Shown: one piece after another, positions 1 through 12,415 of the stretch
Numbering within the stretch: position 1 is the first letter of the stretch
How the letters are laid out: every line of letters starts with the position of its first letter
IMG/VR virus record: IMGVR_UViG_2609459834_000014
Direction: 5' to 3' (one strand)
DNA from: a virus
Taxonomy: Duplodnaviria > Heunggongvirae > Uroviricota > Caudoviricetes
Length of the DNA: 12,415 nt
Position numbers and translations under genes: made by a program
Notes under the pieces: generated by a model
The model's input: the letters and a program-made list of their open reading frames with translations, nothing else
Database searches by the model: none
What the model was told of the DNA's origin: nothing

Positions 1-933
1 ATGGACAACGACAAAATTGATCAACACAGCGACGAAATTGAAGTTGAGAGCGAAGAAAAAGAGCGCGGCAAAAAAATAGAAATAGATGAAGACCGACTCC
101 CCTCCCGGGCGATGGCAATTCATGAGCATATCCGCCAGGATGGTGAAAAAGAGCTGGAACGCGACGCAATGGCGCTACTGTGGTCAGCCATTGCGGCGGG
201 TCTGTCGATGGGCGCTTCGTTACTGGCAAAAGGGATATTTCATGTCGAACTGGAAGGTGTGCCGGGCAGCTTCTTGCTGGAGAATCTCGGTTATACCTTT
301 GGTTTTATTATCGTCATTATGGCCCGCCAGCAATTATTTACCGAAAATACCGTGACTGCGGTACTACCCGTCATGCAAAAACCGACAATGAGCAACGTCG
401 GCTTACTTATACGGTTATGGGGCGTCGTGCTGCTGGGTAATATTCTCGGGACAGGTATTGCGGCGTGGGCATTTGAATATATGCCTATCTTCAATGAAGA
501 AACTCGCGATGCATTTGTCAAAATCGGCATGGATGTGATGAAGAACACCCCCAGCGAGATGTTTGCCAACGCGATCATTTCCGGCTGGCTGATCGCCACT
601 ATGGTTTGGATGTTTCCTGCAGCGGGTGCGGCAAAGATTGTGGTGATTATATTGATGACCTGGCTTATTGCCCTGGGTGACACCACCCATATCGTGGTCG
701 GTTCTGTTGAAATCCTCTATCTGGTGTTTAACGGTACGCTGCACTGGAGCGATTTCATCTGGCCCTTCGCACTACCTACTTTAGCGGGGAACATCTGCGG
801 CGGCACCTTTATCTTCGCGTTAATGAGTCATGCACAGATTCGTAACGACATGAGCAATAAGCGTAAAGCAGAAGCACGCCAAAAAGCAGAACGTGCGGAA
901 AACATTAAGAAAAATTATAAAAACCCGGCATAA
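1..933 (+). CDS. yfdC: FNT-family (formate/nitrite-transporter-like) inner membrane protein YfdC
   Basis: Complete 310-aa ORF, ATG at 1 and stop at 931-933. Several long hydrophobic segments are consistent with a polytopic membrane protein. I recognise the translation as E. coli YfdC, the chromosomal gene directly upstream of argW. G+C is host-like, about 50% by eye. Confidence 0.85.
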   Translation: MDNDKIDQHSDEIEVESEEKERGKKIEIDEDRLPSRAMAIHEHIRQDGEKELERDAMALLWSAIAAGLSMGASLLAKGIFHVELEGVPGSFLLENLGYTFGFIIVIMARQQLFTENTVTAVLPVMQKPTMSNVGLLIRLWGVVLLGNILGTGIAAWAFEYMPIFNEETRDAFVKIGMDVMKNTPSEMFANAIISGWLIATMVWMFPAAGAAKIVVIILMTWLIALGDTTHIVVGSVEILYLVFNGTLHWSDFIWPFALPTLAGNICGGTFIFALMSHAQIRNDMSNKRKAEARQKAERAENIKKNYKNPA

Positions 934-968
934 ATGGCGAGGGTTTAAGCAATCGAGCGGCAGCGTAC

Positions 969-997
969 TTACCCCGCACTCCATTAGCGGGTATACT
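969..997 (+). promoter_or_regulatory. Putative sigma70 promoter for the tRNA gene
   Basis: TTACCC (969-974), 17-bp spacer, TATACT (992-997), ending about 11 bp upstream of the tRNA 5' end. Pattern match only. Confidence 0.3.
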
Positions 998-1008
998 CAT
1001 GCCGCATT

Positions 1009-1081
1009 GTCCTCTTAGTTAAATGGATATAACGAGCCCCTCCTAAGGGCTAATTGCAGGTTCGATTCCTGCAGGGGACAC
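1009..1081 (+). tRNA. argW: tRNA-Arg (anticodon CCT)
   Basis: Cloverleaf read by hand. Acceptor GTCCTCT (1009-1015) pairs with AGGGGAC (1073-1079); anticodon stem AGCCC/GGGCT flanks loop CTCCTAA with U33-CCT-A37; T-arm GCAGG-TTCGATT-CCTGC; discriminator A at 1080. The sequence then reads CTTT, so a full CCA is not encoded at this junction. Confidence 0.9.
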
Positions 1082-1255
1082 TTTAAAGACCTTTCTCTAC
1101 ATTTCACTTCATTACATAACCACTTAAAAAAACAGTAAGTTATCACCGAATCGGCCTGATTTTCATTTCAGTTAATTTCATGACATTACAACCTCGTGAT
1201 GGTATAAGTGATGGTATTCCCCAGTTCGATATGCAGATACCATCAATTTACCAAA

Positions 1256-2542
1256 ATGAGTACAGATATGGCCATTAATGTGCTTTCCCCCAAACAGATA
1301 GAAAACGCCAAGCCGAAGACCAATGATTACAAACTTACCGATGGAGGGAGTTTGTATCTACTGGTACGAAAGACTGGTGGAAAATACTGGCGTATGAATT
1401 ATCGTTTTGATGGAAAACAAGTGACATTGGCATTAGGGGTCTACCCAGATGTCTCACTTGCAACAGCGCGGAAACGGCGTGATGAAGCCAGGCAACTACT
1501 AGCCGATGGTCGTGATCCTCGCGAAGCAAAGAAACCCAAAAAGGAAGACCCAATTTCCCCCACGTTCGAGAGTGTTGCCAGAGAGTGGCATAGTGGAACG
1601 ATGGGGCATCCTGAGTGGAAAGAGATCACCCGTAAAAAAATTCTCCGAGAAATGGAAAACCACCTCTTTCCTGCCATCGGTTCAAAGCCTATCGATACGC
1701 TCAAAACCCGTGACTTGATGCCGATGCTGGTTGAGATGACTGAGAAAGGAATTGGTGCCACAACGAGCCGGGTAAAAACCACTATGACGAGCATCTTCCG
1801 TTATGCCGTGCAACGTGGAATTGTCGATTACAACCCTGCCCACGATCTAAAAGGTGCAATTACGACCCCCAAAGTACGACATCGCCCCGCACTACCTCTC
1901 GAACGTTTACCTGAACTGTTAGCGAAAACGAGAAGTTACACGGGAAGACCATTGACTCGCCTAGCAGTTCTATTTTCCCTGCACACTTTTGTGCGATCCA
2001 GCGAACTACGACATGCCAGATGGGAGGAGATCGACATTGAAAATGGGCTATGGACGATACCAGGACAACGTGAAGAGATCGCAGGGGTTAAATTCTCAGA
2101 GCGGGGTGCAAAGATGGGGGCTGCTCATTATGTCCCGCTATCTAGTCAGGCTATCGGGGTACTGGAGGATATAAGGAAAATCAGTGGTGAATATCTGCTG
2201 GTTTTCCCCGGTGACAGCAACCCATATAAACCGATGAGCGAAAACACAGTTAATAAAGCACTGCGAACGATGGGTTACGACACTCAAAGTGATGTTTGCT
2301 TGCATGGGTTCAGGGCGATGGCCTGCTCTGCACTGACCGAATCAGGACTCTGGTCACGCGATGCAGTTGAACGGCAGATGAGTCACCAAGAAAGAAACGA
2401 AGTGCGGGCAGCATATGTGCATCTTGCGCAGCACATGCAGGAACGCCGCAGAATGATGCAATGGTGGTCTAATTATCTGGAACTAAATAAGGACGAATTT
2501 CATGCTCCTTATGACTTATCAGGTATTAACATTATCAATTAA
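1256..2542 (+). CDS. int: Tyrosine site-specific recombinase (P4-type integrase)
   Basis: The N-terminus (LSPKQIENAKPKTNDYKLTDGGSLYLLVRKTGGKYWRMNYRFDGKQ...LALGVYPDVSLATARKRRDEARQLLADG) matches the conserved P4-integrase arm-binding domain. The C-terminal catalytic region carries R...HGFR...Y-type residues (LHGFRAMACS, RAAYVH). Start is ambiguous: GTG 1208, ATG 1256 or ATG 1268, none with a strong Shine-Dalgarno. Stop at 2540-2542. Confidence 0.88.
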   Translation: MSTDMAINVLSPKQIENAKPKTNDYKLTDGGSLYLLVRKTGGKYWRMNYRFDGKQVTLALGVYPDVSLATARKRRDEARQLLADGRDPREAKKPKKEDPISPTFESVAREWHSGTMGHPEWKEITRKKILREMENHLFPAIGSKPIDTLKTRDLMPMLVEMTEKGIGATTSRVKTTMTSIFRYAVQRGIVDYNPAHDLKGAITTPKVRHRPALPLERLPELLAKTRSYTGRPLTRLAVLFSLHTFVRSSELRHARWEEIDIENGLWTIPGQREEIAGVKFSERGAKMGAAHYVPLSSQAIGVLEDIRKISGEYLLVFPGDSNPYKPMSENTVNKALRTMGYDTQSDVCLHGFRAMACSALTESGLWSRDAVERQMSHQERNEVRAAYVHLAQHMQERRRMMQWWSNYLELNKDEFHAPYDLSGINIIN

Positions 2543-2572
2543 ATTTTCTTATAATTTAAAACAGAGGTCATA

Positions 2573-3454
2573 ATGCAGCATTCAAAAGAGAATGAAACTA
2601 TATTCTTAGGAAATCTATGGATTGACAAAAAAATACCACCATTAGAATATTGTTCATTTGAACGCGCTTCAAGACTATTAGAATGCGAGATTGATGATTT
2701 ATTACACCTATACGAAATAGGCGCCTTTAATATCGCATTCAAGGCGGATGGACTTGCAGTTAGATTTAATGTTAATTTCCTCTATAAAAATCAGAAAATG
2801 GAAATTGACTTAATTCATCCCGTATTAACTAATCAATCACTAGAGATGGAATTTTCAACAATATGGTATGACCTTAAAGATGACTCCTTTGAACATTTTG
2901 AAAATGGGCTTCAAATTATAGGATTTGCCTGTGGTATTTGGTACGCCGATGATATGATAAGTGACATAAAAAATGGATTAGCTATAGATCCAGATTATGA
3001 ATTCAGGCTTAAACCGGTAAAAATACGAGATAATGTTTTGATGGCAACGGCCTCATATGAAGGAAATAAGGTCATTGATATTCCATTTGAAGATCTTCTT
3101 ATCATGCGAAGAGATTTAGAGTTAATATGGAAATCAGTAAAAACTGGAATTCCTATGCCAAGTTTACTTACGAAAAGAATTTCATCTGAACCTAAAATCC
3201 CCAAGCGATTAAATAACACTGCTGAGCATCATGCAAAAAATAGGGAGGGGTTATTAAATGCAGCCATATATATATTAGCAAAATACCCAAGCGAATGTCG
3301 TGGTGAAAGAAAAGAGATAAGTCCTGAAAAGTGGACTAACGCCATAATTAAACATTTAGGAGAGCTACCTCCAATATTTATCACTAATGAACAAGAAATC
3401 TTAAGAAAATTACGATTAGCGGTTAATCATGCGGGATTGAAACAAAAGGGGTAG
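2573..3454 (+). CDS. Hypothetical protein, 293 aa, AT-rich orphan cargo gene of unknown function
   Basis: ATG at 2573 preceded by AGAGGT (2562-2567) at 5-nt spacing. G+C is clearly low (about one third by eye) against the flanking integrase and alpA. I recognise no catalytic motif or family. Confidence 0.7.
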   Translation: MQHSKENETIFLGNLWIDKKIPPLEYCSFERASRLLECEIDDLLHLYEIGAFNIAFKADGLAVRFNVNFLYKNQKMEIDLIHPVLTNQSLEMEFSTIWYDLKDDSFEHFENGLQIIGFACGIWYADDMISDIKNGLAIDPDYEFRLKPVKIRDNVLMATASYEGNKVIDIPFEDLLIMRRDLELIWKSVKTGIPMPSLLTKRISSEPKIPKRLNNTAEHHAKNREGLLNAAIYILAKYPSECRGERKEISPEKWTNAIIKHLGELPPIFITNEQEILRKLRLAVNHAGLKQKG

Positions 3455-3491
3455 ACTGAAACAATCTACAGGTAGAGTTGATTACACTACC

Positions 3492-3548
3492 TTCACAGCA
3501 TTTTGATATCCCCATAGTATCTGCCGTGTTCATTACATAACACGGCAG
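3492..3548 (+). promoter_or_regulatory. Putative alpA promoter with a 10-bp perfect inverted repeat over the predicted start site and 5' UTR
   Basis: TTCACA (3492-3497), 17 bp, TAGTAT (3515-3520). Perfect inverted repeat CTGCCGTGTT (3521-3530) / AACACGGCAG (3539-3548) with 8-bp spacer CATTACAT, ending 8 bp before the alpA ATG. Confidence 0.35.
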
Positions 3549-3556
3549 GTAATTTC

Positions 3557-3772
3557 ATGACATTAAAAACTTATCCTATCACTGGACATGCCCGCCCACG
3601 AGCTACTGCTGACTTTTTGCAAATAAGTACGGTTACTCTCTGGCGCTGGGAAAAGAACAATCCTGAATTTCCCAAATCTATACGCATTTCAAAACGGGTA
3701 TCTGTTTACGATGCACAAGAAATTAGGCAGTGGGTTAAAGCTCAATCAGCAGGATTGGAGGAAGTAGTGTAA
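3557..3772 (+). CDS. alpA: AlpA-family phage transcriptional regulator (helix-turn-helix; excision/activation control)
   Basis: 71-aa ORF. The segment FLQISTVTLWRWEKNNPEFPKSIRISKRVSVYDAQEIRQWV matches the AlpA/Vis-type HTH pattern (x-T-hy-Y/W-x-W ... FPK ... V-x-W ... EI-x-W). Position right after the integrase module is typical. Confidence 0.8.
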   Translation: MTLKTYPITGHARPRATADFLQISTVTLWRWEKNNPEFPKSIRISKRVSVYDAQEIRQWVKAQSAGLEEVV

Positions 3773-3821
3773 TGACAATATTAACAAAGCTGGGGAGAAA
3801 AAAGCCTCCCCAACGTATTAA

Positions 3822-4016
3822 TCAATTCTTTGGTTCTAAACCTCGGCTTTGTAACTCTTTGCGTAGAATGCGCTTGATCCAAGCCGCTAGCGATTCATCG
3901 CCATCCTGCTGTTGTGCTTGTTCCATCAGTTCACGCAGTTCAGGGTCAAGTCGGAACTGGAATGGCGGATTCCCACGTCTTTCATTTTTGTGTGTTGACA
4001 CGTCAATTACACCCAT
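3822..4016 (-). CDS. Possible ribbon-helix-helix (CopG/Arc-like) small DNA-binding protein, 64 aa
   Basis: The translation FQFRLDPELRELMEQAQQQDGDESLAAWIKRILRKEL has the strand-helix-helix layout of RHH repressors. It is divergent from the downstream operon and next to a perfect palindrome. Weak points: no clear Shine-Dalgarno before its ATG (4014-4016 on the - strand), and it overlaps a low-complexity + strand ORF. Confidence 0.4.
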   Translation of the reverse strand: MGVIDVSTHKNERRGNPPFQFRLDPELRELMEQAQQQDGDESLAAWIKRILRKELQSRGLEPKN

Positions 4017-4049
4017 TGTAATGTATTTATGTGTAATGACACATTACAC
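3995..4049. promoter_or_regulatory. Strong rightward sigma70 promoter with an adjacent perfect palindromic operator
   Basis: TTGACA (3995-4000), 16 bp, TGTAAT (4017-4022) on the + strand. It is followed by the perfect inverted repeat GTGTAATG-ACA-CATTACAC (4031-4049); further GTAATG/CATTAC-like half-sites lie at 4003-4023. Located between the RHH-like ORF and the Icd-like-to-primase operon. Confidence 0.45.
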
Positions 4050-4132
4050 ACAGAAAAACAAAATAGCAACGCCCCGGAGTGTTTGCAGCACCACCGAGGC
4101 GTCTGACCAGCACGTTATATGAGGTAACGAAG

Positions 4133-4309
4133 ATGGCTAAACAGAAGTGTACCTGGTTATTTGCGGCGATCAACCGCAGTCAACGTAATGCCCGTCCGGT
4201 GATGTTAAGGATCACCGCAGATAACGAGCGATCAGCGCGGCGCAGACTTGCCCCGGACTATGTACTGAGCTTTGCCGGGCGCATTCCCTGCGGAGGTGAA
4301 CATGCGTAA
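4133..4309 (+). CDS. Small Icd-like (phage cell-division-inhibitor family) protein, 58 aa
   Basis: ATG at 4133 preceded by GAGG (4121-4124). The translation MAKQKCTWLFAAINRSQRNARPVMLRITADNERSARRRLAPDYVLSFAGRIPCGGEHA resembles, from memory, the short Icd-like proteins found in P4-like satellites. The ORF track extends it to an upstream GTG at 4079. Confidence 0.5.
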   Translation: MAKQKCTWLFAAINRSQRNARPVMLRITADNERSARRRLAPDYVLSFAGRIPCGGEHA

Positions 4310-4661
4310 TTATCCGCATCCCGGCGAACGCTGGCAGCATGAACGTGGCTGGACGGTCACGATTATCCGATTAATAGAAGCCTCGCCCTCTGTGGCGCTG
4401 GTTAATCCTGAATTCAGCTGTGAAGTGCTGATACGTCATGACAGCGACAACCAGCTTTCTTCCTGCCCTCTGGCATGGTTTGAACAGCGATATACGCGCC
4501 TGTTTGATGTACCGCTCTTTAAGCCTGCACCAGCTCCTGCAGGCGGTAGTGGTTCCGGCCCGCTGACACTGCATCCGTCTGTGCTATTTATCCGCTGGCG
4601 GGAGCGTAGCATATGGCGTTCTGCTGAGCCTGATGACGGTCACTATTCAAAGTTTCTCTGA
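4302..4661 (+). CDS. Hypothetical satellite protein, 119 aa
   Basis: ATG at 4302 preceded by GGAGG (4292-4296); overlaps the stop of the Icd-like ORF by 8 nt, suggesting translational coupling. High G+C like the island core. Contains a Gly/Pro/Ala-rich linker (PAPAPAGGSGSGP). Confidence 0.6.
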   Translation: MRNYPHPGERWQHERGWTVTIIRLIEASPSVALVNPEFSCEVLIRHDSDNQLSSCPLAWFEQRYTRLFDVPLFKPAPAPAGGSGSGPLTLHPSVLFIRWRERSIWRSAEPDDGHYSKFL

Positions 4662-4692
4662 CAAAACACCGCTGAAAACGGAGTAATCCACA

Positions 4693-4977
4693 ATGAATAT
4701 TTCAAACGGGCACAACGGTGCTCAGGGCCAGACTTTGCCTGAAAAACACAATACCGGTGCTTTTGCCTATGGGTTGTCAGAGGACGGTTTCGGAAAGCTG
4801 ACCCGCGCAAGAAATGCCTGCGACATGCTCCAGCTTCTCTTTTCTGAATACCCGTCTCAGGCCGGAGCACTGGACGCAGGCTGTGCGCCTGGTGTCGCCG
4901 CGCTGATGGAGTACCTGCGGGCAGATTTGACGGATATTGCGCACAGCTGTGCACTGATTGAAGGAGGTGCCAGATGA
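4693..4977 (+). CDS. Hypothetical satellite protein, 94 aa
   Basis: ATG at 4693 with GGAG at 4679-4682; same orientation and composition as its neighbours. Its size and position upstream of the primase recall P4 epsilon, but I see no sequence support for that. Confidence 0.55.
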   Translation: MNISNGHNGAQGQTLPEKHNTGAFAYGLSEDGFGKLTRARNACDMLQLLFSEYPSQAGALDAGCAPGVAALMEYLRADLTDIAHSCALIEGGAR

Positions 4978-5357
4978 ACCAGCCGCAGGTTTCCATTTTC
5001 CCGGCAGAAATGACCACCGCGCTTTACCGGCGGGCTATTGCTTCAGCATGGCGGCAGAAAATGCTGAACGAAACTGGCAATGATCAGTATGGTCCGCACA
5101 GCCTGACGGTGGAGCGTATTGAAATGGCCATTGCGCTGCATATCGAGTGCGCACTGATTAACGAGTACGGCGAAGCACAGGGCGCCGCTGCCGCGCTGGC
5201 ACTGCTAACTGACATGCTGGAGCCGTCACTGCTGACCGCGCCGCCGGTACTGACCGCGCGCGGTTGTGAAGTAATGGCGGAGATGTACCGCACGCTTCCG
5301 GCGGCCTTTGATGACTTCTGCAGTACCGGTGTGACGTTGTATCAGGGGGAAGTATGA
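4974..5357 (+). CDS. Hypothetical satellite protein, 127 aa
   Basis: ATG at 4974 preceded by GGAGGTG (4963-4969); 4-nt ATGA overlap with the preceding ORF, and its stop overlaps the primase start. Confidence 0.6.
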   Translation: MNQPQVSIFPAEMTTALYRRAIASAWRQKMLNETGNDQYGPHSLTVERIEMAIALHIECALINEYGEAQGAAAALALLTDMLEPSLLTAPPVLTARGCEVMAEMYRTLPAAFDDFCSTGVTLYQGEV

Positions 5358-8026
5358 CAATACAGACGGTTACGCAGATTTCAGCCGCCGCACGGGGGAA
5401 ATGGCCCGTTATTCTCCAGATGCTGCGTATTGATGTACCTGAAAACGGCAGGCACGGTCCCTGCCCGAAATGTGGGGGCAAGGATCGTTTTCGCCTTGAT
5501 GACCTTGACGGGCGCGGGACGTGGATCTGCAGCCAGTGTGGCAATGGTGACGGTCTGGATCTGGTTAAGCTCGTAACCGGTTACAGCGTCAGAAAGGCTG
5601 CGCAGGAGGTGGCGCAGGTGCTTAATGTGCCGGATGTGCAGGAACTGCCTGTTAAGCCTGCCAGACAAAAAGCCCCTAAACGCGACATGGGGCTTACCGT
5701 GGCGGCGCTGATGAAAGAGAGCCACACGGGAGAAAGCGCCTATCTGACAGGAAAAGGGTTCGCCGGATACCCGGCCTCTCTGACCGGAAGCGTGCAGCAT
5801 ATCAGCGGTAAGGATTTTCCTGCCGGTTCCCTGCTGTTACCACTCACGACCAACACCGGAGCCGTGACCGGTGCACAGCTTATCGCCCCGACGGGTGAAA
5901 AAAGCATACTGCCCGGCAGCACGATGAAAGGCGCGTTTGTGTCGCTCAGCCCGTTACCGTCTGAACCACCGGTACAGGTGGTGATTACCGAAGGTTACGC
6001 TACGGCGCTGACGGTAAGTCAGCTCACTGCCGGATGCGTAGTGGCTGCCATATCTGCGGGCAACCTGCCCAATGTGGCGCAGTCGCTGCGGGCACGCTGG
6101 CCTGAGGTAAAAATTATCATCGCCGGTGATAACGATTTTCAGGACGGAGGTGAGAATCCCGGCAGAGCCTTTGCTGAACGGGCGGCAAAAGCTGTTGGCG
6201 GCTGGATGACGCTGCCACCAGGAGAGATTAAGGCTGACTGGAATGACTTTCATCGGGAGCACGGTATTACCCGTGCCCGTGAAGCCTTTCGCAACGGTCT
6301 GGTACTGTGCGGGGAAGGCCGCACGCAACTGCCGCACGGGTTCCGTCTTACCCAGGAATATCTCTGGTATGAAAAGCAGGTACAGCGCAACGGTGAGACG
6401 GAGATCCAGAACGTCAAAATATGCAGCCCGCTGCGCGTGACGGCAATCACCTGCGATGCCGATGGCGGTAACTTCGGACGACTGCTGGAATGGGAAGATA
6501 CGTGGGGTGAGTGTCGCCGCTGGGCGATGCCGATGGAAATGCTGAGCGGCAGTGGTGAGGAACTGCGCCGGGTACTGCTGGTTAACGGGCTGTCTTATAT
6601 CAGCACCACCGGTGAGGCACGCGCACGCCTGATGGAATATATCTCACTGTGTAAACCGGAACGCCGCGTGACCTGCGTCAGTCGTACTGGCTGGCATGGT
6701 CAGGTTTACGTCCTGCAGGATGAGGTCAGCGGTGAAGGTGCAGAGGGTGTCATTCTCCAGACCACTTCCGTGCAGGGGCGTGATTTCCGCGTGTCGGGCA
6801 CAACAGAGGAATGGCGGGAGCATGTATCCCGCTACTGTACCGGCAACTCCCGCGTGGCATTTGCTGTCAGCCTGGCCTTTGCTGCACCACTGTTACGGCT
6901 GGTTGGTATGGACGGCGGCGGCTACCACCTCAAAGGGGAATCGACAGACGGTAAGACCACCACCATGAAAGCGGCAACCTCCGTCTGCGGCGGGCCTGAC
7001 TACTGGCAGACATGGCGGGCCACCGGCAACGCGCTGGAGGGATGCGCCAGCCGCCGCAACGATGCCGCCATGATGCTTGATGAGATCCGGGAAGTTGACG
7101 GACGCGAGGCAGGCAATATCGCCTACATGCTGGCAAACGGTCAGGGCAAGGGCCGTGCCGGTACGGACGGTGAGCTGCGTACCCGTAAGCAGTGGCGCCT
7201 GTTGTTCTTTTCAACTGGCGAGTTGTCTCTGACCGAACATGCGGCAAAGGCCGGTGAGCGTACTTTTGCCGGGATGGAAGTCAGGATGATCCAGATCCCC
7301 AGCGATTCCGGGAAGTTTGGCGTTTTTGAGGAGCTGCACGGCTTCGACAGCGGCAAGGCTCTGGCAGAGCATCTTGAATGGGCCACGTCCTGCTACTACG
7401 GTTCGCCGTTCCGGGAGTGGCTGAAAGCACTGACCGCTGATCTTAACGGACTAACGGCACAGGCAAAATCGCTGATGAAGGAATATGCTGCCGCCCTGAC
7501 TCCGAAAGATGCAGGCAATCAGGTGGGCCGGGCTGTGAACCGCTTTGCTCTGGTGGCGATGGCAGGTGAACTGGCAACCCGTCTGGGTATCACCGGCTGG
7601 CCTGAGGGTGAAGCACTGCGGGCAACCCGCGTCTGCCTGAACGCATGGCTGAAAGATCGCGGGCACACCGCCAATCAGGAAGATATCGCCGCACTGGAGC
7701 AGGTTCGCAGTTTCTTTACCGCGAATCAGTACAGCCGCTTTGCAGACTGGTATGACGAGCGCAACCGCCCCGGCAATATGGTGGGCTGGCGCAGGGTGGA
7801 GAAAGGCAGTACCGCGCAGGGCACGGAAGCTGTCACTACGTTCTATGTCATGCCGTCCGGCTGGAAAGAAATCTGCAGGGGATTTGACCCGCGCAAGGTG
7901 GCGCGTCTGTGCGCAGATCGTGGATACCTGCTGCCCTCCACTGATGGCAAACTCCAGACAACCATTCGCCCGCCAGAGATGAATCCCCGCAGGCTCTATG
8001 TCTTCAACAGCGAGGTGCCGGGTTAA
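5354..8026 (+). CDS. Primase-helicase (P4 alpha-like replication protein: zinc ribbon, TOPRIM primase, Walker-A NTPase)
   Basis: 890-aa ORF, ATG at 5354 after a GGGGGAAG tract. N-terminal Cys4 ribbon (CPKCGG...CSQCG). TOPRIM signature with a conserved Glu (VVITEGYATAL) and acidic DxD cluster (IIAGDNDFQD). Walker A GESTDGKTT further downstream. Followed immediately by an iteron array. Confidence 0.9.
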   Translation: MTIQTVTQISAAARGKWPVILQMLRIDVPENGRHGPCPKCGGKDRFRLDDLDGRGTWICSQCGNGDGLDLVKLVTGYSVRKAAQEVAQVLNVPDVQELPVKPARQKAPKRDMGLTVAALMKESHTGESAYLTGKGFAGYPASLTGSVQHISGKDFPAGSLLLPLTTNTGAVTGAQLIAPTGEKSILPGSTMKGAFVSLSPLPSEPPVQVVITEGYATALTVSQLTAGCVVAAISAGNLPNVAQSLRARWPEVKIIIAGDNDFQDGGENPGRAFAERAAKAVGGWMTLPPGEIKADWNDFHREHGITRAREAFRNGLVLCGEGRTQLPHGFRLTQEYLWYEKQVQRNGETEIQNVKICSPLRVTAITCDADGGNFGRLLEWEDTWGECRRWAMPMEMLSGSGEELRRVLLVNGLSYISTTGEARARLMEYISLCKPERRVTCVSRTGWHGQVYVLQDEVSGEGAEGVILQTTSVQGRDFRVSGTTEEWREHVSRYCTGNSRVAFAVSLAFAAPLLRLVGMDGGGYHLKGESTDGKTTTMKAATSVCGGPDYWQTWRATGNALEGCASRRNDAAMMLDEIREVDGREAGNIAYMLANGQGKGRAGTDGELRTRKQWRLLFFSTGELSLTEHAAKAGERTFAGMEVRMIQIPSDSGKFGVFEELHGFDSGKALAEHLEWATSCYYGSPFREWLKALTADLNGLTAQAKSLMKEYAAALTPKDAGNQVGRAVNRFALVAMAGELATRLGITGWPEGEALRATRVCLNAWLKDRGHTANQEDIAALEQVRSFFTANQYSRFADWYDERNRPGNMVGWRRVEKGSTAQGTEAVTTFYVMPSGWKEICRGFDPRKVARLCADRGYLLPSTDGKLQTTIRPPEMNPRRLYVFNSEVPG

Positions 8027-8053
8027 GGCTTTGCGTGAGTCTTATTTATTAAG

Positions 8054-8248
8054 GGTAACAGGTGAAACAGGTGGAACAACCGTATTTTACAGGGCTGAAC
8101 CTGTTCCACCTTCTGAAATAGTGAGGTGGAACAGATGTAACGCCAGCCAATCCGCTGTTCCACCTTGTTACCCGCGATGTTCCACCGGTGCAGTGTATAT
8201 AAATTCCTTATAAAACAAAGCTGTAACACATGTTTCACCTGTTCCACC
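8054..8248. repeat. Iteron cluster, probable satellite origin of replication
   Basis: Eight copies of the 9-mer TGTT(C/T)CACC or its complement GGTG(G/A)AACA: 8061-8069, 8070-8078, 8102-8110, 8125-8133, 8156-8164, 8178-8186, 8231-8239, 8240-8248. Related GGTAACA/TGTTACC copies at 8054-8060 and 8166-8172, and an AT-rich tract at 8192-8220. The motif is close to the TGTTCACC iterons I recall for the P4 origin. Confidence 0.7.
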
Positions 8249-8426
8249 GCATCAGGGACATAAAGCAGACTGAAACAGAGGGCATTTTTATCTGGCTGGC
8301 TTTCATAGCCACGTCTGAATAACCGCAAGCGCCCGTTGTGCCAGCCACCACACACTGAACACCGATAGTGTGCTTGTGTCAGCCACGACACAATTGACGT
8401 AACGAACCAACCCGACAGGAGAAGTC

Positions 8427-9170
8427 ATGAACAACACCGCAGTAAATAACAACCTTTCCACTTTTCCGGCTGTAACGCAGCGGGCACTGGAAACCATGAA
8501 CACAGCCAGAAACGCATGGCTTGAAGCACGTCGTCAGCAGAAAGCGGCAGCGGATAATATTGCGACAATCCGCCAGCGTCGCGCTGAAATGGAAGCCACG
8601 ACGAACACACTGAATGAGGAGTGGCGCACGCTGTTTCGTGAAAGTCAGGGCGTGGTCTCAAAGGAAATGAAAAAACTGCGCACGGAAATTGCGCTGGGAC
8701 GAGAAACGCTTGAGGATTTTGATGAGCTGCTGGCGGCTCAGGAAAGCGAAAATGCACTTTTGCCGCAGAAAGCTGCAGAATTAGCCGGAAAGTATATCCA
8801 CGCGCATAACATTCTTGTGGATATTCGCGCAAAACAAATCTGGGAGGATTTTATGCAGTCGCATGGAAAAGCGCTTATTCAGACGCTGAGCCTGCTTAAA
8901 TCCACAATGGGCCGGGAAGCCAGTGCCGTTGTGGGTGTGGTGAATTCAGTTAATGACCCGGACACAGTGCTGAAAGACTTTATTCATAAACATATCACCA
9001 GACCGGCTCTGGCTAACGATGCGATGCCTGAGCAGGACCCGGTGTTTAAACTGGCGGGAGTTGCCCCGGATTATGCGGCGCGTCTGGATTTCAGTAATCA
9101 ACTCTCTCCGGCAGCTATGCATAAAATTAAGGTTCGTCAGGAACTTGCTGAGAAGGAGAAAGCAGTATGA
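8427..9170 (+). CDS. Hypothetical satellite protein, 247 aa, helical and charge-rich
   Basis: ATG at 8427 with AGGAG (8417-8421) at 5-nt spacing. Composition rich in A/E/K/R/L suggests long helices. First gene of a three-gene co-directional unit that ends with the Ogr/Delta-like gene. Confidence 0.7.
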   Translation: MNNTAVNNNLSTFPAVTQRALETMNTARNAWLEARRQQKAAADNIATIRQRRAEMEATTNTLNEEWRTLFRESQGVVSKEMKKLRTEIALGRETLEDFDELLAAQESENALLPQKAAELAGKYIHAHNILVDIRAKQIWEDFMQSHGKALIQTLSLLKSTMGREASAVVGVVNSVNDPDTVLKDFIHKHITRPALANDAMPEQDPVFKLAGVAPDYAARLDFSNQLSPAAMHKIKVRQELAEKEKAV

Positions 9171-9718
9171 CGGCCCGAGGCACGCCTGACCAGGCACTTA
9201 CCAGTTTTCGGAATGCCCGTATTCTGTGGGCCGGACATAATGAGAGCCGAAAAGCCGTTGAACAACAGATAACATCTCTCCTCGCTGCCACAGAAAAACC
9301 AGCAGATTATGCCCGACAGCTCGAATTACTGCGGGAACGTCTGGATGTGCTGAAATGGCAAATTAACTGTGCTGCGCGCGAATGCATTTACTCGCAGCAT
9401 TTACTGATGGAGGCCTGCACAGAAGCCGCTCTCAGCAATTTTATGCAGGCGAATGGGGCAGCCCTGACATCTGCACTGGCTCCATTCCTGAAGGGGCGCG
9501 GAGGGGTTGACGTTGCGTCCCGTATATTACGCAGTGCTCTGGTTCGCCAGCTGGCAATAACACCGCCTGAAATTGCCGGGGATTATCGTGAGATCCTGGA
9601 TGAATCCGGTTTGATGCCTGACCCCGGGATGATTCGTGATTGCCAGGGTTCTTACACCCCGGCACAACATCTGCGTTTTCAGCAACGCCTGAATGACATT
9701 AACGATATACAGGAGTGA
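9167..9718 (+). CDS. Hypothetical satellite protein, 183 aa
   Basis: ATG at 9167 overlaps the upstream stop (ATGA); AGGAG at 9154-9158. Same composition as its neighbours. Confidence 0.65.
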   Translation: MTARGTPDQALTSFRNARILWAGHNESRKAVEQQITSLLAATEKPADYARQLELLRERLDVLKWQINCAARECIYSQHLLMEACTEAALSNFMQANGAALTSALAPFLKGRGGVDVASRILRSALVRQLAITPPEIAGDYREILDESGLMPDPGMIRDCQGSYTPAQHLRFQQRLNDINDIQE

Positions 9719-9723
9719 TATTA

Positions 9724-9996
9724 ATGGCACTTAAATGTCCGGAATGCGGTACAGTTGCACACGCCAGAACAGCAGCCTATGAAGCTCCGTCAGTTAAACG
9801 CTCGTGGTATCAGTGCCAGAATCTGGAATGTTCCTGCACATTTACGGCACTGGAGAGTGTGGATAAGATAATCATGAAACCCCGGCGCAATGAACAGCTA
9901 TCAGACAAAGCACAATCCCCGGAAAAACAACAGCAAACACTTAATCGCTATGGCTCCGCGTCAAAACTGTCAAGCCGTCAGCAGATTCCTGTCTGA
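9724..9996 (+). CDS. Ogr/Delta-family zinc-finger late-gene transcriptional activator
   Basis: ATG at 9724 with AGGAG (9711-9715) at 8-nt spacing. The N-terminus has the exact Ogr/Delta spacing Cys5-x2-Cys8-x22-Cys31-x4-Cys36 (MALKCPECG...YQCQNLEC) with a conserved HART-like tract (AHART). The GTG at 9715 in the ORF track lies inside the ribosome-binding site and is not the start. Confidence 0.8.
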   Translation: MALKCPECGTVAHARTAAYEAPSVKRSWYQCQNLECSCTFTALESVDKIIMKPRRNEQLSDKAQSPEKQQQTLNRYGSASKLSSRQQIPV

Positions 9997-10018
9997 TTAG
10001 AAAGAACGCCCACGTAAT

Positions 10019-10043
10019 CCCGGTCCAGTACCGGGATTTTTTA
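10019..10043 (+). terminator. Rho-independent terminator after the Ogr/Delta-like gene
   Basis: Hairpin CCCGG (10019-10023), loop TCCAGTA, CCGGG (10031-10035), then ATTTTTTAT (10036-10044), 23 bp after the stop codon. Confidence 0.6.
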
Positions 10044-10060
10044 TCCCCTTTTCCTGGCTG

Positions 10061-10182
10061 GCATGAGAGCGAATGAGTGCATGTCTATGGCGCATGAAAA
10101 CGCATGAGTCTTATGCACCATTTTTGACGAGAAAACCCTTGTTTGGTGGCTTCTGAGACGATTTATGAGGTGCATGAAAACC
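10061..10182. repeat. Cluster of short direct repeats, GCATGA(G/A) family, in non-coding DNA
   Basis: GCATGAG at 10061-10067 and 10102-10108; AATGAGTGCATG at 10072-10083; GCATGAAAAC at 10092-10101 and 10172-10181. Function unknown; lies between the terminator and the AT-rich cargo gene. Confidence 0.3.
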
Positions 10183-10423
10183 AGTCTGTTAAGCGAAGCG
10201 GGCAGGCGTGCGGGGCTGCGCACGGAGGCGGAATAAATAGTAATGCTATGGATGCTGGGCACACATAGATAAGAGGTTTACAAATAGTATGCTTGTTGTC
10301 GTAACTGATAGGGGTCTATCAAAATCAGAAATCAAAAACAGTATTTCGTGTAATTTATAGAATTTTCACAGAAAACATATACAATCGTTTCTGATACAGG
10401 AGTCTGATTAAGTTGGGATTATT

Positions 10424-12415
10424 ATGGCCATTCAAAAAAAACAAACAAAAAATTCTGAAAGAAGTATTAAAAGCCAGTTAGAAAAACTTACGGCTGAAAA
10501 AGCCATTTCCGAATATATTTGGAATGCTTTTGATGCTGAAGCCACAAATATTAATATTACAGTTATCCCAAATGGTTTAAGTGGGATATCTTCAATAGAA
10601 ATTATTGATGATGGAACTGGCATCGATTTTAATGAAGTCGATGAAACTTTCGGGCAGTTTTTAGATTCCAAGAAGAAAGCAAAACGAACGCCTGTCACAA
10701 GAGGACATAAAGGTAAGGGGCGGTTTTCATTCTGTAAATTCGCTGATAAAGCCGAATGGACTAGCTGGCGTAATGGAGAGAAATTTACGCTAACTATAGT
10801 TTCATCACATCTAAATGAATATGAGCATTCAGATTTATCCATGTGCTCTCATAAAAATTCTGGAACTAAGGTGGTCTTTAATCCTGTAACAATTACTGAA
10901 GATTATTTTAATTCAATAGTTATACCCTATTTGCAGAACGATATATCTTGGCTGTTGGTGGCCAAACCAAAATTAAAATTAAAAATAAACGGTCAATCTA
11001 TTAGCCCAATAGGATATGCTTCAACTTCAAATAATATTGAATTTGGAGAGGTCGATTTTAATTCGAAAACAGTTATATGGTCTAGTAAACCTGTAGTAGA
11101 AAAATCATATATATATTATTTAAATAATCAAGGTGATATTGTTTACAAAGAGTTTTCTGAGATGAACAAAAAAGGATTTGATTGTTCATCCTATGTCACA
11201 TCAAGTTGGTTTGATGATTTTTCTGAATCAAACGACTTGTTTAATGAATCGAAAAACAGTGTTGACTCAGATATTTTTAAATACATTAGTCTACATGTTA
11301 AAGGTAATTTAAGGGAAGAGTATAGAAAATATAAAAATAATGCGGCAGATCAACTCATTCAAAACTATTTAAATGAGGGTGTGTTTCCAGAATATAAAGG
11401 TGAGAATAGAATGCTCAATGAATTTAAAAGGAATCAACTCATTGAAACTATAAAGATAATTTATGAGGCCGAACCTCAAATTTTCTCCACACTAAACAAG
11501 AAACAAAAAAAAATCTTAATTAAACTATTAGATAGAATTGTTGAAACCAATAATTTATCCAGTCTCTTTGACATTTTTGAAGGTATAGTTTCCCTATCCG
11601 AAGATGAGGTTGATAAACTTTCATCTGTAATAAAAAGAAGTTCACTTTCTAATATTACGAGGACTTTGTCATTTATTAATGATAGACTGGATGTTATTGA
11701 TTATTTTAAAAAAATACTATATGAGAAAAAGAAAGAATCATATGAAGTAAAGCACATTCAAAAGAGCATAGAAAATAATTTATGGCTTTTTGGAGAGCAA
11801 TACACTCTAGTTGCATCAGAAGATGATAAGTTTGATAAAGCTCTTAGAAAGTATCTGGAGAAGACTAAAGGTTTTAACGAAGCACATTATAATAAGTATA
11901 GTGTACAGCATCCAGATAAAAATAAAGAAATGGATATATTTGCAGCACAAAAAATAAAGCGTTACACTGAAAATAATGAAGAATATTTTCATTGCATTGT
12001 GATTGAATTAAAGAAACCAAGTATAAAACTCGGTGATGAAGAACTCGCACAAATAAAGTTATATAAAAATATAATATCTGCGACTGATGAATTTAAAGAC
12101 GATAATACAAAATGGGATTTTATTTTAGTGGGAAATGATATGTCTAATAGCAATATCACTGCTGCAAATTTATCATCAGATCTAGAAACGAATAAAATAC
12201 ATGGTGAGTTTGGCTTGGTTCAAAAAACAACAAATATGAAAATTTACGTCAAAACGTGGAAGCAAATTTTAAATGAGTATGATCTTAGATATAACGACCT
12301 GATCGATAAGCTTAAGTTGAAAGAGTTAGAAATTGCAGAAGATATGGGGCCTGATGAACTCACGGCAAAAATTTTAGAAAAAACGGCAAGACTTCCGACT
12401 TCGATACAGGCTTAG
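10424..12415 (+). CDS. GHKL (Bergerat-fold) ATPase-domain protein with a C-terminal PD-(D/E)xK-like signature; candidate anti-phage or accessory effector of unknown family
   Basis: 663-aa ORF, ATG at 10424 and stop at 12413-12415, which is the last codon of the window. About 30% G+C by eye. All three GHKL motifs are in order: N-box E30-x3-N34-x2-D37-A38 (EYIWNAFDA, from nt 10511), G1 box D62-D-G-T-G66 (nt 10607-10621), G2 box G94-HK-G97-K-G99 (nt 10703-10720). C-terminal D504 ... E528-L-K530 (EMDIF-x-IVIELKKP, nt 11933-12013) fits a PD-(D/E)xK core. Family and function are not recognised. Confidence 0.75.
   Translation: MAIQKKQTKNSERSIKSQLEKLTAEKAISEYIWNAFDAEATNINITVIPNGLSGISSIEIIDDGTGIDFNEVDETFGQFLDSKKKAKRTPVTRGHKGKGRFSFCKFADKAEWTSWRNGEKFTLTIVSSHLNEYEHSDLSMCSHKNSGTKVVFNPVTITEDYFNSIVIPYLQNDISWLLVAKPKLKLKINGQSISPIGYASTSNNIEFGEVDFNSKTVIWSSKPVVEKSYIYYLNNQGDIVYKEFSEMNKKGFDCSSYVTSSWFDDFSESNDLFNESKNSVDSDIFKYISLHVKGNLREEYRKYKNNAADQLIQNYLNEGVFPEYKGENRMLNEFKRNQLIETIKIIYEAEPQIFSTLNKKQKKILIKLLDRIVETNNLSSLFDIFEGIVSLSEDEVDKLSSVIKRSSLSNITRTLSFINDRLDVIDYFKKILYEKKKESYEVKHIQKSIENNLWLFGEQYTLVASEDDKFDKALRKYLEKTKGFNEAHYNKYSVQHPDKNKEMDIFAAQKIKRYTENNEEYFHCIVIELKKPSIKLGDEELAQIKLYKNIISATDEFKDDNTKWDFILVGNDMSNSNITAANLSSDLETNKIHGEFGLVQKTTNMKIYVKTWKQILNEYDLRYNDLIDKLKLKELEIAEDMGPDELTAKILEKTARLPTSIQA

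Follow-up and report, generated by a model that had tools for sequence, protein, structure and literature searches.

P4-type satellites, small elements that hijack P2-like phages, abound in E. coli. In strain K-12 the argW tRNA gene holds the CPS-53/KpLE1 prophage remnant, and the DNA that follows argW in the present sequence raises the question of which kind of element has inserted here, how it is built and how it might be controlled. We have analysed a window of 12,415 nucleotides (IMG/VR record IMGVR_UViG_2609459834_000014), which carries the element from attL to approximately 0.5 kb before attR and, judging from its sequence, the DNA beyond argW is very probably an integrated, helper-dependent phage satellite of the P4 family, of some 11.5–11.9 kb. 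It is a variant of the well-known P4 kind, with a rearranged gene order, another replication helicase and, apparently, another repression module. A first-pass annotation had proposed a helper-dependent satellite of this type at argW, and the proposal is supported by the finding of Sid, Psu, a Psid-type promoter and a P2-family cos-like site; the features it had listed (yfdC, tRNA-Arg(CCT), integrase, AlpA, primase-helicase, iterons and an Ogr/Delta protein) were all recovered at or near the positions it had given them.

Integration at argW

The window opens with yfdC (1–933; Form_Nir_trans, E 7.6e-49), so named in the annotation of the best-matching genome, and the tRNA-Arg(CCT) gene argW (1009–1081, +; ARAGORN, Rfam tRNA 63.4 bits), which is the integration target. 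The 21-bp attL core, TTCGATTCCTGCAGGGGACAC (1061–1081, +), is the 3' end of argW. The window stops short of attR and att distances were measured in the closest genomes, where the repeat of the tRNA 3' end that the first-pass annotation expected at a satellite-sized distance is indeed present. In strain MARGA_4 the 21-mer recurs exactly at 20602, with 0 chance matches expected, and in NZ_CM136170 it occurs at 27949, minus one G, and at 37442; the attL–attR distances are 11,541 bp and 11,888 bp, respectively, and the P4 genome measures 11,624 bp. Beyond attR these genomes carry another integrase element or dsdC, and not the contiguous structural genes whose presence that annotation had named as fatal to its proposal.

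The integrase (1268–2542, +; 424 aa) is a P4-type tyrosine recombinase with the Pfam domains Arm-DNA-bind_3, Phage_int_M and Phage_integrase, and shares 52% identity with P4 Int across 409 aa (E 4e-157). Upstream of it, two copies of GTGATGGTAT lie 12 bp apart with an inverted copy at 1238–1246 (repeats 1196–1246, +), and a matching pair of TGATGGTA, also 12 bp apart, is found 55–70 nt to the left of attR in both MARGA_4 and NZ_CM136170, suggesting that these repeats are putative arm-type sites of the integrase. P4 likewise has its integrase at a tRNA 3' end and paired arm repeats, of 12 bp. The sequence shows the outcome of recombination by a P4-type integrase between the 21-bp core and the argW 3' end.

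A prophage remnant of the CPS-53/KpLE1 kind would share this insertion site and the 21-bp core region, but the integrase shares no more than 30% identity with IntS of CPS-53, and K-12 has yfdG/yfdH after intS, not satellite genes. Pfam and PHROGs gave no capsid, tail, terminase or lysis match for any ORF in the window (the first-pass annotation, too, had noted the lack of structural and lysis genes), and a megablast search of 50,697 phage records gave no match to the window. Gene content thus refutes this reading, which that annotation too had set aside and to which we assign a negligible probability.

Early region, proposed immunity and replication

Between the integrase and alpA lies an accessory ORF of 293 aa and low GC content (2573–3454, +; GC 0.31–0.35), which has no match in Pfam, PHROGs, NCBIfam or PADLOC and no similarity to P4 cII, and which accompanies the same integrase in four other loci (L006, L018, L025 and L026). 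An inverted repeat with a 13-bp stem (3518–3551, +; RNA fold −23.5 kcal/mol, z −5.3) stands just 5' of alpA and overlaps its likely ribosome-binding site. The AlpA-family helix-turn-helix regulator (3557–3772, +; PF05930, E 1.6e-7, 31.6 bits against a cut-off of 21) belongs to phrog_66, described as excisionase and transcriptional regulator. It is probably the excision factor, in the position of P4 Vis/orf88, to which its similarity is weak.

Divergent from the early operon is a 64-aa Arc-like (ribbon-helix-helix) protein (3822–4016, −; phrog_228 Arc-like repressor, E 8.9e-6), named YlcI/YnfO by PGAP. Its structure model has a strand-helix-helix topology at low confidence, and a fold search gave no match. 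A minus-strand ORF of 57–64 aa, of three sequence types, is kept at this position in the co-directional relatives with full upstream sequence, with the exceptions of L028 and L029. Between the divergent genes are operator-like repeats (4017–4048) that include the perfect palindrome GTGTAATG-ACA-CATTACAC. The motif TGTAATG occurs seven times in the window against 1.75 expected, a count reached in none of 200 shuffles; six copies lie in intergenic control regions and the seventh lies across the alpA stop codon, a distribution consistent with an operator role for the repeats. The weak PHROG match, the position and the adjacent palindromes make the Arc-like protein a candidate immunity repressor. 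P4 differs here in lacking such a gene and in having the C4/CI immunity RNA, isrK and epsilon. Neither RNA was found in the window, even at E≤10, and among the relatives C4 and isrK are present in all five of classical architecture and in none of the six co-directional ones.

The early operon begins with an Icd-like small protein (4133–4309, +; NF033153, E 5.5e-24), 54% identical to the C-terminal part of the P4 'cI ORF', and continues with ORFs of 119 aa (4302–4661, +; phrog_30862), whose N-terminus is weakly similar to P4 orf151 (E 8e-4), and of 94 aa (4693–4977, +). The latter lies near the position of epsilon in P4 but is not demonstrably epsilon, belonging to phrog_14861 where P4 epsilon is phrog_10016 (BLASTP E 0.033), and no epsilon homologue was detected in the element by BLASTP or PHROGs. 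The DUF5375 protein that follows (4974–5357, +; PF17345, E 1.3e-13) is the homologue of P4 orf106, with 40% identity and membership of PHROG 5991 in common. From a comparison of the sequences it is clear that this operon is syntenic with the left operon of P4, in the order alpA, icd-like gene, two small ORFs, DUF5375 (orf106) and primase-helicase.

The 890-aa primase-helicase (5354–8026, +; Zn_Ribbon_Prim, Toprim_3 and DUF927 in Pfam) is, by its domain composition, a fusion of a P4-alpha-type Zn-ribbon/Toprim primase with a DUF927 helicase. Its alignment with P4 alpha is limited to aa 5–316 (38%); the helicase domain is not that of P4 and the C-terminal 250 aa have no similarity to P4 alpha. 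The helicase part instead matches PDB 8tch 'Pathogenicity island protein' (E 4.5e-15), 5dgk 'Active helicase' (E 2.9e-13) and the NCBIfam family SCCmec Cch1 (NF047345), and is thus homologous to the helicase domain of SaPI Rep and SCCmec Cch, although here it is fused to the primase and belongs to a P4-like element of enterobacteria, not to a staphylococcal island. Immediately 3' of the gene is a candidate replication origin (8061–8248) with eight exact GGTGRAACA iterons, in both orientations, flanking an AT-rich stretch; in SaPIs, too, the iteron origin lies directly 3' of the rep gene. The iteron occurs nowhere else in the window and, with one mismatch allowed, gives 14 matches against 5.3 expected, a number not reached in 200 shuffles. 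Iterons of octamer-like form are also a feature of P4 (GGTGAACAG). All DUF927-alpha relatives for which upstream sequence is available have seven to nine copies of GGTGRAACA and those with a P4-type alpha have none, so that the iterons co-vary with the type of alpha.

Late operon, cos-like site and the proposed life cycle

The late promoter (8337–8392, +) is of the Psid type, with two TGT-N12-ACA Ogr/delta boxes (8337–8354 and 8375–8392) as in P4; they are spaced by 38 bp, compared to 37 bp in P4, and the centre of the proximal box is 43.5 nt from the ATG in both. All 27 P4-like loci that were examined, from both architectures, have the pair; its TGT and ACA arms never change, and only the N12 varies. 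In the window the promoter precedes genes for a 247-aa homologue of Sid, the capsid size-determination scaffold (8427–9170, +; phrog_6165, the PHROG containing P4 Sid, E 8.7e-93), and a 183-aa Psu homologue (9167–9718, +; PF07455, E 1e-44; phrog_6366, E 4e-70). The former is closer to Sid (PDB 7jw1_E, E 5.9e-10) than to Psu (E 8e-5) and is 24% identical to P4 Sid over 226 aa; the latter is 30% identical to P4 Psu. Delta (9724–9996, +; 90 aa; PF04606, E 1e-15) is a single Ogr-type zinc finger, with the cysteine spacing C-X2-C-X22-C-X4-C in its translation; both halves of the tandem pair that forms P4 delta can be aligned with it. An intrinsic terminator (10016–10038, +; a 9-bp stem, then TTTTT) closes the operon. 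The two Psu-family genes at 8427–9170 and 9167–9718, the P4-style late promoter and the P2-family cos-like site had escaped the first reading.

P4 has the same sid, psu and delta genes, but in the order sid-delta-psu and in an operon that is divergent and upstream of alpA. Here the order is sid-psu-delta, an exchange found in 20% of elements (PMC8628076), and the operon is downstream of and co-directional with alpha, a difference from P4 that was remarked upon in the first-pass annotation and agrees with the P4 record (NC_001609).

The putative cos region (10076–10223, +) can be aligned collinearly with P4 cos on its left side, and is approximately 70% identical to the Peduoviridae stretch between gene A/dinI and the portal gene. 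We propose GGCGTGCGGGGCTGCGCAC (10205–10223) as its 19-nt cohesive-end sequence. As in P4, this is a G-rich 19-mer beside a variable slot; its right half differs from that of P4. A cos-like site adjoins delta in 26 IMG/VR satellite contigs and the E. coli copies cease to be similar at 10218–10221. The identical cohesive-end sequence was not found in any phage of IMG/VR or GenBank.

A Gram-negative PICI (for example of the EcCICFT073 type), in which AlpA would start a replication and packaging-redirection programme on a cue from the helper, would resemble the element in its integrase, alpA, primase-replicase and helper dependence. Some PICI primase-replicases contain DUF927 (PMC10111431), the domain found here with a SaPI Rep type of helicase and an origin 3' of the gene, and, according to the authors of SatelliteFinder (PMC10085698), P4-like elements come out as 'Type C PICI'. 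PICIs, however, have capsid-morphogenesis or packaging-redirection genes and no Ogr/delta-box control. No match to a capsid-morphogenesis, small-terminase or packaging-redirection gene was obtained in Pfam or PHROGs, and Sid, Psu, delta, the Psid promoter and the P2-type cos are the features that define P4-like elements. A PICI is therefore already contradicted by gene content and we consider it very improbable; of the earlier label 'P4-like / PICI-like', the first half stands and the second fits the replication module only.

For a P4-family satellite, the following cycle may be envisaged. In the resting state the Arc-like protein would repress the early operon through the TGTAATG palindromes, substituting for the CI/C4 RNA immunity of P4. 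On infection by, or induction of, a P2-like (Peduoviridae) helper, the helper's Ogr-type activator would bind the TGT-N12-ACA boxes and switch on sid-psu-delta, and the satellite's delta would then activate the late genes of the helper. AlpA and Int would excise the element and the primase-helicase would replicate it from the iterons; Sid would drive the helper capsid protein into small shells, decorated by Psu, and the helper terminase would cut cos and package the P4-sized genome.

Relatives, cargo and mobility

The order sid-psu-delta is also found in satellites of classical architecture, such as the IMG/VR loci L021, L040, L015, L017, L024 and L027. These share with the present element the late-operon order, the two-box promoter layout, the cos sequence GCGGGCAGGCGKGCGGGGCTG and a delta of 86–92% identity, and L021 and L040 also share sid (83%) and psu (90%). 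They nevertheless retain the backbone of P4, with divergent early and late operons, C4 and isrK and a P4-type alpha (35–38% identity, N-terminus only), and their iterons are different. The late module is 83–90% identical to those of L021 and L040, which indicates module exchange. As read from these comparisons, the lineage is a mosaic that combines a P4 late/cos block with a DUF927-type (SaPI Rep / SCCmec Cch) replicon in co-directional arrangement.

The last 2 kb of the window (10424–12415, +; GC 0.27–0.35) encode a 663-aa fusion of a GHKL ATPase (HATPase_c_3, E 2.8e-20) with a PD-(D/E)xK nuclease (HSDR_N_2). Across 25 homologues E30, N34, D37, G64, G94, G97, G99, D504, E528 and K530 are invariant, and D62 and G66 nearly so. 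The protein has no PADLOC system match and is carried by only one of the 56 genomes with the element. It is a swappable accessory in a variable slot near cos and most likely an anti-phage gene, a candidate for defence; its place between cos and attR differs from that of P4 cargo, between cos and int. That this low-GC segment is cargo and not core had been overlooked in the earlier reading.

The one genome with this cargo is NZ_CM136170, whose adjacent attR has the 1-nt deletion in its core, and this could impair excision of that copy. The deletion, together with the undetected epsilon, the failure to find a cognate helper cos in IMG/VR or GenBank phages and the existence of IS-disrupted copies, would suit a decayed or domesticated satellite, that is, an island that has lost its mobility, is retained by the host as a defence island on account of its cargo and is no longer excised or packaged. 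We regard this as unlikely, though deserving of some weight: the attR of MARGA_4 is exact, each of the 12 core ORFs is intact and has the full length seen in its family, and conservation extends to the promoter boxes, the iterons and cos. Moreover, the same core is found behind at least four different integrases and with many different cargos, implying that it has moved and recombined recently.

The 56 genomes mentioned above each cover 80% or more of the window and, across the 25 of them that were listed, the core is at least 98.9% identical while the cargo differs. Of 5,426 complete E. coli genomes, 325 contain the alpha-iteron-Psid-sid junction. The lineage is thus a common one, which satellite catalogues have probably counted already as P4-like elements without epsilon and alpha.

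Gene content and relation to P4

The window opens with yfdC (1-933; Form_Nir_trans, Pfam E 7.6e-49) and the tRNA-Arg(CCT) gene argW (1009-1081), after which every gene but one small one lies on the + strand. The first of these is a P4-type tyrosine integrase (1268-2542), in which Pfam identifies arm-binding, central and catalytic domains and which is 52% identical to P4 Int, followed directly 3' by a low-GC ORF of 293 aa (2573-3454) and then by AlpA (3557-3772; PF05930 at 31.6 bits, the cut-off being 21). A 64-aa Arc-like ORF on the minus strand (3822-4016) precedes an early operon consisting of an Icd-like gene, two small ORFs, a gene for a DUF5375 protein and that for an 890-aa primase-helicase, alpha (5354-8026; Zn-ribbon/Toprim/DUF927). 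Next come eight exact copies of the iteron GGTGRAACA, in both orientations (8061-8248), and a late operon encoding homologues of Sid (247 aa, 8427-9170) and Psu (9167-9718; PF07455 E 1e-44, phrog_6366, 30% identity to P4 Psu) and the Ogr/Delta zinc finger protein, delta (9724-9996; PF04606 E 1e-15), with an intrinsic terminator behind it (10016-10038). The last gene is a low-GC cargo ATPase gene (663 aa, 10424-12415), whose stop codon ends at the last base of the window. No ORF of the window matched capsid, tail, terminase or lysis families in Pfam or PHROGs. The first-pass annotation had listed yfdC, the tRNA gene, integrase, AlpA, a primase-helicase with iterons and Ogr/Delta, together with a lack of structural and lysis genes, and the Pfam, PHROG and tRNA searches and the iteron count bear this out; the two most diagnostic genes, the Psu-family pair encoding Sid and Psu, are absent from that list.

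Satellites are classed as P4-like by the seven core components of SatelliteFinder, of which the window carries integrase, Psu, Sid, delta and AlpA, and P4-like catalogues tolerate up to two missing components (Type C) (PMC8628076, PMC10085698). Similarity to P4 (NC_001609) is confined to the protein level, and a megablast search of 50,697 phage records with the element gave no match. As annotation the element is ordinary, one more P4-like element at a tRNA gene. It is a genuine P4-family satellite and represents a common but uncharacterised variant, in which the helicase and the immunity module have been swapped and the modules permuted. Of the earlier designation 'P4-like / PICI-like satellite', the first half stands, with Sid, Psu, delta and cos all present, and the second fails on gene content: the capsid-morphogenesis and packaging-redirection genes of Gram-negative PICIs have no Pfam or PHROG match in the window. 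Gene content equally contradicts a CPS-53/KpLE1 type of lambdoid prophage remnant at argW, a reading already set aside at first pass, since IntS is only 30% identical to the window integrase and the yfdG-yfdH region is not matched.

In the P4 prophage, psu-delta-sid lie between int and alpA and are divergent from the early operon (here called the classical architecture), whereas in the window sid-psu-delta follow alpha on the same strand, giving the order int, alpA, alpha, sid, psu, delta; the co-directional late module was correctly recognised at first pass as unlike that of P4. The conserved P4-like core order (int, psu-delta-sid, divergent alpA-epsilon-alpha) is not kept. Among surveyed P4-like orders, 77% follow P4, 20% have psu and delta swapped and the rest are rarer variants, and the window order is not among the variants described in that survey (PMC8628076).

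Late module, cos and cargo

Both the 247-aa protein and P4 Sid belong to phrog_6165 (E 8.7e-93 and 6e-116, respectively). The best PDB relative of the former by sequence is P4 Sid (7jw1_E, E 5.9e-10), with Psu behind at 8e-5, and the two Sid proteins are alignable over 226 residues. The psu gene is full-length, and delta is a single Ogr-type finger with the spacing C-X2-C-X22-C-X4-C, to which each of the two tandem halves of P4 delta can be aligned. Upstream of sid stand two TGT-N12-ACA dyads (8337-8354 and 8375-8392), as in P4 Psid (9494-9511 and 9531-9548 of the P4 record); they are spaced by 38 bp in the window versus 37 bp in P4, and the centre of the proximal dyad lies 43.5 nt from the sid ATG in both. 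From what is known of P2/P4 late promoters, we take these dyads to be predicted Ogr/delta boxes, at about -55 and -18. The pair recurs in 27 P4-like loci, classical and co-directional alike; its arms are invariant and its spacers vary, which is the pattern expected of protein-binding sites. In several co-directional IMG/VR loci (L013, L016, L019, L025, L028 and L029) delta directly follows sid and psu is absent, and we liken these to the P4-like variants without Psu already on record (PMC10085698).

The region 3' of delta and its terminator is collinear with the left side of P4 cos, with which it shares repeated GCATG motifs, TGCATGAAAACC and AAGCGGGC. After AAGCGGGC comes the proposed cohesive-end sequence, a G-rich 19-nt stretch, GGCGTGCGGGGCTGCGCAC (10205-10223), where cleavage is predicted and for which the P2/P4 counterpart is GGCGAGGCGGGGAAAGCAC. 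In Peduoviridae, the segment that runs from gene A/dinI to the portal gene shows about 70% identity to this flank, and the cohesive-end counterpart there is GGCGTG(G)CGGGGATACGAG. An exact-pattern scan of IMG/VR placed the cos site in 26 contigs, every one of them with homology to satellite late genes; delta is visible in 25, the remaining locus being only 1.6 kb long. Just past the site these contigs diverge completely in sequence, and in 55 of 56 element-carrying E. coli genomes similarity to the window ends at 10218-10221, so that a variable hotspot begins at the right edge of cos. A hotspot adjoining cos is a known layout for P4-like elements (PMC9122126).

Wadgaonvirus and Elveevirus match the left half of the cohesive end, GGCGTGCGGGG (L003 4119-4140 and L004 3118-3140), and the right half, CTGCGCAC, occurred across IMG/VR and the GenBank phages in satellites only, never in a phage. 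Exact-pattern IMG/VR scans for a helper phage with an identical cohesive end returned satellites, chance GC-rich matches or nothing, and the best GenBank phage matches to cos reach about 70% identity in the flank and differ in the right half. Either the helper is unsampled or the cos of a satellite need not equal that of its helper.

The cargo gene encodes a GHKL (HATPase_c_3) ATPase fused to a PD-(D/E)xK nuclease and falls in PHROG 6203. In 25 homologues, ranging from Enterobacterales to Oscillospiraceae with identities down to 32%, the catalytic residues of both domains are conserved, with E30, N34, D37, G64, G94, G97, G99, D504, E528 and K530 invariant. PADLOC matched no defence system in the cargo or the small ORFs; the cargo protein is a candidate single-gene defence nuclease. 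The 293-aa ORF behind the integrase is 92-100% conserved wherever the window integrase occurs (L006, L018, L025, L026) and had no family match in four libraries. Behind other integrases its place is taken by other genes, so that it looks like a second accessory slot.

Replication and early control

Only residues 5-316 of alpha align with P4 alpha (38% identity). The helicase and the C-terminal domain have no orthologue in P4 alpha (DUF927; phrog_1139 versus phrog_2249), the C-terminal 250 aa show no similarity to the origin-binding region of P4 alpha, and the DUF927 helicase is related instead to 8tch ('Pathogenicity island protein'), 5dgk and SCCmec Cch. No exact GGTGRAACA copy lies elsewhere in the window, and the iterons co-vary with the type of alpha: every DUF927-alpha locus with upstream sequence carries 7-9 copies, and where alpha is of the P4 type no more than two related GGTGAACA octamers are present.

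C4 (CI) RNA and isrK are carried by P4 and by 5/5 classical relatives, in all of which C4 RNA scores 75-86 bits (Rfam). Neither RNA was found in the window at E<=10, in a permissive Rfam search of 3440-4700, or in any of six co-directional relatives; weak matches to traJ_5 and RybB fell below the thresholds of those families and were dismissed. Between alpA and icd, nearly all lineage members with this region encode a small strand-helix-helix protein on the minus strand, which comes in three unrelated sequence types. The AlphaFold model of the window's Arc-like protein has this topology (pLDDT 63) and no Foldseek match in the PDB, and a perfect palindrome, GTGTAATG-ACA-CATTACAC, adjoins its ORF. 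The heptamer TGTAATG/CATTACA occurs seven times in the window against 1.75 expected, a four-fold excess reached in 0/200 shuffles. Its sites (1110, 1184, 3531, 3768, 4017, 4032 and 4042) are restricted to the att-int gap, the loop of a hairpin before alpA, the alpA stop and the divergent promoter region, and the heptamer may be bound by a single regulator, coupling excision to the switch of the early operon. The hairpin itself (3518-3551) has a perfect 13-bp stem (z -5.3), ends 5 nt 5' of the alpA start codon and covers the likely alpA Shine-Dalgarno sequence; it could be an int-orf293 terminator, a translational gate on alpA or a DNA operator.

No homologue of epsilon (Ash, the helper derepression protein) was detectable in the window. 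A 94-aa ORF tried as epsilon belongs to a different PHROG (BLASTP E 0.033), and P4 epsilon, orf151, cII and orf88 showed no or marginal similarity to their positional counterparts.

Lineage, att sites and mobility

Two classical satellites, L021 and L040, share the cos of the window and match its sid, psu and delta at 83-90% identity, but keep a P4-type alpha and C4 RNA, which indicates that two backbones have exchanged the late/cos block. The co-directional backbone itself stands behind at least four integrases (39-100% identity). Its alpha-iteron-Psid-sid junction is present in 325/5,426 complete E. coli genomes, 56 of which have the window's combination of argW and integrase. The commonest two-component-deficient class of SatelliteFinder lacks 'epsilon and alpha' (PMC10085698), and the lineage has probably been counted there already, without description. 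We give slightly less than an even chance to a wider reading: that the element is the prototype of a distinct P4-like sub-family, in about 6% of complete E. coli genomes, which joins the P4 helper-hijack block (Psid, sid, psu, delta, cos) head-to-tail with a primase-Rep replicon in the style of SaPIs and PICIs, whose origin lies 3' of the gene, and in which a ribbon-helix-helix switch of several specificity types replaces CI/C4 RNA and the epsilon anti-repressor.

In E. coli, P4-like satellites rank with the commonest mobile elements and form a major store of anti-phage genes. What is said of their biology has been extrapolated from a single member, P4, and their organisation has been termed 'extremely conserved' in the literature. 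The P4 model falls short of the family as a whole, as is shown by a frequent lineage that retains the capsid-hijack module and departs from P4 in its helicase, its immunity device, its gene order and the position of its origin. The lineage is also a natural experiment in which functions of P4 (epsilon, CI RNA, the P4 helicase) a satellite can live without, and its cargo slots are missed or mis-delimited by psu-to-int surveys (for the method, PMC9122126). Were the sub-family reading true, whole functional modules would be swapped between satellite families, the lineage would have to sense its helper, and exploit it, in ways unlike those of P4, and a defence hotspot between cos and attR would have been overlooked by such surveys.

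The attL core is the 21-bp TTCGATTCCTGCAGGGGACAC (1061-1081). The attR repeat that the first-pass annotation had suggested looking for was seen in two relatives rather than in the window's own genome. Strain MARGA_4 (NZ_CM169475) has an exact copy 11,541 bp downstream of attL, just before dsdC, and NZ_CM136170, the sole genome spanning the whole window (99.5% identity), has one 11,888 bp downstream, which if transferred would lie 535 nt past the window end and which is missing one G. What lies beyond the repeat is dsdC in the former and a second integrase element in the latter, in keeping with the first-pass expectation that no structural genes adjoin the block. As measured in these relatives, the att-to-att length matches a P4-size capsid (about 10-11.6 kb), the P4 genome being 11,624 bp. 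Pairs of GTGATGGTAT, 12 bp apart, flank the att core on both arms, and paired arm repeats are annotated in P4 too.

We propose that the Arc-like protein would hold the early operon off, which is the weakest step of the scheme. The Ogr of a P2-like helper would then turn on Psid through the two boxes, delta reciprocally activating helper late genes; AlpA and Int would excise the element, the primase-helicase would fire the adjacent origin, Sid and Psu would remodel helper capsids to P4 size, and the helper terminase would cut cos. Homology and conserved geometry suggest the Ogr/delta, Sid/Psu and cos steps. The main alternative to this cycle is that the window copy is immobile, in favour of which are the single-nucleotide defect of attR in the closest genome, the lack of epsilon and the failure to find, in IMG/VR or the GenBank phages, a helper with a matching cohesive end.

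Some copies of the element are visibly damaged. In E. coli OW1E2 (L043 9291-10453) IS3 truncates the argW copy shortly before the primase-helicase gene ends, and the whole late module and cos are lost; an alpha-only partial match (H71) proved to be an IS3-truncated copy and not a new context. Other copies carry IS1, IS2 or IS100 insertions.

The tRNA genes of E. coli normally encode CCA, which argW lacks after integration (positions compared: window 1078-1084; L042 1079-1086; MARGA_4 20619-20627). The K-12 argW end is GGGGACACCA, the satellite attL reads GGGGACAC joined to TTTAAAG, and the original CA stays at attR; the argW tRNA would therefore need 3' trimming and the CCA-adding enzyme.

The second integrative element of NZ_CM136170 (27970-37462, starting about 0.55 kb past the window end) lies in tandem at the same att site. 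It encodes a P4-type integrase 46% identical to that of the window, HTH and MerR regulators, a rolling-circle Rep, a large SIR2-family protein and a serine recombinase, and is bounded by a third, exact copy of the 21-bp core, 21,381 bp from attL. The copy between the tandem elements (27949-27968) lacks its G from a GGGG run and the outer copies are exact, so that excision of the 21.4-kb composite might be easier than that of either element by itself. Such a composite exceeds a P4-size capsid and would fit a P2-size one.

Follow-up and report, generated by a model that had tools for sequence, protein, structure and literature searches.

An AT-rich protein family encoded between integrase and alpA in P4-like satellites and related islands

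The published integration zone of the elements considered here comprises int and AlpA only (PMC10111431), and Gram-negative satellites, together with many tRNA-linked defence islands, have so far been described with a zone of just these two genes. For the Gram-negative PICIs no master repressor is known, and helper phages switch on alpA via an unknown route (PMC6092414). The defence hotspots of P4-like satellites are located from the psu-delta-sid operon to int and from the primase to att (PMC13586616, PMC8628076). The interval between int and alpA is not named among the hotspots in either of these two papers, and none of the papers cited here describes a conserved gene or hotspot there. In this work, we examine a gene that lies in precisely this interval, referred to below as X, along with the protein family to which it belongs.

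The DNA analysed is a stretch of 12,415 nucleotides (IMG/VR record IMGVR_UViG_2609459834_000014), called the window throughout, and it covers the left two-thirds of a P4-like phage satellite whose integration site is argW. Reading from the tRNA-Arg(CCT) gene, the order is a P4-type tyrosine integrase, X, alpA, a group of small genes that includes an Icd-like gene and a DUF5375 gene, the primase, the sid-like, psu and delta genes, and finally cargo. The genes from int to delta are 98-100% identical at the amino acid level to those of E. coli strain 504211, where RefSeq labels X as a hypothetical protein. The principal features of the window are as follows.

1009-1081, + strand: tRNA-Arg(CCT) gene, the argW integration site
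1268-2542, + strand: P4-type tyrosine integrase gene (int), with Arm-DNA-bind_3, Phage_int_M and Phage_integrase domains; same direction as X, with a 30-bp gap between the two
2563-2567, + strand: Shine-Dalgarno AGAGG of X, 5 nt before the ATG, read from the sequence
2573-3454, + strand: gene X, an ORF of 293 aa with an ATG start, from the ORF list and its translation
3557-3772, + strand: alpA, encoding a Vis/AlpA-type regulator (PF05930, E 1.6e-7), the downstream boundary of the slot
5354-8026: TOPRIM/DUF927 primase gene
8427-9996: sid-like, psu and ogr/delta-like genes
10424 onwards: AT-rich cargo ORF, truncated by the end of the window

A sequence-only reading of the window had singled out X as an AT-rich orphan ORF inserted between two core genes, and in its description of the gene itself it was correct on every point measured. 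The 293-aa ORF and its good ribosome-binding site are borne out by the ORF list, the translation and the AGAGG motif; the G+C content, estimated by eye as about one third, is 0.338 when measured, and the codon usage is not host-like, with a GC3 of 0.259. The flanking genes are indeed higher in G+C, int at 0.481 and alpA, only moderately so, at 0.421, with the primase at 0.591. The reading frame is very unlikely to be fortuitous, the chance of 293 stop-free codons at this base composition being about 2e-11, and each of the other five frames contains 8-38 stops. Searches of the protein against Pfam, NCBIfam, PHROGs and PADLOC returned no match, in agreement with the earlier failure to recognise a domain.

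The term orphan did not survive comparison with other genomes. The exact protein is present on 960 contigs (Escherichia, Salmonella and Klebsiella) and in 66 of 5426 complete E. coli genomes. A word-indexed search for homologues recovered 14 clusters only; an exhaustive phmmer scan of 1.84 billion representatives yielded 195 homologous clusters at E<=1e-3, defined at 50% identity, with 45 of these at E<=1e-10 and nearly all of them 260-350 aa in length. Named hosts include the Enterobacterales Escherichia, Salmonella, Klebsiella, Citrobacter, Enterobacter, Yersinia, Serratia, Pantoea, Pectobacterium and Brenneria, with Tolumonas representing the Aeromonadales, and every named family member is annotated as hypothetical. 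Among 145 members there is no consistent Pfam match, a single one matching HTH_17 at an E value of 0.005. The profile phrog_7144, which carries no annotation, is matched by 17 of these 145 relatives (best E 8.7e-44) and is not matched by the protein of the window. A tblastn search of 50,697 phage genomes found nothing, and the 5027 models of PADLOC gave no match to X and one weak match (E 4.6e-4) among the 145 members. The family is therefore specific to islands and satellites, being found neither in phage genomes nor, bar that weak match, among defence models. It is widespread, unannotated and without a Pfam model, and the accession WP_001164794 is mentioned in none of the papers searched.

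Genomic context could be read for family members in 16 distinct elements, and the picture is a consistent one. A P4-type integrase with the same three domains as that of the window lies directly upstream and in the same direction in all 16 (two of these integrases are known only as fragments at contig ends), and an AlpA gene follows in 15. Beyond this the elements have little in common: their integrases are often only 25-30% identical to that of the window, their att sites differ (argW, thrW, beside yicC and others), and their primases are of the DUF927 or D5_N type or, in two cases, absent. Downstream content ranges from P4-like satellites with sid, psu and delta to elements that carry Ash or AntA with a D5_N or DUF927 primase; the Tolumonas island encodes BrxR and a type I-E CRISPR-Cas system, and another island has HNH and NucS-like genes. 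The gap between int and the family member runs from -4 to 111 bp, with an ATGA overlap in element L015, and these short or overlapping gaps make co-transcription with int likely. The earlier suggestion that X, co-oriented with int, may be expressed from the integrated element is thus plausible. The sequence-only reading had also taken conservation at this position, coupled with host-like codon usage, as a sign that X would not be an inserted orphan; the position is conserved almost without exception, whereas the codon usage of X departs from that of the host. A search with a profile of the C-terminal domain only, looking for fusions to known domains, returned only short proteins, and the two short matches examined proved to come from ordinary int-X-alpA loci broken up by frameshifts in error-prone metagenome assemblies.

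The sequence-only reading had proposed that the int-alpA interval acts as a second cargo slot, and that its content be compared across related satellites. The content does vary. We used the region from alpA to the primase (window positions 3500-8026) as the query, which matched 328 complete E. coli genomes at >=80% coverage; in most of these, the match is confined to the icd-like gene, the primase and what lies between them, at about 99% identity, and the full core through sid, psu and delta was confirmed only in individually fetched loci. Four left ends are joined to this core. The first, in 66 genomes, is the argW integrase with X. The second, in 10 genomes, combines an argW integrase 77% identical to that of the window with a 324-aa family member that is 24% identical to X by BLASTP and 27% by global alignment, and which the family HMM recognises at an E value of 8e-61. 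The third, in 66 genomes, has a thrW integrase and a 274-aa family member (E 1e-29), and the fourth, in 205 genomes, a leuX integrase and an AT-rich protein of 212 aa, whose gene has a G+C content of 0.31. All four occupants are AT-rich and co-oriented with int.

The 212-aa protein was considered as a cryptic relative of X; its last 55 residues are weakly in register (8 bits), and the hhalign probability is 0.2%, so that it was rejected. The corresponding interval of CP4-57, between intA and alpA, is taken up by yfjH, which is AT-rich (G+C 0.37) and on the opposite strand, and YfjH was likewise rejected as a relative, the family HMM scoring it at E 0.026 and about 0 bits. The interval is therefore a slot, mostly filled by one family, and its occupant changes together with the integrase. 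The notion of a cargo slot stands insofar as satellites with near-identical cores have four different occupants; it is weakened by the dominance of one family and by the fixed int-X-alpA order. That X is an orphan insertion does not hold, three of the four occupants belonging to a single protein family of which low G+C is a trait. One natural disruption occurs in strain CE0021a, where IS1B interrupts X but has left int, alpA, primase, sid, psu and delta intact and the element in place at argW; this argues against a strict need of X for quiescence.

The evolution of X does not follow that of its neighbours. Elements L002, L006 and L012 have integrases that are 86-90% identical and X proteins that are only 31-61% identical, and between the window and L010 the identities are 77% for Int, 88% for AlpA and 27% for X. 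The C-terminal 80 residues of X show the opposite relationship: they are shared at 60-61% identity with L002, L006 and L012, elements with integrases just 26-28% identical to that of the window. At the nucleotide level, the window and L010 are about 70% identical in int and about 55-60% in X, and identity then rises to 84-96% from about position 3500, just before the alpA promoter. This mismatch with neighbouring genes points to a mosaic protein, in which the N-terminal, middle and C-terminal parts have been reshuffled between elements, and the incongruence of the X phylogeny with those of Int and AlpA argues against tight co-evolution with either. The protein is nonetheless under purifying selection, with dN/dS values of 0.25 against an allele 98.6% identical and 0.09 against a Pantoea orthologue.

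Base composition is equally characteristic of the family. G+C lies between 0.34 and 0.39 in every homologue measured, and GC3 between 0.25 and 0.30 in the five that were scored; GC3 in the neighbours is 0.59-0.84, and the homologues are AT-rich whether the adjacent primase gene has a GC3 of 0.56 or of 0.84. Synonymous sites are saturated between the homologues compared. Since all homologues share the trait and synonymous sites are saturated, the AT-richness is being maintained and is not the residue of a recent transfer, and recent acquisition is ruled out as the source of the low G+C of X, which is found regardless of host or neighbours. Taken together, sequence comparisons indicate that domains are shuffled in the evolution of the X family and that its coding sequence stays AT-rich in spite of the local composition.

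An AlphaFold2 model of X, built from a 145-sequence alignment, has a mean pLDDT of 86.3 and a pTM of 0.68, and the protein can be divided into the following parts.

2609-2737, + strand, codons 13-55: N-terminal signature domain, PLEYC..RAA.LL.CE..DL.HW..IGAI.L, net charge -4
2738-3148, + strand, codons 56-192: middle domain, variable, acidic and beta-rich, 117 to 231 aa long across the family
3149-3214, + strand, codons 193-214: linker, modelled with low confidence (pLDDT 57-75)
3215-3451, + strand, codons 215-293: C-terminal domain, small, basic and four-helix, AEHHAKNRE...YPSECRGERKEISPEKW

Conservation within the family is concentrated in the N-domain (C38 in 94% of members, D42 and A32 in 97%, H45 in 90%), which in the model forms a strand-helix-helix-wing unit at residues ~15-55 with a fold resembling that of MerR proteins and excisionases. 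The middle of the model is a beta-rich domain (55-178) followed by a helix (179-191), and the four helices of the C-domain span 215-292. Outside the N-domain, G121/W123 and a few hydrophobic positions are also conserved, those of the middle domain being limited to G121/W123 and L175/I177. This combination of a conserved N-domain and a variable middle fits the pattern of a protein with a conserved partner and variable specificity. The C-domain is mildly basic, and across the family is one of several small basic helical types. The overall charge is -5 (family median -8), the middle domain is strongly acidic (median -8), and the N-domain is negative in 77% of members. Acidic as it is, and lacking the basic residues through which MerR and Xis proteins contact DNA, the N-domain is a doubtful candidate for classic operator binding; by analogy with the MerR-fold modulator CbpM, a protein-binding role would be at least as likely.

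Searches for remote relatives of the structure or its parts were uniformly negative. Foldseek comparison of the model with PDB and BFVD gave nothing at E<=0.001, and its top matches, which were TBP-like, were disregarded on account of TM-scores of 0.11-0.16. Profiles of the entire family and of its N- and C-domains retrieved only chance or His-tag matches from PDB sequences, no MerR protein being found with the N-domain profile, and the C-domain matched no sequence in PDB or Pfam. A comparison by hhalign with 12 AlpA sequences gave a probability of 2.7%, and homology between the N-domain and AlpA is thus unsupported. No enzymatic domain is recognisable in X, nor any nuclease, NTPase, TIR, SIR2 or membrane effector.

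The DNA around X contains several potential control signals, listed here.

2526-2555, + strand: sigma-70-like promoter candidate, TTAACA-18-TATAAT, 11/12 matches, inside the 3' end of int; a consensus match only
3451-3492, + strand: two hairpins straddling and following the X stop codon
3492-3520, + strand: alpA promoter-like site, TTCACA-17-TAGTAT, 9/12 matches
3518-3551, + strand: alpA leader hairpin, 13-bp stem, -19.7 kcal/mol, z -5.55

The number of promoter-like sites in the region overall is not above the shuffled expectation. The counterpart in L002 of the hairpins after X is a canonical terminator (AGGTACTG-8-CAGTACCT then TTTTCATT), and to judge from such sequences the hairpins probably insulate int-X transcription from alpA. 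The 3' arm of the leader hairpin covers the GGCAGG/AGG ribosome-binding region and ends 5 nt before the alpA ATG. Hairpins of unrelated sequence occur at the same position in other elements: the z score is -7.3 in L011, -3.2 to -2.0 in L002, L006 and L019, -4.2 in L020 and -4.5 in L021, with a weak example (-1.25) in L023. Across lineages the loop varies from 8 to 23 nt and the distance to the ATG is 3-9 nt, and this pairing of a variable loop with a fixed distance favours control of alpA translation at the RNA level over a protein operator. The palindrome had been a candidate operator for X; it was rejected because it co-varies with alpA and not with X, being identical in the window and L010 although the X N-domains of these two are only 39% identical. 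The sole Rfam match in the window is the tRNA; a P4-type immunity RNA was looked for and not found.

Our tentative preference is to regard X as a third, fast-evolving component of the int-alpA zone, a non-essential and non-enzymatic adaptor or regulator of the int/AlpA switch, co-transcribed with the integrase, and not as free cargo. What leads us to it are the invariant gene order, the pattern of a conserved module joined to a variable one, the lack of an effector domain, the restriction to islands and satellites, and the gap in the literature; against it, around 200 E. coli genomes with the same core carry the unrelated 212-aa protein, and CP4-57 has yfjH. A serious rival, judged only slightly less likely, is the proposal of the sequence-only reading that X is a conflict gene. 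It would be housed in a small int-alpA hotspot and expressed from the integrated element, as a single-gene factor for defence, superinfection exclusion, anti-defence or manipulation of the helper. Cassette exchange would then use the 3' end of int and the alpA promoter as recombination anchors, and the position of X would be fixed without any functional link. Such a gene could well be hypervariable, mosaic and incongruent with its flanking genes, as X is. The sharp change in nucleotide identity at about position 3500 between the window and L010 also speaks for it, and so does the finding of four occupants, one of an unrelated family, beside cores that are about 99% identical. The AT-rich sequence with its non-host codon usage points the same way, along with the dispensability of X for maintenance of the element in the IS1B case and the acidic character of the protein as a whole; inhibitors of DNA-binding proteins are often acidic. 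The known hotspots, however, hold many unrelated systems, whereas one family dominates the int-alpA slot across very distant elements, and the family signature is a small regulatory-type fold, with no effector of the kinds listed above and, save for the one weak match, none of the 5027 PADLOC models. We count in favour of a conflict gene that accessory genes adjoin int in SaPIs (PMC6092414) and that defence genes lie near int in PICIs and P2 (PMC13586616), and against it that two surveys of P4 hotspots do not include the int-alpA interval (PMC13586616, PMC8628076).

Two further explanations give X, or its DNA, a direct part in the behaviour of the integration module. If X were an accessory of recombination by the P4-type integrase, it would work alongside Int and AlpA at attP, attL or attR, as an architectural or directionality co-factor. 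We consider this quite unlikely, in spite of the constant place directly after a P4-type integrase, the probable co-transcription, the resemblance of the N-domain fold to excisionase/MerR-type winged helices and the basic C-domain: near-identical integrases using the same att site are accompanied by X proteins of only 31-61% identity, the N-domain is acidic, there are sister satellites that function with the unrelated 212-aa protein, and the element with an IS1-disrupted X is normally integrated, an observation that is silent on the efficiency of excision. Alternatively, the AT-rich DNA might itself be the object of selection, as a nucleation block for H-NS that silences int and alpA, with the protein secondary. 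The purifying selection on the protein, together with motifs conserved over 195 clusters and a confidently predicted fold, makes this very unlikely, and an AT-rich spacer needs no ORF of 293 codons; what it would account for is the low G+C and GC3 of the homologues measured, whatever their hosts or neighbours, and the AT-richness of the unrelated occupants (the 212-aa gene and yfjH) as well.

If X is, as we prefer to think, a regulator of the int/AlpA switch, it would be made at a low level along with Int in the integrated state. The conserved N-domain would dock on a common partner, which could be the int/alpA control DNA, Int, AlpA or a host nucleoid protein, and the variable middle domain would recognise a signal specific to the element or to a phage. 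By this means X might modulate the timing of the AlpA-driven programme of excision and replication, in a role like that of SaPI Stl, although as a modulator and not as an indispensable lock, and the AT-rich DNA of X would probably also keep the zone under H-NS-type silencing. A bolder proposal, and in our judgement an unlikely one, is that, in Gram-negative satellites and islands with P4-type integrases, X proteins supply the missing sensor through which infection by a helper phage reaches the AlpA switch. In that case, the ligand of the middle domain would be a phage or host protein, and the N-domain would pass the signal on to the int/alpA control region, perhaps by lifting H-NS-type silencing or the block that the leader hairpin puts on the ribosome-binding site. 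The alleles of X would then set which helpers induce which satellite.

The X family is accordingly put forward as a testable candidate for the control and specificity of satellite induction, and X would be new among the regulatory and accessory proteins of satellite integration modules. Were it instead a conflict gene, it would be a new single-gene conflict factor with a small hotspot of its own. Under either reading, the order int-X-alpA can be used as an annotation marker for islands of this type.

Several known systems offer points of comparison. Like the defence hotspots of P4-like satellites, the slot contains AT-rich genes and has different occupants beside near-identical cores, though three of its four occupants belong to one family and each goes with an integrase type of its own; X differs from the hotspots in its location between int and alpA, in the dominance of one family and in matching no defence model. 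YfjH of CP4-57 and the 212-aa protein are positional analogues of X, AT-rich and encoded between a P4-type integrase and alpA, and have no detectable homology to it. Unlike MerR regulators, X has no MerR winged helix-turn-helix recognisable by sequence profile in Pfam, NCBIfam or PDB sequences; a beta-rich domain follows its wing in place of a coiled coil or dimerisation helix, and there is no basic recognition helix. CbpM, which has a MerR fold and acts by protein binding, shows no sequence similarity to X and comes from an unrelated context, the cbpAM operon. AlpA, P4 Vis and the excisionases (PF05930, HTH_17) share with the model of X a small strand-helix-helix-wing fold, belong to the same zone and show a pattern that aligns in register with that of X; X, however, is four times larger than AlpA, has two further domains, and its helices are acidic where theirs are basic.

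A last comparison is with Stl of the SaPIs and Rpr of the Gram-positive PICIs. There is no sequence or profile similarity between Stl and X, and they differ in organisation: Stl is divergent from the xis/rep operon, whereas X is co-directional with alpA and primase; Stl has a basic, DNA-binding helix-turn-helix of the XRE type, whereas the N-domain of X is acidic and MerR/Xis-like by fold only; and, unlike Stl, X is lost in the IS1 case without visible destabilisation of the element. Like Stl and Rpr, which are expressed in the integrated state, X adjoins int, and in common with them it shows extreme diversity between otherwise similar elements and joins a small conserved N-terminal module to a variable region, the region with which Stl senses different helper-phage proteins.

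The ATG of alpA is preceded directly by a stable hairpin in at least five lineages; its 3' arm spans the Shine-Dalgarno region, and the stem sequences are unrelated. The hairpins of the window and of five loci from other genomes are as follows.

Window 3518-3551: alpA leader hairpin (z -5.6)
L011 (Pantoea MAG) 7945-7982: alpA leader hairpin (z -7.3)
L021 (Tolumonas osonensis) about 6949-6985: alpA leader hairpin (z -4.5)
L020 about 2611-2641: alpA leader hairpin (z -4.2)
L002 about 9016-9053: weaker alpA leader hairpin (z in the -3.2 to -2.0 range)
L006 about 8965-9003: weaker alpA leader hairpin (z in the same range)

Loop length ranges from 8 to 23 nt, and the spacing to the ATG is fixed at 3-9 nt. 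The location of the hairpin over the Shine-Dalgarno region, with its spacing fixed and its stems unrelated, suggests that alpA is under translational control. The hairpin varies together with alpA and not with X, the 293-aa AT-rich gene lying between the integrase gene (int) and alpA.

In T. osonensis (L021 4740-12918), an int-X-alpA module also stands at the head of an island containing BrxR together with a CRISPR-Cas locus of type I-E (Cas3, Cse1); the 6 kb covered there include no primase. Within the single Pantoea element, the GC3 of X (7001-7882) is 0.28 versus 0.84 for the primase gene (9777-12449), with int at 0.39 and alpA at 0.34. The integration zone as a whole, and X above all, resists drift toward host base composition. 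X is also a target of IS1: in E. coli CE0021a (9001-10659) an IS1B breaks it near codon 91 and leaves the remaining satellite intact, and in ETEC1739 an IS1 truncates both X and the element. In MB51, a graveyard of IS1, IS30 and IS3 lies directly 3' of the integrase gene.

In the leuX-type sister satellites, the place of X is taken by a different gene.

L014/L016 4324-4967: 212-aa AT-rich protein

This protein stands in for X in 205 E. coli genomes and constitutes a conserved family of its own, with 23 clusters across the Enterobacterales. An in-register alignment of its final 55 residues to the C terminus of X-family proteins falls short of significance, with 8 bits and an hhalign probability of 0.2%.

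The remaining features considered in the window lie 3' of alpA.

3772-4122, + strand: 116-aa ORF directly after alpA
3822-4016, - strand: 64-aa protein (RefSeq: hypothetical, or YlcI/YnfO family)
8427-9170: Sid-like protein (phrog_6165; Psu Pfam model, E 1.8e-9)
9167-9718: true Psu, adjoining the Sid-like gene
10424-12415, continuing past the window end: cargo ORF of >663 aa, G+C about 0.28

Coding assignment is ambiguous just 3' of alpA, where the plus-strand ORF competes with the minus-strand RefSeq protein; sequences 78-86% identical to this segment are also found on plasmids of E. coli. Homology between Sid and Psu has been reported, and the match of the Sid-like protein to the Psu model is consistent with it. 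A separate psu gene is missing from some sister elements (L010, L016). The AT-rich cargo ORF, 3' of the delta-like gene, matches phrog_6203 (E 6.5e-79) and gives weak matches to GHKL/MutL-N-like domains and to PADLOC REase_II (E 1.3e-7). Its position is where the P4 defence hotspot would be expected, and the same spot holds retron St85 or ABC-three-component systems in sister satellites L014-L016.

No P4-type immunity RNA was detected in the window by Rfam. [quoted passage not shown] The primases differ likewise: that of the window is of the TOPRIM/DUF927 type, whereas P4 alpha is of the D5_N/Pox_D5 type.

What the first reader, a model, noticed from the sequence alone, without database searches (positions are those of the whole stretch)
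3822..4049. Divergent control region: RHH-like repressor candidate, near-consensus promoter and perfect palindrome
Seen in sequence: a - strand 64-aa ORF with a ribbon-helix-helix-like pattern. Immediately upstream of its start lies TTGACA-16 bp-TGTAAT on the + strand, followed by the perfect palindrome GTGTAATG-ACA-CATTACAC (4031-4049) and extra GTAATG/CATTAC half-sites. Inference: this is the immunity or derepression switch for the Icd-like-to-primase operon, so helper-induced activation of satellite replication would be decided here.
Basis: partly seen in the sequence, partly recalled or inferred. Interest (0 to 1): 0.45.

Follow-up and report, generated by a model that had tools for sequence, protein, structure and literature searches.

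The report
Repressor switch of a phage satellite
A tiny DNA-binding protein gene, its binding boxes and two overlapping promoters look like the on/off control of a phage satellite's replication genes, and the same cassette, in several specificities, sits undescribed in many satellites, including the textbook E. coli island EcCICFT073.

Summary
The gene is real: changed codons are 863 synonymous against 231 non-synonymous. Its conserved start is GTG 4001, giving 59 aa, not ATG 4016. TTGACA overlaps that start codon rather than lying upstream of it. The conserved -10 is TAATGT (4019-4024), not TGTAAT. The conserved operator unit is a 13-bp box, TGTGTrwTGACAC, present twice (3989-4001 and 4030-4042). 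The outer right arm of the "perfect palindrome" is not conserved.

The protein model matches ribbon-helix-helix repressors such as Arc, AmrZ and NikR. A second, leftward promoter (TTGCTA-17-TAATGT, 4069-4041) faces the rightward one. The icd-to-primase mRNA begins with a leader of two hairpins (4069-4102 and 4113-4129) supported by covariation and absent from Rfam.

Across 157 related loci the leader is kept, while the small repressor and its boxes are swapped together in at least 7 types. EcCICFT073 carries one of these types.

My best reading is an Arc/Mnt-like repressor-operator switch on the replication operon (confidence 0.7). Helper control at this exact point is inferred, not shown. I score it as a new member of a known kind, interest 0.6.

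The parts
3557..3772 (+). alpA-like HTH regulator gene, upstream neighbour of the cassette
   Evidence: Pfam Phage_AlpA, 31.6 bits. PGAP annotates it as a helix-turn-helix regulator.
3766..3778 (.). Distal box-like copy AGTGTAATGACAA, sharing the exact 11-mer GTGTAATGACA with O2, over the alpA stop codon
   Evidence: (D3). It is not conserved outside the E. coli lineage. Its role is unknown.
3789..3814 (-). Intrinsic terminator of the repressor gene. It is weak in the + direction, where the tail is GTATTAAT.
   Evidence: Terminator scan, - strand only.
3822..4001 (-). Ribbon-helix-helix repressor gene, 59 aa from GTG 4001. The 64-aa reading from ATG 4016 is possible only in this lineage.
3989..4001 (.). 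Operator box O1, TGTGTGTTGACAC, covering the -35 of the rightward promoter and the repressor start codon
   Evidence: Invariant or nearly invariant in 39 loci, including codon third positions. It is a direct repeat of O2 (D1, 54).
3995..4000 (+). -35 TTGACA of the rightward promoter P(+)
   Evidence: TTGACA-N17/18-TAnnnT is found in 34 of 35 distinct type-A regions and in types C, D and E.
4002..4012 (.). Conserved spacer element GTCAATTACAC, a possible third repressor site. It corresponds in position to box 1 (GGTAATTACC) of type L044.
4019..4024 (+). -10 TAATGT of P(+). The inferred transcription start is near 4031.
   Evidence: T4019, A4020 and T4024 are invariant while 4017 varies. The spacer is 18 bp, or 17 bp in relatives with a 1-nt deletion.
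4030..4050 (.). Operator box O2, TGTGTAATGACAC (4030-4042), within the 21-bp perfect palindrome. It covers both inferred start sites.
   Evidence: (I6). The exact core occurs in 38 IMG/VR contigs, and in 36 of them the repressor gene lies at a fixed 30 bp.
4041..4046 (-). -10 TAATGT of the leftward promoter P(-), which serves the repressor gene. The inferred start is near 4034.
   Evidence: ACATTA is invariant. The promoter pattern is present in 51 of 57 regions of this layout.
4064..4069 (-). -35 TTGCTA of P(-), abutting the leader hairpin
   Evidence: CAA 4067-4069 is invariant. The 17-bp spacer varies in sequence but never in length.
4069..4102 (+). Leader hairpin 1 of the operon mRNA
   Evidence: 11 of 13 pairs show compensatory changes and 0 of 500 shuffles reach the observed score. 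The covariance model hits once per locus.
4103..4109 (+). Conserved single-stranded tail CTGACCA (consensus CUrACCA)
   Evidence: Near-invariant columns. It is kept in Pasteurella Pmp8 and in EcCICFT073.
4113..4129 (+). Leader hairpin 2, with the Shine-Dalgarno GAGG (4121-4124) in its loop
   Evidence: G-C to A-U covariation in 14 sequences.
4133..8026 (+). Controlled operon: icd-like, two unknown ORFs, DUF5375 and the P4 alpha-type primase. The genes overlap or abut.
   Evidence: No + strand terminator was found.

Best explanation
Window 3789-4132 is a self-contained immunity-type cassette of a P4-like phage satellite integrated at tRNA-Arg.

A 59-aa ribbon-helix-helix protein is encoded on the - strand. 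It is made from a modest leftward promoter (TTGCTA 4069-4064, 17 bp, TAATGT 4046-4041). I infer that it binds as dimers to two copies of the box TGTGTrwTGACAC. O1 (3989-4001) lies on the -35 of the strong rightward promoter (TTGACA 3995-4000, 18 bp, TAATGT 4019-4024). O2 (4030-4042) lies on the start sites of both promoters.

Occupied boxes would keep the icd-like-to-primase replication operon silent and limit repressor synthesis. The two promoters face each other and their polymerase footprints overlap, so a polymerase at one excludes the other. That makes the region bistable in principle.

The rightward mRNA begins with a roughly 100-nt structured leader: hairpin 1, then CUrACCA, then a hairpin that presents the ribosome-binding site. 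This leader is conserved whatever repressor type sits upstream. It probably adds a post-transcriptional layer whose mechanism is unknown.

What is shown: the gene, the fold class, the conserved boxes and hexamers, the covariation, and the joint exchange of repressor and boxes.

What is inferred: binding itself, the start sites, repression, and the route of derepression. The route is most likely helper-induced, AlpA-driven transcription from upstream running antisense through the repressor gene, and/or a helper anti-repressor.
For: The element is a P4-like satellite. It carries int, an AlpA-like gene, icd-like (84 bits), DUF5375, primase, Psu (152.7 bits) and Ogr/Delta.

The gene is real. Substitutions fall mainly on codon position 3 (337/116/978), and changed codons are 863 synonymous against 231 non-synonymous across 41 loci.

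The boxes and hexamers are nearly invariant from Escherichia to Orbaceae, while neighbouring codon third positions and positions 4048-4060 vary freely. The box motif occurs 4 times in the window against 0.87 expected.

Specificity is swapped as a unit. Elements with the same icd-primase operon carry other small RHH-like proteins with their own repeated boxes at the same positions:
- L002: GTGCGATTCA, three copies.
- L044: ACATGGTAATTACC, two copies.
- Other types: GGTGTACACC, TGTGCGCACA, GTGTGATTCAC, GTGTATATACAC.
- EcCICFT073: GTGGGCCACACC, two copies.

Proteins with similar beta-strands have similar boxes. PPFQMRL in E. coli L044 and PQYQMRL in Pasteurella Pmp8 both go with GGTAWTTACC.

The boxes follow the RHH gene and not alpA. 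Type-A loci have alpA at 64-86% identity or no alpA at all, and one is a plasmid copy next to BREX.

P(+) as TTGACA-17/18-TAnnnT is present in every type tested. The P(-) pattern is present in 51 of 57 regions where the repressor start overlaps the -35, but in only 3 of 21 where it does not.

No + strand terminator lies between 4000 and 8600.
Against: There are no experimental data for this protein. No paper in the held library describes it.

Both -10 hexamers match the consensus at only 3 of 6 positions, and the promoter scan does not report them.

The tight linkage of boxes and gene could reflect inheritance as one block rather than binding.

In EcCICFT073, AlpA over-expression alone induces replication (PMC6092414). 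The repressor is therefore not the only decision point and perhaps not the main one.
Confidence: 0.7

Rival explanations
1. The real switch is post-transcriptional. On this view the conserved leader (4069-4129) is an immunity or attenuation RNA analogous to P4 CI or P1 C4, which sit upstream of icd-type genes, and the RHH protein only fine-tunes its own level.
For: The leader is the most widely conserved part. It is kept across at least 7 repressor types, in Pasteurella and in EcCICFT073. Covariation supports 14 of 18 pairs and 0 of 500 shuffles reach the observed score. The leader fold has a z-score of -3.5. P4 and some Gram-negative PICIs use C4/isrK-type immunity RNAs in this zone (PMC10111431).
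Against: Rfam gives no C4 or isrK match, even at E up to 10. Sequences complementary to the hairpin loop occur nearby only at chance level: 35 of 92 loci, with about 26 expected by my own estimate. The hairpin is not followed by a U-run on the + strand. A perfect -35 flanked by type-specific repeated boxes still needs an explanation.
Confidence: 0.12
2. The boxes are bound by AlpA or another helix-turn-helix protein of the element, acting as activator. The small protein has a different role.
For: AlpA activates downstream genes in EcCICFT073 (PMC6092414). The alpA-like gene also differs between the window, L002 and L044.
Against: Type-A boxes stay nearly identical where alpA is 64% identical, absent, or replaced by an IS element on a plasmid. 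The box lies at a fixed 30 bp from the RHH gene in 36 of 36 complete cases. Box similarity tracks the RHH beta-strand sequence.
Confidence: 0.06
3. The small RHH protein is an antitoxin-like neutraliser of the toxic Icd-like product. The boxes would serve only its autoregulation.
For: Many RHH proteins are antitoxins: VapB12 and HicB are among the fold hits. Icd-type proteins inhibit cell division.
Against: The gene is divergent from the putative toxin gene, not co-transcribed with it. The protein has almost no C-terminal extension beyond helix 2. The same repressor type heads operons whose first gene is not icd-like: a primase directly in Xenorhabdus, a 351-aa protein in L050, and an unknown gene before BREX.
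Confidence: 0.04
4. The conserved strings are only the hexamers of two overlapping promoters, and the palindrome is a by-product of two facing TAATGT -10 elements. No repressor would act here.
For: The right arm of the palindrome contains the - strand -10. Its outer bases are not conserved.
Against: TGTGT 3989-3993 and 4030-4034 are invariant but belong to no hexamer. In every other type, repeated boxes of a different sequence occupy the same positions around an unchanged TTGACA.
Confidence: 0.05

Closest known systems
[not shown]
   Same: A small RHH repressor is transcribed opposite to a strong promoter for a potentially harmful early function. Operators sit on the promoter and start-site region. 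The promoters overlap, so blocking the strong one favours the repressor's own. The operator is about 21 bp.
   Different: There is no detectable sequence homology. One repressor is present rather than two. The controlled operon is satellite replication, not an antirepressor. The repressor start codon lies inside the -35. A conserved structured leader follows the promoter.
CopG of plasmid pMV158 (RHH repressor of the replication initiator promoter; PMC2724298, listed)
   Same: An RHH protein sits on the promoter of replication genes and is autoregulated.
   Different: CopG is co-transcribed with repB from the same promoter. Here the repressor gene is on the opposite strand with a facing promoter.
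Stl/Rpr master repressors of SaPIs and Gram-positive PICIs (PMC6092414)
   Same: The position in the element matches: between the integration genes and the replication module, and opposite in direction to the replication operon. The proposed role is also the same: keeping the satellite silent.
   Different: Stl proteins are much larger helix-turn-helix proteins. Their inactivation by helper proteins is demonstrated, whereas here it is untested. For Gram-negative PICIs the paper states that a global repressor is unclear.
P4 CI RNA and P1 c4-icd-ant immunity (P4 described in PMC10111431)
   Same: A structured RNA lies at the head of the early or replication operon, directly upstream of an icd-type gene in P1. 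Both belong to the satellite or P1 immunity context.
   Different: There is no C4 or isrK match and no complementary target. A protein repressor with DNA boxes is present instead.
AlpA activator circuit of EcCICFT073 (PMC6092414)
   Same: The gene order is the same: int, alpA, small reverse genes, icd-like, then primase. EcCICFT073 itself carries a variant of this cassette.
   Different: The published model contains only the activator. The reverse-strand RHH gene and its boxes are not part of it. Their locus tags (C_RS30120, C_RS30125) are out of series with their neighbours, which suggests, though I did not check it, that they were added to the annotation later.
Face-to-face switch promoters of phages P2 (Pe/Pc) and 186 (pR/pL). 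From my own knowledge.
   Same: Lytic-type and repressor promoters point at each other, so each interferes with the other.
   Different: The repressors of those phages are helix-turn-helix proteins and the start sites are tens of bases apart. Here the inferred starts are about 3 nt apart.

Membership tests
Ribbon-helix-helix (Arc/MetJ/CopG) DNA-binding superfamily | A beta-alpha-alpha domain of about 45 residues | tested here: met
   [not shown]
Ribbon-helix-helix (Arc/MetJ/CopG) DNA-binding superfamily | An N-terminal strand with alternating hydrophobic and polar residues and a base-contacting Arg | tested here: met
   The strand reads PPFQFRLDP. The Arg is invariant across 7 types, while the flanking strand residues vary with the box sequence.
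Ribbon-helix-helix (Arc/MetJ/CopG) DNA-binding superfamily | A match to a curated RHH sequence model | tested here: not met
   Pfam gives 0 families at E up to 0.1. The PDB profile search finds no RHH chain.
Ribbon-helix-helix (Arc/MetJ/CopG) DNA-binding superfamily | An intertwined dimer that inserts a two-stranded sheet into the major groove of repeated sites | not testable with these tools
   Only single-chain prediction is available. Repeated boxes exist but binding is untested.
YlcI/YnfO family (NCBIfam NF041551) | Score at or above the curated cut-off of 30 bits | tested here: not met
   The score is 20.7 bits, E 3.2e-4. PGAP nevertheless gives this name to the 98%-identical WP_164969181.1 and to the type-B and CFT073 proteins.
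P4 CI / P1 C4 RNA immunity | A match to Rfam C4 or isrK | tested here: not met
   Nothing at gathering thresholds. Neither family appears at E up to 10 on 3750-4400.
P4 CI / P1 C4 RNA immunity | Complementary target sequences near the RNA | tested here: not met
   7-mers complementary to the loop occur at chance level and at no fixed position.
Master repressor of a phage satellite (Stl/Rpr-like role) | Encoded opposite to the replication operon and next to the integration genes | tested here: met
Master repressor of a phage satellite (Stl/Rpr-like role) | Inactivated by a helper-phage product | not testable with these tools
   This needs genetics or biochemistry.
Type II toxin-antitoxin antitoxin | Co-transcribed with, and specific for, an adjacent toxin gene | tested here: not met
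   The orientation is divergent. The first downstream gene varies among loci with the same repressor.
P4-like satellite | Presence of int, alpA, alpha primase, sid/psu and delta | tested here: met
   Pfam and NCBIfam hits. The gene order differs from P4 itself: all genes are co-oriented, with int next to alpA.

The most novel reading that the evidence does not exclude
This cassette may be the missing master-repressor system of Gram-negative phage satellites, both P4-like elements and PICIs including EcCICFT073. On this reading it is a family of at least 7 interchangeable RHH repressor/operator specificities that define satellite immunity groups. Derepression would be by helper-phage products, or by helper-triggered AlpA transcription running antisense through the repressor gene. 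It would be coupled to a previously undescribed conserved leader RNA (hairpin, CUrACCA, then an SD hairpin) that acts as a second, post-transcriptional checkpoint on satellite replication.
Probability: 0.3. Interest if true: 0.8.

Novelty: new member of a known kind. Interest (0 to 1): 0.6.

Why it matters
[quoted passage not shown] P4 itself uses an RNA for immunity.

A conserved protein repressor cassette placed exactly between alpA and the replication operon makes that open question directly testable. It is present in P4-like elements, in PICI-like elements with D5-type primases, in a Pasteurella satellite and in EcCICFT073.

The modular exchange of repressor and boxes predicts immunity groups among co-resident satellites. 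It also supplies a set of small orthogonal repressor/operator pairs.

The leader RNA is a candidate new cis-regulatory RNA family.

Tried and rejected
- Rfam at gathering thresholds and at E up to 10 found only the tRNA and a sub-threshold traJ 5' UTR match (22.7 against 50 bits). I treated that match as chance.
- Pfam and the PDB sequence search for the small protein found nothing.
- I considered ATG 4016 as the start and rejected it as the conserved start, because it is lost in close relatives and most homologues are 59 aa.
- I considered TGTAAT with a 16-bp spacer as the -10. I rejected it in favour of TAATGT with 18 bp, from column conservation and because relatives with a 1-nt deletion would have only 15 bp.
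- The tool's - strand candidate GTGTCA-16-TACAAT has a final T that is not conserved, so I rejected it.
- I considered hairpin 1 as a - strand terminator of an antisense RNA. A U-rich tail follows it in three types but not in L002, and I found no conserved antisense promoter. I consider it unlikely.
- A C4/CI-like kissing target for the hairpin loop appeared only at chance level.
- The distal box at 3766-3778 is not conserved outside the E. coli lineage, so I could not treat it as a conserved auxiliary operator.
- Resemblances of CUrACCA to a tRNA 3' end (an RNase P substrate), to boxA or to a DnaA box are only partial. I left them as untested ideas.
- Literature searches for YlcI/YnfO, Icd-like, and RHH together with satellites found no description of this protein.

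Full report
**Context.** The window is a P4-like phage satellite inserted at a tRNA-Arg gene (1009-1080) next to yfdC. All its main genes are on the + strand, in this order:
- an integrase;
- an unknown 293-aa gene;
- an AlpA-like regulator (3557-3772; Pfam Phage_AlpA);
- an icd-like gene (4133-4309; NCBIfam, 84 bits);
- two unknown genes;
- DUF5375;
- a P4 alpha-type primase (5354-8026);
- a Sid-like gene;
- Psu (152.7 bits);
- an Ogr/Delta zinc-finger gene;
- a variable region.

The finding concerns the only - strand gene in this series and the 130 bp between it and icd.

**Observation.**
- the ORF at 3822-4016;
- TTGACA at 3995-4000;
- TGTAAT at 4017-4022;
- the palindrome, which has 9-bp arms at 4030-4050;
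- the extra GTAATG/CATTAC copies.

A perfect inverted repeat of this size appears in only 0.5% of shuffles of the local 200 nt. One appears somewhere in 27% of whole-window shuffles, so the palindrome alone would be weak evidence. The stronger evidence is conservation.

**The gene.** I found 102 homologues and 41 genomic loci from Escherichia, Pantoea, Serratia, Yersinia, Xenorhabdus, Providencia and Citrobacter through to Gilliamella and Frischella.
- Against the window, substitutions fall 337/116/978 on codon positions 1/2/3. Changed codons are 863 synonymous and 231 non-synonymous. This is a translated gene under purifying selection.
- Most homologues are 59 aa and begin MSTHK.
- The window's ATG 4016 is CGT in the closest relatives from other genera. 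The codon at 4001-3999 is always GTG or ATG.
- The conserved protein therefore starts at GTG 4001. A sub-group starts four codons further in.
- A GGGTG lies 8 nt upstream and can serve as a ribosome-binding site (read directly from the sequence).

**Fold.**
- Pfam finds nothing. NCBIfam YlcI/YnfO scores 20.7 bits, below its cut-off of 30. A PDB profile search is empty. Only 23 clusters in 1.8 billion representatives are related.
- An AlphaFold model (pLDDT 80.6) has two confident helices.
- The sequence PPFQFRLDPEL...DGDES...WIKRILRKEL has the alternating strand and the conserved Arg of this class.
- The RHH reading is supported at the fold level but not at the sequence-family level.

**Control region.** In an alignment of 39 loci the following positions are invariant or nearly so:
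- TGTGT 3989-3993;
- TTGACA 3995-4000;
- AATTACAC 4005-4012;
- G-TA-r-TGT 4018-4024;
- TGTGT 4030-4034;
- ATkACACATTAC 4036-4047;
- AAA 4061-4063;
- CAA 4067-4069.

Positions 4013-4017 and 4048-4060 vary freely but never change in length, apart from one 1-nt deletion in the first stretch. Three conclusions follow.

First, T4019, A4020 and T4024 are invariant while 4017 is not. The functional -10 of the rightward promoter is therefore TAATGT with an 18-bp spacer. TTGACA-N17/18-TAnnnT is found in 34 of 35 distinct type-A regions and in the other repressor types. The consensus scan misses it because only 3 of 6 positions match. I rely here on conservation, not on the scan.

Second, the - strand carries TTGCTA (4069-4064), 17 bp, then TAATGT (4046-4041). 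This pattern, with its -35 abutting the hairpin, occurs in 51 of 57 distinct regions where the repressor start overlaps the rightward -35. It occurs in only 3 of 21 regions where the repressor gene starts further away. That contrast is what one expects if this is the repressor's own promoter. The inferred start sites are about 4031 (+) and about 4034 (-). The promoters therefore face each other and their polymerase footprints overlap.

Third, the conserved repeated unit is TGTGTrwTGACAC, at 3989-4001 and 4030-4042, 41 bp apart (D1, 54). The perfect 21-bp palindrome is thus a feature of this lineage built around box O2.

**Evidence that the boxes belong to the small protein.** There are three lines.

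(a) The exact O2 core occurs in 38 IMG/VR contigs. In all 36 that are not cut off, the RHH gene lies at the same 30-bp distance.

(b) E. coli elements with a 96-100% identical icd-primase operon carry different small reverse-strand proteins and different repeats in the same place. L002 has GTGCGATTCA three times. L044 has ACATGGTAATTACC twice.

I then scanned with the leader hairpin as bait. Pooled with the loci fetched earlier, this gave 157 loci. The earlier loci had been fetched with type-A bait, so the type-A count is inflated. In nearly all of the 156 loci where a divergent ORF could be called, the divergent gene was a small protein of this kind, in seven families; four singleton loci gave only spurious ORFs. 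EcCICFT073 adds a further box type. Each type has its own boxes (GGTGTACACC, TGTGCGCACA, GTGTGATTCAC, GTGTATATACAC and so on) placed between the -35 and -10 and at the start site of an unchanged TTGACA promoter.

Proteins with similar strands have similar boxes. PPFQMRL in E. coli and PQYQMRL in Pasteurella phage Pmp8 both go with GGTAWTTACC.

(c) The boxes do not follow alpA. Type-A cassettes occur with alpA at 64-86% identity, without alpA, and on a plasmid next to an IS element and a BREX cluster.

This is the pattern of an immunity region. Binding itself remains inferred.

**The leader.** Downstream of the promoters lie hairpin 1 (4069-4102), a conserved unpaired CUrACCA (4103-4109), and hairpin 2 (4113-4129) with the Shine-Dalgarno sequence in its loop, followed by ATGGCT.
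- On 38 sequences, 14 of 18 pairs show changes on both sides.
- 89% of cells pair, against 25-46% when the partner columns are slid.
- No shuffle out of 500 reaches the observed score.
- The window's leader folds at -31.8 kcal/mol, z = -3.5.
- A covariance model finds exactly one copy per locus. These include sequences not used to build it: L044 at 74 bits, Pmp8 at 47 bits and EcCICFT073 at 42.5 bits.
- Rfam has no such family.
- The leader is not C4/CI-like by model search or by a search for complementary targets.
- It has no U-run on the + strand.

The homology break between immunity types falls at about 4093-4106, inside this element. It may serve as the recombination joint for module exchange. 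Its mechanism is unknown. My best guess is control of translation initiation or of transcript processing and stability for the first gene.

**Breadth.** The same cassette heads several kinds of operon:
- operons with P4 alpha-type primases (window, Xenorhabdus, Orbaceae);
- operons with D5_N/Pox_D5 primases of PICI type (L050);
- the operon of a 15-kb Pasteurella satellite;
- the operon of the prototype Gram-negative PICI, EcCICFT073.

In EcCICFT073 a 59-aa YlcI/YnfO protein faces an icd-like-to-primase operon. There are two GTGGGCCACACC boxes around TTGACG-18-TATAGT, followed by the leader.

[quoted passage not shown] A later survey describes a dynamic zone with Bro proteins and C4/isrK RNAs but not this protein. 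I found no description elsewhere in the held library.

**Mechanism and its limits.** The best-supported model is an Arc/Mnt-like switch.
- The RHH repressor on O1 and O2 shuts a strong promoter for the replication operon.
- It also limits its own facing promoter.
- No + strand terminator interrupts icd to primase.

Derepression is not visible in the sequence. AlpA over-expression alone induces EcCICFT073, and the terminator at 3789-3814 scores only on the - strand. I therefore favour helper-induced transcription from alpA that reads through, runs antisense to the repressor gene and enters the operon. A helper anti-repressor is equally possible. Both routes are inference.

**Verdict.** The start codon, the -10, the operator unit and the position of the -35 need correction. 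The reading is also incomplete: it misses the facing promoter, the leader RNA, the type diversity, and the likelihood that AlpA sits upstream of the decision. In mechanism this is an ordinary kind of switch, but an undescribed family in a place where the field lacks a repressor.

Noticed in passing
window 4069-4129; L195 8762-8847; L046 4874-4961: A two-hairpin 5' leader with a conserved unpaired CUrACCA is shared by satellites of Enterobacterales, Orbaceae and Pasteurella, whatever the repressor type. It has no Rfam family. The homology break between immunity types (about 4093-4106) lies inside it.
   Followed up: partly
L195 (E. coli CFT073, NC_004431.1) 8474-9053: The prototype PICI EcCICFT073 carries the same layout: a YlcI/YnfO RHH gene facing an icd-like-to-primase operon. 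The locus tags C_RS30120 and C_RS30125 are out of series with their neighbours, so these genes may have been added to the annotation after the original release.
   Followed up: partly
window 3766-3778: A third, distal copy of the O2 box (the exact 11-mer GTGTAATGACA) overlaps the alpA stop codon, 264 bp from O2. It is present in the E. coli lineage only. It might loop with O2 or block read-through from alpA.
   Followed up: partly
L045 (plasmid p30EVA2-2) 3973-4693: The type-A repressor, boxes and leader also sit on a 102-kb plasmid. There they lie directly upstream of an unknown gene, a WYL (BrxR-like) gene and a BREX cluster, next to an IS3 element.
   Followed up: no
L028 and L037 (Citrobacter), upstream of 2501: Two small reverse-strand genes in tandem precede the leader, each with its own box-like repeats. 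EcCICFT073 also has a second small reverse gene (L195 8243-8416).
   Followed up: no
window 10016-10038: The only other perfect inverted repeat with 9-bp arms in the window is AATCCCGGT-ccagt-ACCGGGATT followed by a T-run. It is the terminator after the Ogr/Delta gene.
   Followed up: yes
window 10424-12415: A low-GC ORF of more than 663 aa runs off the window at the position of the P4-type variable (defence) hotspot. Its only match is a weak PADLOC hit to a type II restriction enzyme model (28 bits).
   Followed up: partly
window 2573-3454: A 293-aa ORF between int and alpA has no Pfam, NCBIfam or PADLOC match. It is conserved at 44-67% identity in a few related elements.
   Followed up: no
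window 8427-9170: The Sid-position gene gives a weak Psu-family Pfam hit (37.8 bits) over its C-terminal half, just upstream of the true Psu gene.
   Followed up: no
window 4031-4039: If transcription starts near 4031, the mRNA begins GUG UAA UGA, a start codon followed by two stops. In this lineage its first 19 nt can form a perfect 5'-terminal hairpin, the RNA image of the palindrome.
   Followed up: no

What the first reader, a model, noticed from the sequence alone, without database searches (positions are those of the whole stretch)
8054..8248. Eight-copy iteron array directly downstream of the primase gene
Seen in sequence: eight 9-mers TGTT(C/T)CACC / GGTG(G/A)AACA in both orientations within about 190 bp, two pairs directly abutting (8061-8078 and 8231-8248), plus an AT-rich tract at 8192-8220. 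Established knowledge: the P4 alpha protein binds TGTTCACC-type iterons at its origin. The motif here carries one extra C, which would indicate a distinct but related replicon specificity. The ORF track calls two ORFs across this region (7998..8213 + and 8023..8391 -) that are better explained as iteron DNA.
Basis: partly seen in the sequence, partly recalled or inferred. Interest (0 to 1): 0.5.

Follow-up and report, generated by a model that had tools for sequence, protein, structure and literature searches.

The report
Replication origin of a P4-like satellite
The repeats are real and almost certainly form the replication origin of a P4-like phage satellite integrated in E. coli, but the protein that should bind them resembles the staphylococcal island (SaPI) initiator-helicases, not the DNA-binding part of the P4 alpha protein.

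Summary
Observation confirmed. TGTTYCACC occurs 8 times, all within 8061-8248 (0.17 expected by chance).

The element is a P4-like satellite prophage at tRNA-Arg, with int, alpA, a primase-helicase, sid/psu-like genes and delta.

About 45 related loci across Enterobacterales, plus one Geobacter locus, carry an array starting 23-45 bp after the primase-helicase stop in all but one locus. It has a conserved ~175-215 bp layout. The repeated word differs by lineage (GGTGGAACA, GGTGTAACA, GGGGTAACA, CTGGTAACA, GTGGATACA, TGTAGTACA and others) and changes at all copies together. This is the signature of iterons co-evolving with their binding protein.

Only the N-terminal primase of the 890-aa protein resembles P4 alpha. 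The helicase (DUF927) and the C-terminal winged helix match SaPIbov1 Rep and SCCmec Cch. Substitutions between close relatives with different iterons concentrate in that winged helix.

There is a single array, with no separate crr. So it works like a SaPI/PICI rep-adjacent origin sitting in a P4-type satellite. The resemblance to the P4 word TGTTCACC is not backed by any homology between the binding domains.

The two ORFs called across the region are spurious. No experiment exists. I rate it a new variant of a known kind, of moderate interest.

The parts
5354..8026 (+). Gene for the 890-aa primase-helicase-initiator. It has an N-terminal Zn-ribbon plus Toprim primase (P4-alpha-like), a DUF927 helicase, a helical linker and a C-terminal winged helix.
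   Evidence: Pfam PF08273, PF13362 and PF06048. 38% identity to P4 alpha over aa 5-316 only. PDB sequence hits 8tch_A (4.5e-15) and 5dgk_A (2.9e-13).
7784..8005 (+). Coding region for the predicted C-terminal winged-helix domain (aa ~811-884). The recognition helix is aa 846-855 (PRKVARLCAD) and the wing is aa ~867-884. This is the proposed iteron-binding module.
8033..8050 (+). Conserved leader box GCGTGAGTCTTATTTATT, which is independent of iteron type. Its role is unknown.
   Evidence: TCYTAT lies 10-25 bp after the stop in 45 of 50 loci and 79 bp after it in L037 (46 of 50 in all), whatever the iteron word. It is invariant in the type A/B alignment.
8052..8078 (+). Left tandem block, read as GGTGGAACA on the plus strand: degenerate AGGGTAACA (8052-8060), GGTGAAACA (8061-8069) and GGTGGAACA (8070-8078).
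   Evidence: The same 2-3-copy tandem block is present at this position in related loci.
8102..8110 (+). Iteron TGTTCCACC.
   Evidence: The position is conserved in nearly all the related arrays mapped.
8125..8142 (+). Iteron GGTGGAACA (8125-8133) followed by a decayed copy GATGTAACG (8134-8142).
   Evidence: Six close relatives have the tandem AGGTGGAACAGGTGGAACG here.
8156..8186 (+). Iterons TGTTCCACC at 8156-8164 and 8178-8186, with a conserved TGTTACCC unit at 8166-8173 between them.
8190..8229 (.). AT-rich tract (GC 0.23-0.27), the proposed DNA-unwinding element. It includes a conserved GCTGTAACA at 8220-8228.
   Evidence: An AT-poor-in-GC minimum (GC 0.13-0.30) lies at the equivalent place, 144-186 bp after the stop, in 16 of the 24 arrays mapped; in 8 the minimum lies nearer the left end or is weak.
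8231..8248 (+). Right tandem block TGTTTCACC TGTTCCACC, inverted relative to the left block.
   Evidence: (I3).
8336..8392 (+). Two TGT-N12-ACA dyads (8337-8354 and 8375-8392). This is an Ogr/Delta-type late promoter for the sid/psu-like operon. It adjoins the origin but is not part of it.
   Evidence: Direct repeat D4. It aligns with the P4 region upstream of sid. Most TGT and ACA bases of the two dyads, and all six of the second dyad, are invariant in the type A/B alignment. The link between TGT-N12-ACA and Ogr/Delta is from my own knowledge.
8427..9996 (+). Downstream late operon: Sid/Psu-like gene (8427-9170), Psu (9167-9718) and an Ogr/Delta zinc finger (9715-9996). These genes define the element as P4-like.
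   Evidence: Pfam Psu 1.8e-9 and 1e-44, Ogr_Delta 1e-15. RefSeq annotation of near-identical loci.

Best explanation
The 8061-8248 array, together with its leader box and AT-rich tract (about 8033-8248), is the single vegetative replication origin of a P4-like satellite prophage. Proposed mechanism: the element's 890-aa primase-helicase binds the 9-bp iterons through its C-terminal winged helix. Several protomers assemble on one face of the DNA, because the non-abutting copies sit 2, 3 or 5 helical turns apart. The AT-rich tract melts, and the DUF927 (MCM-like) helicase loads itself as SaPI Rep proteins do. The fused Toprim domain then lays down primers for the host polymerase. What is shown: the repeats, their conserved position and geometry, the concerted change of the repeat word, the homology and fold of the protein, and the co-variation between the winged helix and the word. 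What is inferred: binding, melting, and initiation at this site.
For: (1) Non-random cluster: 8 hits against 0.17 expected, none elsewhere in the window, and only this cluster in the near-identical element with 9 kb flanks.
(2) In nearly every related locus found in genome contigs whose downstream DNA could be read (about 45 of 50; primase-helicase identity 58-100%), an array of a repeated 8-9-mer starts 23-45 bp after the stop codon (91 bp in L037). The layout is shared: 2-3 tandem copies, ~24 bp, one inverted copy, ~13 bp, 1-2 direct copies, 1-3 inverted copies, an AT-rich 25-30 bp, then 2-3 tandem inverted copies. A Geobacter DUF927 gene also has three tandem TGGTTACA copies plus inverted copies ~65 bp after its stop.
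(3) The word differs by lineage and changes in all copies together. In an alignment of type A and type B arrays (primases 91% identical), 58 of 64 iteron columns are invariant against 52 of 124 spacer columns (odds ratio 13, p=2e-11). Motif position 5 is uniform (T/A by strand) in the type-B group at all eight copies: it switches G/C to T/A completely at six, and the two window copies that read T at this position (8065, 8235) are variable within type A.
(4) The array follows the primase-helicase gene, not the downstream gene. The downstream gene is sid/psu-like here but appears Ogr/Delta-like, read from the start of its sequence, in L006, L012, L019, L020 and L023. Helicase-only homologues that lack the primase domain keep the array.
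(5) The protein is of the initiator-helicase type: sequence hits to SaPIbov1 Rep 8TCH and Cch 5DGK. The C-terminal model matches the same two structures and an oriT-bound protein, TcpK. In SaPIs, 6-12 iterons lie immediately downstream of rep, flank an AT-rich region and are bound by the C-terminal winged helix (PMC9371898). E. coli PICIs have the same layout, and it was shown to be functional for EcCICFT073 (PMC6092414).
(6) In four close pairs with different words, substitutions are 2.6-fold enriched in aa 843-884 (19/168 against 157/3382, p=7e-4). In twelve same-word pairs they are depleted there (14/504 against 521/9883). In three of those pairs, nucleotide identity dips locally at the 3' end of the primase gene plus the array.
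(7) Centre-to-centre spacings of 32, 23, 31, 22 and 53 bp equal 3.05, 2.19, 2.95, 2.10 and 5.05 helical turns.
Against: There is no experimental evidence for binding or initiation in this family. The AT-rich tract is off-centre, with six copies to its left and two to its right. The copies immediately flanking it point the same way, unlike the SaPI rule of opposed iterons on each side (PMC9371898). The co-variation test rests on only four independent pairs, and I fixed the region boundaries after I had already looked at the alignment. No single residue tracks the word: position 870 also varies within one word class, and L051 shares the window's word with a rather different helix and wing. Other small proteins of the element also differ between the pairs, so a different binding protein is not excluded. 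Three relatives (L039, L047, L056) have no array in the 500 bp after the gene.
Confidence: 0.78

Rival explanations
1. The array is an auxiliary cis element bound by the initiator but is not the start site. It would act like P4 crr (a replication enhancer) or as a copy-number or incompatibility 'handcuffing' site, with initiation happening elsewhere.
For: In P4 the iteron cluster directly downstream of alpha is crr, not ori. Iteron arrays in plasmids also serve copy control (my own knowledge; reviewed in PMC4980987, listed but not read).
Against: No second cluster of the word exists in the window or in the whole element with its flanks, so the initiator has no other visible target. The array carries its own AT-rich tract. 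Relative to the late promoter and sid, it also occupies the position of P4 ori: 179 bp from the last iteron to the sid-like ATG here, against 170 bp in P4.
Confidence: 0.1
2. The repeats are operators for a different DNA-binding protein of the element (for example AlpA or one of the small unknown proteins). They would control read-through from the early operon or expression of the late sid/psu operon.
For: The array lies between the early operon and the Delta/Ogr-type late promoter. Other genes of the element also differ between the compared pairs.
Against: The array stays attached to the primase-helicase gene when the downstream gene differs, and it persists in elements with a very different gene content, including a Geobacter locus. 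Divergence peaks at the 3' end of the primase gene plus the array. The late promoter is a separate, conserved block about 90 bp further downstream.
Confidence: 0.07
3. Chance repeats or coding sequence: the region encodes the 71-aa (+) or 122-aa (-) ORF, and the repeats are a by-product.
For: Both ORFs exist mechanically.
Against: 0 of 200 shuffles reach 8 matches. The ORFs have no significant Pfam match (the best, for the minus-strand ORF, is E=0.074, below threshold), are broken in a relative whose primase-helicase is 98% identical, and are absent in all other lineages. RefSeq does not annotate them. The conservation pattern follows the 9-mers, not codons.
Confidence: 0.01

Closest known systems
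SaPI origins and their Rep initiator-helicases, especially SaPIbov1 Rep (PDB 8TCH), and the related SCCmec Cch helicase (PDB 5DGK)
   Same: The helicase core is homologous, and so is the C-terminal linker plus winged helix. In both systems the origin lies immediately 3' of the initiator gene, is made of 6-12 short iterons in both orientations, and contains an AT-rich tract (PMC9371898).
   Different: The host is Gram-negative and the context is a P4-type satellite. The helicase is fused to a P4-alpha-like Zn-ribbon/Toprim primase. The iterons are 9 bp, not 5-6 bp. The AT tract is off-centre and the copies immediately flanking it are co-oriented. A conserved leader box precedes the array. Nothing has been tested experimentally.
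Bacteriophage P4 ori and crr with the alpha protein
   Same: Both are satellites with int, alpA-type, sid/psu and delta genes. The primase domain is homologous (38% identity). The repeat word is nearly the same (TGTTCACC against TGTTCCACC). Both have tandem and inverted copies around an AT-rich stretch. The array sits both downstream of the primase gene (like crr) and about 175 bp upstream of the sid start, with a Delta-type promoter in between (like ori).
   Different: The helicase and the origin-binding domain show no detectable homology to P4 alpha, and the P4 origin-binding domain is not among the listed fold hits. There is one array instead of ori plus crr 4.5 kb apart. No cluster of P4 octamers is present. 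No type II repeats were seen.
Gram-negative PICI replicons, for example EcCICFT073 pri-rep-ori (Fillol-Salom et al. 2018, PMC6092414)
   Same: This is also an E. coli satellite, with int, alpA, an Icd-like gene and a primase-type initiator transcribed rightwards. Its origin lies immediately 3' of the initiator, with two sets of iterons around an AT-rich region. Replication was shown to depend on rep and ori.
   Different: The EcCICFT073 initiator (584 aa) is not homologous to this protein. Its iterons are TGTCTACC/GGTAGAYA. That element has capsid genes rather than sid, psu and delta.

Membership tests
Rep-adjacent iteron origin of the SaPI/PICI type | Six to twelve short repeats immediately downstream of the initiator gene | tested here: met
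   Eight exact copies plus one decayed copy start 35 bp after the stop. The same holds in about 45 related loci.
Rep-adjacent iteron origin of the SaPI/PICI type | An AT-rich region with iterons on both sides | tested here: met
   8190-8229 has GC 0.23-0.27, with six copies to the left and two to the right. The arrangement is not symmetrical.
Rep-adjacent iteron origin of the SaPI/PICI type | [quoted passage not shown] | tested here: inconclusive
   The outermost tandem pairs (8061-8078 and 8231-8248) are inverted relative to each other. However, the copies next to the AT tract (8156, 8178 | 8231, 8240) point the same way.
Rep-adjacent iteron origin of the SaPI/PICI type | The initiator is a self-loading helicase with a C-terminal winged-helix domain | tested here: met
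   Sequence and fold matches to SaPIbov1 Rep and Cch, and to the oriT-bound protein TcpK. This rests on a predicted structure only.
Rep-adjacent iteron origin of the SaPI/PICI type | The initiator binds the iterons, and the origin supports initiator-dependent replication | not testable with these tools
   Only indirect support is available: the word and the winged helix co-vary.
P4 ori/crr system (alpha protein, type I iterons) | Type I octamer TGTTCACC in clusters | tested here: not met
   One isolated TGTTCACC at 4295, which is chance level. The array word is the 9-mer TGTTCCACC.
P4 ori/crr system (alpha protein, type I iterons) | Two cis elements (ori and crr) about 4.5 kb apart | tested here: not met
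   There is a single cluster in the window and in the full element with 9 kb flanks. P4 for comparison.
P4 ori/crr system (alpha protein, type I iterons) | An initiator homologous to alpha over its helicase and its C-terminal origin-binding domain | tested here: not met
   BLASTP aligns aa 5-316 only. hhalign of the C-terminal profile against the P4 alpha C-terminus gives probability 0.8%.
P4-like satellite (sense of Moura de Sousa and Rocha, PMC8628076) | Core gene set: int, alpA, primase (alpha), sid and/or psu, delta | tested here: met
   Pfam hits for integrase, AlpA, primase, Psu (two genes) and Ogr_Delta. RefSeq annotation of near-identical loci agrees. An epsilon homologue was not looked for.
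Classical iteron plasmid origins (RepA, pi, TrfA type) | Direct repeats of about 17-22 bp bound by a WH1-WH2 Rep protein, with DnaA boxes | tested here: not met
   The repeats are 9 bp and occur in both orientations. The initiator is a primase-helicase. DnaA boxes were not searched for systematically.

The most novel reading that the evidence does not exclude
The DUF927 primase-helicases of P4-like satellites and their origins may form a set of at least seven orthogonal specificity classes built on one fixed ~200-bp scaffold. A one-base change of the iteron word, spread to all copies, would be matched by a few substitutions in the winged helix, so that satellites sharing a cell replicate independently. 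Hints: type A and type B differ at a single motif position in every copy while the primases are 91% identical. In all three genomes that hold two such elements, the two carry different words: Pantoea stewartii L004/L046, Pantoea leporis L013/L052 and Enterobacter intestinihominis L012/L042. Three of three is not statistically significant.
Probability: 0.35. Interest if true: 0.55.

Novelty: new variant of a known kind. Interest (0 to 1): 0.4.

Why it matters
[quoted passage not shown] This particular replicon is in 337 of 5,426 complete E. coli genomes. Their replication is usually assumed to follow the P4 model of alpha, ori and crr. Here a large branch instead uses a chimeric initiator: a P4-type primase fused to a SaPI/SCCmec-type MCM-like helicase with a winged helix, and a single origin next to the gene. 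That links the replication modules of Gram-positive and Gram-negative satellites. It also gives a minimal one-protein, ~220-bp replicon that could be used in P4-based delivery vectors. Finally, it offers a natural series of matched initiator and iteron variants for working out how a winged helix reads a 9-bp word. None of this changes a general principle, and the organisation itself is already known from SaPIs and PICIs.

Tried and rejected
- A single specificity-determining residue: I listed columns that differ in at least 2 of 4 different-word pairs. Positions 846, 866-867, 870 and 878 recur. None tracks the word cleanly, and 870 also varies within a word class.
- L050/L051 as a fifth close pair: they are only 73% identical, too divergent to use.
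- Terminator and sigma-70 promoter scan of 7900-8500: no hits.
- Full-text search for TGTTCACC: it returned only unrelated primer sequences.
- The 1993 EMBO J paper on P4 alpha (PMC413647) is not held. Statements about alpha binding type I repeats therefore rest on the P4 GenBank annotation and my own knowledge.
- Look-up of the Aeromonas homologue P0134: not on record.
- EcCICFT073 as a possible already-characterised member of the same family: its initiator is not homologous.

Full report
**1.

The pattern TGTTYCACC occurs eight times in the 12,415-bp window. All eight lie between 8061 and 8248, against 0.17 expected from dinucleotide-preserving shuffles, and none of 200 shuffles reached eight. 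Allowing one mismatch adds only two scattered hits elsewhere.

Read on the plus strand, the order is:
- GGTGAAACA and GGTGGAACA, abutting, at 8061-8078
- TGTTCCACC at 8102
- GGTGGAACA at 8125
- TGTTCCACC at 8156 and at 8178
- an AT-rich tract
- TGTTTCACC and TGTTCCACC, abutting, at 8231-8248

The two outer pairs are inverted relative to each other. The AT-rich tract is real: GC is 0.23-0.27 in 30-bp windows between 8190 and 8229. Centre-to-centre distances between non-abutting copies are 32, 23, 31, 22 and 53 bp. These equal 3.05, 2.19, 2.95, 2.10 and 5.05 helical turns, so the sites lie on roughly one face of the helix.

The array begins 35 bp after the stop codon (8024-8026) of an 890-aa protein. 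That protein carries a primase zinc ribbon, a Toprim domain and DUF927.

**2. Context**

The window holds almost all of a P4-like satellite prophage:
- tRNA-Arg(CCT) at 1009-1081, next to yfdC
- an integrase (1208-2542)
- an AlpA-type regulator (3557-3772)
- small early genes, including a DUF5375 protein
- the primase-helicase (5354-8026)
- a Sid/Psu-like gene (8427-9170), Psu (9167-9718) and an Ogr/Delta zinc finger (9715-9996)
- a cargo ATPase (10424-12415)

The 551-bp stretch around the array is present in 337 of 5,426 complete E. coli genomes at 90% identity or more, almost always on the chromosome. RefSeq annotates no gene between the primase and the psu-like gene.

They are not preserved even in a relative whose primase-helicase is 98% identical, and they are absent in other lineages. 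They are artefacts of ORF calling.

**3. Comparative evidence that the repeats are functional iterons**

A scan of one genome per species found 55 loci that encode relatives of the primase-helicase. They share 58-100% identity and come from Enterobacterales such as Yersinia, Serratia, Proteus, Xenorhabdus, Pectobacterium, Rahnella and Pantoea.

In about 45 of the 50 loci that could be read downstream, the most frequent 8-mer in the 500 bp after the stop codon is a repeat present 4-12 times. The word depends on the lineage:
- GGTGGAACA: the window's group, and Serratia sp. Ag1
- GGTGTAACA: the group with 91% primase identity, Yersinia, one Xenorhabdus, one Proteus
- GGGGTAACA or TGGGTAACA
- CTGGTAACA: the largest group
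- GTGGTAACA
- GTGGATACA and GCGGTTACA
- TGTAGTACA: Rahnella

The geometry is largely conserved. The array starts 23-45 bp after the stop in all but one mapped locus (91 bp in L037) and spans 166-215 bp in most. Its layout is: two or three tandem copies, ~24 bp, one inverted copy, ~13 bp, one or two direct copies, one to three inverted copies, an AT-rich 25-30 bp (GC 0.13-0.30; at this place in 16 of the 24 arrays mapped), then two or three tandem inverted copies.

The cleanest case is the alignment of seven type A arrays with four type B arrays, whose primases are 91% identical. Within 8053-8248, 58 of 64 iteron columns are invariant, against 52 of 124 spacer columns (odds ratio 13, p = 2e-11). 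At motif position 5 all eight copies are uniform (T/A by strand) in the type-B group. Six copies switch completely from G/C to T/A. At the two copies that read T in the window (8065, 8235) the type-A group itself varies. Near-uniform parallel change at the same motif position, in separate sites, in a background where the spacers drift freely, is what a binding word under selection together with its reader should look like.

The same alignment shows two further details. The window has lost one copy: 8134-8142 reads GATGTAACG where six relatives have GGTGGAACG. And three GTAACA-type units, at 8052-8060, 8166-8173 and 8220-8228, are conserved in both groups.

A distant DUF927 gene in Geobacter grbiciae also has three tandem TGGTTACA copies, with inverted and degenerate copies, starting about 65 bp after its stop.

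The array follows the primase-helicase gene rather than the gene downstream. Here the downstream gene is sid/psu-like. In L006, L012, L019, L020 and L023 it looks Ogr/Delta-like, judged from the start of its sequence. Homologues of 689-693 aa that lack the primase domain still have arrays of 12-14 copies.

**4. What the protein is**

P4 alpha aligns only with residues 5-316, the zinc ribbon and Toprim primase, at 38% identity. Nothing beyond that aligns.

Against the PDB, the only sequence hits are SaPIbov1 Rep (8TCH, E = 4.5e-15) and SCCmec Cch (5DGK, E = 2.9e-13), both over the ATPase core.

I modelled residues 620-890 with a 52-sequence alignment. Mean pLDDT is 83, and block means are 95-98 over most of the last 60 residues. 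The model has a helical bundle followed by a beta-hairpin, two helices (834-840 and 846-855) and a two-stranded wing (869-871 and 879-884), which is a winged helix.

Fold searches gave:
- Foldseek: 8TCH (1.1e-4) and 5DGK (9.7e-4) as the only significant matches

The P4 alpha origin-binding domain did not appear among the listed fold hits. A profile comparison with the P4 alpha C-terminus was empty.

The protein is therefore a chimera: a P4-alpha-type primase fused to a SaPIbov1-Rep/Cch-type initiator-helicase.

For SaPIs, the literature states four things (PMC9371898). The origin lies immediately downstream of rep. It has six to twelve iterons around an AT-rich region. The C-terminal winged helix recognises the iterons. 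The Reps load themselves. For E. coli PICIs the same layout was described, and the EcCICFT073 pri-rep-ori segment was shown to replicate a plasmid (PMC6092414). That initiator, however, is not homologous to the one here, and its iterons are TGTCTACC.

**5. Link between the word and the winged helix**

Four pairs of close relatives (91-98% identical) use different words: window/L006, L025/L028, L023/L024 and L019/L020. In these pairs, 19 of 168 positions in residues 843-884 differ, against 157 of 3,382 elsewhere (2.6-fold, p = 7e-4). In twelve pairs of similar divergence that share a word, the region is depleted instead (14 of 504 against 521 of 9,883).

The recurrent positions are 846 (the N-cap of the recognition helix), 866-867, 870 and 878 (the wing).

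At the nucleotide level, three of the pairs show a local dip in identity exactly at the 3' end of the gene plus the array. In L025/L028, for example, identity runs 96, 92, 78, 90 percent in successive 200-bp windows.

Caveats apply. There are only four independent pairs. I set the region boundaries from the model after I had already seen the alignment. No residue gives a simple code.

**6. Relation to P4**

In P4, crr lies directly downstream of alpha, and ori lies between the early region and sid, about 170 bp upstream of the sid start. Both are made of TGTTCACC.

Here one array occupies both relative positions. It is 35 bp downstream of the primase gene and 179 bp upstream of the sid-like start. 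Two TGT-N12-ACA dyads (8337-8354 and 8375-8392) lie in between, and they align with the P4 region upstream of sid.

No second cluster exists in the element or in its 9-kb flanks, and the P4 octamer occurs once, at chance level.

The architecture and the primase are related to P4.

**7. Verdict**

The array is a genuine iteron cluster and very probably the satellite's only origin. It most likely works in the manner of SaPI and PICI rep-adjacent origins.

Remaining doubts:
- there is no experiment
- the position of the AT tract and the orientation of its flanking copies are atypical
- the array could be an auxiliary or copy-control site (about 0.1)
- a different protein could be the binder (about 0.07)

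I rate it a new variant of a known kind. It is of moderate interest as a compact chimeric replicon and as a natural series of matched initiator and iteron specificities.

Noticed in passing
window 8033-8050: A leader box, GCGTGAGTCTTATTTATT, sits just upstream of the first iteron. Its core TCYTAT lies 10-25 bp after the primase stop in 45 of 50 related loci, and 79 bp after it in L037, whatever the iteron word. It could be a loading or priming site, or a host-factor site. Its function is unknown.
   Followed up: partly
window 8336-8392: Two TGT-N12-ACA dyads lie 38 bp apart, upstream of the sid/psu-like gene. They align with the P4 region upstream of sid and are largely conserved between the type A and B groups. 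This is probably the Delta/Ogr-activated late promoter.
   Followed up: partly
window 8134-8142: A decayed iteron: GATGTAACG here, where six close relatives have GGTGGAACG. The window's array has one copy fewer than its relatives. The near-identical strain in L058 has also lost the last copy, with 7 exact matches.
   Followed up: yes
L004/L046, L013/L052, L012/L042: Three genomes carry two elements of this family: Pantoea stewartii ATCC 8199, Pantoea leporis R and Enterobacter intestinihominis. In each genome the two elements have different iteron words. This is a hint of orthogonal or incompatibility-like classes, but the sample is too small to test.
   Followed up: no
L050 3632-5701; L051 3614-5695: Homologues of 689-693 aa lack the zinc-ribbon/Toprim primase domain but keep the DUF927 helicase and the C-terminus. 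They are followed by arrays of 12-14 iterons. Whether a separate primase gene lies upstream was not checked.
   Followed up: no
L039, L047, L056 (downstream of the primase gene): In three relatives (58-62% identity), another gene begins about 25-35 bp after the stop of the primase-helicase gene, and there is no array in the next 500 bp. Where their origin lies is unknown.
   Followed up: no
window 10424-12415; L001 11492-14778: The slot after delta holds a 663-aa protein with HATPase_c_3 and an HSDR_N-like region here. In E. coli MB52, at the same position in an element carrying the same replication module and late genes, it holds the reverse-transcriptase defence genes drt3a and drt3b. This fits the known P4 defence hotspot.
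   Followed up: no
window 1009-1081; L058 22135-29724: The element is integrated at tRNA-Arg(CCT) next to yfdC. In strain PRO_A-1407-6W-A a second element lies in tandem just downstream, with an integrase, a rolling-circle replication protein and a SIR2 protein.
   Followed up: no
L060 3826-3936 (Geobacter grbiciae): A 420-aa DUF927 protein outside the Enterobacterales is followed by three tandem TGGTTACA copies plus inverted and degenerate copies. The gene-adjacent iteron rule may hold across the DUF927 family.
   Followed up: partly
L059 7000-7240 (E. coli CFT073, EcCICFT073): The experimentally validated PICI origin uses the repeats TGTCTACC/GGTAGAYA after a non-homologous 584-aa initiator. 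The TGT...ACC outline of the word recurs in P4, in EcCICFT073 and in this window, although the initiators here and in EcCICFT073 are not homologous and only the primase domain is shared with P4 alpha. I have no explanation for this.
   Followed up: no

Follow-up and report, generated by a model that had tools for sequence, protein, structure and literature searches.

A GHKL ATPase–PD-(D/E)xK nuclease protein encoded by P4-like satellite cargo, a remote full-length homologue of the anti-phage protein VcSduA

INTRODUCTION

VcSduA is a GHKL-type (type I-D) Shedu from the Vibrio cholerae WASA lineage (Adams et al. 2025, Nat Microbiol; PMC12137116). It is a single-gene anti-phage system that protects both E. 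coli and V. cholerae, acting alone in E. coli, and its protection is abolished by either E27A or K557A, so that the ATPase glutamate and the nuclease lysine are both needed; defence is reported to be direct rather than by abortive infection (PMC12137116). Proteins organised like VcSduA had, according to the same authors, been annotated as paraMORC3 (PMC12137116), a prokaryotic GHKL ATPase family (Iyer, Abhiman & Aravind 2008, Biol Direct 3:8; PMC2292703). The paraMORC3 proteins are sporadic and laterally mobile, with some members standing alone, while MORC and paraMORC genes mostly lie in restriction-modification (R-M) operons with SF-II helicases and methylases, and Iyer et al. proposed a paraMORC role in R-M-linked DNA looping (PMC2292703). 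Canonical Shedu SduA (DUF4263/SduA_C; B. cereus 8TI8/8TI9, E. coli 8PS4) has a Whirly-like DNA-end sensor at its N-terminus, where the protein described here has an ATPase, and its Pfam profile SduA_C has no match to our protein.

The design that joins a GHKL ATPase to a nuclease has been known since 2008 and its anti-phage effect in V. cholerae since 2025, and what we report is not a new kind of system. Here we analyse a 12,415-nucleotide stretch of DNA (the window, meaning this whole stretch) whose last gene encodes a protein of this design that is annotated in RefSeq merely as 'ATP-binding protein'. We propose that it is probably a stand-alone ATP-dependent DNA nuclease of the paraMORC3/GHKL-type Shedu class, carried as single-gene anti-phage cargo.

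RESULTS

An AT-rich cargo gene comes last in a P4-like satellite

The window carries a P4-like satellite of E. coli at a tRNA-Arg gene, and the gene studied here is the last gene of this element, cargo in a variable slot (Table 1). In the window's own genome the right copy of the att core lies about 535 bp past the cargo stop codon, giving an element of ∼11.9 kb; the cargo gene follows delta, precedes attR and adjoins int once the element circularises. It thus occupies the variable defence hotspot of P4-like satellites, which extends from Psu-Delta-Sid/cos across att to the integrase. A preliminary description, made from the letters of the window, had recognised AT-rich cargo of about 30% G+C at the accessory end of a satellite of P4 type, and the core genes, the att repeats and the gap in G+C confirm this: the ORF has 30.6% G+C, although the 55-60% given for the core was slightly high, the core (3557-10000) having 54.4% overall and the primase gene 59.1%. 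The 663-aa ORF is complete, as had been described, its stop codon being the final codon of the window, and it is uninterrupted in every aligned homologue. A promoter scan found no sigma-70 consensus promoter upstream of the gene, and a P2/P4 cos 19-mer has no match within 3 mismatches.

Table 1. Coordinates of the satellite, its cargo gene and the domains of the cargo protein
Feature	Position in window	Strand	Basis or remark
tRNA-Arg (CCU)	1009..1081	+	integration site of satellite
Left att core TTCGATTCCTGCAGGG	1061-1076	+	tRNA-Arg 3' end; 16 nt
P4-like satellite backbone	1208..9996	+	gene annotation
Integrase	1208-2542	+	
AlpA-like regulator	3557-3772	+	
DUF5375 protein	4974-5357	+	
Primase with zinc ribbon, TOPRIM, DUF927	5354-8026	+	
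Psu-like proteins	8427-9170 and 9167-9718	+	
Ogr/Delta	9715-9996	+	
Intrinsic-terminator-like hairpin and T-run	10016..10038	+	after delta; parts late operon from cargo gene
Cargo ORF	10424..12415	+	ATG start; 663 aa; RefSeq WP_032177514.1
GHKL (Bergerat-fold) ATPase domain, residues 23-136	10490..10831	+	Pfam HATPase_c_3; invariant columns; profile matches
Motif IV, G147-T148	10862-10867	+	just downstream of ATPase domain; added to the three motifs described before
Beta-rich middle domain, ~residues 160-280	10901..11263	+	Foldseek, DSSP, conservation
All-helical linker/arm, ~residues 283-434	11270..11725	+	helices 283-318, 329-349, 359-375, 378-388, 393-434
PD-(D/E)xK nuclease domain (predicted), ~residues 441-612	11744..12259	+	E458 (first helix), D504, E528-L-K530, Q543-x3-Y547

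The gene stands alone in its slot

The preliminary description left it between a single-gene system and the first gene of a longer one. In two E. coli genomes, PRO_A-1407-6W-A_ESBL and AH21, about 535-610 bp separate the gene from att, an interval free of annotated or conserved ORFs, and in AH21 the att core repeat comes directly before chromosomal dsdC. We also rejected the idea that the stretch from the gene to attR conceals a partner ORF, as the ORFs there are only short, overlapping and poorly conserved; the DNA of this interval is 76-85% identical over aligned blocks and is more likely the att arm region. A Salmonella satellite at another chromosomal site carries a 94%-identical gene in the same slot after delta, where it is the last gene before chromosomal genes (att not mapped there), and in V. 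cholerae a 52%-identical homologue forms a one-gene integron cassette between 123-nt repeats. The att site soon after the gene, with no conserved ORF before it, and the one-gene cassette together settle this in favour of a single gene.

Outside satellites, homologues occur in integrons, plasmids, phages and chromosomal islands, and their neighbours differ between all contexts examined. A Firmicute homologue adjoins Wadjet JetABCD, and a Pasteurella phage homologue is an accessory insert among tail genes. On a Bradyrhizobium plasmid the homologue is surrounded by Abi and toxin-antitoxin genes, with a 1,226-aa DEAD/DEAH helicase directly upstream of it, and on a Salmonella plasmid a homologue comes after a 1,258-aa hypothetical protein. 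The two plasmid proteins are distant full-length relatives (21-25% identity), and their large neighbours indicate that partner-dependent action exists elsewhere in the wider family. These neighbours, the R-M operons that house most MORC and paraMORC genes (PMC2292703) and a sole PADLOC match to a Type II REase model would fit a protein that belongs to an R-M-like or helicase-dependent system with partners encoded elsewhere, and that alone is inactive or only a DNA-looping motor. We consider this unlikely, as the gene has no partner after delta in three satellites (att unmapped in the Salmonella one), the V. cholerae homologue is a cassette of its own, the neighbours vary in every context, the protein itself carries a complete nuclease core, Iyer et al. 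noted stand-alone paraMORC3 genes (PMC2292703), and VcSduA acts alone in E. coli (PMC12137116).

Instead of a general host defence, the gene could serve the life cycle of the satellite or its rivalry with the helper, perhaps cutting the DNA of helpers or competitors at induction, or encode a toxic or addiction nuclease that stabilises the element. It is the next gene after the late operon and shares its strand, it was seen in the matching slot of the Salmonella satellite, and between the two E. coli satellites it is 90.3% identical at the nucleotide level, in line with the 91.7% of the core, so it has travelled with the satellite lineage. Such a role nevertheless appears quite improbable, since a terminator and ∼385 bp of non-coding DNA part the gene from the late operon, its G+C lies 24 points under that of the core, and its homologues thrive in integrons, plasmids, phages and chromosomal islands. 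Moreover, the gene is present in just 2 of 5,426 complete E. coli genomes, though P4-like satellites are common (PMC8628076).

A canonical GHKL ATPase is followed by a middle domain

The three GHKL motifs of the preliminary description are all found at the positions it gave (motif I, E30-x3-N34-x2-D37-A38; motif II, D62-D-G64-T-G66; motif III, G94-HK-G97-K-G99). Among 42 full-length homologues (31-78% identity) N34, D37, G64, G97, G99 and the motif IV residue G147 are invariant, while E30, D62, G66 and G94 reach 90% conservation or more. The HATPase_c profile search that it recommended returned Pfam HATPase_c_3 above the curated cut-off (E 2.8e-20, 73.2 bits, cut-off 25), the same profile matches 42 of 42 family members, and further profile matches of this domain are MLH1, PMS2, MutL and Topo VI-B. 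The beta-rich domain that follows occupies the position of the transducer/middle domain after the GHKL fold in MutL, Hsp90 and MORC, and within it K242 is at least 90% conserved and N248 is invariant.

Foldseek searches with the full-length AlphaFold model (pLDDT 80.5; the helical arm, at 50-80, is its least confident part) found Hsp90, TRAP1, MutL LN40 and MORC2/3 with E about 1e-11 over 295-451 columns, and the alignments extend well beyond the ∼150-residue ATPase fold (MutL LN40, Hsp90/TRAP1 N+M, MORC2/3). The TM-scores of these matches lie in a moderate range (0.25-0.48), which differing domain orientations probably explain. By motifs, profile and fold the protein is a member of the GHKL ATPase superfamily, the Pfam match and the fold matches to Hsp90, MutL and MORC bearing out the earlier call, and ATP hydrolysis is predicted. 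It has the Bergerat ATP-binding fold and a middle domain in common with MutL, MORC, Hsp90 and Topo VI-B, and ATP-driven dimerisation and clamping are by analogy likely to be common to them as well. In contrast, it lacks the C-terminal endonuclease/dimerisation domain of MutL, the CW or coiled-coil modules of MORC and the chaperone C-domain of Hsp90, and its sequence scores are far under the family cut-offs.

The C-terminal domain has a canonical PD-(D/E)xK layout

In the same 42 homologues D504, E528, L529, K530, E458, Q543 and Y547 are invariant. In both AlphaFold models a beta strand begins right after D504; E528 is close to the end of the long strand that comes next, K530 follows that strand directly, and Q543/Y547 are in the helix after it. 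This layout of D504, E528 and K530 is that of a canonical PD-(D/E)xK enzyme, and on the models a nuclease is predicted. The D504-x23-E528-x-K530 motif put forward in the preliminary description is thus present, invariant and embedded in the expected layout, and the three residues lie inside a nuclease-like core; a position outside such a core was what that description had named as speaking against its proposal. When the nuclease domain was compared structurally, FokI and NucS outscored Shedu nuclease domains. A PDB search with the nuclease-domain profile gave nothing real, and when the PDB was searched by sequence with the protein and the family profiles, MutL, MLH1, PMS2, Topo VI-B and MORC came up, in each case by their N-terminal domains, and nothing else.

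A housekeeping or DNA-repair MutL-like ATPase, or an inactive remnant, without nuclease function is effectively refuted by the invariant catalytic set and the PD-(D/E)xK fold of the C-terminus: although the best PDB and NCBIfam sequence matches are MutL, MLH1 and PMS2 N-terminal domains, they fall far under the cut-offs (29.5 vs 180 bits) and are confined to the ATP-binding fold, no MutL C-terminal domain is present, the gene is rare, AT-rich and on mobile elements, and its ORF is intact in all aligned homologues.

The protein is a remote, colinear homologue of VcSduA

Aligning the window family with the VcSduA family by hhalign gave a probability of 98% (E 2.7e-13) over 531 colinear columns, the full-length VcSduA relatives having been retrieved with a 399-aa VcSduA fragment from the bioRxiv version. 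The alignment pairs D504 with D527, E528/K530 with E555/K557, Q543/Y547 with Q575/Y579 and E458 with E498 (VcSduA residues second), whereas the nuclease domain alone reaches a probability of only 69% (E 4.4e-5). The lysine needed by VcSduA, K557, corresponds to K530; its E27 corresponds to E30 by motif I, as the hhalign alignment begins only at residue 40. The two proteins are similar in size (673 aa for VcSduA vs 663 aa), have the same domain order and are both encoded on mobile islands, but they share only ∼19% identity, and BLASTP recovers just a weak patch in the GHKL domain. They also differ in that HATPase_c_3 is canonical in our protein, whereas the relatives of VcSduA hardly score on the GHKL models of Pfam. 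The published 543-member VcSduA hit table contains neither 'EYIWN', a motif of the window family, nor 'Escherichia' (0 occurrences of each). Sequence comparison thus relates the window family to VcSduA remotely but colinearly and over the full length, and marks it as a separate subfamily, which escapes PADLOC, the SduA_C profile of Pfam and the search set of VcSduA.

The architecture is also that of paraMORC3, in which a GHKL domain whose ATP motifs are intact stands at the N-terminus, followed by a middle domain and, at the C-terminus, by a conserved RE-fold bearing E-D-ExK, here E458, D504 and E528-x-K530. We assign the protein to this architecture by its domains and motifs and not by direct sequence membership, and a second link runs through VcSduA, to which the window family is homologous and whose look-alikes had been annotated as paraMORC3. 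Unlike most MORC and paraMORC genes, which lie in R-M operons (PMC2292703), the window gene is solitary satellite cargo. The preliminary description could place the protein in no named defence family; with an architecture described in 2008 and a remote full-length homologue in VcSduA, this no longer holds.

The family is large and escapes current defence libraries

At E <= 1e-30 the C-terminal domain profile matches 206 clusters (50% identity), a number that puts the domain arrangement far from chance, and at E <= 1e-10 it matches up to 926. Among the best 150 matches listed, an exhaustive representative search found only proteins of the same architecture, and the nuclease-domain profile run against a 5.8-billion-protein set found same-family fragments only and no DUF4263-annotated proteins. 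PADLOC (PADLOC-DB v2) named no defence system, its one match, to REase_II, being weak and confined to the ATPase part, NCBIfam likewise named no system and gave only sub-threshold MutL and MzaB matches, and in neither library did the window protein match a Shedu-named model. Pfam PF14082 (SduA_C/DUF4263) has no match at E <= 1 in the window protein and 10 full-length relatives. Among the family's C-terminal fragments 1 of 22 reaches E 7e-4 with PF14082, and HSDR_N_2 is a recurrent weak match; VcSduA relatives are likewise unmatched by PF14082 in current Pfam.

We also compared the gene with systems recently named from the P4 hotspot (Crouga, Bandua, Aernus, Toga, Reve and Hailong). Aernus has a similar-sounding description ('kinase/nuclease') but was rejected on its composition, DUF4365 plus AbiGii with an MtlR partner.

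DISCUSSION

The analysis shows which domains the protein has and how they fold, that its catalytic residues do not vary, that its gene is single and sits in a mobile context, and that it is remotely homologous over its full length to a validated defence protein. ATPase and nuclease activity, dimer or clamp formation, the sensed signal and an anti-phage phenotype are what we infer. The N-terminal GHKL domain would bind ATP and dimerise, as in MutL, Hsp90, MORC and Topo VI-B, and together with the transducer-like middle domain and the long helical arm it may form a clamp around DNA. The ATP cycle would then license the C-terminal PD-(D/E)xK site (E458, D504, E528, K530), and invading phage DNA would be cut. 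The host, and hence the resident satellite, would be protected, most likely directly and not through abortive infection, as reported for VcSduA. An anti-phage role for the subfamily to which the window protein belongs is thus suggested by sequence and by analogy with VcSduA.

We also hold it possible, if rather doubtful, that the protein represents a functionally distinct single-protein immune system, a large sister family of VcSduA that escapes current defence-finders and may differ in its trigger and in sparing the helper. In that event the MutL/MORC-like clamp may sense DNA topology, DNA ends or a phage protein, and the position beside the packaging region may reflect selection for sparing P2-type helpers while killing competing phages.

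Read as a member of the GHKL-ATPase-nuclease class of single-gene defence, the protein adds to that class a widespread subfamily missed by PADLOC-DB v2 and Pfam SduA_C, and P4-like satellites, integron cassettes, prophages and plasmids are all shown to carry this class. Defence models built from DUF4263 or VcSduA overlook the genes of this subfamily, and hundreds of loci would come within reach of a profile made for it. With a GHKL domain more canonical than that of VcSduA and a confident model, the protein lends itself to studying how a clamp driven by ATP controls a nuclease of the restriction type, a question that also bears on the biology of MutL and of eukaryotic MORC proteins.

A GHKL ATPase joined to a PD-(D/E)xK-type domain

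The ORF, the ATPase motifs and the D504/E528/K530 residues read in the preliminary description are all found at the positions claimed there (table). The GHKL assignment is borne out by a profile search, in which Pfam HATPase_c_3 covers residues 23-136 of the window protein at E 2.8e-20 (73.2 bits; cut-off 25), and by a fold search with the AlphaFold full-length model (pLDDT 80.5), which returns the GHKL-type proteins Hsp90/TRAP1 N+M, MutL LN40 and MORC2/3 (E ~1e-11, 295-451 columns). These matches span the ATPase fold and the middle domain after it, and in the model an all-helical stretch of lower confidence (residues 283-434) joins the ATPase and nuclease modules.

A search of 5.8 billion proteins yielded full-length homologues of 650-690 aa from Gammaproteobacteria and from gut/environmental metagenome-assembled genomes, including a Ruminococcaceae/Oscillospiraceae bacterium, and their sole annotation is 'ATP-binding protein'. 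In an alignment of 42 full-length homologues with 31-78% identity to the window protein, the invariant columns include N34, D37, G64, G97, G99 and G147 of the ATPase and E458, D504, E528, L529, K530, Q543 and Y547 of the C-terminal domain. Additionally, Pfam HSDR_N_2, a PD-(D/E)xK family, is a recurring sub-threshold match, found in 33 of the 42 aligned members.

Features of the cargo gene, its protein and its surroundings (L001, window's own genome; L002, E. coli AH21 satellite; L013, Salmonella satellite)
Feature	Position	Strand or molecule	Remark
Cargo ORF	window 10424-12415	(+)	ATG start, 663 codons; stop codon is the window's final triplet
GHKL motif I	E30-YIW-N34-AF-D37-A38	window protein	read in translation
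GHKL motif II	D62-D-G64-T-G66	window protein	read in translation
GHKL motif III	G94-HK-G97-K-G99	window protein	read in translation
GHKL motif IV candidate	G147-T148	window protein	added here, beyond the motifs of the preliminary description
Nuclease motif residues	D504, E528, K530	window protein	read in translation
Intrinsic-terminator-like element	window 10016-10038	(+)	parts late operon from cargo gene
Cargo-to-satellite-end DNA	L001 16217-16750; L002 16217-16826; L013 11951-12797		~535-850 bp
att core copies	L001 4863, 16751, 26244		
Tandem integrative element	L001 16751-26244		right of window, at the same tRNA-Arg att core
AT-rich cargo-like ORF	window 2573-3454	(+)	293 aa, 33.8% G+C, directly after integrase
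AH21 gene at equivalent position	L002 6815-7789		unrelated, 324 aa, hypothetical
Second 'Psu-like' ORF	9167-9718 (window 9145-9711)		absent from AH21 satellite
Short tandem iterons (3)	L002 12389-12478 (~ window 8050-8140)		GTGGAACAGGTGGAAC-like, between primase and psu genes

Relationship to paraMORC3 and VcSduA

The architecture of the window protein is already known. ParaMORC3 proteins combine a GHKL domain, an S5-like middle domain and a C-terminal restriction-endonuclease-fold domain with E-D-ExK motifs, and form a sporadic, laterally mobile and at times stand-alone family (Iyer, Abhiman and Aravind 2008; PMC2292703), while Gu et al. include N-termini of HATPase_c_3 plus an 'N24' middle domain among Shedu variants. 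VcSduA, a 673-aa GHKL + PD-(D/E)xK protein of the V. cholerae VSP-II (Adams et al. 2025; PMC12137116), guards E. coli from Drexlerviridae and V. cholerae from phage X29 at every multiplicity of infection tested, and this protection is lost in the E27A (ATPase) and K557A (nuclease) mutants.

We built the VcSduA family from the 399-aa fragment in the preprint's supplement, which was used to fetch full-length relatives. With BLASTP, these relatives match the window protein in a weak GHKL patch only. When the two families are compared profile against profile, the probability is 98% (E 2.7e-13) over 531 colinear columns reaching from the ATPase through the end of the nuclease domain, and the alignment pairs E458/E498, D504/D527, E528/E555, K530/K557, Q543/Q575 and Y547/Y579 (window family/VcSduA); the nuclease domain by itself reaches E 4.4e-5 (probability 69%). 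The published 543-hit VcSduA table holds no sequence with the EYIWN motif of the window family and no Escherichia entry, and by sequence the window family is a subfamily separate from VcSduA.

A reading as Shedu in the strict DUF4263 sense was set aside, as Pfam SduA_C matches neither the window protein nor ten relatives; one of 22 family C-terminal fragments reaches E 7e-4 with this model, and the Shedu-named models of PADLOC v2 and NCBIfam do not match the window protein. VcSduA and its close relatives are likewise unmatched by current Pfam SduA_C, HATPase_c and HATPase_c_3 and by PADLOC v2. These profile libraries therefore fail to reproduce the 'DUF4263' label of VcSduA, and the 'Shedu' status of the whole GHKL class thus rests on remote/structural similarity. 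The preliminary description had found no named defence family for the gene; we describe its product as paraMORC3-type and a remote homologue of a GHKL-type Shedu.

The cargo gene is the last gene of a P4-like satellite

The element carrying the cargo gene is a P4-like satellite, in which yfdC and tRNA-Arg(CCU) are followed by an integrase, an AT-rich hypothetical gene, an AlpA-like regulator and small ORFs, and then by DUF5375, a zinc-ribbon/TOPRIM/DUF927 primase, Psu-like proteins, Ogr/Delta and the cargo gene. Window 10200-12415 (2.2 kb compared) is 99.9% identical to E. coli PRO_A-1407-6W-A_ESBL and 90.9% to E. coli AH21, the only two of 5,426 complete E. coli genomes with the gene. A 16-nt att core, TTCGATTCCTGCAGGG, lies at the tRNA 3' end (window 1061) and recurs in the window's own genome 535 bp past the cargo stop codon; in AH21 the copy lies ~610 bp past it, directly ahead of chromosomal dsdC. 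Gene order and these att repeats uphold the earlier view of an AT-rich cargo at the accessory end, as does the G+C content: 30.6% in the cargo ORF, 54.4% across the satellite core (3557-10000) and 59.1% in the primase gene.

No gene is annotated between the cargo stop codon and the att core, where the ORFs are short (e.g. MRRFL..CPMC.., 26-32 aa), overlapping and poorly conserved. The cargo gene is therefore the last in the ~11.9-kb element and without a partner, which settles in favour of a single gene the choice that had been left between one gene and the first of several. The DNA up to the satellite end, an end set by the mapped att core in the two E. coli loci but not in the Salmonella one, is conserved in part among the three satellites, with 76-85% identity over aligned blocks, and is probably the att arm region, although it may hold a micro-ORF. 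Circularisation places the cargo gene between Delta and integrase, and its slot is the one documented as the defence hotspot of P4 near cos (PMC9122126; bioRxiv 10.64898/2026.02.27.708500).

Other parts of the locus also vary. The ORF directly after the integrase has a product without a Pfam or PADLOC match, and a blastn comparison of window 2487-3518 with AH21 gives no match; this region looks like a second variable slot with an uncharacterised gene. The AH21 satellite, elsewhere ~91% identical, has one 253-aa protein and then delta in its late region; with no counterpart there of the second Psu-like ORF, the late region is therefore mosaic. The iterons downstream of the AH21 primase gene resemble P4 crr/ori type repeats. 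The tandem element has genes for an integrase and for a rolling-circle replication protein, together with a possible further defence gene whose product is an 826-aa SIR2-family protein.

Homologues in other mobile contexts

In all contexts examined the family acts like a stand-alone mobile defence gene. A 94%-identical copy, whose protein cluster has 307 member sequences, likewise follows delta in the equivalent slot of a Salmonella satellite at a different chromosomal integration site. The 52%-identical V. cholerae homologue P0044 (L003 7842-10076, JBBLMX010000037.1) is a one-gene integron cassette with 123-nt VCR-type repeats on both sides, and at locus L005 the array begins beside an integron-type integrase. 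The Ruminococcaceae homologue adjoins Wadjet jetABCD, the Aliamphritea one directly borders an integrase, and the Serratia one has a TIR-domain gene nearby and an adjoining yfdC-type locus. Remoter full-length relatives (21-34% identity) reside on plasmids of Deinococcus, rhizobia, Roseobacter-group bacteria and Streptomyces, and in Pasteurella phages as an accessory insert among tail genes. An exhaustive representative search with the nuclease-domain profile found 206, 926 and 1,351 clusters (50% identity) at E <= 1e-30, 1e-10 and 1e-3, respectively, and every full-length entry among the best 150 shares the architecture at ~660 aa.

Proposed mechanism and its alternatives

An ATP-gated nuclease is the best-supported model for the window protein. 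ATP binding by the GHKL domains would lead to dimerisation, the middle domain and helical arm would form a clamp embracing DNA, and the ATP cycle would license the PD-(D/E)xK sites to cut phage DNA, giving direct immunity of benefit to host and satellite alike. The model builds on the domain identity, residue conservation, fold, context and homology established here; for activity, oligomeric state, trigger and phenotype we infer from VcSduA, MutL, MORC and Topo VI-B.

A partner-dependent component of restriction-modification (R-M) type is less likely. The R-M-like contexts described for paraMORCs are echoed by distant full-length homologues (23-25% identity) just downstream of large genes (products ~1,230-1,260 aa), namely a DEAD/DEAH helicase on a Bradyrhizobium plasmid (L012 1965-7977) and a 1,258-aa hypothetical protein on a Salmonella plasmid (L010 987-7938), which suggests that one branch of the wider family is helicase-linked. 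A nuclease serving the satellite life cycle or addiction, and a repair ATPase, are likewise less likely than the ATP-gated nuclease.

The initial observation and the inference of an ATP-dependent effector, plausibly a single-gene defence system, were sound. The gene is of a known kind, with a validated relative in VcSduA; the interest lies in a large subfamily in the P4 hotspot that the defence models tested here miss, and that would have a role in defence.
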